From contig CAXXVS010000002.1 in NCBI GenBank assembly GCA_963674755.2, positions 576,001-640,000 on the forward strand: DNA of 64,000 nucleotides, written 5' to 3'. The notes below the pieces were generated by a model, which had not been told where the DNA came from, made no database searches, and saw nothing but the letters and a program-made list of their open reading frames with translations. This document shows positions 1-64,000 of the stretch, in pieces. Every line of letters begins with the position of its first letter. The first letter of the stretch is position 1. This DNA is from Desulfobacterales bacterium (lineage in GTDB: Bacteria > Desulfobacterota > Desulfobacteria > Desulfobacterales > UBA5852). The translations under genes and the position numbers were made by a program.

Positions 1-446
1 AGCTGGCCCCGCTGATCCGCTTCCACCAGCCAGGACTGGAAAAGGCGGGCAAAGCCCACAAAGCCGCGCAGCATGTGGCGACTCATGCTGGCGGACTGGC
101 CGGAGAGTTCCACCAGCATGTTGACGAAAAAACAGCCGCCATCGAAGGTGTCCTGAGCCAAATAACGCCGTAATACATGGTCGCAGGTGCGTTCGATCCG
201 CAGCAACGGATCTTCGACTTGACGCATGCCCTGAAAGACCATTTTGCGCCAAATTTGCACCGCTTCATCATAAACGGCGTACCAGATATCTTCTTTGCTC
301 TGAAAATGGCCGTATAATCCGCCCTTGGTCAGCGCTGTGGCCTGAAGGAGATCGCTGATGGAAGTGTGGAAATAGCCCTTGACGGAAAACAGATGCAGGG
401 CTGCATGAATAATTTTCCGTCGGGTGCGGTCGCCTTTTGCAGGCAT
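1..446 (-). CDS. TetR/AcrR family regulator (NemR/LmrA-like), runs off the window start
   Basis: Manual translation from ATG 446: MPAKGDRTRRKIIHAALHLFSVKGYFHTSISDLLQATALTKGGLYGHFQSKEDIW (TetR HTH), later GGCFFVN. Not in the ORF track because it is truncated. Confidence 0.9.
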   Translation of the reverse strand, partial: MPAKGDRTRRKIIHAALHLFSVKGYFHTSISDLLQATALTKGGLYGHFQSKEDIWYAVYDEAVQIWRKMVFQGMRQVEDPLLRIERTCDHVLRRYLAQDTFDGGCFFVNMLVELSGQSASMSRHMLRGFVGFARLFQSWLVEADQRGQ

Positions 447-522
447 GTCGGATATCCTTTTAGCGGGGCTGGATGAAGCCGCTTTGTAAGAGAGTCATGC
501 GACGCCAGCCGTTTCGTGATTA

Positions 523-546
523 AAAAAAGACCGACTGGTCTTTTTT
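523..546. promoter_or_regulatory. Palindromic operator AAAAAAGACC-GACT-GGTCTTTTTT, probable TetR autoregulatory site
   Basis: Perfect 10-bp inverted repeat upstream of the TetR gene, just downstream of a minus-strand TTGACA (567-572). Confidence 0.7.
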
Positions 547-782
547 ATGCCGCTATTCAATATTTCTGTCAACGGGTAATTTTTGTGGGGCAATCGATAG
601 AGGGGGAGATTGAGGCGTCCGGGCTTTGCCTAAAGGATGACAAACGAATTCCAGGGAGATATAGTCGGTACGCATCCATCAATAGCATCTTTCGGATCCT
701 GGGACGCCACCGGTGGATCGGGTCTCTGAATGGCAGAACACCGCGACAAGGAAATCTCCGGGTGATGGACCCTGATGCGACA

Positions 783-1622
783 ATGAAGGCGACCGGAAAA
801 CTGCTGGCAAATCCGGCCGCATTGCAGCGCCATGTCCGGCTGGTTTTACAGACCAACCTTAGTGCGCATCCCGTGTGGGGTGATGAAATCGGCAGCGACA
901 GCAGGCTGTCGGTCGTATTGTTTTTGCTCAACGTATCCCCGGATTCTCCCGGGCGCTCACCCGAACCCTGCCTCATTCTCAACAAACGCTCGGCCCGGGT
1001 GCCCCAACCAGGCGATCTCTGTTGTCCGGGGGGCGGCATCGAACCCCGCTTCGACCGCTTGGCTGCGCATCTCCTTCGCCTGCCCCTGTCTCCTCTGAGA
1101 CAATGGCCCCACTATCGCACCTGGCAGGCCAAAGCGCCCCGACAGGCCGCGCGACTGCGGCTGTTGATGGCGGCGGCGCTACGGGAGGGGGTGGAGGAGA
1201 TGCGCTTGAATCCCCTTGGGGTGCGTTTCCTCGGCGGGTTGCCCCCTGTACATCTGGTCATGTTCAAACGGACCATTGTTCCTTTCGTGGCTTGGGTCCA
1301 CCGGCAGCAACAGTTCCGCCCCAATTGGGAAGTCGAGCGGATCGTCCGAATCCCGTTGCGCACCCTGCTGGTTCCCGACGGCTACATGGCATTGCGCCTG
1401 CGAATGGAGGGCGGTAACGCCGGGGGGCGGGGAACCAACGCAAGCGAATTCCCGGCCTTTCGGTTCCGCTCGCTTAACGGGACGGAGATCCTCTGGGGCG
1501 CCACCTATCGCATCACCATGAATTTTATGGAACAGGTGTTCGGATTTCAGCCCCCTGAGCATACCCGTGGGGCGGCGATCGAGAAACGATTGACGGCCGA
1601 GTATCTCACCGGTAAGGGATAG
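783..1622 (+). CDS. Nudix hydrolase, CoA pyrophosphatase-like
   Basis: LNKRS..V.QPGDLCCPGG, AALREGVEEM, PNWEVERI, LWGATY motifs. Start uncertain (765 or 783). Confidence 0.8.
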   Translation: MKATGKLLANPAALQRHVRLVLQTNLSAHPVWGDEIGSDSRLSVVLFLLNVSPDSPGRSPEPCLILNKRSARVPQPGDLCCPGGGIEPRFDRLAAHLLRLPLSPLRQWPHYRTWQAKAPRQAARLRLLMAAALREGVEEMRLNPLGVRFLGGLPPVHLVMFKRTIVPFVAWVHRQQQFRPNWEVERIVRIPLRTLLVPDGYMALRLRMEGGNAGGRGTNASEFPAFRFRSLNGTEILWGATYRITMNFMEQVFGFQPPEHTRGAAIEKRLTAEYLTGKG

Positions 1623-1748
1623 ACTTGCCGGGCGGCTGACAAAAGCCCGCCGCGGGTGGGGGGCGATGTCGCCGGCACAGAAACGGGTCGCCCGGCAAGG
1701 TCAGGAAATCCCCTATAACGCACTGAACGACGAAAGGACGGCCGCAGC

Positions 1749-2546
1749 ATGCGTTTTGGCGCCATGAATTTTCCGATCCGATCGGTGGTGGATGAGATCC
1801 ATGCGCTGGGCTCCCTGGGGTTTGATTATCTCGAGCTGGCCATGGACCCCCCGGAAGCCCATTATCGTCTTCTGATATCCCAACACGACGCCCTGCAGGC
1901 CGCGCTGGACCGTTACGGCATGGGCTTGATCTGTCATTTGCCGACCTTCGTCTATACGGCGGATCTCACTGCAAGCATCCGGGACGCCTCGCGGGAGGAA
2001 TTGCTCAATTCCCTTGCCGCGGCCAGGGATCTCGGCGCCCAGAAGGTCGTGCTGCACCCCAGTTTCGTTGGCGGCATGGGGCGCAGCGCCCCGGAGCTGG
2101 CACACCGGCACGCCCTTCAGGCGCTCGATGCGGCCGCCCGTGAAGGACAGAAGCTCGGGTGTCGGATATGCCTGGAAAACCTCTTCGCGCGTTTGACACC
2201 GTTTACGACGCCGGATGATTTTGAGGCCGCCTTCCGGCGCTGGCCGCACCTGCGCATGACCCTCGATGTCGGCCATGCCTTTATCGACGGTCACGGCATG
2301 GCGCTTATTTTTGAGTTCGTGCGCCGGTTCGGGGACCGCATCGATCACATCCACATCAGCGACAACGGCGGCCGGGAGGACGAGCATTTGGCGGTCGGCG
2401 ACGGTGCCATTGATTTCCGGGCCTTGATCAGCACCCTGAAACAAATCGATTACGACAACACCATGACCCTGGAAATATTTACGCCGGACCGTACCGACCT
2501 CGTGCGCAGCCGCAGCCTCCTGGAAAAGTTGATCGCAGCGGTTTGA
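1749..2546 (+). CDS. Sugar phosphate isomerase/epimerase (xylose-isomerase-like TIM barrel)
   Basis: CLEN, TLDVGH, HIHISDN, DEHL and TLEI metal ligands. Confidence 0.85.
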   Translation: MRFGAMNFPIRSVVDEIHALGSLGFDYLELAMDPPEAHYRLLISQHDALQAALDRYGMGLICHLPTFVYTADLTASIRDASREELLNSLAAARDLGAQKVVLHPSFVGGMGRSAPELAHRHALQALDAAAREGQKLGCRICLENLFARLTPFTTPDDFEAAFRRWPHLRMTLDVGHAFIDGHGMALIFEFVRRFGDRIDHIHISDNGGREDEHLAVGDGAIDFRALISTLKQIDYDNTMTLEIFTPDRTDLVRSRSLLEKLIAAV

Positions 2547-2616
2547 GCGCTGCCCCTTGCATAATGGCCGATAGGGTTGTGGAAGAACGATGTGGCACAC
2601 CTGCTGTTATCGGTGG

Positions 2617-3327
2617 CTACACCGTGATGCCCATTTGACGGAATTCTCTTTCCACAAGGGCGGTCCAGCCGCGATTGGCTTTGGGGTTAGCCGGGCTGGG
2701 ATGCGTAATTTTGCCGGCCGCGATCGTCAATCCCTCGACAGCGGTTTGCACGCGTGCAGCGGCAAAGGCGCCGACACCGACCGCAAGGCGGGGCCCTATT
2801 AAAACAAGGGTATCCCGCAACGCCCGATCACAGGCCGCCAGCAAGGGGGTGCGCTCCACCCGGGGCAGCTTGTCCGGTGTTCGATTGCGTCCCCCCGCTT
2901 CGATGAACAGCAGCGGGCAATAGTTGGCCACAAAGAAGTGTGCGAAAAACGCTTCCGGTGTGCCGTAGGTTTCCCGGGCCCATCCCCAAAGCCGCCGGCC
3001 GCTGACTTCACTCCGGCGGCAAGCGAAACCCTCCACCGGACGTTTGGGGTGCTCGGACACCGGTTTTCCCACAGGTGCCTCGATTCCCATCCATTGCCGG
3101 ACAGCATTGATTTCGCCGAACGGTATACCGGTCTGGGCCATCCCCCATGGACCGGGATTCATTCCCACCAGGACAACCTCCACTGATCCCTTGGCATAGC
3201 GTTCCAGATACTGGTCATAGGGCTGACGGGCATATACCAGCGGATTGTAGACATGGGTGACAGGGGAGCCGAAGGCGAGCTTCTGGAGATCCCTGATGAG
3301 GCGGTTGGTGACGGTGGTTAAATTCAT
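2617..3327 (-). CDS. SMUG1-type (family 3) uracil-DNA glycosylase
   Basis: GMNPGPWGMAQTGIPFG, SEVSGRRLW, NYCPL and HPSPAN motifs. Confidence 0.9.
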   Translation of the reverse strand: MNLTTVTNRLIRDLQKLAFGSPVTHVYNPLVYARQPYDQYLERYAKGSVEVVLVGMNPGPWGMAQTGIPFGEINAVRQWMGIEAPVGKPVSEHPKRPVEGFACRRSEVSGRRLWGWARETYGTPEAFFAHFFVANYCPLLFIEAGGRNRTPDKLPRVERTPLLAACDRALRDTLVLIGPRLAVGVGAFAAARVQTAVEGLTIAAGKITHPSPANPKANRGWTALVEREFRQMGITV

Positions 3328-3437
3328 AACAACAGTCTCCCCAAAAAACGACCCGTTGCCGATCCGGGGCGGCCTTCTTTTTTCACCGGAATGATGTCGG
3401 CGGCGCGGCGGGTCGATTAGCATGCCGATCGAGAATG

Positions 3438-3956
3438 TTACACCAGGTGAGCGATGATGTCGGGAATGATGTTATCACGGTTCTCCCAGGAGAGGGTTCG
3501 CAGATGGACGTCCCAGCGCTCTTTGACCTCGGCAATAAATCCGCCGCCGCGGTAGGCGATGGCGGCCAGAACTTTTTTGTCGGATGCGAGCACGGCCCGT
3601 GTTTTTTCGCGAAACAGGGCGGAGAGGCATTCCATTTTACCGATCTCGTCGATCACGACAAATTCAACCGTGGGATCAAGGAATGGCGTGGCGTCCAAGA
3701 AGCGGTCCAATCCGTCCACATCAACACCGTATTTGCCGATCCGAAAGGGACTTTGGAGTTCCACGTGCGACAGGAGGGCCGTGCGGCCATCCAGTCCGAC
3801 CAATTCGAATCCCTGCCGTTCGCCGTTCTGCCTCAATTCGCGGGTAATAAATCCCGTTAGCAATCGATCTCCAAGGGCATCGCACACGGCGCGAATGAGC
3901 GTACTTTTGCCGATGCCCGGAGGGCCGGTGATCAATAAATTGTTTGCCAAGATCAT
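3438..3956 (-). CDS. Nucleoside triphosphatase (THEP1/NTPase_1)
   Basis: GPPGIGKS Walker A, GFITRE.R, VIDEIGKME. Confidence 0.9.
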   Translation of the reverse strand: MILANNLLITGPPGIGKSTLIRAVCDALGDRLLTGFITRELRQNGERQGFELVGLDGRTALLSHVELQSPFRIGKYGVDVDGLDRFLDATPFLDPTVEFVVIDEIGKMECLSALFREKTRAVLASDKKVLAAIAYRGGGFIAEVKERWDVHLRTLSWENRDNIIPDIIAHLV

Positions 3957-4165
3957 GGGAGGGCCTTTACCAAATGGTTAGCGGTACATATCGTAATGGA
4001 CGAAAAGGACGCATGGCATGCGTGCTGCGTTCGCTAACGAATGCGATTCGGCAACCCCTGGTGAGGAACGGCGTGCCTGGGAAAAACACTTCTCCATAAG
4101 AAAATGATTTCCGCTTTGAACCACATGATCTTGTTGCGAGATATGGGTTTGGCACGAGATATGGT

Positions 4166-4181
4166 AGGCACGAATTTTGCA
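4166..4181 (+). promoter_or_regulatory. Putative sigma-54 promoter
   Basis: AGGCAC-GAATT-TTGCA matches the -24/-12 consensus with correct spacing and lies upstream of the ORF at 4290. Confidence 0.6.
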
Positions 4182-4289
4182 ATTCTTTGCCTTCAGGCGT
4201 ATCGAAAGTGCCGCCGGAATACCGGCTAACCAGAGGGGGCATCCATCCCGGAAGTGCCCGCAAGTGATGCTTATCAAAAGGGGGCGTTG

Positions 4290-4691
4290 ATGGTCAATGT
4301 TGTTCCCCTATTCCGTAGAATGCATGTCCTGTTCGTGGAAGACGATTGGGTCATCCGTCAAATTCTGCTGGAGCATTTTTCCAAGGCCAACAACTGCCGC
4401 GCGGTGAGCTTTGCCGATCCGGCCAAAGCCCTCGATTATCTGCGAATCCAATGCGATGCTGAAAGTATTTTTTCGAATCTCGCGGTGGGTGGACGCGGCG
4501 GCGTCGATCTGTCATCGGGAGCGAGCTGGCAATGCCGGCTTGAGCTGGCCATAGCGCCTGGCTATGACGCCGAGGCGGACCGCTTTAGCGCCATTGAAGC
4601 CGGCCGAGGCTTTTTCCGCGTCAAGACCCATGAATATCTTGGCCTCTGGCAGCTTGTTCATCATAACCTGTCCCATTCCTCCTTCAAATAG
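4290..4691 (+). CDS. Atypical single-domain response-regulator receiver
   Basis: HVLFVEDD...IRQIL acid pocket; the phospho-Asp position appears to be Asn (IFSN); Lys retained (RVKT). Confidence 0.55.
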   Translation: MVNVVPLFRRMHVLFVEDDWVIRQILLEHFSKANNCRAVSFADPAKALDYLRIQCDAESIFSNLAVGGRGGVDLSSGASWQCRLELAIAPGYDAEADRFSAIEAGRGFFRVKTHEYLGLWQLVHHNLSHSSFK

Positions 4692-4931
4692 CGTTTACCC
4701 TTACCCCATCACCCGACGTCACCCTTTGCCTTTCGCAAATGGGCCCGCATGGTGCTGTAAGCCTCCCAAGGAGGATCCACCGAACTATTGAGGGTGGGAG
4801 CGCGTGCCGGCGTGCTATAACGCCATGACCGGACATCCGACCTTGCGACCGCTGTGATGTGAAACGCACGGCGGAACAGCCAGGTCCGGTTCTGGGGCAA
4901 AAACATAAGGGGATGCGTGTACCCACGTACC

Positions 4932-5057
4932 CTAAATCGCATCCAGGGGGGGCAGAAGTTCAAAAAGGGCGGCCGGAGCGCCGCACACCGGACAGCGATA
5001 GGGGGGCTTGTCGCCATCATGGATATAGCCGCAAACAACACATCGCCAACGTTTCAT
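4932..5057 (-). CDS. Stand-alone short rubredoxin-like protein (41 aa)
   Basis: [29 protein letters not shown], with a GAGG RBS. Confidence 0.85.
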
Positions 5058-5233
5058 GGTCGGTTTGCCTCGTCGCCAAGAGGAGTACGCTTGATTTAGG
5101 TCATGCGAAGCATCATTATTTGATAGGTCAAATGACGCGGCGGTGCAAGGCGGATTCTTAAACAATCGAAATGCTCAGCAGCCGGCATCAGAGCGTAGGG
5201 CATCGTCGAAAGCGTCACATATGTGAGAACACC

Positions 5234-5491
5234 ATGCAGATCCGAGTCGAATGCTATGCGGGCTATCGCGGTGAAGAAACGCCGCGGCGTATTCAGATCG
5301 GGGACTGCCGCATGGAGATCGCCGAGATCATCGATCGCTGGCTGGCCCCGCGACAGCGCTATTTCAAATTCCGAACCACCGACGGGGCCCTATGGATTAT
5401 CCGCCATGACAACCAGACCGGCCAATGGGAATTGACCTTTTTCAAAAATCTTGAGGCCGGGTTGTTGGGGCCGGGAGGGCCGGGTGCCTAA
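5234..5491 (+). CDS. Small conserved hypothetical protein
   Basis: MQIRVECYAGYRGEETPRR...EIIDRWLAP..RYFK; protein-like composition. Confidence 0.7.
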   Translation: MQIRVECYAGYRGEETPRRIQIGDCRMEIAEIIDRWLAPRQRYFKFRTTDGALWIIRHDNQTGQWELTFFKNLEAGLLGPGGPGA

Positions 5492-5835
5492 GGCTCCCGT
5501 TTCCATGGGCCGCGAATCCCCTTTGGATGATTTCGGGTATGTCCCGTTTTCCCCCTAACACAAGGTTTCATTGAACCAAAAGGCCGCCGCCGGGTGACGG
5601 CTGGCGCGGCACCGGTATGGGGTGCAACAGCGCACATCCCCATGGTCAGTAGCGGAGATATGGTTCGCGTTAAGTTTGAAGACCGCGGGGCATATCGTCA
5701 GGGCTAGACCGTCTCGACCATCGCTTCAGATCAGGTTGCCCTTGTTGTATGGCGCCGCCTGTTATAAGAAACTGGAAATCCCAGTGTTGCGGATTGCGCG
5801 GCACACCATTCGATGATGATGAAATAGCGGTGGAT

Positions 5836-6654
5836 ATGGAAAAGCACGATTACTACCACATATTAGGCGTCTCCCAGGATGCGGATAATAAAGTAATCAA
5901 AGAAGCTTACCGGGAACTCGCTTTCAAGTACCATCCGGACCGCAACAAGGAGAATCCCGAAGCGGTCGACCGTATGAAGGCGGTCAATGAGGCCTATGCG
6001 GTCTTGTCCCATCCCGACAAGCGGCGCCAATACGACAGCATGCAACAGCAGTTCGGCGCTTCCGCCCACAGCCAGTTTCGACAGCACTATTCCGAACAAG
6101 ACATTTTTTCGGGCTCGGATATTTTTCGGATCTTTGAGGAAATGACCCGAATGCACGGCTTCCGGGGGTCGGAAGATATTTTCAGGGAATTCTATGGCCC
6201 CGGCTTCCGGTCTTTCAATGGCCGCGGCCCCGGCATGCGGTTCAAAGGATTCGTTTTCACCGGAAGAGGCCCCCATGGCGGCCGTTACAGGGGCGGAGGA
6301 CCTCCCCCATTCGGCGGGCGTGGTTTCGGCCGTCTGGCCCGGCACATGGTCGAGCGCCTGACCGGTGTTACGCTGCCCCAGGCGGGGAAAGACCGGGAAG
6401 ACTCCATCCGGCTTTCGCCCGAGACCGCCCGCCAGGGTGGCCCCTACGCCTACGACTACCGCAAACAGGACAAGAAACTTGTGGTCAAGATCCCCCCGGG
6501 CATCCGCGCGGGGCAGCGGATCCGCCTGGCCGGCTTGGGAGAACAGGGGCGCGGCGGCGGTCCGTCGGGAGACCTGTATCTGCGTGTAGAGATAACCAGA
6601 CCGATCTTGGATCGCTGGCGTGATCGGCTAAAAAGGTGGCTGCCGGGCGTTTGA
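5836..6654 (+). CDS. DnaJ-class chaperone (CbpA-like, J domain plus partial DnaJ C-terminus)
   Basis: [11 protein letters not shown] motif, [21 protein letters not shown]. Confidence 0.85.
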
Positions 6655-6722
6655 AGGCTTACGGGAGGCTTTTTTAAAGTGGCCCTGTGCGTCGGCGATC
6701 GGCTGAAGAGGAGGAATCCGGA

Positions 6723-7451
6723 ATGGAAATTCTTGAGGGGATCCGTTTCAACTTTCGCGGATTGCTGCTCGGGCTGCGCACACCACGCCTGCTCATCTTG
6801 GGCCTGTTGCGGTTTGCGGTCGTTTTACTAATTGGTGTGGGCGCCGCCGTGGTGTTTTTTGCCTACCACCAGGACATCCTGCAGTTGATCTGGACCAGAC
6901 CGGAGAGCCTGTGGATTCTGTGGCTGTGGTATCTCGCCTCCTGGCTGCTGTCCCTGGTTCTTTTAGCGCTGACCTCCATTATCGGCTATTTTCTATGTCA
7001 GATTCTCTTTTGTGTCCTGATCATGGACCAAATGTCCCGCATCACCGAACGCATGCTGACCGGTGAAGAAAAAAAGCCCTCCAATGCCTCTCTTCTGACC
7101 CAGCTGGTGTATCTTGTCCGGCAGGAGACCCCCCGTGCCATTATTCCCGTATTGGTCACCCTGCTGATTATGGGAATCGGCTGGATGACGCCATTGGGCC
7201 CCTTTCTTACGGTCGCCGGACCGATTGTGGCCGCCATGTTTCTGGCCTGGGACAATACGGATCTGCTGCCCGCCCGGCGCCTCTATCCCTTCGGGGAGCG
7301 GTTTAAGCTGTTTCGACGCCAGCTGTTGTTCCATATGGGATTCGGACTCCCTTTCCTGATTCCTTTGGCCAATGTGCTCTTGCTGTCCTTCGCACCGGTG
7401 GGGGCCACCCTGTATCAGGTCGAAAAAGAACAGAAGGGTGCCGCCATTTAA
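6723..7451 (+). CDS. EI24/CysZ-like membrane protein
   Basis: Multiple hydrophobic helices; IPLAN...PVGATL C-terminal pattern. Confidence 0.7.
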   Translation: MEILEGIRFNFRGLLLGLRTPRLLILGLLRFAVVLLIGVGAAVVFFAYHQDILQLIWTRPESLWILWLWYLASWLLSLVLLALTSIIGYFLCQILFCVLIMDQMSRITERMLTGEEKKPSNASLLTQLVYLVRQETPRAIIPVLVTLLIMGIGWMTPLGPFLTVAGPIVAAMFLAWDNTDLLPARRLYPFGERFKLFRRQLLFHMGFGLPFLIPLANVLLLSFAPVGATLYQVEKEQKGAAI

Positions 7452-7481
7452 ACGGCAGGTGGTTGGACGAACTTCCGGTCT

Positions 7482-8795
7482 CTATGAAGGCCGGGAAGCG
7501 ATTCGGCCTGCCGTGGGGGTGTTGCCCCGGGGCATCAGGACGAACACCAGCGCCGCCAAAAGCGCCACGCCGGCCAGTGTGATCACCAGCGCGGCGGCGT
7601 AGGCCCAACGATAGGCGGCTGCGGCCGCAAGGCCTTGCTGCAGCAGGAAATCCACCAGAGGACCGGCAATCAGTGTGCCGGCCAGCCCCCAGCTCAGAAA
7701 GAAGGTCGCATTGAACCAGCCGAAGCGCCGGCCCCTTTGTCGGGGAGGAATCAGGGATGCGGCCAGGGCGTAGGATGCCGCCATAATAATGCTTTCCGCA
7801 CAGCCCTTGAGGAAGCTTCCCAGATAAATTAGGCCCAGGTGCGAGGTTGTCATGAAGATCACCAGGTAGGCCATGCTCAGTGTCGTCCCGAACAAAATGC
7901 CGGGGCCGTTGCCAATTCGCAGGACCAGACGGCCGACCGCCAGGCCGGCCAAGATCATGGCCAGGGATTCGGTGTTGACGATATAGCTCAACGAGCGGCT
8001 GGAAACGGCGAATCCCGTACTGAGGAACAGATATTGGGGTTGAATGATCACCACGGAATTGCGACCGAAGTTGATCAGGACCATGGCCACCAGAAATAGC
8101 CCAAACCACCGTGCCGAGGGCGCATGGTCATCCCTATCATCGCCGGCCCGGCCATACTCGGCTGCGGTAACGCCCCCCTCCGGCAGCGATAGCAGCGGAA
8201 GGGTGGAGGCGAACATGACCCCGGCGGCCACGAAGAACAACGCCCCGTGTTGAAATCCCCAGCCATCGTAATAGTGGCCCAGCCCGTCATAAAGCAGCCC
8301 GCCGATCCAGACCCCGGCCATCCGTCCGATGCCGCCGGCACTGGTCAATTTCCCCTGGATGGCCCCCCGTTGATCGGGCGGATAGAGATCCGATATCAGG
8401 GCGCTCCACCCGATGTTTGACATGGACCAGAAAATTTCCACCACCGTCAACCCGATGATGATGACATAGGCCATATGGCGCCGGTCGTGGGGCAGCGTAT
8501 GGACAAACCATACGGCCAGCGTCCCGATACCGCCCAGTATCTCACCCCGCACGATCAGGGTGCGCCGCAACTGGTAGCGGTCCGATAGGTGTCCCCACAG
8601 GGTGGCTTGGAAAATGATATTGGCCAGCATGGGCAGGGTCGCGAAGAGGGTGGTTCCCGTCACGCTGAGATGGAGAAAGTAGCGCAGGTAAATGGAAAGA
8701 TAGGCGTAGAAAAGACCCCGGCGAAACATGGCCAGGATCTGAAAAGAGGCAACGCTGAAAAAGCGCTTGCGGGACGGGACGAACAGATTGGGCAT
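7482..8795 (-). CDS. MFS transporter
   Basis: About 12 TM segments; WGHLSDRYQLRR motif A. Confidence 0.85.
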   Translation of the reverse strand: MPNLFVPSRKRFFSVASFQILAMFRRGLFYAYLSIYLRYFLHLSVTGTTLFATLPMLANIIFQATLWGHLSDRYQLRRTLIVRGEILGGIGTLAVWFVHTLPHDRRHMAYVIIIGLTVVEIFWSMSNIGWSALISDLYPPDQRGAIQGKLTSAGGIGRMAGVWIGGLLYDGLGHYYDGWGFQHGALFFVAAGVMFASTLPLLSLPEGGVTAAEYGRAGDDRDDHAPSARWFGLFLVAMVLINFGRNSVVIIQPQYLFLSTGFAVSSRSLSYIVNTESLAMILAGLAVGRLVLRIGNGPGILFGTTLSMAYLVIFMTTSHLGLIYLGSFLKGCAESIIMAASYALAASLIPPRQRGRRFGWFNATFFLSWGLAGTLIAGPLVDFLLQQGLAAAAAYRWAYAAALVITLAGVALLAALVFVLMPRGNTPTAGRIASRPS

Positions 8796-9170
8796 GACGA
8801 CGACCTCGCGACGTCGAGAGACGATGGACGCCGATGATCGGTGGCGCTTATCGTGTTCTGTAAAGATCTATTGCGGTTGAGCGCTTCGAAACCCGTGAGC
8901 GATTTAACAGGCGGGCCTGCGCCGGGATGCCATCATCAGTAAAACATGCCGGATAGGCCATTTCGACACCAACTGCAAGCCCTAATCGCGGCGGCTTTCC
9001 GGCTGCTGATAGCGGCGGCGGGGATAAAAAGGCGGACGGGAAAGGGCCGGCCATCATTTCGGGTTGACTGTCAGGCGCTTTAAGCATATGAAAATGATAG
9101 ATTTATAAGCAAAATCAAGCCGTGTCAGGAATCTTTATCTTCGAACGCGACAATGATCAAAGGGGGAACG

Positions 9171-9740
9171 ATGCGGAGACTATTACGGGCTTGGCGGATA
9201 TGGGCAGTGGCGGGTTTGATGATGTTCGCACTCAGCGCTTGCGCCAGCAGCCCATCAACCGCTCCGACCACGGCGGACGATCAGTCCGCAGGCCAGAGCG
9301 CCGCGCTGTCCGATGAAGAAGCCCTTGCCCGTCAGCAGGCCCTGGAAGAGCAGCAGCTTCGTGAAGAAGCCGAACGGCGGCAGTTTGAAATCGAACGCAA
9401 CCGCTTTGTCTATGAAGATATCTTCTTTGCCAAGAACAAATACCGTCTAAGCGACCAGGCGATCCGGGAACTTGAGTGGAAGGCGGACTGGCTCATGGCA
9501 CACCCTGAAATCGACGTCATGATTGAAGGGTATTGCGACGATGGCGGAAACGCCGAAGCCAACCTGGCACTCGGCGCCCGCCGGGCCGGGGAGGTGGAGA
9601 GCTTTTTCCTGCGGCGGGGCATCCCCCGGGAGCGCTTGACGGTCATCAGCTACGGCAAGGAGCGCCCCATCGCGACAGGTAACACCGAAGAGGCGCGCGC
9701 CAAAAACCGACGCGTTCGAACGCAGATTATCGGAGATTGA
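9171..9740 (+). CDS. Pal/OmpA-family peptidoglycan-associated lipoprotein
   Basis: Lipobox LSAC; IEGYCDD.G..EANLALGARRA; ISYGKERP; KNRRV. Confidence 0.9.
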   Translation: MRRLLRAWRIWAVAGLMMFALSACASSPSTAPTTADDQSAGQSAALSDEEALARQQALEEQQLREEAERRQFEIERNRFVYEDIFFAKNKYRLSDQAIRELEWKADWLMAHPEIDVMIEGYCDDGGNAEANLALGARRAGEVESFFLRRGIPRERLTVISYGKERPIATGNTEEARAKNRRVRTQIIGD

Positions 9741-9936
9741 AAGCGAGCGCGGCATCCGGTTTGGCAGCCTTGCCATTGCGACAATAATTCTGCGTAATTC
9801 CAGCTATTCCGAGTCACCACGTCGATCACATGGCCGGATTGTCAACCGCCGTTTCCCATGCGCGGTGGTTGGCGCCGGTCCGGCCGACCTCTGAATCATT
9901 CATTCCGATTACCGCCTCCCTTTCATCCACAACCCG

Positions 9937-10995
9937 TTAAATGAGGTTCAGGGCGTCGATGAGCGCTTTGAGGCGCGCAAGGGCTGACCGGTTGAAATCC
10001 AGGATCAGGCGGGGCAGTTCAAGGGTGTCCGAATCGTCAAACTCCTCGGGCAAGGCCGCCCCCTGCCGGAAGCTTCCCCCTGGAACCAGCAAGTCCTGAA
10101 ACTCTTTTGCGACCTGCGCCAGGGCTTCCTCCGCCAGGCTGCGCTGAAGCCGGATGACCAGCTTTTTATTCACATAGCGCATACTGTGATAGCGACGGTG
10201 GAAGACCTCAATGGTCCGAACGACATGGGAGATGTCGTTGCTGATATCGAAAAGGTTCATATCCTCGGACCGGATATAGCGACAGGCCACCAGGTGTTTT
10301 TCCATGAAATCCCGCCAATCATGCCAGTATTGGCTGCCGGGAACATCCACCATGATGATCGGCTGCGGGTAGTGCTTGCCCGTTTGGCAAAGCGTGAGGG
10401 TCTCCATCCCTTCATCCAGCGTTCCGAAACCGCCGGGGAAGACCACGACGGCGTCCGCCTCTTTCAGAAAGGCGACCTTACGGTTGAAAAAATACTTGTA
10501 GTTGATGTGGCGGGGGTTGCCGGCTACGATCGGGTTGGGTTTTTGTTCGAAGGGCAGACGGATGTTGATGCCGAACGAATGCTCGGGGCCGGCGCCTTCG
10601 TTGACGGCTTGCATAATGCCGGGGCCGCCGCCGGTAATGACCATAAAACCGCTTTCCGCCAGTTGGCGACCTAAATCGTGTGCCATGTGGTAGACCGGAT
10701 GATCGGGGGGCGTCCGGGCGGACCCGAATACGGACACCTTGCGGATATGGCGATAGGGACGGAAGACTTTAGCGGTGAACCGCATTTCTTTCAGGGAGCT
10801 GTTCATCAACTTCAGATCCGCTTTCTCAGGGTTCTCCTGGCCGGCTTTCAAAGCGGCCAAAATCAATTCCCGGACCAAGACCGGTTGCTTAATGCCGCCC
10901 ACCATCGTCATCAATCGTTCGATGGCGTCGTCGGCCGGACCGTTGGTTTTTGTAAAGCTCAATTGCATCTTTTCGGGCAATGTCTCGGTGGTCAT
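9937..10995 (-). CDS. LOG family nucleotide phosphoribohydrolase (long type)
   Basis: VFGSAR, TGGGPGIM, YFFNRK, PGGFGTLDE. Confidence 0.9.
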   Translation of the reverse strand: MTTETLPEKMQLSFTKTNGPADDAIERLMTMVGGIKQPVLVRELILAALKAGQENPEKADLKLMNSSLKEMRFTAKVFRPYRHIRKVSVFGSARTPPDHPVYHMAHDLGRQLAESGFMVITGGGPGIMQAVNEGAGPEHSFGINIRLPFEQKPNPIVAGNPRHINYKYFFNRKVAFLKEADAVVVFPGGFGTLDEGMETLTLCQTGKHYPQPIIMVDVPGSQYWHDWRDFMEKHLVACRYIRSEDMNLFDISNDISHVVRTIEVFHRRYHSMRYVNKKLVIRLQRSLAEEALAQVAKEFQDLLVPGGSFRQGAALPEEFDDSDTLELPRLILDFNRSALARLKALIDALNLI

Positions 10996-11377
10996 AAGCT
11001 GTCCCCGTGAGCGGTAGAGGTTTGATGGGGGCTAAATCCGCTTGCCGATGCTGCGGATGGCCTTAGATTTGAGTTTGTGATGGTAAGTCGCGTACCGGAA
11101 CCGTTGCCGGGCGGCGTTGAGATAGTGACCCACGTCATTTCTAAATCTGCAACCTGCCAGGATGATTGTCAATATAGAGAGGATCAAACCGGACTCCGGT
11201 TTCAACCCGCTGCCATGGAACGAAGGCCGGAGAATGCCAGGGCGTACCGTAAGGTCGAGGCGTTAAAATCGACAAACCCCCATCCAGACCTAACGATTTG
11301 CCGAACCGGATGCGCATTGGCAGGGCAGCCTAAACGGTTCCCCAAGCGCTGGTTTGCCAACCGTGGAAAGCCGCACC

Positions 11378-13015
11378 ATGCAAAGACTTATGCGCAACCT
11401 GTCGACATTTTTTACGGCGATTCTCTCGCGCCGTATCGTACTCTGGGTTTTTCTCAGCGTGATTGCCATTGAGACCATCATTTTTTTCCCTTCCCTGCGC
11501 AATCGCGAGCAAGAATTGCTGGACCAGTTGAAGACCGTCTCGGCGGCCCGCATCGAGGTTTTGCTGAAGGACGAACCAGCCAATACATCGGCCGATGCTT
11601 TACTGGCCCGCATCAAACGCCTCCTGCTGGATGACGTCCTTGTCGGCGCGGCGCTTTATCGAACTGACGGAACGCGGGTCGGGGCCATCGGCGAACCCCC
11701 GGAGCTGGTCATCAACGAAGCCACCGCTCATCTTCGCGATCGTGTCTATCGGTTGGAAAATCGATATGATGTGGCCCTCATCGGGCCGGGTGGGCGGCGG
11801 ATGAAAATCCTCGTCGTGCGCCACGACACTAGTTCGGTGCGCAAGGCTTTGGTGGCCTTCTTCGGACGGATTGCCGGCCTGGTGGTGATCATTTCCATGG
11901 TTGTCACCCTGGGTGCGGTGATGGCCCTGGGCCCCATCGTGGTGCAGCCGATCCTCAAGCTGCGTCGGGATCTGCTGGCCGCCGGCGAGGCGGTTCGCCG
12001 GGACGATCCGCCGCCAACCTTCCTGTCCGCTCAGGTGAAACGATCCGATGAACTGGGTGAAGTTATCGACGCTTTTCAGCGTATGTTCGGCCAGATCACG
12101 GAAGCCATCAACCATCGCAAGGCGGCCGAAGGCCGGTTGCGGGACACCCTGCACCAACTGGAGGATTACTCCCGGACCCTCAACCAGGAACTGGATAAGG
12201 GCCGTGAAATCCAGAAAAATTTTTTGCCGGCGCACCTGTTGGAATTGCCGGGGTGGGAGTTTGCGGCCTATTTCAAACCCGCCCGCCAGGTGGCAGGGGA
12301 TTACTACGACCTTTTCCATCTGCCCGGCAACCGGGTGGGACTGGTGATTGCAGATGTATGTGACAAAGGCGTCGGGGCCGCTCTTTTCATGGCGCTTTTC
12401 CGCAGTCTCATCCGCATTTTTTCAGGGCAGTTCGAAGTCAACGGGGGCACCTGTCCGGGCCGCCGCCTGCCCATGGAAATCACCCCCAACCCCATGGACA
12501 CCGCCACCATCGTCCGTTCGGACCTGGAGATCCTGCAGGCCGTGGTTCATACCAACCGCTACGTGGCCCGCAATCATGGGGATCTGGGAATGTTTGCAAC
12601 GCAGTTTTTCGGCGTGCTGGAACCGGCCTCCGGCGGCCTGGCGTATATCAATGCCGGTCATGAGCCAATTTTGGTGCTGTCCCCCGGCGGTGGTGTCCGT
12701 CAACAGCTCGATGCCACCGGCCCGGCGGTGGGGATCACCGGCGATGCGGTCTTCACGGTACGCCACACCACGATCCGGCCGGGGGAGACGCTCGTCAGCT
12801 ACACCGACGGCATTCCCGAGGCCAGTTCCCGCGAGGGCGAATTTTTCGGGCGGGAGCGTCTGATGGCCCTTCTGGAAGGCTGTTGGACGTCCGCGGCCGA
12901 TCTGGTGAAGGCCATTGCCGGGGAGGTCTCCGCCCATACCGGCGCGGCCGATCAGTTCGATGACATCACCATGCTGGTGGTTCGGCGCGCCAGCCGGTCC
13001 GGTGGACCCCCTTAA
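11378..13015 (+). CDS. Membrane HAMP-SpoIIE (PP2C) phosphatase
   Basis: Two TM helices, HAMP (RSDELGEV), VAGDYYD, IADVCDKG, YTDGI, DDIT. Confidence 0.9.
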   Translation: MQRLMRNLSTFFTAILSRRIVLWVFLSVIAIETIIFFPSLRNREQELLDQLKTVSAARIEVLLKDEPANTSADALLARIKRLLLDDVLVGAALYRTDGTRVGAIGEPPELVINEATAHLRDRVYRLENRYDVALIGPGGRRMKILVVRHDTSSVRKALVAFFGRIAGLVVIISMVVTLGAVMALGPIVVQPILKLRRDLLAAGEAVRRDDPPPTFLSAQVKRSDELGEVIDAFQRMFGQITEAINHRKAAEGRLRDTLHQLEDYSRTLNQELDKGREIQKNFLPAHLLELPGWEFAAYFKPARQVAGDYYDLFHLPGNRVGLVIADVCDKGVGAALFMALFRSLIRIFSGQFEVNGGTCPGRRLPMEITPNPMDTATIVRSDLEILQAVVHTNRYVARNHGDLGMFATQFFGVLEPASGGLAYINAGHEPILVLSPGGGVRQQLDATGPAVGITGDAVFTVRHTTIRPGETLVSYTDGIPEASSREGEFFGRERLMALLEGCWTSAADLVKAIAGEVSAHTGAADQFDDITMLVVRRASRSGGPP

Positions 13016-13030
13016 CCGCTTTAACGCTCT

Positions 13031-14740
13031 TCAGAGACGCCCCGATCGGAAAATGGAGACAATCAGCCAGATGCCAAGCACGGTGGCGATGGAATAGCCG
13101 GTGATGCCGAGCGCGGCGGTAATGGAAAGCGTCGGGCGGCCGAAAAAAGGCAGGGTGAATTCCAGGACTTTCTGGCTGCTGTTTAAAATCAGCGAAGCCG
13201 CGATCGTGGACGCGGAGATCACCGCCCCCACGGTCAGGCGGTTGATGCCCCGTTCAAGCTTCTGGTCGAACTGTTCGAAGCCTCTGTGGCGAAATTCCAG
13301 GTGATACTCGCCTTTGGCGGCCTGACGCAGAATGTCGTTGACATAGCGTGGCATGCGACGGGCGTACTGCCCCAGGGTCCGCGTTTCGCGGCCGATGGTT
13401 TTAAACAATTTGTGGGTGTCGTAGCCCTGCTGCACGAGCTTTTCCGCATAGGGGCGGGTCACTTCGAGGATGTTGGCGTCGCTGTTGAGGATTTTGCCCA
13501 GGGCCTCGGCCTGGATAAAGGTTTTGAGCAGCAGGAGCAGGTTGCGCGGCAGCCGGAGCTGGTAGGTGAGTACCAGGGCGATCACCTGGTCGTAGACCTC
13601 CCGCACCGAGACGGATTGCAGGGAACGGCCGTAGAAGGGCTCACTGATTTCCATGAGATCCCGCCGCAATGCGTCAATATCGAGGGAGGGCTCCCCAAAC
13701 AGGCCGGCGGCTTCCAACGCGTCCATGACCATATCGTAGTCATGCTCGGCATAGCCCAGAAAGAGATTGGCGATCTGGCGCATCAGCGCTTCGTCGATCA
13801 GGCCCGTAATGCCGAAATCCACCAGCCCCACACGGCCGTCGGGCATGACGATGGTGTTGGCCGGGTGCGGATCGGCGTGGAAAAAACCGAATTCCATCAA
13901 TTGCCGGGAAAAGGAGCGCAGCCCGATCAGGGCAATTTCGCGGGGATCGATGCCATAGGCCCTGATGGCGGCGATGTCGTCCATTTTGCAGCCCTCGAGA
14001 TATTCCATCACCAGAACGGCCCGGGTGGTGTAGTCCCAATAGACCCGCGGGATGTGGATCTCATCGGAATCCTCGAAGAGGGTTGCGAATTTTTCAATGC
14101 TGCCGGCCTCGATAACCATATCGAGTTCCCGGAAAATCGTGCGCTCAAATTCCTGAACCAGGTTGACCGCCCCGAGCAGCCGTGCGACCTGGAACCATTT
14201 CTCCAGTTTGCCGGCAAAATAGTACATCAGGCGGATATCCTTCTGGATGATCCGGTCGATGCCGGGCCGGATGATCTTAACGGCCACCTGTTCGCCGCTG
14301 TAAAGGCGGGCCTTGTGGACCTGGGCCACGGACGCCGATCCCCGGGGCGTGGGTTCGAAATCGGCAAACACTTCCGATAGCGGGCGCTTCAACTCGGTTT
14401 CCACCACACGGCGCGCCTGGCGGAAGGGAAACGGGGCCACGCTGTCCTGCAGCTTGCGGAATTCATCGATGTAGGCCGGCGGGAAAATATCGGCGCGGGT
14501 GCTCATCAACTGCCCCAGTTTGATGAAGCTGGGGCCCAGTTCTTCCAGCGCCAGCCGGATGCGTCCGGGGGAGGGGACGCGCAGTGCCGCGGCAGGCGGG
14601 GCTTCGGGGTCATCGCTGCCGGAAGGGTTTCGTCGGAACAAACGCGCCGTAAGATCGGCGATCCCGTATCTGATCATGACGCCGGCGATGGCGAGAAAGC
14701 GCCAGGCGCCTGTTATTCGGCTTCCCCGTGTGCGCTGCAT
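13031..14740 (-). CDS. UbiB/AarF (ABC1) family atypical kinase
   Basis: LGPSFIKLGQ, SASVAQVH, VAVK, FHADPH, DFG; C-terminal TM helices. Confidence 0.9.
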   Translation of the reverse strand: MQRTRGSRITGAWRFLAIAGVMIRYGIADLTARLFRRNPSGSDDPEAPPAAALRVPSPGRIRLALEELGPSFIKLGQLMSTRADIFPPAYIDEFRKLQDSVAPFPFRQARRVVETELKRPLSEVFADFEPTPRGSASVAQVHKARLYSGEQVAVKIIRPGIDRIIQKDIRLMYYFAGKLEKWFQVARLLGAVNLVQEFERTIFRELDMVIEAGSIEKFATLFEDSDEIHIPRVYWDYTTRAVLVMEYLEGCKMDDIAAIRAYGIDPREIALIGLRSFSRQLMEFGFFHADPHPANTIVMPDGRVGLVDFGITGLIDEALMRQIANLFLGYAEHDYDMVMDALEAAGLFGEPSLDIDALRRDLMEISEPFYGRSLQSVSVREVYDQVIALVLTYQLRLPRNLLLLLKTFIQAEALGKILNSDANILEVTRPYAEKLVQQGYDTHKLFKTIGRETRTLGQYARRMPRYVNDILRQAAKGEYHLEFRHRGFEQFDQKLERGINRLTVGAVISASTIAASLILNSSQKVLEFTLPFFGRPTLSITAALGITGYSIATVLGIWLIVSIFRSGRL

Positions 14741-14832
14741 AGATGTATTTTGTCTCCCCTCACGAACAACATTGCTGGCGGGCCAAACCCCGTCTGTTTT
14801 GGAAGCGACGGCGCTATCGGCGGAACCCCTGC

Positions 14833-15090
14833 CTATGCGTCGTTTTCCGGCGGTGTTTCCTCCGCGGCCAGGGCGGTGGGCCATTTACGGCGGATGGCGG
14901 CGATATCTTCCTCGCGGCTGATATAACTCTCCACGTAGCCGCAGGCGCTGCAGACATAGTTGTCGAGCGCCGCCATGGCAGTCAGGCTGATGGGAATGGC
15001 ATTGCAGGAAAAGGGACCGCTTTTGGGAAACACATTCGTCCCGGCGAATACGTCGGAAGATCCGCATTTGGGGCAAGTGCCGCTTTTCAT
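14833..15090 (-). CDS. Small zinc-ribbon protein
   Basis: CPKC...CSACGYVE.Y; GGAGG RBS. Confidence 0.75.
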   Translation of the reverse strand: MKSGTCPKCGSSDVFAGTNVFPKSGPFSCNAIPISLTAMAALDNYVCSACGYVESYISREEDIAAIRRKWPTALAAEETPPENDA

Positions 15091-15329
15091 CGCTGGTTTT
15101 CCTCCCTGATGTGGATGATGACGAGGTGATGTGCTGCTGCCATTGGGAATGATCGGGGGGCAACCCCCAGGAAGCGTATGCCTTCGGGATGGCAACGCTT
15201 TGGCGCGCAGTATGGCCCAATCCCCGGGGCCTGTCAACTCGCACGGCAACGGCCCGATGCCGGGATTCTCCTTGACTTTTGGCAAGCGTCCCTCTATCCA
15301 AAGGCCGGCTTTTACAAGGAGACGAAACG

Positions 15330-15974
15330 TTGGAGGATCGCTATCGACGCTGGCTGGACCGCAAACTGACGGATCGCTGTGTCCAGAATCTGAAACGCAA
15401 TGGATTCGACGCCCGTAGCGCAGCCACCCCCCAAGCCGCGTGCCGCGATATCCTGGCGATGATATCCGAATTCGAGACCTTCGGTATCGGCGGATCGGAA
15501 ACGATTCGGCAGATCGGGATCATCGAAGAACTGCACGGGATGGGTAAATCCATCCTCGATCACCGGCGACCGGAATTGAGTCCCGACGAGGTGCAGGCCG
15601 TGCGACTCGAACAAAGTCGCTGCGATTGTTTTCTATGCAGTGCCAATGCCGTTTCGGCCCGGGGTGAAATCGTCAATGTGGACGGCATTGGCAACCGGGT
15701 GGCCGCCATGACCTTCGGCCCCCGCAAGGTCGTCATCGTGGCCGGGGTCAACAAGATCGTCCCCGACCTGGACCAGGCCTTGCAGCGTGTCCGTCAGATT
15801 GCCGGACCGATGCGGGCTAAAAGTCTGGGGATGGACACCCCCTGTGCCGAAACCGGTGCGTGCGCCGACTGCCATTCCCCCCAGCGAATCTGCCGGATTA
15901 CGACCATCCTTCACCGCCGCCCCATGTTGACCGATATCGCCGTCGTCCTGGTGGGTGCGGATCTGGGATTCTAG
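15330..15974 (+). CDS. LUD-domain (lactate utilization-like) protein
   Basis: GGSET, SANA, VNVDGIGNRVAA, GVNKIV, C-terminal Cys cluster; TTG start after AAGGAG. Confidence 0.85.
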   Translation: MEDRYRRWLDRKLTDRCVQNLKRNGFDARSAATPQAACRDILAMISEFETFGIGGSETIRQIGIIEELHGMGKSILDHRRPELSPDEVQAVRLEQSRCDCFLCSANAVSARGEIVNVDGIGNRVAAMTFGPRKVVIVAGVNKIVPDLDQALQRVRQIAGPMRAKSLGMDTPCAETGACADCHSPQRICRITTILHRRPMLTDIAVVLVGADLGF

Positions 15975-16039
15975 CCCGGGCTAAAGCACGGGCCGCTAAA
16001 ACCGATTTCGGATAACCAACGACCGCCGCAGATTTTACG

Positions 16040-16522
16040 ATGCCGGAACCAATCTCGCTATCAGAGCCCTTCTGGGAAAAACTTCCCATGGCCGCCATGA
16101 ATCGGGACCAATGGGAAGCGCTGTGCGACCGTTGCGGCCGCTGCTGCCTGGAAAAGCTGACCAACCGGCGCAACGGCAAAGTCTACTACACGTCCATCGC
16201 CTGTTCCCTGCTGGACAAGACGTCCTGCCAGTGCCGGGACTACCGGCACCGCCACCACCAGGTCCCCAACTGCATTCGTTTGACGACACGCAATCTCGGT
16301 GTCTGCCGCTGGTTGCCCCGCACCTGCGCCTATCGTCTGTTGTGGGAGGGGCATGCCCTGCCTGACTGGCATCCCCTGGTCTCCGGACGTCCGGAATCGG
16401 TGCATGAGGCTGGTATATCGATTCGCGGCCGCCGTCTGCACACCTTGCCCGCCGACCACGAACCATTGGAAAACTACATTGTCGATTGGGGCATCTGGAG
16501 CAAGAAAGCCCGGTGCGATTGA
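16040..16522 (+). CDS. YcgN family cysteine-cluster protein
   Basis: WEALCDRCGRCCLEK, WLPRTCAYR, WHPLVSG. Confidence 0.9.
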   Translation: MPEPISLSEPFWEKLPMAAMNRDQWEALCDRCGRCCLEKLTNRRNGKVYYTSIACSLLDKTSCQCRDYRHRHHQVPNCIRLTTRNLGVCRWLPRTCAYRLLWEGHALPDWHPLVSGRPESVHEAGISIRGRRLHTLPADHEPLENYIVDWGIWSKKARCD

Positions 16523-16723
16523 AGCCCCTTCCTCGACGGCACATTGCAGCCCCCGGCGGTGTTCGCGCCTGTTTACGATCTTCGTTGCGCCCCTGATGAT
16601 CATCAGATGATCACCAGATGGTCACAAGGGGACGGCTTGCCATTCGGCAAGAACGCCTTATGGTGTCCTGCGGACCGCATGGAGCGGTCCTTTTTCCACA
16701 GAAACAACCATAAGGATGGTGCC

Positions 16724-16918
16724 ATGAAACATCGGGATCATTTCAATACGGCGGATTTCATGTCTGTTCCGGAAGCGGCCCGCTATCTCGGGGTCGGCCG
16801 CAAGATGATATACCAGCTGATCGAGAACGGGGATTTGGGCTTCACCCGCGAACGGGGGGCCGTCCGCATCCTGACCGAAACCGTGGTGGCGTTTCGCGAG
16901 GGCGGTCGGATGGTGTGA
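16724..16918 (+). CDS. Excisionase-family helix-turn-helix DNA-binding protein
   Basis: MSVPEAARYLGVGRKMIYQLIENG. Confidence 0.8.
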   Translation: MKHRDHFNTADFMSVPEAARYLGVGRKMIYQLIENGDLGFTRERGAVRILTETVVAFREGGRMV

Positions 16919-16938
16919 CGCGCACCCTGCAAGGCAGG

Positions 16939-17511
16939 TCAACGGGGATGTTTCCAGCGGATGGGGGAGACATAGGCATCCCCCTGCCGCCACATGCCGG
17001 TTTGCGAACGCCGGGCCCGTTCTTCATCGGCCAGGTAGGGGGCCTTGTCGAAGGCCTCCGGCGTGCGCCCCCGGTAGACTTCGGCCAGGCCGGCCTGGAG
17101 CATGGCGCGGTTGACATCCTGACCGTTGCAATAGACCACGGCCAGACTGCGGCCGTAGCGGTCTTGGCCGTAGACCCTGAGCCTGACAGAATGGTTCAGA
17201 ACAAGGGCGGCCAGGTGCCGCTGGGATTTACGGCTGTAAGGCTGACCGGGCTCCCCTTTGCCCTTGGAGGTCTCCGGGGCATCGATTCCCAGAAGACGAA
17301 TCGTCTTCTTCCCGTCAATCCCTTTAACCAGGATGGTATCGCCGTCGAATACCCTGATAACGGTGCAGACGGGGCCGCTTTCAGCGGCGGAGGAACGGAC
17401 GGCGCCCACGAGGAGCAATCCGACCAAGGCACTCAGCAAAATGCTTCCGTATCGTCCGGCGGCATTTTTCGGTCCCGGCCAGGGCCTTTCCAAAACCGAT
17501 TTTATGACCAC
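16939..17511 (-). CDS. Thermonuclease (SNase) family secreted nuclease
   Basis: DGDT, IRLLGIDAPE, DRYGR motifs; N-terminal hydrophobic signal. Start uncertain. Confidence 0.9.
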   Translation of the reverse strand: MVIKSVLERPWPGPKNAAGRYGSILLSALVGLLLVGAVRSSAAESGPVCTVIRVFDGDTILVKGIDGKKTIRLLGIDAPETSKGKGEPGQPYSRKSQRHLAALVLNHSVRLRVYGQDRYGRSLAVVYCNGQDVNRAMLQAGLAEVYRGRTPEAFDKAPYLADEERARRSQTGMWRQGDAYVSPIRWKHPR

Positions 17512-17878
17512 AACAGGCGCCCTCTTTCTCCCCTATCGATGTTTGCCGATATCGTGTCGCTTTGGCGGCCGCACCTTCTCACGAATATCTCGCCTAGATC
17601 GCCGGCCGGCACCCTAACCGCTTCTGAAACATACCGGTGCGGATCATCGGCATTTCTCTCTCCGGGAAGACTTGGCCCATCATTTGTCATGGTCATTATA
17701 GTGGGATTAACCATTGACATAACATGACATTTTTTTTATCGGAACTACGATAGAGGGTAGTTCAAAGGCTGTCAAGGGCTCCCTGGGAAAGGACAGGCAA
17801 CGCCGATGCGCCCCCGCACCAACAAGACCTCCGAATCCACCGGCCGACCGGAGCATCTGAAAAAGGCCGTCCGAGGAA

Positions 17879-18364
17879 ATGACCATGTTTAACTTGCGCG
17901 ATATACTGGATATGGCCATCCAAATTGAACACAACGGGGAAGCGGTCTACCGTAAGGCCCTGGCGCGGGCCGCGGATCCGGAATTTGTGGAAATGCTGTC
18001 CTGGATGGCGGAGGAAGAATCCCGGCATGCCCGTCACTTTGACGCCATCCGGCAAAAGCTGACCACTGAAGACGATAACTTGCTGATGGACGAACTGGGC
18101 CGGTTGATGATGGAAAATATTGTAGGGAATCGCAGCTTCTCGCTGGAGGAGGTCGATTTCAGCAAGGTCGACGACGTCAACGGTCTCCTGCGGATCATGA
18201 TCACATTTGAAAAGGATACGGTTGAATTCTATAATATTTTCCGTAACTTTCTTACGGATACCAAAGAACAAGCCTGTCTGGACGCTATCATTGCCGATGA
18301 ACAGGCACATATCCTCAAACTGGAGGAATGCCGCGACAAGAACCTGGCCTGTCACAAGACCTGA
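17879..18364 (+). CDS. Rubrerythrin/ferritin-like diiron protein
   Basis: AIQIE..G..Y, EESRH, FE....FY, DEQAH. Confidence 0.85.
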   Translation: MTMFNLRDILDMAIQIEHNGEAVYRKALARAADPEFVEMLSWMAEEESRHARHFDAIRQKLTTEDDNLLMDELGRLMMENIVGNRSFSLEEVDFSKVDDVNGLLRIMITFEKDTVEFYNIFRNFLTDTKEQACLDAIIADEQAHILKLEECRDKNLACHKT

Positions 18365-18390
18365 AGCGATGATCCCTCAAAGGGCAGCTG

Positions 18391-18990
18391 TCAGGGAGAC
18401 TTGTGCTCGCGATAGTGGGTGACGAGCTCGTCCACCGACCGGCCATCGGGGGCCATCGCCAGGGGGTTGATTTTCAGGAGTCCCTCCCAGGCCTGTATGG
18501 CCCCTTTCCGGTCGTTGAGATCGTGGAGCAGGACAACGCCCTTGTTGAAGCGGGGGGTTTCGAGCTGCGGGTCGAGGGCGATGGCACGGTCGAATTCCCG
18601 CACGGCGTCCTCGGGCCGCTTGGCGCGTCGGTACATTACGCCCAGGTCGGTATGCACTGTTGCGTCATCGGGGGCCAGGGCCAAGGCTTTCTCATAGGCC
18701 TCGATGGCTTCCGGCACGGCATTGCGGTCAAAATTAAGGTGCCCGAGCTGGATCCACGAGGCGACATCATTCGGGTTCTGGCGCACTTTGGCTTCCAGGG
18801 CTTCGAGCATGCGGGCCCGCCCTTCATCTGCGGTGCTGTTGGCCACTTGGGCCGGGGGCAGGTCGGAACTCGTCTTATAGATCCCGAACACCAGCCCACC
18901 GAAAAATCCCACCATGAGGGCCAGAACGACCGATGTCATGAGGGTCTGTTGGGTGACATAGGCGTTGCGGGGGGAACTCTTCTGGGACAT
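18391..18990 (-). CDS. Membrane-anchored TPR protein (CcmI/CycH-like)
   Basis: N-terminal TM followed by TPR repeats (WIQLGHLNFD, HTDLGVMYR, FNKGVVL); AAGGAG RBS. Confidence 0.85.
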   Translation of the reverse strand: MSQKSSPRNAYVTQQTLMTSVVLALMVGFFGGLVFGIYKTSSDLPPAQVANSTADEGRARMLEALEAKVRQNPNDVASWIQLGHLNFDRNAVPEAIEAYEKALALAPDDATVHTDLGVMYRRAKRPEDAVREFDRAIALDPQLETPRFNKGVVLLHDLNDRKGAIQAWEGLLKINPLAMAPDGRSVDELVTHYREHKSP

Positions 18991-19027
18991 CGGGTACTCC
19001 TTGTTTTTAACATTTCACCGGGCGGCC

Positions 19028-19126
19028 TCAGGGATGGCCGGGGATATCCAACTCGTACCCCGCCACCGGCCCCGTAAGGTGCCCGGACCGGAAAGCATCA
19101 GCAGGTCCACCACGAAATCAACTCAT
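19028..19126 (-). CDS. Candidate 32-aa selenopeptide MSUFRGGPADAFRSGHLTGPVAGYELDIPGHP (UGA at codon 3)
   Basis: AGGAGG RBS 6 nt before ATG; ATG-AGT-TGA followed by 29 open codons; GGACC/GGTCC hairpin 9 nt after the UGA. Confidence 0.5.
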
Positions 19127-19164
19127 CGTGCGCCTCCTGGTTGACGTCCCATAGAGGCTTCTCT

Positions 19165-19194
19165 ATCATACGCCATAGACGCTGCCTTAGACAA
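19165..19194 (-). promoter_or_regulatory. Sigma-70 promoter for the MSU peptide-TPR unit
   Basis: TTGTCT-N18-TATGAT on the minus strand. Confidence 0.6.
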
Positions 19195-19439
19195 TGCCCT
19201 TGTGCTGGTCGCACAAAAGTGACAGCACACCATGCCGCAGGGCGGCAACTGCTCCCGGGGCGGACAGAACCGTTGGGACAAATGCGAGGCGCCTAACACC
19301 TGGAGGGGGGGACCGCCGTATTCACGGGCCGGGTTCACAACCGTAAAAAAACAACAGGGCCGCCGCGGGGTCCGGGTTTCCTCTCCCGGCAGCGCACGCG
19401 GCCGCAAAATACAGCCGAAAGGAACCGCTGGTGATTATC

Positions 19440-19658
19440 ATGGTCGCTGAAGTAAGTGCCCGGGGGGAGCTCAAGCAGGGCGTGGTGACATTGACCCTGT
19501 CCCAAGAGCCGGATGGCTGGACCTATCGGGTGGACGGCATGCAGGACGGAGGCTTTACCCTTGCGTGGCGCGCCCGCTCTCCGGAGGGGGCCTCCCGCAA
19601 ATTACAGGATGTCTATGACCCGGCCACTTGGGATATGACGGTCCGGCAGGCGGAATAA
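19440..19658 (+). CDS. Small hypothetical protein
   Basis: 72-aa ORF with protein-like composition directly upstream of the Lon-like gene. Confidence 0.55.
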   Translation: MVAEVSARGELKQGVVTLTLSQEPDGWTYRVDGMQDGGFTLAWRARSPEGASRKLQDVYDPATWDMTVRQAE

Positions 19659-19697
19659 ACGGCGGAAACGCCCAACCCTTTCCGAGAGGATGACCCT

Positions 19698-22112
19698 ATG
19701 CAGGAACATCTCGCCGTTGCCGCCGAGGATCTGCGGCGCATCTGTGACCCCGCACAGTTTGACTTCCGTGACACTTCCGAACTGAAGCCCCTGGAATCCG
19801 TTATCGGACAGGAACGGGCGGTCCAGGCCATCGACTTCGGCCTCAATATGAAGAGTGCCGGCTACAACATTTTCGTGACCGGTCCGGTGGGGGCCGGCAA
19901 ATCGACGATTATCCGCGACATTGTCAACAAATTTGCGCGCAGCCAGCCGCAGCCGGATGATTGGTGCCTGGTGAATAACTTCCAGGACGTTTATCGCCCG
20001 GCGACCCTCCCGCTGCCTCCCGGCCGCGCCTTCGAATTCTCTAAACGCATGCGTAAGGTCGTTACCGACTTGCGCGGGGCGCTGCCCAAGATTTTCAGCG
20101 ATAAAGAGTTCCAGGACCGCCAGGCAGGTCTGCAGGACAAATATGTCCATGCCCAGGAGCGTCTTTTTGAAGAACTTCAAGCCCAGGCGGCGGAAAACAA
20201 CCTGCGCATCAACCGGACCAAAATCGGCTACCAGACCCTGGCTCTGCGCAACAACCAGCCCATCACCAAAGAAGACTTTGCCGCCCTTCCTGAAACGGAA
20301 CAAGCCGGCATCAAGGAAACCATCCGGACGTTTCAAGCGGTCATCGAAAAGGCAGAGCACCATATCGCCGAGCTGGCCCAGAAACACCAGTCTGCCATGG
20401 AGCAGCTCATGCAGGAGGCGGCCCTCTTTCTTATCCGCAGCCGATTGAATGTCCTCCGCCGGGCCTTTGAAGAGTGCCCGGCGGTACTGCCGTATCTGGA
20501 CCGTGTCCAGGATGATATGCTGGAAAACATTCATTTTTTTCTGCCCTCCAAGGAAGAGAATGCCGTCGCCGGTGAAAATGGCGCGGTCTTCGGCGCGTTC
20601 GATTTCAAACGGTATGACGTCAACGTATTGGCAGACCGCCAAACCGTGGAAGGGGCTCCCGTCATTCTGGAGCCCAACCCCACCTACCAGAACCTTTTCG
20701 GCCATATCGAAAAACGGGCTTCCATGGGCGGTGTGAAAACCGATTTTACCATGGTCCAAGGGGGCGCTCTGCTGCGCGCCAACGGCGGCTATCTGATCAT
20801 GGAGGTGGAAGCGCTCATGATGAACCCCCTGGTGTGGGAAGCGCTCAAGCGGGCTTTGCAGACCAAGGTGCTGAGTATCGAAGATATGCCTTCGGAAATG
20901 GGCTATGGGGTCACTTCCCTGCGGCCGGAGCCGATTCCCCTGGATGTCAAGGTCATCTTGTTGGGTAGCTACACGATCTTTGAAATCTTGCAGAACAACG
21001 ATTCCAAGTTTGACAAGATCTTCAAGGTGCGTGCGGATTTCGATTTTGAGACGGATTTGACGCCTGAAGCGGTACAACTCTATGCCCGCTTCATCGCCCG
21101 GGCCTGCCGCGAAGAACACCTGCTGCCGTTCACCCCCCAGGGGGTGGCCTCGATGGTGGAATACAGCGAGCGCTTCGTGGCCGATCAGAAGAAATTGTCT
21201 CTCCGCTTTGGCCCCATCGTGGACATTCTAAAAGAGGCCGATTACTGGGCCCGCAAGCAGAACAGTTCCGCCGTCAGCAGCGCACACGTGCAGCAGGCCA
21301 TCCAGAAACGGCGCTTCCGTTATAACCTCTATGAGGAGAAGATGCGGGAAGCTTTTGAAAACGAAAGTGTTCTGCTCGACGTCCAAGGGGAGATGGTCGG
21401 CCAGGTGACCGCCCTGGCGGTCTATCAGATGGGCGACATCGCCTTCGGTCGGCCGAGCCGCATCACGGCCGAAACGTTCATGGGCAAACCGGGCATCGTC
21501 AGCATCGAACGGGAAGTCGACCTGAGCGGCCGCACCCATGACAAAGGGGTGATGATATTGAGCGGCTACCTGGGGCGCACTTTTGCCCAACATGCCCCTC
21601 TGGGCATCAGTATCAGTCTGACCTTCGAACAGAGCTACGGACCAGTGGATGGCGACAGCGCTTCCTCCACCGAGTTGTACGTCATCCTCTCGAGCCTGGC
21701 CGACCTGGCGATTCGGCAAGGCATTGCGGTGACCGGTTCGGTGAACCAGAAGGGCGAAATCCAGGCCATCGGCGGGGTGAACCAGAAAGTGGAGGGGTAT
21801 TTCGATGTCTGCCGCCAGAAAGGCCTGACGGGCCACCAGGGGGTGATCATTCCCAGGGCCAATTTGACCCATCTCATGCTCAAGGAAGAAGTGGTCTCCG
21901 CGGTTCAGGCGGGCCAGTTCCATGTTTACCAGGTGGGCAATGTCACCGAGGGCATTCAGATCCTGACAGGCGTCCCGGCCGGCGACCCGGACGCGGAGGG
22001 CGTTTACCCACCTGACACGGTATACGGGCGTATCCAAAACAAACTGAATATCTTTATCGAGCGCAGCCAGAAATTGAAGCGCGCTGAAATGCAGCCGGTC
22101 ACGAAGGCCTGA
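19698..22112 (+). CDS. Lon-like protease (LonB/LonC type, AAA plus Lon_C)
   Basis: IGQERA, GPVGAGKST, coiled-coil insert, DGDSAS...GGVNQK Ser-Lys dyad. Confidence 0.9.
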   Translation: MQEHLAVAAEDLRRICDPAQFDFRDTSELKPLESVIGQERAVQAIDFGLNMKSAGYNIFVTGPVGAGKSTIIRDIVNKFARSQPQPDDWCLVNNFQDVYRPATLPLPPGRAFEFSKRMRKVVTDLRGALPKIFSDKEFQDRQAGLQDKYVHAQERLFEELQAQAAENNLRINRTKIGYQTLALRNNQPITKEDFAALPETEQAGIKETIRTFQAVIEKAEHHIAELAQKHQSAMEQLMQEAALFLIRSRLNVLRRAFEECPAVLPYLDRVQDDMLENIHFFLPSKEENAVAGENGAVFGAFDFKRYDVNVLADRQTVEGAPVILEPNPTYQNLFGHIEKRASMGGVKTDFTMVQGGALLRANGGYLIMEVEALMMNPLVWEALKRALQTKVLSIEDMPSEMGYGVTSLRPEPIPLDVKVILLGSYTIFEILQNNDSKFDKIFKVRADFDFETDLTPEAVQLYARFIARACREEHLLPFTPQGVASMVEYSERFVADQKKLSLRFGPIVDILKEADYWARKQNSSAVSSAHVQQAIQKRRFRYNLYEEKMREAFENESVLLDVQGEMVGQVTALAVYQMGDIAFGRPSRITAETFMGKPGIVSIEREVDLSGRTHDKGVMILSGYLGRTFAQHAPLGISISLTFEQSYGPVDGDSASSTELYVILSSLADLAIRQGIAVTGSVNQKGEIQAIGGVNQKVEGYFDVCRQKGLTGHQGVIIPRANLTHLMLKEEVVSAVQAGQFHVYQVGNVTEGIQILTGVPAGDPDAEGVYPPDTVYGRIQNKLNIFIERSQKLKRAEMQPVTKA

Positions 22113-22306
22113 AGACGGGATGATATGATAATCCGGAATGCCCGTCATAAACCATAAAAAGCTTTATCAATCGGGTGAATTCGTTTAAAGACGGTAGAAC
22201 GCCGGGCTGGGCCCCGGGGAATGGCGTGGGGCGGGGCTCGGAGGCTGTATGGGCCAGCGATATTCCCGTTCGTAGCGGCCGCTTTCCGACGGGTAAGGGA
22301 GAATTC

Positions 22307-23776
22307 ATGAATCGCGATAGCTATATTGAATCGCTTCGATCGGAATTGCTTGATCTGGTCGAGGAACACCTGTCCCCCATCGCTCTGCGATACGGCTACA
22401 GCGAAGTGCCGCTGGAAAGCAACATCAAATGGCGGCCGTTGGTCCTCGTCCTGGGCAATTACTCCTCGGGTAAATCGACCCTGATCAACGATTTTCTGGG
22501 GATGAATATCCAGGCCACCGGTCAGGCGCCCACGGATGATTCCTTCACGGTCATCACCCACGGTGAGCCGGATGGCGATCCGGACAAGATTCAGGTGGTG
22601 GAGACACGCGACGGCAAATTTCTTCTCAACGATCCCGAGTATCCCTTTGAAACCCTGAAACGTTACGGCCAGCGGTTTGCCGCGCATTTCCGGCTGAAAA
22701 AAGTCAACTCGCCATTCCTGGAAAACCTCGCCATCATCGATACCCCCGGTATGCTGGACAGCATTACCGAGCGGGACCGGGGCTACAACTATCAGGAGGT
22801 TATCGGCGATTTGGCCCAGATGGCCGATCTGGTGCTGGTCCTGTTCGACCCCCATAAAGCTGGAACGGTCCGCGAAACCCATACCAGTCTGCGGGACACC
22901 CTCCCGGCCAAAACCTTCGAGGACCGGGTGCTTTTCGTGCTGAACCGGATCGACGAGTGTGCCTCGCTGATCGATTTGCTGCAGGTCTACGGCACATTGT
23001 GCTGGAATCTGTCGCAGATGACCGGGCGCAAGGATATTCCGCCGATCCGGCTGACCTATTCGGCCCATGCCATGTCGACCCCGTCGGGTGAACTGGGCCA
23101 GGATCTCGACTATCTCCGCTACCTGGCCAACCAGCGCACCGAGCTCAAGGAAGCGGTGCTGCAGGCGCCGCGCTACCGCCTGGACAACCTGGCCACATTC
23201 GTGGAAACCCACGGGGAGCGCCTCTCACACTTGCTGGAAGCCCTGGTAAGCTACCGGACACAGGCCAACAAATACCGCCTCAAACAGGTGGTGATGGGGA
23301 TGGTAGCAGGCGTGCTGGCCAGCGGCGCAACGGCCGTCGGATTGGTTGCCGCCGGCCTGATGGTGCCCGAGCCCCATCTGCTTGGCGCTGTCGCCGGTGG
23401 CGCAGGCATCCTGGGATTCGCGCTCTGGGTGAGCACCATCGGCCGCTGGCTGCGGCGGCGGTTCCATCGGGAGCAGCTCAAGAACCTCGATCGTCTGACG
23501 CCCTTGCGCAATCAGACCCGCCGGGACAGCTGGCAGTCCGTGCGCGACCTGGTCTATATGACTTTGAAACGCACCGAGGGGCGCATCGCACTCAAGCAGG
23601 TCAAAGCGGAATATCAGGCCGTCCACCGCATTTACATGGAAGGTGCCAAAGACATTCGTGAAGCGCTGAACGAATTATCCGGGCTGCGGGTGGGTGAAGT
23701 GCCTTCGTGGGCGGGACCAAAAACCGAAGAAGGCAGCCGCGAGTTTCCCTTCAAAGAGCTTTCCCGAACGGATTAG
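22307..23776 (+). CDS. Dynamin-superfamily (EHD-like) NTPase with two TM segments
   Basis: GNYSSGKS, PTDDSF, IIDTPG, LNRID, VYGTLCWNL. Confidence 0.85.
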   Translation: MNRDSYIESLRSELLDLVEEHLSPIALRYGYSEVPLESNIKWRPLVLVLGNYSSGKSTLINDFLGMNIQATGQAPTDDSFTVITHGEPDGDPDKIQVVETRDGKFLLNDPEYPFETLKRYGQRFAAHFRLKKVNSPFLENLAIIDTPGMLDSITERDRGYNYQEVIGDLAQMADLVLVLFDPHKAGTVRETHTSLRDTLPAKTFEDRVLFVLNRIDECASLIDLLQVYGTLCWNLSQMTGRKDIPPIRLTYSAHAMSTPSGELGQDLDYLRYLANQRTELKEAVLQAPRYRLDNLATFVETHGERLSHLLEALVSYRTQANKYRLKQVVMGMVAGVLASGATAVGLVAAGLMVPEPHLLGAVAGGAGILGFALWVSTIGRWLRRRFHREQLKNLDRLTPLRNQTRRDSWQSVRDLVYMTLKRTEGRIALKQVKAEYQAVHRIYMEGAKDIREALNELSGLRVGEVPSWAGPKTEEGSREFPFKELSRTD

Positions 23777-23872
23777 CGCCTCCTGGATTCTGCCGTGGTC
23801 CTGCTGGTCGTGCGGGGGCGGGCCAACGCCTGCCGCCCAGGGACGGCCGCCGATGCCTGGCGGCGGGAGGTA

Positions 23873-24403
23873 TCAGGCCGCCGCCAATGATTGGGCCATC
23901 ATCAACCCGCTGATGGTTTTAGCGTCCCGGATGCGGCCCGTCCTGATCATTTCCAACGTTTCTGCAAAACGGAATTCGTGAATCTCGATAATCTCATCCG
24001 GATCCAGTTGCTGTTCTGCCGGGGCCAGGTTCTGCGCGCGGAAGAGATGAATCGTTTCGTCCGAATAGGCGGGCAAGGGTGCGATGGCCCCCAACTTGTG
24101 CCAATCCCGGGCCGACATCCCGACTTCTTCGATCAGTTCGCGCCGGGCGCAGGTCAGCGGCGATTCGCCGGGCTCCATCGTTCCGGCGGGGATTTCCCAG
24201 ATATAGGCATCGATGGCGTAGCGGTATTGGCGGATCAACAGCACATGGCCGCGATCGGTTACGGGCACGATGGCGGCTGCCCCGGGATGGCGAATAACGT
24301 CAAGGGTCGTGGCCACGCCATTGGGCAGTGTGACCTGATCGCGATGCAGTGCAATTACGCGACCCTGGTGGACAATCGTGGAGTCGTGGCAGCGGGAGGG
24401 CAT
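23873..24403 (-). CDS. Nudix hydrolase (ADP-ribose pyrophosphatase-like)
   Basis: HPGAAAI, QYRYA, EIPAGTMEPGE....ARRELIEEVG, DAKT. Confidence 0.9.
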   Translation of the reverse strand: MPSRCHDSTIVHQGRVIALHRDQVTLPNGVATTLDVIRHPGAAAIVPVTDRGHVLLIRQYRYAIDAYIWEIPAGTMEPGESPLTCARRELIEEVGMSARDWHKLGAIAPLPAYSDETIHLFRAQNLAPAEQQLDPDEIIEIHEFRFAETLEMIRTGRIRDAKTISGLMMAQSLAAA

Positions 24404-24502
24404 GGTTTCCCTTTCGTCGGTCGTCAATCTTTGGGCACAAGGTCCCCGTTCCCGGGCGATGTCAATGGATCCGGACGATATCGTCTATGAATGAGTCCTG
24501 TC

Positions 24503-24648
24503 TAGTGTCCGTCCATAAATGGTAGCGTTTGGTTTATGGCAAGGCCCGAGCGCGTTTTCAACCGGAGGAATAGCGATCTATTTTGAGGATTGAAAACAAG
24601 CGAGAACGCCGCCAGGGGCCGAAAGATGCCATCTCTGAACGGGCACTA
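24503..24648 (+). repeat. Palindromic intergenic repeat, copy A
   Basis: Ends TAGTGTCCGTCCATAAATGG / CCATCTCTGAACGGGCACTA; shares CAAGGC, GAGAACGCC and GGGGCCGAAAGATGCC with the other copies. Confidence 0.85.
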
Positions 24649-24804
24649 TCTACGTCCACCATTTGATGGCTGTCAAGGAGCGCGGCGGTTTCCTCATTGT
24701 TTAAAAGCGCATTGACGTCCAAGGCGGGCGTCCCCATAATGGGGTGCGAGGTTGCCGGACCAGTGATGGAGGATGCGGTGACGGAACGGACCGGGAGAAG
24801 GTGT

Positions 24805-25338
24805 GTGCAAAGGACCGCCAGAAGGTTGGTGGGCGTTGCCGGATTGCTCGGGCTGCTGGGTTGCACCGTCATATCCCAGGGGATGATGGCCCAGGCCGAT
24901 AGGGACGTCACCTTTTCACAACTCAAGGCCGATACAGATCGTTATAAGGGACAGACGGTCATTCTGGGCGGACACATTATCGAGGTCCGCAACAAGGCCC
25001 GGGAGACCGTGATTCTGGTGCTGGAAACGCCCCTTGGGTCCGGTCAGGAACCCCGGCCGCCGGACCGCTCCCAGGGACGCTTTATGCTTTTCTGCGAAGG
25101 ATTCCTCGATCCCGAAGTATACGCCCAAGGGCGTATGCTCACGGTGGCCGGCCGTGTGCTGGGGCAAACCCGGGAAGCCATCGGGGACGAGCCCTACGTC
25201 TACCCGACCCTGGAAGCCCGGGAGATCCACCTTTGGGAACGCTATGAGGATCGGTACCGCTACCCACCGCCGTACCGGCCGCTCTATTACGATCCATGGG
25301 CCTATCGTTACCGGCGCTACGGTTATCCCTACCGATAA
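24805..25338 (+). CDS. Slp family outer-membrane lipoprotein
   Basis: Lipobox LLGC, VILGG.II, SQGRF, GFLDP.VY..GR.LTVAG, Tyr/Pro-rich tail. Confidence 0.85.
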   Translation: MQRTARRLVGVAGLLGLLGCTVISQGMMAQADRDVTFSQLKADTDRYKGQTVILGGHIIEVRNKARETVILVLETPLGSGQEPRPPDRSQGRFMLFCEGFLDPEVYAQGRMLTVAGRVLGQTREAIGDEPYVYPTLEAREIHLWERYEDRYRYPPPYRPLYYDPWAYRYRRYGYPYR

Positions 25339-25421
25339 CGCCCGATGACGACGGCAGGCGAGGGGATCGCCCGTCGGATCGCCTTTACGGCGCTAAAACG
25401 CTATGTTGCAGGAGGATATCC

Positions 25422-25931
25422 ATGATGACGTTGGAGGAAGCGATCACCCAGGCGATTGATTACGAAACCCGCATCCGCGACCTTTATCGTGACGCCGTTC
25501 AAGGAACCGCCGATCCTAAAGGCCGCCATGTCTTTCAGGCCCTGGCGGACGATGAACAGCGCCATATCGACTATTTGGAGGCCAAGCGCACCCAATGGTA
25601 TGGCGAGGGGCGGATCACGGTTGAATCCCTGGCATCGCACATCCCGGTCGCCGAACTGTTGGCCGCCAATATGGAGGGCCTAGAGCAGACCATGGCCCGG
25701 GAAGACCGCACGGATGAAAAGCGTATGCTCAGCAAGGCCCTGCAGGTCGAGGTGGAGACCAGTGCCTTCTACCGCCGGATGGTGGAACAGGTGGAAGGGG
25801 ATGCCCGCGCCATGTTTGCCCGCTTCCTGGAAATCGAAGATGGCCATATCGCCGCCGTGCAGGCCGAATTGGACTATATCAGCCATACGGGCTTCTGGTT
25901 CGATTTCCAGGAATTCGACTTGGAGGACTGA
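25422..25931 (+). CDS. Rubrerythrin/ferritin-like diiron protein
   Basis: AIDYE, DEQRH, VE....FY, IEDGH; GGAGG RBS. Confidence 0.85.
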   Translation: MMTLEEAITQAIDYETRIRDLYRDAVQGTADPKGRHVFQALADDEQRHIDYLEAKRTQWYGEGRITVESLASHIPVAELLAANMEGLEQTMAREDRTDEKRMLSKALQVEVETSAFYRRMVEQVEGDARAMFARFLEIEDGHIAAVQAELDYISHTGFWFDFQEFDLED

Positions 25932-26300
25932 TGCTCCTGCCACATGTCGGGTTACTGTTCCGCCCGATCCCGACGCCGGTGAACTTATCCCTGTCGCTTG
26001 ACTGTTGAACGGGTGCGCCCGATTACCCGAGCGAACCAAAGCGCACCGGTCTGATCCAAGAGCCACCTTCCCTTGCCACAGCGCTGTCCGACATGGCGAT
26101 CTTGGTCCTTTGCCCGGAACAGGTTGCACCCCCGCCGGGCGCCGCAGGAACCCACTTTGCCGCTGGTTTTAAGTCTTGACACAAAACCCAAATTTTAATA
26201 TGAGCCCTCTTTTGGTTCGATAAGTTGGTCGACGGGTTATTTTGTGGCGGGAAAGGACGTCGGTTTCATTGCCTGAATCCGGCGATGGTAAGGAGACGCT

Positions 26301-27662
26301 ATGGCAGGATCCGTTCAAGCTTTCGGGGGCAGCGGGACGTTCAAACATGGGGTCCACCCTCCGGAGCGGAAGCATTTTTCCGAAGATATGCCCATCGAGG
26401 TGGTGCCCACGCCCCAACAGGTGTTGCTGCCGATGTTGCAGCACGTCGGCGCGCCCAGCATTCCGGTGGTGAAACCCAAGGATGTCGTCGCCTTTGGCGA
26501 TATGGTTTGTAAAAGCGGCGGGTTCGTGTCGGCGCCGGTACACGCCCCGATTGCCGGCAAGGTGCTGAAATCGGCCGTCACCACGCTGCCCAACGGTCGT
26601 CACGTACAGGTGCTGCCCATCAAGGCGGAAGGCGATCAACTGGAAGGCCAGGCCCTGAAGCGTGAGATCCTGGGAGGGGACTGGTCGCTGGAGGACGTGA
26701 CCGATGATCGCGAAGCCATCACCCAAGCTATCGCCAATGCCGGCATCGTCGGGCTGGGCGGGGCGGCCTTTCCCACCCATGTCAAATATACCCCCAACGA
26801 TAAAAAACCCGTCGATACCGTGTTGATCAACGGGTGTGAATGCGAGCCCTACCTGACGCCCGATTATCGGGTCATGCTGGAAGCCGCCCCGGCCATCGTG
26901 GCCGGTGCGACGCTGGCCGGCCGTGCCGCCGGCGCACGGGACATCATCATCGCTGTTGAAGACAACAAACCCGAAGCCATCAAGACCCTCCAGGAAGCGG
27001 CCCAAGGCAGCGACGTCAAGATCGTGGTGGTCAAAACCAAATATCCCCAGGGCAGTGAAAAACAACTCATCATGGCGGTGCTCAAGCGGGAAGTTCCGTT
27101 GGGGGGGCTGCCCCTCGATGTGGGGGTCGCGGTGAGCAATGTGGGGACGACGGTGGCCATCGCCCGGGCGGTCCTGCGGGGCAAACCCATGACCCACCGT
27201 GTGGTCAGCGTCACGGGCAGCGGCATTCGCCAGCCTAAAAATTTGCTCGTTCCGGTGGGCATCGCGTATAGCGAGTTGATCGCGTTCTGTGGCGGCCTTA
27301 CGGAAAACGCCGCCCGCATCATTTCCGGCGGCCCCATGATGGGCTTTGCGTTCGCCAACCTCAATGCGCCGGTCACCAAGGGGACCAGCGCCGTGACGGT
27401 TCTGGTAGCCGACGACGTTCGCAAAGCGGACGAGACCGCCTGTATCCGCTGTGGCCGTTGCGTGGATGCCTGCCCCATGAATCTCGTGCCGACCAAGATC
27501 GCTTTGGCCAGTCGGGCCAAGGATGTGAATCTGGCCCAGGCCTATAACATCATGGCCTGTTTCGAATGCGGCTCCTGTGCGTTTACCTGTCCAGCCAGCA
27601 TTCCCCTGGTCCAATTGATTCGAACCGGCAAGGCGCTGGTGGTTGCCAGTCAGCGGAAATAG
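26301..27662 (+). CDS. rnfC: Rnf complex subunit C
   Basis: GVHPP, QHVGAP, GLGGAAFPT, NGCECEPY, two 4Fe-4S motifs. Confidence 0.95.
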   Translation: MAGSVQAFGGSGTFKHGVHPPERKHFSEDMPIEVVPTPQQVLLPMLQHVGAPSIPVVKPKDVVAFGDMVCKSGGFVSAPVHAPIAGKVLKSAVTTLPNGRHVQVLPIKAEGDQLEGQALKREILGGDWSLEDVTDDREAITQAIANAGIVGLGGAAFPTHVKYTPNDKKPVDTVLINGCECEPYLTPDYRVMLEAAPAIVAGATLAGRAAGARDIIIAVEDNKPEAIKTLQEAAQGSDVKIVVVKTKYPQGSEKQLIMAVLKREVPLGGLPLDVGVAVSNVGTTVAIARAVLRGKPMTHRVVSVTGSGIRQPKNLLVPVGIAYSELIAFCGGLTENAARIISGGPMMGFAFANLNAPVTKGTSAVTVLVADDVRKADETACIRCGRCVDACPMNLVPTKIALASRAKDVNLAQAYNIMACFECGSCAFTCPASIPLVQLIRTGKALVVASQRK

Positions 27663-27744
27663 GACGCGGCCCATGAGGGTCCGCCTCGTTTCGCATGCGG
27701 GGGCTCACCATTCGATCACCTCTAAGGCTGTTTAACGGATTATC

Positions 27745-28740
27745 ATGACAGAAAACGTACAAACAATGGCATCGGAAACCAAGCCAGCGGCACCCGTCAT
27801 CCATGTTTCCCCATCGCCGCATTTATCCAATCAGGCCCTCACCACCCAGCGCATCATGCTGGACGTGGTCATCGGGCTCGTGCCGACGGTACTGATGGCC
27901 CTCTATGTCTTTCGCCTTTATGCGGTCAAACAATTGGCGATTTGCGTTATCAGCTGCCTCGCCGCGGAAGCTCTCTTTACCCGCATGCGCGGGCGGGCGC
28001 TCCCGCTGGCGGATTGCTCCGCGCTGGTCACCGGACTGATCATAGCGCTTTCTTTGCCGGGCCCTGCTCCCTGGTACGTGGGCCTGATCGCTTCTTTTGT
28101 GGCCATCGGCATCGGCAAGACCATCTTCGGTGGTGTCGGCATGAATATCTTCAATCCGGCCATGGTGGGACGGGCCTTTGTCATGATCGCGTTTGCCAGC
28201 GCGCTGGCTGCCGCCGGTTATCAGGATGCCACCAGCGCGGTGGATGCGGTCACCCAGGCGACCCCCTTGGATACCTTTAAACAGACCGGCCTGTCGACCC
28301 CACTGTCCGTTTTGTTTTTCGGCCTGACCAACGGATCCTTGGGTGAGACCAGCGCCCTGGCATGTCTTATCGGCGGTCTCTATCTGTGTATTCGCCGCAC
28401 CGCTTCATGGGAAATTCCAGCCGGGGTCATTCTGTCGGTGGCGGTGCTGGGCGGCATCGCGAATCTGGCCAATCCCCATTCGGGCTGGACGGTCCTGCAT
28501 CATCTCTTAAGCGGGGCTTTGCTGTTCGGCGCTTTTTTCATCGCCACGGACCCGGTCTCCAGTCCGCTCACCCCCAAAGGCAAATTCATATTCGGTGTCG
28601 GCATTGGCGCGATCATTATGCTGCTGCGGCTCTTCAGCGGCTACCCGGAAGGCGTCATGTTCGCCGTACTCCTGATGAATGCCCTGACGCCCCTGATCAA
28701 CCGCTGGACCATCCCGCGTCCTCTGGGAGGCCAGAAGTAG
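27745..28740 (+). CDS. rnfD: Rnf complex subunit D
   Basis: SPHL, FNPAMVGR, ATPL FMN site, GETSA, ATDPVSSP. Confidence 0.95.
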   Translation: MTENVQTMASETKPAAPVIHVSPSPHLSNQALTTQRIMLDVVIGLVPTVLMALYVFRLYAVKQLAICVISCLAAEALFTRMRGRALPLADCSALVTGLIIALSLPGPAPWYVGLIASFVAIGIGKTIFGGVGMNIFNPAMVGRAFVMIAFASALAAAGYQDATSAVDAVTQATPLDTFKQTGLSTPLSVLFFGLTNGSLGETSALACLIGGLYLCIRRTASWEIPAGVILSVAVLGGIANLANPHSGWTVLHHLLSGALLFGAFFIATDPVSSPLTPKGKFIFGVGIGAIIMLLRLFSGYPEGVMFAVLLMNALTPLINRWTIPRPLGGQK

Positions 28741-28812
28741 GCCGCCATTCCCTTGCATTTCGGGCATTGGTGCGGATTCAACGAATTTTTCTGAGGAGAG
28801 CGTAGGCACGGC

Positions 28813-29451
28813 ATGACAGAACATGTGAAATCCAATTTTTTTTCCCAGGCCTGGCTGGTACTGCTTCTGTCCATCTGTTTCGGAGCCCTGCTGGCGGCCG
28901 TGCAGATCACCCTGGGGCCGACCATCGAGGCCAACAAAATCAACGAAACCCTGGCGAAAGTCCCCGAAATGGTTTTCGGTGCGGCACGGGCCGAGGAATT
29001 GGCCGCCAAGCATGAAACCGTGGATGTCAGTCCCCTCTCGGTGGAGGTGGACAAGGCCGGGAAAAAGGTACGTTACAGCGTCTACGAAGCCAGGACCAAT
29101 GGGCATCTGGATGGATGGGTCGCCAAAACCGCCGGTCAGGGGTATGCCGACAAGATCGAAATGCTGATCGGCTTCGATCCGCAGATGGACAAGATCACCG
29201 GTATTTTCATCCTCGACCAGAAAGAGACACCCGGTCTCGGCAATAAAATTTCCACCGAAGACTGGCGGCACCAGTTTGTGGGCAAATCCACGGCGCAACC
29301 CCTTTCGGTGGTGAAGGGCAATGTCAAGGCCGGCAATGAGATCGACGCCATCACGGGGGCCACCATTTCCTCCAAGTCCGTGACCGGTATCGTCAATACG
29401 GTGGTTAAAGATCTTCGTAACCCTTTGATTGAGAAGGCAAAAGGAAAGTAG
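28813..29451 (+). CDS. rnfG: Rnf complex subunit G
   Basis: ETPGLG, DAITGATISS FMN-binding motif. Confidence 0.95.
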   Translation: MTEHVKSNFFSQAWLVLLLSICFGALLAAVQITLGPTIEANKINETLAKVPEMVFGAARAEELAAKHETVDVSPLSVEVDKAGKKVRYSVYEARTNGHLDGWVAKTAGQGYADKIEMLIGFDPQMDKITGIFILDQKETPGLGNKISTEDWRHQFVGKSTAQPLSVVKGNVKAGNEIDAITGATISSKSVTGIVNTVVKDLRNPLIEKAKGK

Positions 29452-29453
29452 TC

Positions 29454-30083
29454 ATGGCTGACCAACCCACTGCCCTGGAACGTTTCATTCAGGGGATTCT
29501 ACCCGAAAATCCGGTTTTCAGGCAGCTTCTCGGGCTGTGCCCAACGCTGGCGGTGACCAACAACATGAAATCCGCCGTCACGATGGCCGGCGCGGTCATG
29601 TTCGTTCTCTTCTGCGCCAACGTCATCACCAGTCTGATCCGCAACCTGCTCAAGCCCCATCTGCGCATCGTCATCTTTACCCTGACCATTGCGACCTTCG
29701 TGACGATCGCCGACCGCTTCCTGGCCGCTTATCTCTATCAGATGAGCAAAACCCTGGGACCTTACATCCCGCTGATCATCGTCAACTGCATCATCATCTG
29801 CCGCTGTGAAGTCTGCGCCTCCAAACAGGGGATGGTGACCGCCGGCGCGGATGCCATCGGGCAATCCATCGGTTTCGGGATCGCCCTTTCGGCCATCGCC
29901 AGCGTGCGTGAAATCCTGGGGACCGGCAACTTTTTTGATATCCCCGTGCTGCCGGCGGCCTGGCCGGACTGGGTCATCATGGTGCTGCCGCCGGGGGCCT
30001 TTTTGACCTTTGGTCTCCTGATCGGGCTGGTGAACTGGTACACCTCATTGCGTGCATCTAAAGCCGGGAATAGCGAGGGCTAA
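29454..30083 (+). CDS. rnfE: Rnf complex subunit E
   Basis: [29 protein letters not shown]. Confidence 0.95.
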
Positions 30084-30088
30084 CCACT

Positions 30089-30871
30089 ATGCTGAACTAT
30101 ATCGTCGATATTTTCCTGATTGCCGTAAGTGCTGCGCTCATCAACAACTTTGTGCTGCACTATTTCGTGGGCTGCTGTCCCTTCGTGGGGGTGTCCCGGC
30201 GCATCGACATGGCGTTTGGCATGGGAGCCGCGGTGACCTTCGTGATCAGCATCGCGGCTTTCATCAGCTGGGTCATTACCACCTTTGTACTGGTGCAGGG
30301 GGCGCCCCTTTCGCGTTGGATCGCCGGCTTTTTCGTGTCGCCCGAGACTGCGGCCAACGTGGATCTGACCATATTAAGCTATATCGTCTATATCCTGGCG
30401 ATTGCGTCCTCGGTGCAGTTCGTTGAAATGTATGTGCGCAAATTCTACCCCCCGCTCTATAAATCCTTCGGGGTCTACCTCCCTCTGATTACGACCAATT
30501 GTGCGATTCTCTTCGCGTGTCTGATGATCATGAGCCACATCGTGGGGGTGGACGATCCGGCTCAGGCGTGGGATCTGGGCCGCTCATTGGTGCTGGGTAT
30601 TTTCGGCGGGGTGGGCTTTACCATCGCCATTGTCATCATGGCCGGTATCCGGGAAGAACTCGATCTGTGCGATGTGCCGGCGCCTTTCAAGGGGACGGCC
30701 ATTACGATGATCGTAGCCGGTATCCTGGCCCTGGGATTCATGGGCTTCACCGGTGTCGATTCCGGGCTGCGCAAAGCCATGACGCCGCGTCCGGCCGGCC
30801 AGGCCGTTTTAGACCAGAACCAACCGTCGCGCATCGTCGATCAAGGGACAAACAACCAGCCCATTGGCTGA
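30089..30871 (+). CDS. rnfA: Rnf complex subunit A
   Basis: [29 protein letters not shown]. Confidence 0.95.
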
Positions 30872-30945
30872 ACCAGGCGATGCCGTCCGCATGCGACACT
30901 GACGGCAGGCATCCGCAGCGCCTATCAGGATAGGGAGATGGATTC

Positions 30946-31857
30946 ATGAATGCAGTTACGTTGGGCCTTTCCGCTGGGACCCTTTTCGCGATGGCCGTCG
31001 TTTTTTCGTATATCCTCGGCTGGGCCAGCCGTAAATTTCACGTGGAAGTGGATTCCCGGGTGACGGCCATCATGGAAGTCCTGCCCGGCGCCAATTGCGG
31101 CGGCTGCGGGTTTGTGGGGTGCAGCGATTATGCCGAGGCCATCGTTGGTGCCGATGCGCCGGTCAACAAGTGCACGGTGGGCGGCGAAAGCTGTGCCGCC
31201 CAAGTGGCGGGTATCATGGGCGTGGAATTGAAGGAAACCCTGCCGTTCCGGCCGATCGTGCACTGCGGTGCGCATACCGAAGACAAGCTGCAGCGGCACA
31301 CCTATTTGGGGGAGCAAACCTGTTCCGCGGTCAATCTGGTTTCCGGCGTGCAGGGATGCACTTATGGATGCCTGGGCTATGGCGACTGTACGCGGGCCTG
31401 CAATTACGACGCCATTCATGTCGTGGACGGTCTGGCGACGGTGGATTACGACAAGTGCGTGGGTTGCGGCGCCTGCGCCAATGTATGCCCCCGCAATATC
31501 ATTACGATGACGCCTTTCAAGTACCAGCGTGTGATGGCGGTGGCCTGTTCCAACAAGGATTTCGGCAAGGCGGTGAAGGAGGTTTGCCAGGTGGGCTGCA
31601 TCGGGTGCAAGGCCTGTGCGAAAGCGTGCAGCCTTTTTCAGGTGGAAGACAATTTGTCTTCCATCAATTATGATCTATACTGCCAGGACTACACGGAAGA
31701 GCTCAAGAAGGCCATCGAGAAGTGCCCCCAGAAGAAGATCATCCTGGTGGGCAAACCCACCGCCAAGCACCTGGAAGAGACCAAGGACATGGACGTTCCC
31801 GAGTTGGTGGAGGCCAATTTCCACACCACGGTGGATGATACCGAGTGGTGGGGCTAA
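30946..31857 (+). CDS. rnfB: Rnf complex subunit B
   Basis: LPGANCGGCGF.GC and multiple ferredoxin motifs. Confidence 0.95.
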   Translation: MNAVTLGLSAGTLFAMAVVFSYILGWASRKFHVEVDSRVTAIMEVLPGANCGGCGFVGCSDYAEAIVGADAPVNKCTVGGESCAAQVAGIMGVELKETLPFRPIVHCGAHTEDKLQRHTYLGEQTCSAVNLVSGVQGCTYGCLGYGDCTRACNYDAIHVVDGLATVDYDKCVGCGACANVCPRNIITMTPFKYQRVMAVACSNKDFGKAVKEVCQVGCIGCKACAKACSLFQVEDNLSSINYDLYCQDYTEELKKAIEKCPQKKIILVGKPTAKHLEETKDMDVPELVEANFHTTVDDTEWWG

Positions 31858-31910
31858 GCGGCTGAAAAAGGTCTGCTCCGTCAGAACCCCGTACACCGGA
31901 AGATTAGCGC

Positions 31911-31941
31911 AAGGCAGGGAAGAAGTTCCCTGCCTTTTTTT
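31911..31941 (+). terminator. Intrinsic terminator of the rnf operon
   Basis: AAGGCAGGGAA-gaag-TTCCCTGCCTT followed by a T-tract. Confidence 0.9.
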
Positions 31942-32011
31942 GTTTTTGTAAAGGGGCCTCTAAACAGCGCTGCCAAGACCGGTTTCCCGCCGTGCGTTGC
32001 CGGAGATCGCT

Positions 32012-33364
32012 TCAGACGGTCCGCACGGCTTTGACATGATTGGCAAAGCTGCGATCCTGCCAGGCCACGAATCCCAATTCCAGACTGACGTACCAGGCGC
32101 TCGTGTAACTGCGGCGGTCGCTGCTCCACAGCCGTTTCTGGTGGGTTGCAAAGTCCGGGGGGAGGCAAAAATCCGTATCGGAAAGGGGGGGGCGCAGAAG
32201 GGTCAGCAACTCCGCCACGGTGGGCAGACGCCAGTCGTTGTGGCCGGCCCATCCCCGGGCGTTCAGTTTTTCGACGTAGGCCGCGGCCGCCGCCCAGTCC
32301 AGGGGATAGGCGCTGCCCCCATGTTGCCATTGCAGGCCGCTGGCGGCATCCAGGACGCTCCGGCCCCCCTCGCGGTGACGGAAGCGGGCCGCATGATAAT
32401 GTTGGGGTTGCCAGAGAGCGTTTAATCCTAAAAGCGCCCTGGCATCACCGGTGCCGGTGCGCATGGGCTGCGCACGCGGGGTCTGTTGATCCGCCGGTTC
32501 CGGCCCCTGTCCGTCATCCGGGGGGGTAAACAGACGGCAGGTCGCCTCCCGGTCTTCTTGCCACTGCTGGTAGAGGGCCGTCAAAGCCTCGGCCATGGAT
32601 GCCGCATCCGGATAGCGGTCAGACGGTTGCCGCGCGAGACTCCGGGCCAGAAAAGCGTCCCATTCCGGGGACAATTGCGGCTGGTGGCGACGGGCGGATT
32701 GGAGGGGATGACGGGGCAGTCTTCCGGTGAGCATGCGGTAGACCATGACCCCCACGGCATACAGATCGGCGGTGCGGTCGACCATGTCCGGGCGGGCTTC
32801 CTGTTCGGGCGCCGCGTAGTAGGGGGAGCCTACCTTAAGTGTCGGTGGTACGCGCAGGCCTTCGCCGCGTGTCTTGGAAAGTCCGAAATCGCACAGCTTG
32901 ACCGTGTCCTTTTCGGTCAGCAGGACGTTAAAGGGTTTCATATCCCGGTGGATGATGCCGGCGGCATGCAGACGACGCAACCCCGCCAGCATCTGGCGCG
33001 TATAATGGACCACCTTCTCGATGCGCAGGGGACGGGAGGGAGCCTCGGTGCGGTAGGTCTCCCCGATCACCGCGCCCAGGTTGTTGCCATAGTAGTCCAT
33101 GACATAGAACGGACTTTCCTGGTGACGGCCGTAGTCGAACACCGCGATGACATTCGGATGGCGTATGGCGGCCAAAAGCCGGGCCTCTTCGGTAAACAGG
33201 CGTTCGAGGGCTTCACGGCCCATGAGGTCGACCAGAAGTTCCGCCGGGGCCAGCAGCTTCAGGGCCAGGATGCGTCGGATGACAGGGACCTCGACCTTCA
33301 GCACCTTGCCCATGCCGCCCCGCCCCAGAAGCCCGCAGATGCGATAGTGTCCGATGGTTTTCAT
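32012..33364 (-). CDS. Hanks-type Ser/Thr kinase with C-terminal DUF1566 (Lcl-like) domain
   Basis: GRGGMG, ALK, HRDMKP.N, DFG, APE; C-terminal D..SGLQWQ, DWRLPT..EL, WSS. Confidence 0.9.
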   Translation of the reverse strand: MKTIGHYRICGLLGRGGMGKVLKVEVPVIRRILALKLLAPAELLVDLMGREALERLFTEEARLLAAIRHPNVIAVFDYGRHQESPFYVMDYYGNNLGAVIGETYRTEAPSRPLRIEKVVHYTRQMLAGLRRLHAAGIIHRDMKPFNVLLTEKDTVKLCDFGLSKTRGEGLRVPPTLKVGSPYYAAPEQEARPDMVDRTADLYAVGVMVYRMLTGRLPRHPLQSARRHQPQLSPEWDAFLARSLARQPSDRYPDAASMAEALTALYQQWQEDREATCRLFTPPDDGQGPEPADQQTPRAQPMRTGTGDARALLGLNALWQPQHYHAARFRHREGGRSVLDAASGLQWQHGGSAYPLDWAAAAAYVEKLNARGWAGHNDWRLPTVAELLTLLRPPLSDTDFCLPPDFATHQKRLWSSDRRSYTSAWYVSLELGFVAWQDRSFANHVKAVRTV

Positions 33365-33378
33365 GGCGCTCGGCAGGG

Positions 33379-34107
33379 TTACAACAAACGGGTGGCGTGG
33401 GACTCCGGCAGCCCGGCGGCCAGTATTTTGGCCACGACCGCTTCGACATCGTAGGGCACATAGCGCAGTTCGACGGTCAGGGCTTCCGGGTCGAACACGA
33501 CGTATTTGGCATTGTTGTTGCCGTCCCGCGGCTGACCGACGCTGCCCACATTGACGATATAGCGGCCTTGGGGCTCCAACTGCCGGATGCCGCGGTAAAA
33601 CTCGCTGCGTTCAATGTGCCCGTCCAGGGATTCGATGATTTCCGGATAATGGGTGTGGCCGGTGAAGAAGATTTGCTCGGGAAGGGCGGCAAAGGTTTCC
33701 GCCAGCTCTTCGGCGGTGACCTGAAACTGATAGATCACAGGTGAATCGGGGGGGAAGCCGTGCACGAACCGGCAGGTGTCCTGGATACGGCAGTAGGGAA
33801 ACTGGTGAATCCGATCGATGGCCTTTTCCGACAGCATGGTCACGGTCTTGCGGAGCGACTCGCGGGCCACGGGATTGAACCAGTCCAGTTCCGAAGGGTC
33901 GATGACGGCCAGCTCATGATTGCCCAGCACGGACGGAATACCCCGCTCCGTCAAACAATCGATGACGGCTTCCGGTTCGGGGCCATAGCCGATATTGTCG
34001 CCCAGGCTGAAAATAGCGGTGATGCCCAGCGATTCGATGTCCCGCAATACTTCATCGAAGGCATCGCGATTGCTGTGGATATCGGAGAGTACGGCAATTT
34101 TTGTCAT
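33379..34107 (-). CDS. Calcineurin-like metallophosphoesterase
   Basis: SDIH, GDNIGYG, GNHE, GHTH, NVGSVGQPRD. Confidence 0.9.
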   Translation of the reverse strand: MTKIAVLSDIHSNRDAFDEVLRDIESLGITAIFSLGDNIGYGPEPEAVIDCLTERGIPSVLGNHELAVIDPSELDWFNPVARESLRKTVTMLSEKAIDRIHQFPYCRIQDTCRFVHGFPPDSPVIYQFQVTAEELAETFAALPEQIFFTGHTHYPEIIESLDGHIERSEFYRGIRQLEPQGRYIVNVGSVGQPRDGNNNAKYVVFDPEALTVELRYVPYDVEAVVAKILAAGLPESHATRLL

Positions 34108-34132
34108 GCCTGTGCCTTCCCGGTCAGTCTGT

Positions 34133-34918
34133 TCAACGAAGGATTCCCAAATACCAGTGGATCAGTTCCGTACCGAAAAAAATATAGGCGATCGCTCCGG
34201 CGGCCAGAAAGGGGCCGAAAGGCAGGCGGCTTTTCATGGAGCGGCCGGTCGGCAGGGCCAGGGCCAGGCCGATCAGGGAGCCGGAAAGGGATGAAAAAAA
34301 GATCGTGAACAAGACCCCCTGCCAGCCGATTAAAGCACCGATCATCGCCAGGAGCTTGATATCACCGCCCCCCATACCATCGCGACCGGTCAGCAGTTGA
34401 TAGCCCAGGGCCACGGCATACAGGGTGCCGCCGCCCAGGAGGATGCCGATCAGGGCATCAACCCAGGAAATAAAGGGTACCAGGAAGCCCAGGAGAAAAA
34501 ACAAGGGGATGCCCGTCAGGGAGAGGCGGTCGGGAATGATCTGGTGGTCGATATCGATGAAGGTGATGACCAACAGGACGGCCACAAAGAGAAAATAGAC
34601 GGGCGTGGCCATTGTGAGACCGTATTTCAAGAAGATGGCCAGGGCCGCGATGCCGGTGATCAGTTCCACCAGGGGATAGCGCAACGGGATATGGACGCCG
34701 CAGCGGCGGCAGCGGCCCCGCAGCACGAGATAACTGATCATCGGAATATTGTCGTAAAAGCGGATGGCATAGCCGCAACGGGGGCAGGCCGAGGGCGGGT
34801 ATACAATGGATTTGCCTTCCGGGATGCGGTAGATGCAGACGTTGAGGAAGCTGCCGATGCAGGCGCCGAAGCCCAAAGCGGCTATCTCGAGCAATCGGAA
34901 CAACGGCATGGCTTGCAT
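34133..34918 (-). CDS. pilD: Prepilin peptidase (A24A)
   Basis: GSFLNVCIYR.P, two CxxC pairs, GMGGGD.KL, PFGPFL. Confidence 0.95.
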   Translation of the reverse strand: MQAMPLFRLLEIAALGFGACIGSFLNVCIYRIPEGKSIVYPPSACPRCGYAIRFYDNIPMISYLVLRGRCRRCGVHIPLRYPLVELITGIAALAIFLKYGLTMATPVYFLFVAVLLVITFIDIDHQIIPDRLSLTGIPLFFLLGFLVPFISWVDALIGILLGGGTLYAVALGYQLLTGRDGMGGGDIKLLAMIGALIGWQGVLFTIFFSSLSGSLIGLALALPTGRSMKSRLPFGPFLAAGAIAYIFFGTELIHWYLGILR

Positions 34919-35212
34919 TCCTTGCAGCTTGCGGGGGTTCCCGGCGATGGTTAGGATTACACTACAAGCCGCGTGTACAGGGACGGTCGGACGATCGTCG
35001 CGGGACCATCGGTGACGGCGGCCTGGTGGCTGACATTTTGACTTTATATTTAGGCGTGCGCCGCCAAAAAAGCAAGGCGGATGTGTTGTTTTTACCCGTT
35101 ATCGTCTTATATTTATATGTTTTAGCGCCTGGGACAAAGATCGCTGTAAGGGGCCCGGCGATCCCCGCGCTAACGGCGGCTTGAAGAACGACCCCGGATC
35201 CAAGGAGATACA

Positions 35213-37663
35213 ATGGCTGAAACCGATAAGGACGATCTGGTCACCATCATCGACGAAGAAGAACGGCAGGATGTTGTACCGGAAGCCCTGCCGCTGATGC
35301 CGGTGCGCGATGTGGTGATTTTCACCGATATGCTGCTGCCGTTGTTCGTCGGGCGCAAGAAGTCGATCCGTGCCGTGGAGGAAGCCTTGGCGAAAGACGG
35401 CTACATCCTGCTGGCGACCCAGAAGGATCCCAATGTGGAGAACCCCGGATCGGACGATATCTATTCCATCGGGACCATCGGTCGCATCCTGCGTATGCTC
35501 AAACTGCCGGACGGGCGCGCCAAGGCCCTTGTCCAGGGCGTTGCCAAGGCCCGTATCAAACGCTATCTGCGCACCCGCAGCTTCTACCGGGTCAAGATTG
35601 AAACCCTCGTGGAACCCGAGCTTACGGAAATGAGCATCGAGGTGGAAGCCCTCATGCGCAATGTCCGGGAATATTCGGAAAAAATCCTGGCCCTGCGCGG
35701 CGAATTGACCAACGATGTCAGTGCGATTCTCGACAGCATCGACAATCCCGGCAAGCTGGCGGATCTGGTGGCCTCCAACCTCAAGCTGAAGATCGAAGAA
35801 GCCCAGGAGGTTTTGGAGAACGTCGATCCGGTTAAACGGCTTGAGAAAGTCAATACCCTCCTGTCGCGGGAGATGAGCCTTTCCACGATCCAGGCCAAAA
35901 TCCAATCCGAGGTCAAGGACGAGATTTCCAAAAACCAACGGGATTATTTCCTGCGGGAGCAGATGCGGGCCATCAACCGGGAACTGGGCGAAGGGGACGA
36001 CCGGGCCCAGGAGATCGAAGACTATCAGGGCAAAATCCGCAAATCGGGCATGTCCAAGGAAGCCCGCGAAGAAGCCCACAAGCAGCTCCGCCGGCTGGAG
36101 CAGATGCATTCCGATTCCGCCGAGGCGGCCATCGTTCGCACCTATCTGGACTGGATGGTGGAAGTTCCCTGGCGCAAGGCCACCAAAGACATGCTGGACC
36201 TGGCGTATGCCCGCAAGGTGCTGGACCGGGAGCATTACGGTTTGAGTAAGATCAAAGACCGCATCCTGGAATACCTCAGCGTGCGTAAACTCAACCCCAA
36301 GATGAAGGGCCCCATCCTGTGTCTGGTGGGGCCTCCGGGAGTCGGCAAAACCTCGCTGGGGCAGGCCATTGCCAAAGCCATGAAACGCAAATTCACCCGC
36401 ATGTCTCTGGGGGGCATCCATGACGAGGCTGAAATCCGGGGACATCGCCGCACCTATATCGGTGCGCTGCCCGGGCGCATCATCCAGGGGCTCAAGCAAT
36501 GCGGGGTCAACAACCCGGTCTTCATGATGGACGAAATCGACAAGCTGGGGTCTGATTTTCGGGGCGATCCGTCCTCGGCGCTGCTGGAAGCGTTGGACCC
36601 GGAGCAGAATGGGGCCTTCAGCGACCATTACCTGAACCTGCCCTTCGACCTTTCCAATGTCATGTTCATCCTCACGGCCAACCTGACCGATACCATTCCT
36701 TCGCCTTTGCTCGACCGTATGGAAGTGATTAATCTGCCGGGTTATACCGAAGAGGAAAAGCATAAAATCGCCGATGGGTATCTAATTCCGCGCCAGATCA
36801 AGAACAACGGCCTGACGGCCCGCAATATCCGCTTCAGCACCGGTGCGGTGGATCTGATGATCACCGAATACACCCTGGAGGCCGGGCTGCGCAATCTGGA
36901 GCGCGAGCTGGGCACCATCTGCCGCAAGGTTGCCCGCAAGATCGCCGAAGGACGCAAGGGGCCGTATTTCATTACCCAGAAAAACCTCATTCGTTATCTG
37001 GGGCCGCCCAGCTTTCAACCGGAGCTTGACAAGGACGAAAGCCAGGTGGGGCTGGTGACCGGCCTGGCCTGGACCCAGACCGGCGGGGAGGTATTGTACG
37101 TGGAAACCTCCATGATGCCCGGCAAGGGCGAACTCATCATGACCGGCCAGTTGGGCGAGGTCATGCAGGAATCCGGACGGGCGGCCATGAGCTATGCCCG
37201 GGCCAACGTGGAGCGGTTGGGGGTGAAGCGGACCATCTTCGAGAATTATGATTTCCACATCCACGTACCGGCCGGCGCCATCCCCAAGGACGGGCCCTCG
37301 GCCGGTATCGCCATGGCCACCGGTCTGATTTCGGTTTTATTGGGCCGTCCGGTGAACAAGGACGTGGCCATGACCGGCGAGATTTCCCTGCGGGGCCGGG
37401 TGCTGCCCATTGGCGGGTTGAAGGAGAAGGCCATGGGCGCCTTGCGGGGCAAGGTTTTTACCGTGATTATCCCCGAAAAAAATCGCAAAGATCTCATGGA
37501 CATTCCACCTAACGTCAAACGCAAACTCAAATTCATGACAGTTCAGCACGTGGACGAAGTCCTCAATATTGCCCTGGAACCGGCCCCCAAACCCCAGCGC
37601 AAACGGTCGACACCCCCTAAGAAAACCGCCAGAGGTAAGGCCAGCGGCGGTAAGCGCCGTTAG
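35213..37663 (+). CDS. lon: ATP-dependent Lon protease (LonA)
   Basis: LON N-domain, GPPGVGKTS, DEIDK, PKDGPSAG. Confidence 0.97.
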   Translation: MAETDKDDLVTIIDEEERQDVVPEALPLMPVRDVVIFTDMLLPLFVGRKKSIRAVEEALAKDGYILLATQKDPNVENPGSDDIYSIGTIGRILRMLKLPDGRAKALVQGVAKARIKRYLRTRSFYRVKIETLVEPELTEMSIEVEALMRNVREYSEKILALRGELTNDVSAILDSIDNPGKLADLVASNLKLKIEEAQEVLENVDPVKRLEKVNTLLSREMSLSTIQAKIQSEVKDEISKNQRDYFLREQMRAINRELGEGDDRAQEIEDYQGKIRKSGMSKEAREEAHKQLRRLEQMHSDSAEAAIVRTYLDWMVEVPWRKATKDMLDLAYARKVLDREHYGLSKIKDRILEYLSVRKLNPKMKGPILCLVGPPGVGKTSLGQAIAKAMKRKFTRMSLGGIHDEAEIRGHRRTYIGALPGRIIQGLKQCGVNNPVFMMDEIDKLGSDFRGDPSSALLEALDPEQNGAFSDHYLNLPFDLSNVMFILTANLTDTIPSPLLDRMEVINLPGYTEEEKHKIADGYLIPRQIKNNGLTARNIRFSTGAVDLMITEYTLEAGLRNLERELGTICRKVARKIAEGRKGPYFITQKNLIRYLGPPSFQPELDKDESQVGLVTGLAWTQTGGEVLYVETSMMPGKGELIMTGQLGEVMQESGRAAMSYARANVERLGVKRTIFENYDFHIHVPAGAIPKDGPSAGIAMATGLISVLLGRPVNKDVAMTGEISLRGRVLPIGGLKEKAMGALRGKVFTVIIPEKNRKDLMDIPPNVKRKLKFMTVQHVDEVLNIALEPAPKPQRKRSTPPKKTARGKASGGKRR

Positions 37664-37671
37664 GCGACGGT

Positions 37672-38361
37672 ATGCTCACCCTCGCGATCGATACCGCCAG
37701 CCGCAGTTGCAGTGTGGCTGTTGCCGACGGCGATACGCTCCTGGCCGAGATCAACGATGCCAGCGGAGAAACCCATTCCCGGCATTTGATGGCCATGGTG
37801 GATCAGGCCGTGGCCATGTCCGTAAAGCATATTAGGGCCATTGAGGGGTATGCCGTTACGCGGGGACCGGGCAGTTTTACCGGACTGCGGATCGGGATCG
37901 GCGCGGCCAAGGGGCTGGCGGAAGCCGCCGGTCGCCCCCTGGTGGGGGTTTCCAGCCTGGAAGCGCTGGCCTGGCAGGCGGCCCGGACCGACGCCATCAT
38001 CCTTCCGATGCTGGATGCGCGCCGCAAGGAGGTTTACGCGGCCCGTTATATCCACCGGGATGGTGCTTTGAAGCCGCTTGGTGCGGAAAGGGCCTTGCCT
38101 CCGGAAGATGCGGTGGCAGGCCTGGCAGAGCCCTGTCTTCTCGTGGGCGACGGAGCATTGGCCTACGAGGTGCGCCTGCGCGCGGCCCTGGGGGCGCATA
38201 TGCAACTGGCCCTGCCCTCCCAGCACGTCATCCGGGCCTCCACGGTCGCTTTTCTGGCCCGCGAGGGGCTGACCGGCGCTCTGGATGAGCGCATGACATT
38301 GACACCCCACTATCTCCGCCCGTCATATGCCGATCAGCAACGCCATCCGATCAGCGGATAA
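37672..38361 (+). CDS. tsaB: tRNA t6A biosynthesis protein TsaB
   Basis: LAIDT, GPGSFTGLRIG, DARRKEVY. Confidence 0.95.
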   Translation: MLTLAIDTASRSCSVAVADGDTLLAEINDASGETHSRHLMAMVDQAVAMSVKHIRAIEGYAVTRGPGSFTGLRIGIGAAKGLAEAAGRPLVGVSSLEALAWQAARTDAIILPMLDARRKEVYAARYIHRDGALKPLGAERALPPEDAVAGLAEPCLLVGDGALAYEVRLRAALGAHMQLALPSQHVIRASTVAFLAREGLTGALDERMTLTPHYLRPSYADQQRHPISG

Positions 38362-38498
38362 CCGTTAGCGATCCCGGCCTTGCGGAAAAACGGTCTGGTT
38401 TGGCGGTTGACAAGTATTTAGGGGATTGATAAAAATAAAACTTTTCAAATTACGGGTACGCGGGGAGTGCCCCTCTTCGAGGAGTCAGGAATCTTATC

Positions 38499-39170
38499 AT
38501 GAGCCGTTATGTTTGGGCCGATCCGCCCAGCCAGACCGCTTTTCCCATCGCCCGCCCGGGTCTGCCCTTTATCGGCGCCGCCAGCTTCGTGACGGCTGTT
38601 TTTGCGTTGTTGGGCCTGCAGTGGCCGGCGCTCATCGGTCTGGTGGCCACCCTGTGTATCTGCGCCTTTTTCCGGGATCCCGACCGCGTCATTCCCACGG
38701 ACGATGGTGCGGTGGTGTCACCCGCGGACGGCAAGGTGGTCGTGTGTGAAAAAGTGGGCCAGTCCGATTTCTACGAGGGCGAATGCCTCAAGATCAGTAT
38801 TTTCATGACGGTCTTCAATGTACATGTGAACCGCATCGTATATGACGGTACGATAACCGATGTGAACTATTATCCCGGCAAATTTTTTTCCGCCAATCTG
38901 GACAAAGCCTCCCGCGAAAACGAGCACAATGCGCTGACCCTGGAAGGCCCCGGAGGGCATCGTATGGTGGTCGTGCAGATTGCCGGGCTCATTGCGCGCC
39001 GTATTGTCTGCGGGGTTCAGGCGGGCACCGACCTCGTCCGGGGTGAACGTTTTGGCATGATTTGTTTCGGTTCACGCCTGGATGTCTATTTGCCCCCGGA
39101 AACCCAGGCGAAGGTGGGCGTCGGTGATAAAGTGGCCGCAGGCACCTCCATCCTTGGTTATCTGAAATAA
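38499..39170 (+). CDS. psd: Phosphatidylserine decarboxylase proenzyme
   Basis: FFRDP, SPADG, FNVHVNR, FGS cleavage site. Confidence 0.95.
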   Translation: MSRYVWADPPSQTAFPIARPGLPFIGAASFVTAVFALLGLQWPALIGLVATLCICAFFRDPDRVIPTDDGAVVSPADGKVVVCEKVGQSDFYEGECLKISIFMTVFNVHVNRIVYDGTITDVNYYPGKFFSANLDKASRENEHNALTLEGPGGHRMVVVQIAGLIARRIVCGVQAGTDLVRGERFGMICFGSRLDVYLPPETQAKVGVGDKVAAGTSILGYLK

Positions 39171-39317
39171 CAATACCGCAAAGTGCGAAGCACGGATGGC
39201 GGCGGAGACACACGACGATCTCCGTGGCAGCATGATACGCATGACGATTAGCCGGTCCCATGACAGCCGACCGGCTAAACTTATTTGGCTATAAAGTTTG
39301 GGCATAAAGGAGTCAGA

Positions 39318-39785
39318 TTGGAACGGATACCGATTACCCGTAACGGGTATGAAACGCTCAAGGCGGAGCTGGAGCGCATCAAGAAGATCGATCGGCCCCA
39401 GAACATCCTCGCCATCGAGGAGGCCCGCGCCCATGGCGATCTCTCCGAGAATGCCGAATACGATGCCGCCAAGGATCGCCAGCAGTTCATCAACGCGCGC
39501 ATCGGTGAGCTGGAATTCAAACTCGCCAATGCCGACATCATCGATCCGAGCAACCTTCCCCGGGACCGTGTGGTGTTCGGCTCCCGGGTCTTGCTGGAAA
39601 ATATCGAGACCGGCGAAGGGGTTGAATACCAACTGGTGGGGCCTGACGAATCCGATATCCAGGAGGGCCGCATCTCGGTCTCCTCACCGTTGGGCAAGGC
39701 CATTATCGGCAAACGCCCGGACGACGAAATTACCGTGCAGGCACCCGGCGGCAAGCGGGTCTACGAGTTGGTGGAAATCCTTTGA
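39318..39785 (+). CDS. greA: Transcription elongation factor GreA
   Basis: EARAHGDLSENAEY, ISVSSPLG; TTG start after AAGGAG. Confidence 0.97.
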   Translation: MERIPITRNGYETLKAELERIKKIDRPQNILAIEEARAHGDLSENAEYDAAKDRQQFINARIGELEFKLANADIIDPSNLPRDRVVFGSRVLLENIETGEGVEYQLVGPDESDIQEGRISVSSPLGKAIIGKRPDDEITVQAPGGKRVYELVEIL

Positions 39786-39834
39786 TGGGCGTTAAAACGT
39801 TGCACAAACATGCTTTATTGCAGGAGGTGGATAC

Positions 39835-40038
39835 GTGGCAAGAATAACGGTCGAAGATTGTCTGCGGCGGGTTCCCAACCGCTTTATGCTGGTCAACCTG
39901 GTGGCCCAACGCGTGCGTCAGATTCGCGAAGGTTCGGAATATCTGGTAAGTTCGCCTAAAAATGAAGACATCGTTATTTCCCTGCGGGAAGTGGCGGCCG
40001 GCCGCGTGGCGTTTGTGCGGAACTCGGAAGAAGAGTGA
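39835..40038 (+). CDS. rpoZ: RNA polymerase omega subunit
   Basis: ARITVEDCL...NRF.LV; GGAGG RBS. Confidence 0.95.
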   Translation: MARITVEDCLRRVPNRFMLVNLVAQRVRQIREGSEYLVSSPKNEDIVISLREVAAGRVAFVRNSEEE

Positions 40039-40159
40039 GTCCTGGCATGGCGGGTGTCTATGGCGAAAGGCTCACCGCCCGGGTTCGTGACGGATGGCCC
40101 CCGATCCCGGCGCCTGGCCAGCGGGGGTGACATCGCCTGACAACGCCGTTTCAACGATT

Positions 40160-40894
40160 ATGGCCACGAAGCGCAGGGGATCATATCGGGCTTTAAACCG
40201 CGAGGTCGGCCGGGCCCTTGTGAAATACCGCATGATGGATGACGGCGACCGCATCCTGGTAGGCGTTTCCGGCGGCAAGGACAGCATCGCCCTGCTGTGG
40301 ACTCTGGCCGAGCGGCAGCAGCGCTCGCCCATTGCCTACAGGCTGTTTCCCGTCCACATCGATCCGGGCTTCCCGGGCGGTTTTGGCGACGCGCTTCAGG
40401 CCCAGTGCCGTGACATGGGGCTGACGTTGCGGGTGGAAAACACGGATTACGGTTCGGTCGCCCACAGCACGGAAAACCGCGAAAACCCCTGTTTCCTCTG
40501 TTCCCGCCTGCGGCGCAAACGCCTTTTCGAAATCGCCCACGAACTGGGTTGCCGGAAAGTGGCCCTGGCCCACACCAAAGACGATATCATCGAGACCTTT
40601 TTCATGAACATCTGCTACGCCGGGGAGGTCAGCACCATGTTGCCGGCCCAGCCCTTTTTCAAGGGCCTGATAACCGTCATCCGGCCCCTGGCATTTGCGG
40701 AAGAAGGTCTGATCCGGCGTTTCGTTCGCCAGAACGGCTTGCGCACCTTCCAGAATCCCTGTCCCAGCGCCAACCGCAGCAAGCGTGCCGAAATCAAATG
40801 GTTGCTGGAAAAGCTCTACCACAGCAACCCCAAAATCAAGGGCAACGTTTTCCGGGCCATGCACCACGTCAAATTGGACTATCTGTTGAAATGA
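40160..40894 (+). CDS. ttcA: tRNA 2-thiocytidine biosynthesis protein TtcA family
   Basis: SGGKDS PP-loop, CFLCSRLRR, H..DD..ET, IRPL. Confidence 0.85.
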   Translation: MATKRRGSYRALNREVGRALVKYRMMDDGDRILVGVSGGKDSIALLWTLAERQQRSPIAYRLFPVHIDPGFPGGFGDALQAQCRDMGLTLRVENTDYGSVAHSTENRENPCFLCSRLRRKRLFEIAHELGCRKVALAHTKDDIIETFFMNICYAGEVSTMLPAQPFFKGLITVIRPLAFAEEGLIRRFVRQNGLRTFQNPCPSANRSKRAEIKWLLEKLYHSNPKIKGNVFRAMHHVKLDYLLK

Positions 40895-41060
40895 GTTCCG
40901 GCCGTTGGGATGGATCGCCTGCCGGGCACGCCTCTTTTGTACAAATGGCTTGAATCGGCCGCCTGAATCGGGTATGAGCAGGTCTGCCGGCCTCACGGGG
41001 GACCGCATCGGGCGAAAAAACCGATGGCGGCTCGCCGTGAGGAACCGTCAGCCTCAATTC

Positions 41061-41250
41061 CGAACGTATCGCAAAATTAAGATCAGGGTTCCTGACAAGG
41101 CGTGAGACGGTGAAAAAGCGGAGCATACACGAAGTATGTGAGCATTTTGAACCGGCACACTATGCCCCTTATCCCTAAGAATCAGATGCGGTATCCAGTA
41201 TTGCTGGAAACGCCGTCAGGGGGACTTAGATTATTTTTGCGATACGTTCG
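41061..41250 (+). repeat. Palindromic intergenic repeat, divergent copy E
   Basis: Perfect 16-bp terminal IR CGAACGTATCGCAAAA / TTTTGCGATACGTTCG; inner CCTGACAAGGCG...ACGCCGTCAGG and GGAGCATAC/GTATGTGAG core, the same architecture as copies A-D. Confidence 0.7.
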
Positions 41251-41270
41251 AGCGACCCTTTGGGAGGCGC

Positions 41271-42071
41271 ATGCGAGACGTCCAGAACGAACCCGACTAC
41301 CGGAACATCCCGATCGACAAGGTCGGCATCAAGAATTTGCGCTATCCCATCAAAGTGCTGGACCGCAACAACGGCTACCAGCATACGGTGGCGACCATCA
41401 ACATGTATGTGGACCTGCCCCACCGCAACAAGGGTACCCACATGAGCCGGTTTGTGGAAATCCTCAATCAATACCGCCTGGAACTCTCCCTGAAGAAGAT
41501 TTCCGACATCCTGGCGGAGATGAAGACGCTCCTCAATGCCGCCTCGGCCCACATCGAGATCACGTTTCCCTATTTCATCGAAAAAACCGCCCCGGTGAGC
41601 CTGGCCACCGGACTGATGGACTATACCTGCACCATCCGGGGCTCCAGCGGGCCGGACGGCAAGATCGACCTGGTGTCGGAAGTGGCCGTACCGATTTCAT
41701 CGGTCTGTCCCTGTTCCAAGGAGATCAGTAAATGGGGGGCCCACAATCAGCGGGGAGAAGTCTCTCTCAAGGTTCGCTTCAAAAAGTTTATCTGGATCGA
41801 GGACATGATCGGGATAGTCGAATCCGCAGCCTCCTCGGAAGTTTACAGCGTTCTGAAGCGGGTGGATGAGAAATCGGTCACCGAGGCCGCCTACCTGAAC
41901 CCCAAATTTGTGGAAGACATTGTCCGGGATATTGCCGCCGCCTTGCGTCAGGACGACAACATCACCTGGTTTTCCGTGGGGGCGGAGAACTTCGAATCCA
42001 TCCACAACCACAGCGCCTACGCCCACATTACCAGCCATCAAATGGCCGAGGAAACCCTCGGCAGCAGCTGA
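41271..42071 (+). CDS. folE2: GTP cyclohydrolase IB
   Basis: DVQ, GTHMSRF, CPCSK, AHNQR, NPKFVED, FESIHNH. Confidence 0.97.
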   Translation: MRDVQNEPDYRNIPIDKVGIKNLRYPIKVLDRNNGYQHTVATINMYVDLPHRNKGTHMSRFVEILNQYRLELSLKKISDILAEMKTLLNAASAHIEITFPYFIEKTAPVSLATGLMDYTCTIRGSSGPDGKIDLVSEVAVPISSVCPCSKEISKWGAHNQRGEVSLKVRFKKFIWIEDMIGIVESAASSEVYSVLKRVDEKSVTEAAYLNPKFVEDIVRDIAAALRQDDNITWFSVGAENFESIHNHSAYAHITSHQMAEETLGSS

Positions 42072-42152
42072 AAGGCATCGCCGCCGGCTTGCGTGCGCTG
42101 CCCGGACAACCCTCCAAGGCATGGTCTGGATCAAGAGGAACGTTTTGGCATC

Positions 42153-42323
42153 TAGTGCCTTTCCAGAAATGGTGGGGTCTGGTTCCGGTCAAGGCCGCAG
42201 GGAATTGGAAACCGACGGCGTAGCCCGATGAGCGATAGCCTTGCGTAGTGGGCTACGGCAAGGATTTCCACTGACCGAGAACGCTGTCCGGGGCCAAAAG
42301 ATGCCATTGATGGATGGGCATTA
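42153..42323 (+). repeat. Palindromic intergenic repeat, copy B
   Basis: TAGTGCCTTTCCAGAAATGG ... CAAGGCCGCAG ... CGAGAACGC ... GGGGCCAAAAGATGCCATTGATGGATGGGCATTA. Confidence 0.85.
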
Positions 42324-42324
42324 T

Positions 42325-43557
42325 TTAACGATGAAGCTCAAAGATGGCGCGGCGGATCTGGCGCATCACCGGCGCCGTGGTTTTGCCGGGCTGGTTGCGG
42401 AAAAGGGCGAAACGGTAGAATTCTCCGGGGTGAACCTCGATATAGCCCGCACGTGTCCGCACGCCTTTCAGGGTACCGGTCTTGAAGTATTCCCGATCTT
42501 TGTAAGTCAGCAGGTCGTGATAGGGAAGAAAGCCGGCCAGAACCGCCGCCATGTCGCGCACGGATAGCCTGTCCAGCCGCGAGATACCCGAGCCCTCCAC
42601 GAAAAAGCCTTTTCGGACCCCGATCTCATCCACCGCATAACCCCTAAGGGCCCGGACGCCTTTTTCCAGGGTGGCCGGGGGGCCGTAGCGCTGCGCCCCC
42701 ATGGCCATGAGCAATTGATTGGCCGTAAAGTTGTTGGAATACGCCAGCAAACGCTGGACGACCTGGGGAAGGGCATCGGGCGAGCGCTGATGGAGGATCA
42801 GGTGGGCCTGCCGGGCGCTATTCGGCGCCACACGGATTTTTCCGCGTACGACGAGGCCCTCTTTTTCCAGAAAATAGCGGAACAGCCGGCCGGCATAAAG
42901 TGTCGCTTCGTCCCCCCGATGGGAGAGCACGATGCGCCCTTCCTGCAAGCCGGAACGGTGGATGCGCGCCGTTACCATGGGCAGGAGAGGCGTCTGCTCC
43001 TCGGCCGATTGAAGGCGCCCTCCGACGTGAGTGAAAAAGACGGTGTTGAAATTGACGCACAGGGCGCCGATGGGCGCGTCATAGGGGTTGGTGGTCGTGC
43101 CGACGCCCGGGATGGTCAGCGGCCCCTGGAAATAGGCGGTATCCAGGAGAATGTGGTTGATCTCATGGGGGATCAGGGCGGTCAGCCGGTGGGCGATCCC
43201 GGCGATGACCTCGGAAACCAGGAGGGGATCGCCATAGCCCTTGATGACCAGGTTGTCTTCGGCGTCCAGCAGAAAATCGGTGGGGAACCGGTAGTCTGAT
43301 CCCAGGGTGTGGAGGGCCGCCAGCGATGTCAGGATTTTCATCGTCGAGGCCGGGGCCATGGCCTGATCCGGGTTGTGGGACCACACGACCCGGCCGGCCG
43401 GATCCAATACCAGCAGGGCGTCCCGGGGACCCAGGCCGGTGATGGCGGGCACGGCACCGGCCGAGGCGGCGATCATCAGCCACAGCGCACCAACCAATGC
43501 GAGTCGTAGCGGCGCAAAGACACGCCGCGGGGATTTAGGGCTGTTTCGTTTCGTCAT
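42325..43557 (-). CDS. dacB: D-Ala-D-Ala carboxypeptidase/endopeptidase (PBP4, S13)
   Basis: PASTMK, GDP, SNN, GSGISR, KTGTL. Confidence 0.9.
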   Translation of the reverse strand: MTKRNSPKSPRRVFAPLRLALVGALWLMIAASAGAVPAITGLGPRDALLVLDPAGRVVWSHNPDQAMAPASTMKILTSLAALHTLGSDYRFPTDFLLDAEDNLVIKGYGDPLLVSEVIAGIAHRLTALIPHEINHILLDTAYFQGPLTIPGVGTTTNPYDAPIGALCVNFNTVFFTHVGGRLQSAEEQTPLLPMVTARIHRSGLQEGRIVLSHRGDEATLYAGRLFRYFLEKEGLVVRGKIRVAPNSARQAHLILHQRSPDALPQVVQRLLAYSNNFTANQLLMAMGAQRYGPPATLEKGVRALRGYAVDEIGVRKGFFVEGSGISRLDRLSVRDMAAVLAGFLPYHDLLTYKDREYFKTGTLKGVRTRAGYIEVHPGEFYRFALFRNQPGKTTAPVMRQIRRAIFELHR

Positions 43558-43638
43558 AAGGGGTCATGGCGTGAAAGAAAGGTTGTCAGAGGGTCGAAAC
43601 GGCCTGTTGCATTAACGATCTTCTTGAAAGGGATCAAT

Positions 43639-44094
43639 TCATGTTCCCGCAGGATCAGGGCTTTCCACAATAAGCGTCACCGGCCCGTGATTGACCAGAC
43701 GGACATCCATCAGGCGCCGGAAGCGGCCGGTGGCGACGCTGAGGCCCAGGGCGCGGACCTGTTCTACAAACCGCTCGTAAAGCGTTTCACCTTTTTCCGG
43801 TGGGGCTGCTTGCACGAACGAGGGGCGCCGTCCCTTGCGGCAGTCGCCGTAGAGGGTGAACTGGCTGACCACCAGCATTTCACCGCCGCATTCCAGCAGC
43901 GAGCGGTTCAGCTTGCCGGCTTCGTCTTCGAAGATGCGCAGGTGGACGATCTTGGCGGCCAGCCAGTCGGCCTCCCGGGCGGTGTCCTTTTCGGCTACCC
44001 CCAACAGGACCAGCAGGCCGGGGCCGATCGATCCCACTGTTTCATCCGCCACCGTAACGCTGCAACGGGTGACGCGCTGCACCACCGCTCGCAT
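43639..44094 (-). CDS. dtd: D-aminoacyl-tRNA deacylase
   Basis: [18 protein letters not shown]. Confidence 0.97.
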
Positions 44095-44131
44095 GGCCGC
44101 TCTCCTGATTCGGTCTGCTAAAAGCCATTGC

Positions 44132-46405
44132 CTATCGCCCCAACAGATCGGCGAAAGGATTGTTGAAGGGGCGCTTCTCCGCTTTCCCCTGATTCCCGGG
44201 CGCTTTTTGGGGGGGACGCCTGGAACGCCGTTGCCCTTCTTCGGCCTTGGGCGATGACGATTTTCCCGCCCCGGGCTGCTGCTTCATGGATAACGCGATC
44301 CGGCGGCGCTCCAAATCCACCTCCAACACGGTGACGGTGACCTTCTGGTTCACTTTTACCACGTGGGAGGGGTCTTTGACAAAACGGTCGGCCATTTGGC
44401 TGATGTGAACCAGGCCGTCCTGATGGACCCCGATATCCACGAAGGCGCCGAACCGGGTGACATTGGTCACGATCCCCGGAAGGGGCATACCTGGCCTGAG
44501 ATCCTTGATATCTTCGATGCCCTCGGCAAAGGAGAAGGTCTCGAAGGGGTCGCGCGGGTCGCGGCCGGGTTTGGACAGCTCTTCCATGATATCCGCCAGC
44601 GTCGGCAGGCCTACCGCATCGGTGACATAGCGGTTGAGATCGATCCGCCGCCGCAGGGCCGCATCCTTTAGAAGATCTTCCACCGTGCAGTCCAGGTCGG
44701 CCGCCATGGCGTCCACCACGGGATAGCTTTCCGGATGCACCGCGCTGGCATCCAGAAGCTGGGAGCCGTTGGGGATTCGCAGGAACCCGGCGCATTGTTC
44801 AAAGGCTTTGGGCCCCAGCCGGGGAACGTCATGCAGTTGGGCGCGCGACAGGAAGGGACCGTTGGCGTTGCGAAAGGCGATGATGTTCTGGGCCAGGGCC
44901 GGCCCCAGGCCCGATACATAGGTCAACAGCTCCCGGCTGGCGCGATTGAGATCCACGCCGACCCCATTGACGCAGCTGACCACCGTGTCGTCAAGGCCTT
45001 TTTTAAGGGCGGACTGGTCCACATCGTGCTGATACTGGCCCACCCCGATGGACTTGGGGTCGATCTTGACCAGTTCCGCCAGGGGATCCATCAGACGACG
45101 GCCGATGGAGACCGCTCCGCGCACGGTAATGTCGTGGTCCGGGAACTCCTCCCGGGCCACTTCCGAGGCGGAGTAGATGGAAGCGCCGCTTTCATTGACC
45201 ATGACAATGGGGATTTCTGACGGCAGACCGATGCCTTTAAGAAAGTTTTCCGTCTCGCGGCTGGCGGTGCCGTTGCCCACGGCAATGGCCTCGATGCGAA
45301 AGCGTTTGACCAGATCCTGAATCGTCTGGGCGGCCTGCTGGAGGCGGGCCTCCGAACCGATCACGTACACCATGTCATGGTGCAGGAGCTGGCCCTGGCG
45401 GTCCAGGCAGACCACCTTGCCGCCCGTGCGATAGCCCGGATCGATGGCCAGGATTCGTTTGGCCCCTAAGGGGGAGGCCATCAGCAGCTCCCGCAAATTG
45501 CCGGTGAAGACCCGAATGGCTTCCATATCGGCGCGTTCCTTGAGCGCCAGGCGGGTTTCGGTCTCCATGGCCCGGGAAAGCAGCCGCTTGTAGCTGTCGT
45601 GCACGGCCTGGCGCACCTGGTCGCTGTCCTCTTCCGCGCCCTTCACAAAAAGGGCTTCCAACAGTTCCAGGGCGTCTTCCTCGGGCGGGGCCACCGTGAG
45701 GTTGAGGATATCTTCGCGCTCCCCCCGGCGCATGGCCAGGATGCGGTGGGAGGGCGCGCCGGCGGCCGGCTCTTCCCATTCAAAGTAGTCCCGGTATTTG
45801 GCGCCTTCGGCTTCCTTGCCCGTGGCCACCCGGCTGCGCAGGACGGCCCGGGTTTCGAACAGGGCCCGCATCCGTTCCCTGGCCTGTCCGTCCTCGGCCA
45901 CCCATTCGGCGATGATATCCCGGGCGCCGGCCAGGGCGTCCTCGGGGGTCGCGACCTGCTTTTCCTGGTCCACATAGCCGGCGGCTTCCTCGGCCGGCCG
46001 GATGCCTTCCTGGGCGAAGATGAGCTGCGCCAAAGGTTCCAACCCTTTTTCGCGGGCCATGGTGGCCCGGGTGCGGCGTTTGGGCCGGTAGGGCAGATAG
46101 AGATCTTCCAGTTGGCTGAGGGTCTCGGCATTGTCCACCGCGGCTTTGAGCTCGTCCGTCAAATGACCGTTGTCTTCCAGGGACTTGAGAATGGTCTCGC
46201 GCCGCTTTTGCAGTTCGGCCAGCTGCTCCAGGCGGTCGCGCACCTGGGATACGACGACCTCGTCGAGGCTGCCGGTGGCTTCCTTGCGGTAGCGGGCGAT
46301 AAAAGGGATGGTGGCCCCGTCGTCCAGCAGGCTGGCCGTGGCCCTGACCTGGGCGGTGGCAAGATGGAGTTCCTGGGCGATGGTACTGATGTGCTGTTCG
46401 TTCAT
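44132..46405 (-). CDS. tex: Tex family RNA-binding transcriptional accessory protein
   Basis: [27 protein letters not shown]-terminal S1 domain. Confidence 0.95.
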
Positions 46406-46565
46406 AGGATCCTTTCTGCATGATCGTCGGCTAAGTTTCAGGGCCTACCGCAGGGTCGTGACCGACGATGGGTACATGCGATGGAACCCGTCGTATAGGC
46501 GTAGAACAAATGTCTGTCAAGGGCGAAGGCGGACCCTCACCGAGCGGTCTGCGTAGCCGGCCAGG

Positions 46566-47408
46566 CTAACGGGATGAAGCGGCTTGGGCGTTCTCCAGGA
46601 CGTCCACAAGCTTGGGCAGAAAGTGCCCGCTGGGCTCCTGGATGAAGGCTCCCCCGGGGGTGCGCAGAGCGAGTTGCGAAAAAGGGTTGGGGGCGGTGTC
46701 GATGTCGATGATGGTGCCCCCGTTTTGGAATACGGTCCCGGCCACTTGGTTGGGGAGGTTCGTGGCGCCGGAGGTGCCCACCACGAACAAAAGGCCGGTT
46801 GCGGCGGCCGTCCGCAGGCTGCTGTGGAATCGGAAGTAGGCCTCGTCGTAGACTTCGTCGAACCATAGCACATGGGGCCGCAGCCGGTCGCCGCAGCGCG
46901 GGCAGGTCAGCAGGGCCTGCTCACGGTCGCTCAGGGGGACGTCCGGGGGGCGTCCCACCAGGACGGACGGCAGGGGATGCAGCGCTGGGCTGCAGGCGGC
47001 GGCACAGCGGGTCTGGAAGACATTGCCGTGGATCTGGTAGGTGCGCTCTTCCGGGCTGCCGGCGCGCAGGTGGAGACCGTCCACGTTCTGGGTGATCAGG
47101 GTGAACCGCTCGCCCAGCAGCCGGTCCATGGCGGCCACGGCGGCGTGGCCGGGGTTGGGCGCGGCCGTCTGACATACGCTGGCCCGGTGCAGATACCACT
47201 GCCAGACCGCATCGGGCCGCCTGCGGAACATGGCGTAAGTGGCCATCTCCTGGGGATGGTAGACCTTGCTGCCCACGGTCCAGTAGCCTTCGGGCCCCCG
47301 GAAGGTGGGGATGCCGCTTTCGGCTGAAATGCCGGCCCCGGTCAGCACGGTAAGGCGCGATTTTCGTTCGAGGTGCTGCCGAAGGGTTTGAGACCAGTCG
47401 GCGTTCAT
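46566..47408 (-). CDS. cobB: NAD-dependent deacylase (sirtuin, class III-like)
   Basis: GAGISAESG, YxxR (YLHR), TQNVDGLH, HG, zinc Cys pairs. Confidence 0.9.
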   Translation of the reverse strand: MNADWSQTLRQHLERKSRLTVLTGAGISAESGIPTFRGPEGYWTVGSKVYHPQEMATYAMFRRRPDAVWQWYLHRASVCQTAAPNPGHAAVAAMDRLLGERFTLITQNVDGLHLRAGSPEERTYQIHGNVFQTRCAAACSPALHPLPSVLVGRPPDVPLSDREQALLTCPRCGDRLRPHVLWFDEVYDEAYFRFHSSLRTAAATGLLFVVGTSGATNLPNQVAGTVFQNGGTIIDIDTAPNPFSQLALRTPGGAFIQEPSGHFLPKLVDVLENAQAASSR

Positions 47409-47468
47409 GGCGGTCCACCGGTTCTCATCCAGGCTTTGGATTGCCTGGATGGGGTATTAATGCTAAAG

Positions 47469-47613
47469 AGCGTCCATCCAGAGATGGCATCTTTCGGCCC
47501 CGGCCGGCGTTCTCGCTAATTGGAAATCCTCGCCGTAGCCCAGCTAGGCCTGCGGTTTCCAATTCCCTGCGGCCTTGGCCGGAACCAAAATCTACCATCT
47601 CTGGAAGGATGCT
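47469..47613 (-). repeat. Palindromic intergenic repeat, copy C (inverted relative to A and B)
   Basis: AGCGTCCATCCAGAGATGGCATCTTTCGGCCCC...GGCGTTCTCGC...GCGGCCTTG...CCATCTCTGGAAGGATGCT. Confidence 0.85.
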
Positions 47614-47731
47614 GATAAAAAAGATCTTAGATTGCGGTTCCGTCTACATAGAGCATGGGCGGACAAGACGCAAGGCCCAAGCCGGTCCGGCGGTTTTCGC
47701 CCTGCCGCTGACAAGGATGCAAGAAAACACT

Positions 47732-49159
47732 ATGTCCCAGCACGATGATCGCCACGGTATCCCCCCCCGTGTTCAATCCGTCCACCTGATCGCCGTCTGC
47801 GGTACGGCCATGGGGGCCCTGGCGGCCATGCTCAAGGAAATGGGGATGAGCGTGACCGGCTCCGACCGTAATGTCTACCCCCCCATGAGCACCTTTCTGG
47901 AACAGCGAGGCATCCGGATCATGGAAGGTTTTGCCCCCGAGCACCTGGCCCACCGGCCGGACCTGGTGGTGGTAGGCAACGCCGTATCCCGCGACAATCC
48001 GGAGGTGGAGGCCATGGGGCGTCTGGGGCTGCCTTATTGCTCCATGCCCGAAGCCCTCAACCGCTTTGCCGCCGCCGGCAAAGAAACCCTGCTGGTGGCC
48101 GGGACCCATGGCAAGACCACCACGTCTTCCCTGCTGGCCTGGCTGCTCTATGCTGCCGATCTGGACCCCAGTTACATGATCGGCGGCATTCTGAACAATT
48201 TCAACGGGAATTACCGGCTAGGCCGGGGATCCCATTTCGTGGTGGAAGGGGACGAATACGACACGGCCTATTTCGACAAGGGGCCCAAGTTTCTCCATTA
48301 CCGGCCCAGGGCGGCCGTCTTGACCAGCGTGGAATTCGATCATGCCGACATCTTCAGGGATCTGGCGCATGTCAAATCCGCTTTCCGTCGTTTTCTGGAA
48401 TGCCTGGCCCCGGAAAGTCTCCTTCTGGCCTATGACAGCGATGACAATATCGAGGCCCTGCTGCCCGATGCCGGCTGCCGCATCGAGCGCTACGGCCGCT
48501 CGACAGGGGCTGATTGGCGTCTCGGTCGGATCACGGTGGCCCCGCCGGAAACGCGCTTTGAGGTCTGGCGCCGGGAAACCCTCTTCGGGGTATTCACAAC
48601 CGCCCTGATCGGTGAGCACAATCTACTGAACACGATAGCCGCCCTGGGGGTGGCCCATCACATCGGCATCCCGATGGAAGTGCTCATGAAGGGGCTGGCG
48701 GCGTTCCAAGGGGTCAAACGCCGCCAGGAGGTACGCGGCGTGCGGCGCGGCATTGTCGTGATCGACGATTTCGCCCACCACCCCACGGCCGTGCGGGAAA
48801 CCGTGCGGGCGGTCAAGGGGTTCTACGGCGACCGGCGGCTGATCGCTGTTTTCGAGCCCCGCACCAACACCAGCATGCGGGATGTGTTTCAGAGCGCCTA
48901 TGCGGCCTGTTTCGATCCGGCTGATCGGGTCTGCATTCGCCAGCCGCCGCTGCTGCAAAAAATCCCCGAGGGCCAGCGCTTTTCCTCGCGCCGATTGGTG
49001 GAGGATCTGAAGGGCAGGGGACGCGACGCCCACTATTTCCCCGATACGGATGACCTTCTCGATTTTCTAGTGCGCGAGTCCCGGGAGGGGGATGTGATTT
49101 TGATCATGAGCAACGGGGGATTCGACAATATCCACGCCCGCCTTCTGGAGGCTTTGTAA
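47732..49159 (+). CDS. mpl: Murein peptide ligase
   Basis: CGTAMG, YPPMST, GTHGKTTT, EGDEYDTA, DDFAHHP, SNGGF. Confidence 0.92.
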   Translation: MSQHDDRHGIPPRVQSVHLIAVCGTAMGALAAMLKEMGMSVTGSDRNVYPPMSTFLEQRGIRIMEGFAPEHLAHRPDLVVVGNAVSRDNPEVEAMGRLGLPYCSMPEALNRFAAAGKETLLVAGTHGKTTTSSLLAWLLYAADLDPSYMIGGILNNFNGNYRLGRGSHFVVEGDEYDTAYFDKGPKFLHYRPRAAVLTSVEFDHADIFRDLAHVKSAFRRFLECLAPESLLLAYDSDDNIEALLPDAGCRIERYGRSTGADWRLGRITVAPPETRFEVWRRETLFGVFTTALIGEHNLLNTIAALGVAHHIGIPMEVLMKGLAAFQGVKRRQEVRGVRRGIVVIDDFAHHPTAVRETVRAVKGFYGDRRLIAVFEPRTNTSMRDVFQSAYAACFDPADRVCIRQPPLLQKIPEGQRFSSRRLVEDLKGRGRDAHYFPDTDDLLDFLVRESREGDVILIMSNGGFDNIHARLLEAL

Positions 49160-49305
49160 AAATTCCGGCCGCTTTAAAATGGAATGAAGCTCAAACGGGT
49201 GGGGGCGTATGCCGGCTGGAATCCAACAAATCGCCTGCTACCCAGAATTTTATCTTGAGAATGACAGCCGCTGCGGTTTATCGATTTCCTTGACCCCTTT
49301 TTTCG

Positions 49306-50499
49306 TCACGCCACCCCAGAAAAGCCGCTGTATTCGTCGTAGTCCTTGTTCATCTTGTTGCCGTAGATGTCTTCGCCGTTGAATTTGAAGACGATGTGGG
49401 CGGGATCGATGGTACCGTCGGCATTGTCGTTTTGCTGGATGCTGAAGGTCAGCTTGGCCGTCAGGTTTTCGCTGTCGTAGTACACGAAGTCCGGGTAAGC
49501 CTTAGGACTCACTTCGGTGTCCGAAATGCTGAAACCGAAGTTGTATTTGTCGAGCATGCTCTCCCCGTTGGCCCGGGTGATGGACCAGTTGTAGATGTGT
49601 TCCACTGATTCGCGGTCCATTTTTTTGCTGAACTGGAACTCCATGGTAAAGGTCTGGGAGGCACCAGCGTTGGACAGATAGCTGTCCAGAACAGACAACG
49701 ATGTCCGCATGGGCAGGTTTTTGGGGAAAGTGCTGGTGGAGGATGCGAACATGATCTGGGGCGGGTCCACCTTGTACATGTAGCGGCTCAGGGTATCGGC
49801 CAGGTCGGCGTCGTTTTCTTCCAGGAAGTCCACCAGTTCCTGAGCTTCGTCCATCAACCCCATGTCGCTATAATTGTAGCCCAATTCGGCGTAAGCCGCG
49901 TAAAAGGTGTCGTCCTGCTCGATGGCGGCCTTGAACTGCAATACGGCGTCATCGTAGCGTTCCATCTTGTTGTAGGTCTGCCCCAGGCCATAGTAGCCGT
50001 TGGGAGAGTCGGGTTCCATGCGGGCCGCCCGGCTGAAAGTGCTTTCCGCCTGGCTATACTGTTCAAGCGCAAGGTGGGTTTGACCCAGGGAGAAATAGTT
50101 GTTGGCCGACGGATTCAGACGCACCGCCTTTTCGTACTGCAGCAGGGCTTCCTGATGGCGCCCTTCGGCATAATACAGGTTGGCCAGCTTGACGACGGGG
50201 GCATCGCTGGTGGGATCCAGCTGCATGCTCATCTTATAGGACTCGGCCGCCTTGTCGATCCGTCCGATTTTGAGGTAGGAACTGGCCATGTAATCGGCGG
50301 ACGTTTGGGCATAGTCGGAGGTCGGGGAAAGCGTCACGCTGCGCCGAAACGCTTCGGCCGCTTCGGCATACTTGCCGTCCTGATAGAGGTTCATGCCCTG
50401 GGACAGGGCCGTATTGGCCAGCTGTTCCATCTGCTGGCTCTGTTGGGCCGCTGAGACAAACAAACGGCTGCTGTCGAAGTCGAGAGCACTTAAATCCAT
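49306..50499 (-). CDS. TPR protein with C-terminal beta-rich domain
   Basis: Several TPR repeats followed by a beta-strand-rich C-terminus; GAGGG RBS. Confidence 0.8.
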   Translation of the reverse strand: MDLSALDFDSSRLFVSAAQQSQQMEQLANTALSQGMNLYQDGKYAEAAEAFRRSVTLSPTSDYAQTSADYMASSYLKIGRIDKAAESYKMSMQLDPTSDAPVVKLANLYYAEGRHQEALLQYEKAVRLNPSANNYFSLGQTHLALEQYSQAESTFSRAARMEPDSPNGYYGLGQTYNKMERYDDAVLQFKAAIEQDDTFYAAYAELGYNYSDMGLMDEAQELVDFLEENDADLADTLSRYMYKVDPPQIMFASSTSTFPKNLPMRTSLSVLDSYLSNAGASQTFTMEFQFSKKMDRESVEHIYNWSITRANGESMLDKYNFGFSISDTEVSPKAYPDFVYYDSENLTAKLTFSIQQNDNADGTIDPAHIVFKFNGEDIYGNKMNKDYDEYSGFSGVA

Positions 50500-50544
50500 G
50501 ACGTTCCCTCTTGAACGAAATTAAATCGGTTCTATTGTAAACTA

Positions 50545-50572
50545 TTATCGTTCGGACAACGTCTCAGCTTTA
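50545..50572 (-). promoter_or_regulatory. Putative sigma-28 (FliA) promoter for the TPR gene
   Basis: TAAA-N16-AACGATAA on the minus strand versus consensus TAAA-N15/16-GCCGATAA. Confidence 0.45.
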
Positions 50573-50692
50573 GAGAATTTTGGTTTACCCTGTAGGATAC
50601 CGCCGGATGTCGGCCCTGCTTGACTTTCGTTTGCGGCCTGCTTTACTAAAAAGACGGGCATGACAGCGGCCAAATTTAAGGAGGAACGTTTG

Positions 50693-51337
50693 ATGAAAAA
50701 GCCTTTGTTATGGGTATTGATCGGAATAATCGGCTTGTCCCTCATGGCCTGCGCCAACGCCACCACAGGCCAGAAGGGCGCGGCCATCGGTGCCGGCGTG
50801 GGGGCTGCGGCCGGCGCCGGACTGGGCCAGGCCATCGGCCGGAATACGACCGGCACATTGATCGGAGCGGGCATCGGCGCCGCCCTGGGCGGACTGGCCG
50901 GCTGGCAGATCGGGGAATACATGGACCGCCAGGAAGCGGAACTGCAACAGGCCCTGGCCAGCTCCGAGGCCGCGTCCATCAGCCGGGAGCAGGATGTATT
51001 GACGGCCACCTTCAAGGGCGACGTCTTCTTCGACTTCGATTCGGCTGTTCTGAAACCGGGCGCCTATTCGGAAATAGACCGCACGGCCGCGGTGCTCAAC
51101 CGCTATCCCCAGACCACGATCCTGGTGGAAGGCTACACCGACAGCCGGGGGTCCGAGACCTACAACCAGCAGTTGTCCGAGCGGCGGGCCCAGGCGGTTC
51201 GCGACGCCTTGGTGAACCGCGGCGTGGATCCGCGCCGGTTGCGCGTAATCGGCTATGGCGAGTCCCGGCCCATTTCGTCCAGCGATGCCATGAACCGACG
51301 GGTGGAGCTGCGCATCGAACCCATCCGGCAGGGATAG
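50693..51337 (+). CDS. OmpA-family lipoprotein with glycine zipper (YiaD-like)
   Basis: Lipobox LMAC, GAAIGA repeats, EGYTDS.GS..YN..LS.RRA, NRRVE. Confidence 0.92.
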   Translation: MKKPLLWVLIGIIGLSLMACANATTGQKGAAIGAGVGAAAGAGLGQAIGRNTTGTLIGAGIGAALGGLAGWQIGEYMDRQEAELQQALASSEAASISREQDVLTATFKGDVFFDFDSAVLKPGAYSEIDRTAAVLNRYPQTTILVEGYTDSRGSETYNQQLSERRAQAVRDALVNRGVDPRRLRVIGYGESRPISSSDAMNRRVELRIEPIRQG

Positions 51338-51460
51338 GGTCCGTTCATCAGGCCGTGGACAACCAGGTAGACAACCAGCGAGTTGAAGGCGTTCCAACCA
51401 TCGGGGTTGCCGCGCCGTTTTCCACGGTTTGTTAACCGCGATCCACTCGGGAGGATACGC

Positions 51461-51670
51461 GTGAGTTCCGCAACACCCGGCGAACCCAATGTGATTTGCC
51501 ATTTTTGTGGCTGTGAGTCGCCGCATGCCTACACATGCGGCGACTGCGGCCACGAATTCTGCCTGACCTGCATCGAAACCCGGTCCCCCCATCCGGCCCA
51601 GCCCCTGTATTGCCCCGCCTGCGGCGGTGAACATATCAAACGCCTTTCAGATGCCGAGAATCCGGCCTGA
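51461..51670 (+). CDS. Small Cys-rich zinc-finger protein (69 aa)
   Basis: Four CxxC pairs (CHFC, CGDC, CLTC, CPAC); GGAGG RBS before GTG. Confidence 0.7.
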   Translation: MSSATPGEPNVICHFCGCESPHAYTCGDCGHEFCLTCIETRSPHPAQPLYCPACGGEHIKRLSDAENPA

Positions 51671-51730
51671 TCTCCCAACCCGCCAAACAGCACAGGATGA
51701 TACACACCGATTGACTTTTGAACGGATAAG

Positions 51731-51760
51731 CGTTAACCAGATGCGAATACAAGGTTAACG
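51731..51760. promoter_or_regulatory. BirA operator
   Basis: CGTTAACC-N14-GGTTAACG palindrome (GTTAAC-N16-GTTAAC) just upstream of birA, next to TTGACT at 51711. Confidence 0.85.
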
Positions 51761-51769
51761 AGGTGCGGT

Positions 51770-52714
51770 GTGAAACGTCGGATTCTTGAGTTCCTGCAGG
51801 AGGCGGACAACATCCTCTCCGGAGAACAGATGAGCGCGCTTCTGGGCGTGTCGCGGGTATCGGTGTGGAAGCATGTGCGCGGTTTGCAGGCGGCCGGCTA
51901 CCCCATCGAATCCACGCCCAAGGGGTATCGTCTCGCCAATCGGCCGGATATTCTGCAGCCCTGGGAATTTCCGGGGCGGGAAGAGCGCGTGCACTGCCAT
52001 CGGGAGGCGGACTCCACCATGGTCCTGGCGCGCCAACTGGCCCGGAAGGGTTGTCCGGCCTTCACCGTGGTGACGGCCGACCGGCAGTCTCGGGGACGGG
52101 GCCGGCTCGATCGTGGCTGGCATTCCCGCCCGGGGGGGCTCTATTTCACCATCGTCCTGCGGCCGGATCTGCCGCCCCAGCTGAGTTCCCTGACCACCTT
52201 TGCGGCCGGACTGACCTGGGCCGTGCTATTAAAAGAAGACTACGGGATCGCGGTGGGGCTCAAGTGGCCCAACGACCTGCTGGCCGGCGATCGGAAATTG
52301 TCCGGCATGCTCTCCGAGATGGAGGCCCGGGGCGATCAGTTGACGTTTGTCAATATCGGCATCGGGCTGAACGTCAACAACGATCCCGGAGTCGACGAGC
52401 CGGGCGCCGTCGCCCTGTCCGAACTGGCCGGACACCCCTTGTCCCGACGGGATCTTTTGGCGAATTTCCTGGACCGCTTTGAAAACCGCATGAATGCCCC
52501 CCACGGTCTGGACCATGTCATCACCGAGTGGAAAACCCATGCCCTCACACTCAACCGCTACGTGAAAATCGTCACCGTCCGGGAAACAATGGCCGGCCTG
52601 GCCCGCGATGTGGACGAGACGGGCGCCCTGATTCTGGAACGCGCCGACGGGTCCCGGCAGCGCATCCTGCACGGGGATTGTTTTCACCAGTCCGGTGTGG
52701 ATGGCAGCGTTTGA
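51770..52714 (+). CDS. birA: Bifunctional biotin repressor/biotin-protein ligase
   Basis: N-terminal HTH (SGEQMS..LGVSR..VWK), GRGR, KWPND, KLSG. Confidence 0.95.
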   Translation: MKRRILEFLQEADNILSGEQMSALLGVSRVSVWKHVRGLQAAGYPIESTPKGYRLANRPDILQPWEFPGREERVHCHREADSTMVLARQLARKGCPAFTVVTADRQSRGRGRLDRGWHSRPGGLYFTIVLRPDLPPQLSSLTTFAAGLTWAVLLKEDYGIAVGLKWPNDLLAGDRKLSGMLSEMEARGDQLTFVNIGIGLNVNNDPGVDEPGAVALSELAGHPLSRRDLLANFLDRFENRMNAPHGLDHVITEWKTHALTLNRYVKIVTVRETMAGLARDVDETGALILERADGSRQRILHGDCFHQSGVDGSV

Positions 52715-52762
52715 CAGGATGACGACCCTCACCCGTCATGGTCGGAAAGGATAAGAATCCAA

Positions 52763-53380
52763 ATGGTCCCGAACGATTTGAGACCCATGGTGCTGGCCTC
52801 GCTCTTTGCGGCCCTCACCGCGGTCGGCGCCCTGATCGCCCTGCCGGTCGGCCCGGTGCCCATCGTGCTGCAGAACTTCTTCGTCATGCTGATGGCGCTG
52901 CTGCTGGGACCCCGTTGGGCCCTGGCGGGCATGGGGGCCTACCTCCTGGCCGGCGCTCTGGGGCTGCCGGTGTTTGCCGGCGGCTTCAGCGGTTTGGCCC
53001 GTTTTGCCGGTCCCACGGGGGGCTACCTGGTGGGCTACCTGCCCTGTGTGGTCCTGATCGGCTGGATTTCGGCGCGGGGGCGGGGCCACCGGCTGGTTGA
53101 CGTCCTGGCCATGGTATGCGGCACCGCCGCCTTGTATTCGTGCGGCGTGGCCTGGCTGAAGGTGGTAACCGGCATGGCCTGGGGCCAGGCCGTGGCGGTG
53201 GGGGTCATCCCCTTTCTGCCCGGTGATATCGCCAAAATCATAGCGGCCGTGCTGGTGATCAACTCTCTGCGCCAGCTGACCGCCATGAACGGCAGCGCGT
53301 CGGGACCGACGCCTGCCGCGGCCTCCTTGCTGGCCGCAAAATGGCGGTCGCATGCCGGATCGTCAGGGAAGCAAAGATGA
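52763..53380 (+). CDS. bioY: Biotin transporter S component
   Basis: PVPIVLQ, GLPVFAG, GPTGGYL, PFLPGD. Confidence 0.95.
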   Translation: MVPNDLRPMVLASLFAALTAVGALIALPVGPVPIVLQNFFVMLMALLLGPRWALAGMGAYLLAGALGLPVFAGGFSGLARFAGPTGGYLVGYLPCVVLIGWISARGRGHRLVDVLAMVCGTAALYSCGVAWLKVVTGMAWGQAVAVGVIPFLPGDIAKIIAAVLVINSLRQLTAMNGSASGPTPAAASLLAAKWRSHAGSSGKQR

Positions 53381-54120
53381 TTCGGCTCGCAAACGTCCAT
53401 TTCAGCTATGCCGACGGCAATATCGGCCTGCAGGACGTGTCTTTCGGCATCCCGGCCGGGGAACTGGTGGTGGTGGCCGGGGCCAATGGGTCCGGCAAGA
53501 CCACCCTGCTCAAACACCTGAACGGGCTTCTGCTCCCCCAGAGGGGCCGGGTGGAGGTGGACGGTATTTGCACCCGGGACGACCTGCCCGGTATCCGGCA
53601 GCGCGTGGGAATGGTGTTCCAGCATGCCGACGCCCAGATCGTGGGGGAGACCGTGGCCGAGGACGTGGCCTTCGGGCCGGAAAACCTGTGCCTGCCCCGT
53701 CCGGAAATCGAGCGCCGCGTGACCGAAGCCCTGGAGGCTGTAAGCCTGGTCCACAAGAAACACCAGCGTCCCCACCTGCTCTCCGGCGGAGAAAAACGCC
53801 GCCTGACCATCGCCGGGATTCTGGCCATGCAGCCTGCGGTGGTGGTCTTTGACGAGCCCTTTTCCAGCCTGGATCTATTCGGGGTGCGGCAGGTGCTGCG
53901 CCAGATTCTGGCCCTCAAGGCCTCCGGGAGGACGGTGCTGGTCACCACCCATGACATCGACAAAATCATCGCCCACACCGATCGTGTGGTGCTGATGCAA
54001 GAGGGGCGGCTGGTGGGGGAGGGGCCGCCTTCCCAATGGCTGCCCGTGGTGGAGCGCTATGGCGTGCGCCAGCCCGAGGCGTCACGTCTGGGCGTAGCGG
54101 TGCGATCATGGCTGAACTGA
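53377..54120 (+). CDS. ECF transporter ATPase (BioM/EcfA)
   Basis: GANGSGKT, LSGGE, DEP; ATGA overlap with the bioY stop. Confidence 0.92.
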   Translation: MIRLANVHFSYADGNIGLQDVSFGIPAGELVVVAGANGSGKTTLLKHLNGLLLPQRGRVEVDGICTRDDLPGIRQRVGMVFQHADAQIVGETVAEDVAFGPENLCLPRPEIERRVTEALEAVSLVHKKHQRPHLLSGGEKRRLTIAGILAMQPAVVVFDEPFSSLDLFGVRQVLRQILALKASGRTVLVTTHDIDKIIAHTDRVVLMQEGRLVGEGPPSQWLPVVERYGVRQPEASRLGVAVRSWLN

Positions 54121-54863
54121 GCGTATTCGGTTATCGTCATGGCCGCAGCCCGGCCCACCGGCTGGATGTCCGCTGCAAGCTGATCATCCTGCTTGTGTTG
54201 ACCGCGGCCGTCGTGGCGGCCCCACCGGTGGCGATGGGGCCAATCTCCCTGGGCATCATCCTGCTCTGGGCTAGCTTGCGCCTGCCCCTGCGCCGGTTGG
54301 GGCGCGAAATTCGTCTCTTTCTGGTCTTTCTTATGGCGGTATTCATCGTACGCGCCTTGTCGACTCCCGGCGTGTCTGTGGTGGACTGGCACGGACTGTC
54401 CGTTTCCCGTGAAGGTCTGTACCAGGGTGCCGTGGTGGCCTGGCGACTGATGATGGTCCTGGCCCTGGGATTGGTTTTTGTCACCACCACGCGGCCTTCC
54501 CATCTGAAGGCGGCGGTTCAGTGGCTGCTGCGTCCGGTCCCCTTTGTGCACGCCCCCAAGGCCGCCACCATGGTGGGGCTGATCGTGCGCTTCATCCCTG
54601 TTCTCCACCAACAGGTACGCGAAACCCGGAGCGCCCTGGCGGCCCGCGGGGGCGGCCGGCAGCGGCTGCGCCTGGGGCAGATCCGCTATCTCGTTTTTCC
54701 CACCATGCGCCGGGTCGTACTGGCGGCGGATCAACTCGCCCTGGCCATGCTGGCCCGGGGCTACCAGGAAACACGCACCGAGCCCGACCTGCACGCCACG
54801 GCCGCCGACGGCCTGGCGCTCGCCGCGGCGGCCGCTGTTCTGGCGGCAACCCTGATGATTTGA
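54108..54863 (+). CDS. ECF transporter T component (BioN/EcfT)
   Basis: HRLD.R.K and two ARG motifs. Confidence 0.9.
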   Translation: MAELSVFGYRHGRSPAHRLDVRCKLIILLVLTAAVVAAPPVAMGPISLGIILLWASLRLPLRRLGREIRLFLVFLMAVFIVRALSTPGVSVVDWHGLSVSREGLYQGAVVAWRLMMVLALGLVFVTTTRPSHLKAAVQWLLRPVPFVHAPKAATMVGLIVRFIPVLHQQVRETRSALAARGGGRQRLRLGQIRYLVFPTMRRVVLAADQLALAMLARGYQETRTEPDLHATAADGLALAAAAAVLAATLMI

Positions 54864-54954
54864 CACACGGAATCCAGCGATGGTATATGCGGAACCGGTT
54901 CAAGGTCGATGCCGCTTGAGTGAGCGCTACAGCTCGGTTCCAGGCGGTTTTTTT
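54860..54954 (+). promoter_or_regulatory. Promoter and structured leader/terminator upstream of trkA
   Basis: TTGACA (54860) and TG-n-TATATG; alternative stems ending in GCCGCTT/AGGCGGT plus a T-tract. Confidence 0.45.
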
Positions 54955-54986
54955 GCTCCGGGACGTTTCAACCAGGGGAATCCTTT

Positions 54987-56351
54987 TTGAAAGTCATCAT
55001 CATCGGCGCCGGTGAGGTGGGATTCCACATTGCCAGCCACCTGTCACGGGAAAACAAGAATGTCATCGTGGTGGACCGGAACCCGGAGGCGCTGCGGCGG
55101 GTGTCCGACAACCTCGATGTTCAGGTGCTCCAGGGATCCGGCAGCAGCCCGGTGGTCCTGGAGGAGGCCGGCATCGGTTCGGCCGAGATCATGCTGGCCG
55201 TCACCAACAGCGACGAGGCCAATCTGGTGGCCTGCCTGGCGGCCGATATCATTTCACCGTCCACCAAGAAGCTGGCCCGCCTCCGGAACGCCGACTACGA
55301 CGACTATCACGAGACCTTCCGCGAGAAGGCCCCGCACATCGATACGGTCATCAACCCCGACATCGAGGTGGTCAAAACCATCTACCGCATGATGAAGGTT
55401 CCCGGTGCGGTGGACGTGGGGGAATTCGCTGACGGGCGCATCATGTTCGTGGGCCTTTATCTGGACGAGCATTCCCCCCTCAACCACGTCAAACTGATCG
55501 ACCTCCCCGCCAAGCTGAAGGGGGTCAGGCCGTTGATCGCGGCCATCATGCGCGACGAGGAACTGATTATCCCCCGCGGCCGGGATCGCCTCATGGCCGG
55601 CGATCTGGTGTACTACATCACGGCCCGCGAGCAGTTGCAGGAAACCCTGGCGGTCTTCGGCAAGCAGGAGCCGCCCCTCAAGCGGGTCCTCATCATCGGC
55701 GGCGGACGGATCGGCTACCGCCTGGCCGCCGTGCTCGAAAGCCAGCCCATTGCCTGTAAGATCATCGAGCGGAATTCCGAAAAATGCGATCGGCTGGCCG
55801 AGCGCCTCAACAAGGCCGTTGTGCTGCACGGCGACGGGTCGGACCAGGGGCTTCTGGCCGAGGAGAACGTGGGCGGGATGGATGCCGTGGTCACCCTGAC
55901 CAACGACGAGGAAACCAATATCATCGCCTCCCTGCTGGCCCGGCGCATGGGCATCCGCAAGTGCATCACCCGCATCAGCAAATTCAGCTATTTCCCGCTC
56001 ATGAGTACCATCGGCATCGACCAGGTGGTCAGCCCGCGGCTTTCCGCCATCAACAGCATCCTCCAGCATGTGCGGCGGGGCAAGGTCCTCTCGGCCATGT
56101 CCATCAAGGGCGAGCAGGCTGAAATCCTGGAAGCCATGGCCATGGCCACCTCGGCCATCGTGTCCAAGCCCCTGCGCAATGTCGGCGTTCCCCGGGGCGC
56201 CCTGGTGGCGGCCGTCATCCGCAAAGAGCGGATCATCATTCCCAGCGGCGATACGGTCATCGAACCCGACGACCGCATCATTATCGTGGCCCGGCGCGAG
56301 GCCATCCAGCAGGTCGAGAAAATTCTGGCGGTCAAGCTGGAGTTCTTCTGA
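54987..56351 (+). CDS. trkA: Trk K+ transporter NAD-binding subunit
   Basis: Two RCK units (GAGEVG; GGGRIG); TTG start. Confidence 0.95.
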   Translation: MKVIIIGAGEVGFHIASHLSRENKNVIVVDRNPEALRRVSDNLDVQVLQGSGSSPVVLEEAGIGSAEIMLAVTNSDEANLVACLAADIISPSTKKLARLRNADYDDYHETFREKAPHIDTVINPDIEVVKTIYRMMKVPGAVDVGEFADGRIMFVGLYLDEHSPLNHVKLIDLPAKLKGVRPLIAAIMRDEELIIPRGRDRLMAGDLVYYITAREQLQETLAVFGKQEPPLKRVLIIGGGRIGYRLAAVLESQPIACKIIERNSEKCDRLAERLNKAVVLHGDGSDQGLLAEENVGGMDAVVTLTNDEETNIIASLLARRMGIRKCITRISKFSYFPLMSTIGIDQVVSPRLSAINSILQHVRRGKVLSAMSIKGEQAEILEAMAMATSAIVSKPLRNVGVPRGALVAAVIRKERIIIPSGDTVIEPDDRIIIVARREAIQQVEKILAVKLEFF

Positions 56352-57799
56352 TGCACTGGCGCCATGTCCTCAAGGTGGTGGGTGTATTGACCATCGCCCT
56401 GGCATGCACCATGATCATCCCCCTACTGGTGGGCGTTTACTACCACGACCGCAGCGTCTTGCCCTTCGGGATGGCCCTGGCCGCCTCCCTGGCGGGCGGC
56501 ACGGCTCTTTTCCTGGCCGGCCGCACGGATCGCACGGAGTTCGTCAGCCAGCGGGAGGGCATGGCCATCGTGGCCCTGGGCTGGACCGTGGCCGGTGTCT
56601 TCGGCGCCCTGCCGTTTTACTTCGAGGGCGAATGCCCAACTTTCGTGGACGCTCTCTTCGAGTCGGTATCCGGGTTCACTACCACGGGGGCCTCGGTGCT
56701 CACGGATATTGAAGCGGTCTCACGGGGGCTGCTCTTGTGGCGCAGCCTCATCCAATGGCTGGGCGGCATGGGAATTATCGTGCTGGGGATTGCTATCCTG
56801 CCGTTTTTAGGCGTCGGCGGGATGCAGCTTTACAAGGCCGAGGTGCCGACCCCGGTGCCCGACAAACTCCAGCCGCGGATCCGCGACACCGCCATGATTC
56901 TCTGGAAAGTCTACGCCCTGATCACGGCGGCCGAGGTCGTGGCGCTGTGGGCCGGCGGCATGTCCTTATACGACGCCGTGAACCACGCCATGACGACCCT
57001 GCCCACGGGCGGATTTTCCACCAAAAACGCCTCGGTGGCGCAATTCGGCAGCCTTTATTTCGATTTGGTTATTTCCTTTTTCATGGTGTTGGCGGGGATC
57101 AATTTCTCCCTGCACTACCAGATGCTGCGGGGCCAGACCCTGGCCTTCTGGCGGGATTCGGAGTGCCGTTTTTTCCTGGGGGCGGTCCTGGTGCTCACCC
57201 TGGTGGTGTCCTTCGATATATGGGGCAGCATCTATGCCACGATCGGCGAGTCGCTGCGCTACGGCCTGTTCCAGGTGGTCTCCATCGTCACCACCACCGG
57301 CTATGCCACCGCCGACTATGAACGATGGCCGGCCATGTCCCAGTTGATTCTCCTGTTGTGCATGTTTCTGGGGGCCTCGGCCGGATCCACAGGCGGCGGT
57401 ATGAAATGCCTGCGGATCATGCTGTGCTTCAAGTTCTGTTACAAGGAGTTGTTTTCCCTGATTCATCCCCGGGCGGTCACCCACGTCAAGATTGCCGGCA
57501 AGGGCGTGCCCGACGACGTGCTGCGCAGCGTGCTGGGCTTTTTGGCACTTTACATGGGCTTGTTCGGCTTGTGTTCGGTCCTGCTGGCCGGTATGGGGGT
57601 GGATATGACCACCGCTTTCGGCGCCGTGGCCGCCACCCTGGGCAATATCGGGCCGGGTTTCGGTATGGTGGGGCCGGTGGAGAACTACGCCCTGATCCCC
57701 GGCCTCGGCAAATGGCTCCTGATCTGGTGCATGCTGTTGGGGCGGCTGGAGATCTATACGCTGATCATCCTGTTGGTCCCGGAATTCTACCGCAAGTGA
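56351..57799 (+). CDS. trkH: Trk K+ transporter membrane subunit
   Basis: ESVSGFTTTG, TGGFS, STGGG.K, GNIGPG, GRLE. Confidence 0.95.
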   Translation: MHWRHVLKVVGVLTIALACTMIIPLLVGVYYHDRSVLPFGMALAASLAGGTALFLAGRTDRTEFVSQREGMAIVALGWTVAGVFGALPFYFEGECPTFVDALFESVSGFTTTGASVLTDIEAVSRGLLLWRSLIQWLGGMGIIVLGIAILPFLGVGGMQLYKAEVPTPVPDKLQPRIRDTAMILWKVYALITAAEVVALWAGGMSLYDAVNHAMTTLPTGGFSTKNASVAQFGSLYFDLVISFFMVLAGINFSLHYQMLRGQTLAFWRDSECRFFLGAVLVLTLVVSFDIWGSIYATIGESLRYGLFQVVSIVTTTGYATADYERWPAMSQLILLLCMFLGASAGSTGGGMKCLRIMLCFKFCYKELFSLIHPRAVTHVKIAGKGVPDDVLRSVLGFLALYMGLFGLCSVLLAGMGVDMTTAFGAVAATLGNIGPGFGMVGPVENYALIPGLGKWLLIWCMLLGRLEIYTLIILLVPEFYRK

Positions 57800-57941
57800 G
57801 CGACCCGTCGGAAAGGGCGTCTTTCAGCCCCAGCCGGCGTTCTCGCAATTTGCCGGTCCTCGACGTAGTTCACTACGCCTGCGGTCGTCAAATCGCTGCG
57901 GCCTTGCCTGGAACTGAAATTCACCCTTTCCGACAGGCCGC
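57800..57941 (-). repeat. Palindromic intergenic repeat, copy D (different terminal arms)
   Basis: GCGACCCGTCGGAAAGGG / CCCTTTCCGACAGGCCGC ends; core GGCGTTCTCGC...TCCTCGACGTAG..CTACGCCTGCGG...GCGGCCTTG. Confidence 0.85.
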
Positions 57942-58141
57942 AGGTGGCGCTGAGAAAAAAGGATTTCGGGCATTTCTTGAAGTCGTTTGTTGCGTTTATT
58001 CGGCATCAAAATCGCTATCTGAATCGTTTTTCGTTTGTCAGCGGGTCGGTTTAGGATCCCGATTCTGAAACCCTGAGATGCCAGCGGAACGGGAAAAAAC
58101 GCCATCGATGTTGAATTTTCCCTCAATAGCTCGCTTTCCTA

Positions 58142-58172
58142 TTGACAAGCGATCTTCCTTTGTTTAGATAAT
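58142..58172 (+). promoter_or_regulatory. Sigma-70 promoter of the tRNA pair
   Basis: TTGACA with TAGATAAT downstream, immediately before tRNA-Lys. Confidence 0.6.
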
Positions 58173-58187
58173 GGCGTTTCCTGACCG

Positions 58188-58263
58188 GGGCCGTTAACTC
58201 AGTCGGTAGAGTATCTGCCTTTTAAGCAGAGAGTCGCTGGTTCGAGCCCAGCACGGCCCACCA
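58188..58263 (+). tRNA. tRNA-Lys(TTT)
   Basis: GGGCCGT/ACGGCCC acceptor stem, TCTGC-CTTTTAA-GCAGA anticodon arm, GGTTCGA, CCA end. Confidence 0.97.
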
Positions 58264-58269
58264 CATTGC

Positions 58270-58347
58270 GTCCCCATCGTCTAGCCCGGTCCAGGACACC
58301 GGCCTTTCACGCCGGCGACAGGGGTTCGAATCCCCTTGGGGACGCCA
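58270..58347 (+). tRNA. tRNA-Glu(TTC)
   Basis: GTCCCCA/TGGGGAC acceptor stem, CCGGC-CTTTCAC-GCCGG anticodon arm, GGTTCGAATCC, CCA end. Confidence 0.97.
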
Positions 58348-58417
58348 TTTGCAGACAACAGGCACCGGAAGGTGCCTGATCTATATAGTCCGGCAATTGC
58401 CGGACGTTGGACTATTC

Positions 58418-58451
58418 AGCCCCCGGACGCGCAAGCTTTCGGGGGCTTTTT
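58418..58451 (+). terminator. Intrinsic terminator after tRNA-Glu
   Basis: AGCCCCCGGA...TTCGGGGGCT followed by a T-tract. Confidence 0.85.
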
Positions 58452-58855
58452 GTTTGGTGTTTTTGCGATCGATTTCATACCTTTTGCAATATTCAATCAA
58501 TTTTGGTAGCGTGTGTTCATTCCCTTTTTTTGAAGCCGGCCCAACCCCATTTCGCGCAATGCGATCCGATGAATCATCTTTGACACATAAAAGATGCAAT
58601 CCTATGGCTTTTGTGATTACGCGATGTCAAAGGTTTTAAAGCGAAGAGACTTCTGAAATTTATAAGTGAGGGCATCCCTATAATGGCCCCTATCGCATAA
58701 GGTGGGTTATCCTTCAACATCGATATGCCGTCGAGGGACTGCGATGAACGATGGTGCGTACCGCAGGGAGGGAAAAGGGACATTGACTAAGAGTGAAGGG
58801 TTTGGTTTGTACTCTTAGTCAACAACGTCCCCAACTCTCCCACAAGCGTAACATC

Positions 58856-58928
58856 ACATAACCTCATTCTTTACTCGGATTGTGACTACGCTGCGCTCCG
58901 CCACAACCGGTAAGCATGGGCGTTAACT
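58856..58928 (+). mobile_element. Integron attC site 1
   Basis: R'' ACATAAC, R' GTTAACT; arms TTAC(T)CGG(A)TTGTG / CACAACCGGTAA with extrahelical bases. Confidence 0.85.
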
Positions 58929-58966
58929 TCAAAAAAATTTATCCTTGTTAAGCGGGCTAAAAATAA

Positions 58967-59908
58967 ATGGACAAGAATTTTACATTTATCCCAAATCATA
59001 TTGAGATTATTGGGGACCTGCCATTTGAAATAATTCCATCCTATTTTTTGAGAAAAGCGAACAACATTGAAATTAATTTAATAACTAAAAATCTTGATTC
59101 TATAGGTAGTCTGATTTCAAAGACAGGGAATCTTCCCTATGCAGTTTCCTTTTCAGACGAAATATTATCTGAGAATGAAGTTTATCTAAAAACCGAGCCT
59201 TTGGATTTCAAAGACTGGAAATATTATGTTGTAGAATACGAAGGACATGGGGAATTATTGCATAAATATCAGTTAACTGCCAATCTTTTTAAGTACCCAT
59301 TGGAGTTTGATGTCTTTCAATTAGAACAATACGAAAATTCTTACGCTTTTTCCTACTCGCCAGATATTGCATACCGATTCTTTGCAGATAATGATCTAAC
59401 AGTGCTACAGACGCTAAATGTCAATGATTTGATTAAATTATCTGAATCATATAAAAAGATGTGTGATATTGAAGCTAAGTATCATGAAATTAAAAACTCA
59501 ATTTTTATATACAATTCATTAAGGTTTTTGCCGAATTACAACGAATATAGAATATTAGGATTGTTTACAGCCATAGAATCTCTGATCACTCACAAGCCTT
59601 CAAAAAAAGAAACAGGAGACTCGTTAACACATCAAATAAAGACTAAAATTCCGTTGCTACTCAACAGAATTGATAGCAGCGAAATATCAGAAAATTATTA
59701 TCAGAAAGAAAAATTAGATACCCTTTGGGGCAAACTTTACGATTATAGAAGTAGCATTGCTCATGGAACCAAAGCTGATTTTAATAAAGAATTACAACTG
59801 TTGGAAAGTCCGATTAAAATAACAGAATATTTATCACTCTGCGTTAAAAATCTAATTCTTTTAGCTCTAGAAGAACCTCAACTAATTCAAGATTTAAGAA
59901 AATGTTAA
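58967..59908 (+). CDS. Cassette 1: ApeA-like HEPN domain protein
   Basis: LFTAIESL...LYDYRSSIAHG (R-x4-H); AT-rich; ORF fills the cassette. Confidence 0.8.
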   Translation: MDKNFTFIPNHIEIIGDLPFEIIPSYFLRKANNIEINLITKNLDSIGSLISKTGNLPYAVSFSDEILSENEVYLKTEPLDFKDWKYYVVEYEGHGELLHKYQLTANLFKYPLEFDVFQLEQYENSYAFSYSPDIAYRFFADNDLTVLQTLNVNDLIKLSESYKKMCDIEAKYHEIKNSIFIYNSLRFLPNYNEYRILGLFTAIESLITHKPSKKETGDSLTHQIKTKIPLLLNRIDSSEISENYYQKEKLDTLWGKLYDYRSSIAHGTKADFNKELQLLESPIKITEYLSLCVKNLILLALEEPQLIQDLRKC

Positions 59909-59913
59909 GAATC

Positions 59914-59978
59914 AGTTAACCACCGCCTTCACACGGACCCCGTAAACAGCGCGAGTCCGGTGAGGCGGAACGTTATAC
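59914..59978 (+). mobile_element. Integron attC site 2
   Basis: R'' AGTTAAC, R' GTTATAC; arms CCGCCT(T)CAC(A)CGGAC / GTCCGGTGAGGCGG. Confidence 0.9.
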
Positions 59979-59990
59979 GAGCAGACATAA

Positions 59991-60281
59991 ATGGATTTTT
60001 TGATAGAAATCGGATTGTGGTGCGCCTTATTTTTTTACGCCATACCTTTAATTTTACTATTTTTTCGCCGGAAATATTTTGTAATTTATAATTGCATACC
60101 CCTTATAGTTCTTGTGCTTGTGTGGGGACAGCATTTCTATGCCTCAGCTCAACCAGGATATAAAGAAGGCCCCGGAGGAGCCCTTGGCATTTATTTGGGG
60201 TTTTTAATTTCAGTTGCATTTTGTTTAGGCGTTTCTTTAAGTTATGTATCATATTGGGCATATAGGAGATGGAAGCAGTAA
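59991..60281 (+). CDS. Cassette 2: small 3-TM membrane protein
   Basis: 96 aa with three hydrophobic segments; ORF fills the cassette between attC2 and attC3. Confidence 0.75.
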   Translation: MDFLIEIGLWCALFFYAIPLILLFFRRKYFVIYNCIPLIVLVLVWGQHFYASAQPGYKEGPGGALGIYLGFLISVAFCLGVSLSYVSYWAYRRWKQ

Positions 60282-60284
60282 TTC

Positions 60285-60347
60285 GTATAACAAATCGTTC
60301 GTGTGGGACTATCGCTTCGCGCCGGTCCCACAACTCAAACGTTAACC
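60285..60347 (+). mobile_element. Integron attC site 3
   Basis: R'' GTATAAC, R' GTTAACC; arms TGTGGGAC / GTCCCACA. Confidence 0.85.
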
Positions 60348-60457
60348 CAATCGGACACAAGCCCGGACACAAAATCTGATGTCCAAAATGCTCTCATATG
60401 CGTCTGATGCGCTAAAAAGGGTAATAAATTCAGTGAGGGTGGGGTAGTGTGGAAGCA

Positions 60458-60501
60458 CTTTCACGCCGGCGACAGGGGTTCGAATCCCCTTGGGGACGCC
60501 A
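60458..60501 (+). repeat. attR: duplicated 3' half of tRNA-Glu
   Basis: CTTTCACGCCGGCGACAGGGGTTCGAATCCCCTTGGGGACGCCA is identical to 58304-58347; the 5' half is absent. Confidence 0.95.
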
Positions 60502-60575
60502 ATTTCGCATAACAGGCACCTGATTCGGGTGCCTGATTTACATCGTCCGGCCGACGTGCCGGACGTTGGATGATG

Positions 60576-60609
60576 AAACCCCCGATGCGAATGCATCCGG
60601 GGGTTTTTT
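60576..60609 (+). terminator. Intrinsic terminator after attR
   Basis: AAACCCCCG-ATGC..GCAT-CCGGGGGTTTTTT. Confidence 0.85.
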
Positions 60610-60796
60610 GATGGCGCCGCCTACCGCCAGTTCTTCATCTATCGCTTTTTGCGATCGCTCTAAAGGGTAAAGCGCCACTTTGACTGAAATCTCCCCACTT
60701 ATGATGTTTCTGTGCAACAAATGGGAAAATGAGGTATTATAGAAAATATTCAGGACTGATGGGCTAATAGAACTTAACCAACCGAAGGAAATCACC

Positions 60797-60901
60797 ATGT
60801 CTAAAGCACGCGACACCCAAAAGGATGTGAAGAAAAAGTCCGAGAAATCATTGAAGGAGAAACGCAAGGAAAAAAAGCAGAAGAAATCTAAAAAAGGATA
60901 G
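60797..60901 (+). CDS. Tiny Lys-rich protein (34 aa)
   Basis: MSKARDTQKDVKKKSEKSLKEKRKEKKQKKSKKG; AAGGA RBS; below the ORF-track size cutoff. Confidence 0.7.
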   Translation: MSKARDTQKDVKKKSEKSLKEKRKEKKQKKSKKG

Positions 60902-61089
60902 GGGCGTCCATAGAATTTTCCCCAAAATTTCATTCGATTGCCTCGCGCTTGTCTTGATCATCTACTCAGAGTGAATATATTGACACTCAGGGCGATTCCG
61001 AGGAGGCGATCGAATCATTCCGCGACAGAATGCCACCATTCTGAATCTGTAGTTGTATACGACCCGCCGCCCATCACCTAGTGCAATGA

Positions 61090-61117
61090 CCATCCATAGA
61101 AGGCATCTTTCGGCCCC
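61090..61117 (-). repeat. Fragment of the palindromic repeat family
   Basis: CCATCCATAGAAGGCATCTTTCGGCCCC matches the copy C arm with 2 mismatches. Confidence 0.6.
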
Positions 61118-61466
61118 GCCGCCGGTGGACCGGGTCCCCGAACGGGGATAACTCCACCTATGGCGGACAAGCCGGGGTTTCCGCTGGTTTTCAATTATAG
61201 AGATAGCGCGCTATTGCTCCGGTTGACAGCTACCGTTGGGAAGCGATCAGACGGGAAATCCCGCGGAGCGGGAAAACGCGCCCGGATCTTGCCAGAAACC
61301 AAAATCTCCCCTTTATGGACGGACACGCACACAGTCGACTTTCCCTGAATTCACCGTCTGCCGTTCATTTCGATAACGGTCGCTGCAAACAGGAAACCAA
61401 TGACGCTATATGTCGCATCTCGGCGACATTCCATTACCATACCCAATGATGAAAGGAGACGGTACC

Positions 61467-63464
61467 ATGAACAAGGTTAGGGGGATGTTGGTTTATCTGG
61501 CGATGGTGTCGGCGGCGCTTATTTTAGCAGCCGTTGGCTGCCAAAGCTTGCAAAATGGCCTGTCGAAGGGTTCCGGCGGGGAATCGAATACAGACACGCT
61601 GGCCAATACGCAAAAAAGCGTGTTGAAGGCGGAACCGGGAACGCCGGACGGCATATTGCTCATGCAGGCCAGATATCTGATCGGTGAGCTTCCCCAGAAG
61701 ATGCCCGGTAGTGAAAACGATACGCCGGCAATGGTGGCACTGGGCAAAAAGCTTTATTTTGAAACGGCCATTTCGATCAACAGGACCCAATCCTGCAACG
61801 ACTGCCACCCCATCGACAACACTAGCGCCGGCGCCGACAACCGGAAAACGGGTTTGGGGGCATTGGGCAAAAACGGGCCGCGCAACGACCCGTCGACCCT
61901 GAATGCCGGGTTTCAAATTGCCCAATTCTGGGATGGCCGGTCACCCGATCTGGCGGACCAGGCCAAAGGCCCGGTACTGAACCCCATTGAAATGGGCATG
62001 CCGGATCCGGCCGAGGTTTTACAACGCCTGAAAACCGCCGGTTACACGCAAGATTTTAAAAATGCCTTTCCGGGCCAGGAAGACCCGTTGACCTACGACA
62101 ATTTTGGTCAAGCCGTCGCCGCCTTCGAGCGGACGCTGATTTCCCGGGCCCGCATCGACCGGTTTATCATGGGTGACGCGGATGCGTTGACGGACCAGGA
62201 AAAAGAGGGCATGCGCCTATTCATGGATGTGGGCTGTATCCAATGTCACAGCGGACCGGTGGTCGGCGGTGCGATGTTCCAGAAAATGGGCATCTTTGAT
62301 GCCTATGCCGATGAAAAGGACAAAGGGCGATACGACGTCACCAAAAATGAGGACGATCTTTTTGTATTCAAAGTCCCCATGCTTCGAAACGCCACGCTCA
62401 CCGCGCCATATTTCCATGACGGTGGCGTTGGAACCATTGCCGAGGCGGTGGATCTGATGGGCAACCTTCAGTTGAACCGCCAGCTCACCAACGAACAAAA
62501 CGACCGGCTGATCCGTTTCTTGACCGCGCTGGCGGACGAAACGCGCACCCAGCCCGCCATGCCCCAGGCCATTAAGGCGGTCAGCGGCCCGACACCGCCG
62601 GACATGGCGACCCTCACCAATGATGCCCAGGGCGAACGCGTGAAATACGGCTATGCCCTGGTCACCGATACCTTCCGTCTGCTGGGCCGCAAAACCGGCG
62701 ATGCCGGCCCGTACTACGTCGGCAACAAACTCGCGTGCACCAATTGCCATCAGGACAAAGGGACCAAAATCTATGGTTTTTCCTGGGTCGGCGTATCCTC
62801 GGCCTATCCCCGGTACCGCGGCCGCGAGGACAAGGTGCAGGGGCTCAAGCAGCGGATCAACGGTTGCTTCCAACGCAGCCTGAACGGCAACCCGCTGCCG
62901 GAGGACAGCAAGGAGATGAATGCGATCGTGGCCTATCTGGACTGGCTCTCCGCCGGCGTCCCCAAGGAGAAGGCGATATTGGGAAGATCACCGTTCACGC
63001 CGCCCCCGCGCATGGCCGACCTGAAAAATGGGGCGGAGCAATATGCGGTGTTTTGTCAGTCATGTCACGGCAGCGACGGGGCCGGCTTCCAGGCGGCCAG
63101 CGATTCCCAGGCCGATGCGGGGGCCTATATCACACCGGCCGTATGGGGCGATGGGAGCTATAACAACGGCGCGGGAGCCAACCGCCTCTTGACCCTGGCG
63201 CCCTTTCTGCAATCCAATATGCCCCTGGGCACGGGGTACCGCCATCCGGTGCTCTCCACGGACGATGCCTACGATGTCGCCGCCTACGTCGATTCGATGC
63301 CGCGCCCCCAGATGGCCAACCTGGCGAAAGACTACCCCAAGCTGATCAAAAAGCCGGTGGATTGCCCCTATCCGCCGTATGCGGATGGGTTTTCGCAGGA
63401 ACAGCATCAGTTCGGCCCGTTTCAGCCTATTATGGCGGCAAGGAAAAACGCCCCGGCGAAATAA
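61467..63464 (+). CDS. Tetraheme lipoprotein: cytochrome c peroxidase fused to TsdA thiosulfate dehydrogenase/tetrathionate reductase
   Basis: Lipobox AVGC; CCP part has CNDCH, QFWDGR, NPIEMG, CIQCH, FKVP.LRN...TAPYFHDG; TsdA part has CTNCH, RINGCFQRS, CQSCH, NMP; AAGGAG RBS. Confidence 0.85.
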   Translation: MNKVRGMLVYLAMVSAALILAAVGCQSLQNGLSKGSGGESNTDTLANTQKSVLKAEPGTPDGILLMQARYLIGELPQKMPGSENDTPAMVALGKKLYFETAISINRTQSCNDCHPIDNTSAGADNRKTGLGALGKNGPRNDPSTLNAGFQIAQFWDGRSPDLADQAKGPVLNPIEMGMPDPAEVLQRLKTAGYTQDFKNAFPGQEDPLTYDNFGQAVAAFERTLISRARIDRFIMGDADALTDQEKEGMRLFMDVGCIQCHSGPVVGGAMFQKMGIFDAYADEKDKGRYDVTKNEDDLFVFKVPMLRNATLTAPYFHDGGVGTIAEAVDLMGNLQLNRQLTNEQNDRLIRFLTALADETRTQPAMPQAIKAVSGPTPPDMATLTNDAQGERVKYGYALVTDTFRLLGRKTGDAGPYYVGNKLACTNCHQDKGTKIYGFSWVGVSSAYPRYRGREDKVQGLKQRINGCFQRSLNGNPLPEDSKEMNAIVAYLDWLSAGVPKEKAILGRSPFTPPPRMADLKNGAEQYAVFCQSCHGSDGAGFQAASDSQADAGAYITPAVWGDGSYNNGAGANRLLTLAPFLQSNMPLGTGYRHPVLSTDDAYDVAAYVDSMPRPQMANLAKDYPKLIKKPVDCPYPPYADGFSQEQHQFGPFQPIMAARKNAPAK

Positions 63465-63573
63465 CCAGCGGCGATTCACACCGGCGGGATCAGTTTATGA
63501 TACCAGTACTTGCGCGTAATCGTCGGCGAAGTCCGGCTGGTAGAGCCGCTGATTCATAGGATAAAAAGGAGAT

Positions 63574-63607
63574 AAATAAGGCCCTGAATTTCAGGGCCTT
63601 ATTTTTT
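63574..63607. terminator. Intrinsic terminator, possibly bidirectional
   Basis: AAATAAGGCCCTGA-att-TCAGGGCCTTATTTTTT. Confidence 0.9.
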
Positions 63608-64000
63608 CTGCACCGCAAAGCGTAAAGGACTATCCTTCCAAATCCACCCGAGCGATGCAGGGCGCACCATTATGCGCCCATCGCGGTGGGGGCCTTCCAT
63701 GGACGACCTGACCTTATAAACTTCAAGCGGCTCTTCTCATTAAACCTTCGGCATGGCGTAATGGCACCGGTCACAGGATGGCATCTTTTAGCCACCAAAG
63801 ATGATGCATCGGGTCGCATTGCGCGCTAGGGTTTCCTCCGTAAAATTCCCCTAAAAATGTTCTGATCGTCCTTATGACCGACCACGATTCCATAGCGGTT
63901 ATGAAATATAATAAAATTATGAAATAGAAAAAAAGGGGGATCGTCACATCTTACCAATACATTACATAACTATCTGAATATATAAAACATTCAAATTTTC

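Follow-up and report, generated by a model that had tools for sequence, protein, structure and literature searches.

Can a single exported protein take electrons from thiosulfate and hand them to hydrogen peroxide? The question is raised by a gene near the end of the window, as we call the whole 64,000-nucleotide stretch of a Desulfobacterales genome analyzed here. A first-pass annotation of this gene, made from the letters of the sequence, had described a bacterial cytochrome c peroxidase (bCcP) fused to TsdA, the enzyme that interconverts thiosulfate and tetrathionate. Both enzymes are well studied singly, and no report of their coupling was found in the literature searched.

The fusion gene and its family

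The gene had been read as one uninterrupted open reading frame, and translation agreed: positions 61467 to 63464 of the forward strand encode 665 amino acids followed by one stop codon. We preferred the ATG at 61467 over the ATG at 61410 as the start because AAAGGAG sits 8 nt before 61467. The features of the locus are as follows (residue numbers refer to the fusion protein).

61452..61458, + strand: Shine-Dalgarno-like AAAGGAG, 8 nt 5' of the ATG at 61467 (read from the sequence)
61467..63464, + strand: bCcP-TsdA fusion gene, 665 amino acids, four CxxCH heme sites (translation, Pfam)
61467..61541, + strand: putative Sec-type signal with lipobox AVG-Cys25 (crude patterns, not SignalP)
61650..62540, + strand: diheme bacterial peroxidase domain, about residues 62-358 (Pfam, PDB matches, Foldseek)
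61794..61808, + strand: peroxidatic (P) heme motif C110-C113-H114 (homologue conservation, bCcP alignment)
61860..61862, + strand: Ala132 at the position of distal His71 of Pseudomonas aeruginosa bCcP, Ala in 120/120 (alignment)
61929..61991, + strand: Trp155 (interheme relay) and Gln165 and Glu175 (catalytic pocket), corresponding to W94, Q104, and E114 (alignment)
62235..62459, + strand: electron-entry (E) heme motif C257-C260-H261, calcium-site Thr312/Pro314, and Met331 ligand (alignment)
62541..62618, + strand: interdomain linker of nearly fixed length (homologue spacing)
62619..63431, + strand: TsdA domain, about residues 385-655 (Pfam, PDB matches, Foldseek)
62736..62867, + strand: TsdA heme 1 motif C424-C427-H428, Arg453, Arg463, and catalytic Cys467 (alignment)
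63054..63221, + strand: TsdA heme 2 motif C530-C533-H534 and Asn584-Met585; predicted peroxidase docking face (alignment, complex prediction)
63574..63610, no strand assigned: terminator-like 14-bp inverted repeat with T-runs, about 110 nt 3' of the gene (listed on the - strand; T-run after the repeat on the + strand)

Two complete diheme domains had been claimed, and Pfam, PDB matches, and conserved residues all bear them out. Pfam recognized CCP_MauG (residues 88-238, E = 3.5e-48), SoxA-TsdA_cyt-c (421-499), and Cytochrom_C (520-611). The best PDB matches of the N-terminal half were classical bCcPs (1nml, 3.5e-70), with MauG reaching only 1e-23, and those of the C-terminal half were TsdA and TsdBA (4wqc, 9e-39; 5lo9, 3e-32). 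A single-chain AlphaFold2 model without hemes was weak (pLDDT 66, pTM 0.68); Foldseek searches with this weak model led to the same two families, with a TM-score of 0.85 to 4wq7 by target length. The motifs RINGCFQRS (Cys467) and SNMP (Asn584-Met585), likewise pointed out earlier, are present and align with the Cys and the Lys-Met of Allochromatium vinosum TsdA.

We took as homologues the best 120 of 2514 matches (clusters), with 50-83% identity. All 120 share the same Pfam set and have exactly four CxxCH motifs each. Invariant in 120/120 are these four motifs together with N140, Q165, E175, P314, M331, R463, C467, R470, R573, and M585, while W155 is kept in 118/120 and R453 in 119/120. The domain junction is spanned, with no gap, by contigs of three further runs, two of DNA type and one of RNA (62114-63036 in X3, 62420-62616 in X7, and 62481-62690 in X17, a rhizosphere metatranscriptome). 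The X17 contig, being short and possibly derived from DNA, does not prove expression. Together, the 120 homologues of the same architecture and the independent junction-spanning contigs rule out an assembly artifact or chance read-through. The first-pass annotation had named reads or relatives showing two separate genes as grounds for rejection; the homologues turned out to be fused and the contigs continuous. The fusion is real and conserved. Separate but adjacent genes for the two halves, from which the fusion could have arisen, were found at none of 65 stand-alone tsdA loci or 29 peroxidase-only loci.

Two further details of the annotation held in part. The lipobox is real in the window protein, but a crude pattern found one in only 12/120 homologues, which rules out lipoprotein anchoring as a family trait; a hydrophobic signal-like stretch occurs in 110/120. 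Similarly, the Pro/Ala linker exists but is no loose tether, since the spacing from F351 to G395 is 44 residues in 95/120 homologues and 41-45 in 118/120.

The fusion gene of the window is solitary, with a tRNA-linked low-GC insert on one side and a corrinoid methyltransferase cluster on the other, and it appears to be monocistronic. A promoter scan at this locus gave chance-level results. Recent foreign origin is unsupported by composition, the GC3 of the gene (0.725) being near the genome median (0.74).

Named carriers of the fusion are mostly Thermodesulfobacteriota, with some Betaproteobacteria and Bacteroidota and one alphaproteobacterium; the nearest among the matches listed is Desulfosarcina cetonica (83% identity). 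The distribution is patchy. A full-length fusion occurs in 5/400 sampled genomes of the phylum, and a search of 60 relatives of the host genome, 12 of them congeneric, did not find the gene. The ESM Atlas contributed no more than a 176-member cluster of unnamed function. In databases, the fusion proteins are labeled only "cytochrome c peroxidase," and surveys of tsdA in sulfur-cycling communities therefore likely miss them. A search of the full-text literature, as far as its text was available, returned no description of a bCcP-TsdA fusion. Excerpts of PMC6548844, PMC4429474, PMC10386464, PMC6449678, PMC9774590, and PMC6879331 contain no mention of one. The fusion is apparently undescribed so far.

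Assignment of the two halves

Alignment to P. aeruginosa bCcP places W155, Q165, E175, and N140 at W94, Q104, E114, and N79. The N-terminal half has the core of the bCcP superfamily as given in PMC10094543, namely, P and E hemes, an E-heme Met, an interheme Trp, a Gln/Glu pocket, and calcium ligands. These are shared with classical bCcPs (P. aeruginosa 1EB7/2VHD, Nitrosomonas europaea 1IQC, and Neisseria gonorrhoeae 6FU3). In contrast to those enzymes, distal His71 is replaced by Ala132 (120/120) and the dimer-stacking Trp73 by Gly134 (117/120), so that the distal His and the Trp/Gly dimer stack are both absent. Moreover, the protein has four heme motifs and its own donor enzyme, whereas classical bCcPs have two motifs and draw on a separate small donor protein, a cytochrome or azurin. 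A related design is that of Escherichia coli YhjA (9QDT), a nonclassical triheme peroxidase in which a built-in extra heme domain feeds the E heme. Membership in the YhjA/QPO type, marked by an N-terminal third-heme domain on a membrane helix, can be set aside, since there is no CxxCH before residue 110 and the extra domains are a C-terminal TsdA. The added domain of YhjA is N-terminal, monoheme, noncatalytic, and quinol fed, whereas that of the fusion is C-terminal, diheme, and catalytic.

The distal His blocks classical bCcPs until they are reduced (PMC10094543), and YhjA, which has an open site, requires no reductive activation (PMC10301912). Because this His gate is absent from the fusion, its peroxidase half is likely active without reductive activation and ready for peroxide at rest. 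The missing distal His had been overlooked in the first-pass annotation. Its loss as an adaptation to the fusion is ruled out: of 115 close nonfused relatives, 114 also have Ala at this position and none has His. Judged from these alignments, the His-less P-heme site is inherited.

A His-less member of the CCP_MauG Pfam family that scores against both MbnH and MauG models might not scavenge peroxide at all. The N-terminal half could instead generate an oxidant in the manner of MauG or MbnH, or simply relay electrons, in either case modifying or feeding the TsdA site. We consider this reading highly improbable. The scores fall far under the family cut-offs (128 versus 444 bits for MauG and 168 versus 363 bits for MbnH), PDB matches to bCcPs are 40-45 orders of magnitude better than to MauG, and the His-less loop is common to 114/115 stand-alone relatives. 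In addition, the second-heme ligand of MauG-type enzymes is Tyr, whereas the E-heme ligand here is the invariant Met331. A peroxidase remains our assignment for this half.

The C-terminal half has the features of TsdA: two CxxCH hemes in SoxA/TsdA-type folds, a heme 1 Cys with an Arg pocket of the same residues as in the A. vinosum chain (C467, R463, R470, and R573 in 120/120; R453 in 119/120), and a heme 2 Met ligand (M585, 120/120). The enzymes of A. vinosum (4WQ7, 4V2K) and Campylobacter jejuni likewise combine a His/Cys heme 1, an Arg pocket, and a His/Met heme 2, and the Asn before the Met is as in C. jejuni TsdA. Unlike them, the domain is fused, mostly lacks the Lys at the C. jejuni K252 position, and belongs to a branch of its own. 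SoxA is excluded by the NCBIfam cut-off (53.5 versus 110 bits). The TsdBA type is excluded as well, the N-terminal half being a peroxidase with no N-terminal TsdB (cytochrome c4-type) domain. By the features tested, the fusion is a TsdA joined to a peroxidase of the bCcP superfamily and is not a classical bCcP, YhjA, MauG, SoxA, or TsdBA.

In which direction the TsdA half runs is harder to read from its residues. The Asn-Met pair is ruled out as a direction marker, since 64 of the 65 stand-alone TsdAs examined carry the Asn too, and an N254K change in C. jejuni TsdA caused no shift toward oxidation (PMC5146829). Loss of K252 in the same enzyme favored thiosulfate oxidation (PMC5146829). Lys occupies this position, two residues ahead of the Asn, in 6/120 fused proteins versus 50/65 stand-alone ones. 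This difference is a weak hint of thiosulfate oxidation, the natural substitutes being mostly His, Gln, or Arg and not Gly.

Origins and gene neighborhoods

All trees were built in quick mode. In these trees, the fused TsdA domains fell on one side of a branch separating them from 65 stand-alone TsdAs (SH-aLRT 100). A branch with support 98 likewise set the fused peroxidase domains, among which five truncated forms fell, apart from 35 stand-alone peroxidases. This pattern fits descent of the forward-order family from one old fusion. These five peroxidase-only proteins nest among the fused ones, and the 10-kb locus of one of them contains no tsdA. On this phylogenetic evidence, some lineages have lost the TsdA half, and the peroxidase half can persist alone. 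A divergent member, P0266, has lost the pocket arginines of TsdA.

We also ran profiles against 1.84 billion representatives, which brought up proteins of the reverse order, in which TsdA precedes the peroxidase. They comprise P0268, another six full-length clusters grouped with it, and, separately, P0269. All eight have four heme motifs and the TsdA Cys motif, and the Met is kept. Their peroxidase domains group with other stand-alone relatives, those of P0269 with the classical, His-bearing type. AU tests rejected joining each reverse type to the forward family (p 5e-65 and p 2.5e-4), on quick trees of 35 rows in which the first group had been enlarged by two near relatives once a tree had been viewed. 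Given the reverse-order fusions and the rejected single origin, there have therefore likely been three independent fusions; two is the firm minimum judged from these trees, the AU tests having set the forward family against each reverse type. Repeated fusion is the line of evidence that relies least on structure prediction.

There is no conserved operon around the fusion, and neighbors vary between loci. We counted neighbors at 60/61 fused loci (locus L004 was left out), dereplicated to 47 groups. The ROS-defense class comprised superoxide dismutase, catalase, peroxiredoxin, rubrerythrin, desulfoferrodoxin, and alternative oxidase; rubredoxin-like domain proteins at two loci were dropped as not being rubrerythrin. 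Pfam scans of neighbors covered chosen subsets (94 proteins; 76/115; 91/157). A ROS-defense gene neighbors 10/47 fusion groups versus 2/65 stand-alone tsdA and 1/29 peroxidase-only loci, and a SoxB-like gene 7/47 versus 0/65 and 0/29, in a comparison whose queries were drawn from fusion loci and whose controls differ in taxonomy. Sulfur-handling neighbors overall, at 11/47 fusion groups, 17/65 stand-alone tsdA loci, and 0/29 peroxidase-only loci, are not commoner than at stand-alone tsdA. Neither class occurs at 31/47 fusion groups. A second, metagenomic set had a core ROS gene at 6/46 fused loci, of which two repeat loci of the first set and one is a weak match lost at a stricter cut-off. The window locus has no ROS-defense or sulfur-handling neighbor. 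Taken together, the neighborhoods give modest support to coupling.

The sulfur neighbors bear on a second alternative. The wiring could be as proposed, with polysulfide, persulfide, or sulfite as the donor, or the main aim could be tetrathionate for TsdA/SoxB sulfur oxidation with peroxide as the oxidant. SoxB-like genes of two divergent types adjoin 9/61 fused loci, and some loci have persulfide dioxygenase-rhodanese, YeeE, sulfur oxygenase reductase, DsrE, or sulfate-binding-like neighbors. In Erythrobacter flavus, TsdA, SoxB, and a sulfur dioxygenase are described as together converting thiosulfate to sulfur (PMC7608252), a route that the SoxB-like and dioxygenase-like genes beside some fusions resemble, and C. 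jejuni TsdA reacts with sulfite (PMC9562282). Unlike in that route, the neighboring proteins match SoxB best yet score under its cut-off (352-356 and 260 versus 550 bits). Only a minority of loci have them, and none turned up in the host genome, which has no SoxB over the cut-off. Moreover, the Cys and Arg pocket is that of proven thiosulfate enzymes. We regard this alternative as quite unlikely and retain thiosulfate as the donor.

Among the genes of the host are dsrA and those for cytochrome c assembly, and the fusion is its only TsdA. The assembly, 97% complete, yielded no monofunctional catalase. Two octaheme tetrathionate-reductase-like genes score over the cut-off. A missing TsdB is uninformative as a sign of replacement, only 5/65 stand-alone tsdA loci having a nearby CxxCH open reading frame.

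Predicted wiring and proposed reaction

TsdA passes electrons to its redox partner through heme 2 (PMC5146829), and the E heme is the electron entry point of the peroxidase (PMC10094543). We cut the protein into halves (residues 58-362 and 372-660) and cofolded them with four hemes. The complex scored 0.78 versus 0.02 for the best of 3 controls. In calibration, the mark was reached by 116/157 solved complexes and 2/215 mismatched pairs, a guide that holds only roughly for this case. Two halves of the same gene often pass, and since the E-heme domain also has a cytochrome c fold, likeness to TsdBA may help. Runs agreed in at least 91% of contacts, with a partner pLDDT of at least 88. The predicted interface joins TsdA residues 524-556 and 586-600 to peroxidase residues 309-329 and 339-353, plus 118-125. 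On the TsdA side, contacts come from the loop that follows Met585 and from the heme 2 motif, Cys533 and His534 among them; on the peroxidase side, they come from the calcium loop and from the helices surrounding Met331 in the E-heme domain. The model thus predicts that the exit heme of TsdA docks on the electron-entry domain of the peroxidase. Peroxidase positions conserved only in fused proteins were enriched in this interface (8/35 versus 29/300, p 0.011), with a weaker tendency on the TsdA side (7/36, p 0.058); shared ancestry confounds both comparisons.

This arrangement resembles TsdBA of Marichromatium purpuratum (5LO9), which has four c-type hemes, a C-terminal TsdA with the same Cys, Arg, and Met sites, and an N-terminal diheme electron-accepting partner. 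TsdB is the electron acceptor in TsdBA (PMC9774590, PMC6879331), and the peroxidase takes its place in the fusion. Unlike TsdB, which carries electrons onward to respiration, the partner here is a catalytic peroxidase that would end the chain at H2O2.

Alternatively, both halves may be sinks fed by an outside periplasmic cytochrome or quinol, with tetrathionate or peroxide being reduced and the fusion merely co-locating two acceptors. TsdA enzymes are reversible, the hosts are mostly anaerobic respirers, and the existence of peroxidase-only descendants implies that an outside donor can serve. Heme 2 also has the Asn-Met of C. jejuni TsdA, which works physiologically as a tetrathionate reductase (PMC5146829), but an Asn found in 64/65 stand-alone TsdAs is not diagnostic. 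Other observations count against an outside donor: the heme 2 face is covered by the peroxidase in the model, three likely independent fusions are better explained by donor-acceptor coupling, and the host already has its two octaheme tetrathionate-reductase-like genes. On balance, we find this explanation unlikely, although it deserves some weight.

Coupling within the protein is the reading that we prefer. The first-pass annotation had proposed that thiosulfate oxidation is wired to peroxide reduction, and the controlled docking prediction, the reverse-order fusions, and the ROS-defense and thiosulfate-related neighbors support that proposal well enough for us to call it probable. The exported four-heme fusion would then be, with fair confidence from sequence and model, a self-contained periplasmic thiosulfate:H2O2 oxidoreductase, catalyzing 2 thiosulfate + H2O2 + 2 H+ -> tetrathionate + 2 H2O. 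Such a net reaction is likely to be new.

In the proposed mechanism, which follows the TsdA cycle (PMC5146829, PMC9562282), thiosulfate would add to Cys467 at heme 1, two electrons would pass to hemes 1 and 2, and a second thiosulfate would release tetrathionate. Through the predicted docking face, electrons would travel from heme 2 to the E heme and on through Trp155 to the P heme. There, as in bCcP chemistry, Gln165 and Glu175 would cleave peroxide and reduce it to water, at a site that without the distal His is likely open in the resting state. Each half-reaction needs two electrons.

The likely role would be periplasmic peroxide defense, independent of the quinone pool, in sulfur-rich and intermittently oxic sediments. 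Tetrathionate could be recycled by the cell's reductases, for which the two octaheme genes of the host are candidates, by SoxB-like hydrolases, or abiotically by sulfide; sulfide is able to recycle tetrathionate in this way. Thiosulfate at 280 µM may exceed sediment levels. Three points speak against obligate coupling: the peroxidase-only descendants, P0266 without its pocket arginines, and the modest thiosulfate affinity of TsdA, the C. jejuni enzyme reaching its half-maximal rate at about 280 µM (PMC5146829).

More broadly, we lean, if only slightly, toward viewing the fusion as a third class of bacterial heme peroxidase, one with its own donor enzyme. This stand-alone four-heme-wire thiosulfate peroxidase, invented at least three times, would allow strict anaerobes to remove periplasmic H2O2 at the expense of a sulfur-cycle intermediate. 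By way of tetrathionate recycling, thiosulfate would serve as a catalytic antioxidant, and peroxide would be an unrecognized biological route to tetrathionate in sediments. If this is true, inorganic sulfur is a new class of electron donor for bacterial peroxidases, peroxide is a new acceptor for TsdA, and sulfate reducers gain a defense against oxidative stress without a respiratory electron cost. The protein would also offer a natural system in which to study long-range electron transfer linking one catalytic site to another.

The potentials of homologues permit the transfer, and the net reaction would have an energy change of about -220 kJ/mol. The tetrathionate/thiosulfate couple lies at +198 mV and heme 2 of C. 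jejuni TsdA at +172 mV (PMC9562282), and the E heme of YhjA lies at +210 mV (PMC10301912).

Sequences flanking the fusion gene

Upstream of the bCcP-TsdA gene, a tRNA pair and a partial tRNA copy bracket a short insert, followed by a dispersed repeat; a methyltransferase cluster lies just past the window. Window coordinates are given unless marked L001 (the window's own locus):

58188-58347, tRNA-Lys and tRNA-Glu
58967-59908, 313-aa ORF inside the 2-kb low-GC insert
60458-60610, second, partial copy of tRNA-Glu
61084-61327, dispersed repeat of at most ~240 nt
L001:6076-12054, corrinoid/methyltransferase gene cluster, immediately beyond the window end

The 3' part of tRNA-Glu is duplicated together with its downstream hairpins, and the second copy is 81% identical. 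Between the tRNA pair and this copy, the 2-kb insert has a GC content of 0.31. A Pfam search of its 313-aa ORF at 1e-6 returned no match, and its second ORF (96 aa) is membrane-like. Overall, the insert looks like an old integration at a tRNA. The dispersed repeat, found at ~51 genomic sites with 65 to 85% identity (E of 1e-5 or better), resembles a MITE or REP element.

The downstream cluster encodes RACo (the corrinoid activator), a methyltransferase-corrinoid fusion, a UroD-like methyltransferase, and an MFS-like transporter, a gene content typical of O-demethylation.

Sulfur-handling genes

At three other loci (L133, L172, and L173), the bCcP-TsdA fusion is clustered codirectionally with a stand-alone tsdA, DsrE, and genes for a cytochrome and a sulfate/molybdate-binding-like protein. 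One Desulfobacteraceae genome bin has a sulfur oxygenase reductase-like gene adjacent to the fusion (L005:4237-5142; 310 bits, below the 400-bit cutoff), which is unexpected in a sulfate reducer. In the source genome, an octaheme tetrathionate reductase-like match above the cutoff (G000:C3:1218667-1219935) contains a single in-frame TGA, possibly reflecting selenocysteine or a broken gene.

Related peroxidases, other fusions, and paralogs

In a large subfamily of stand-alone diheme peroxidases (P0121-P0240), alanine replaces the distal His in 114 of 115 proteins. Within each of two pairs of divergent fusion homologs (P0009/P0046 and P0243/P0043), the longest contigs are equal in length, which suggests that some Desulfobacter genomes carry two bCcP-TsdA paralogs. 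Further fusions (P0354, P0376, P0347, and P0404) comprised peroxidase-hemerythrin, peroxidase-cytochrome P460, Tll0287-peroxidase, and TauE-TsdA.
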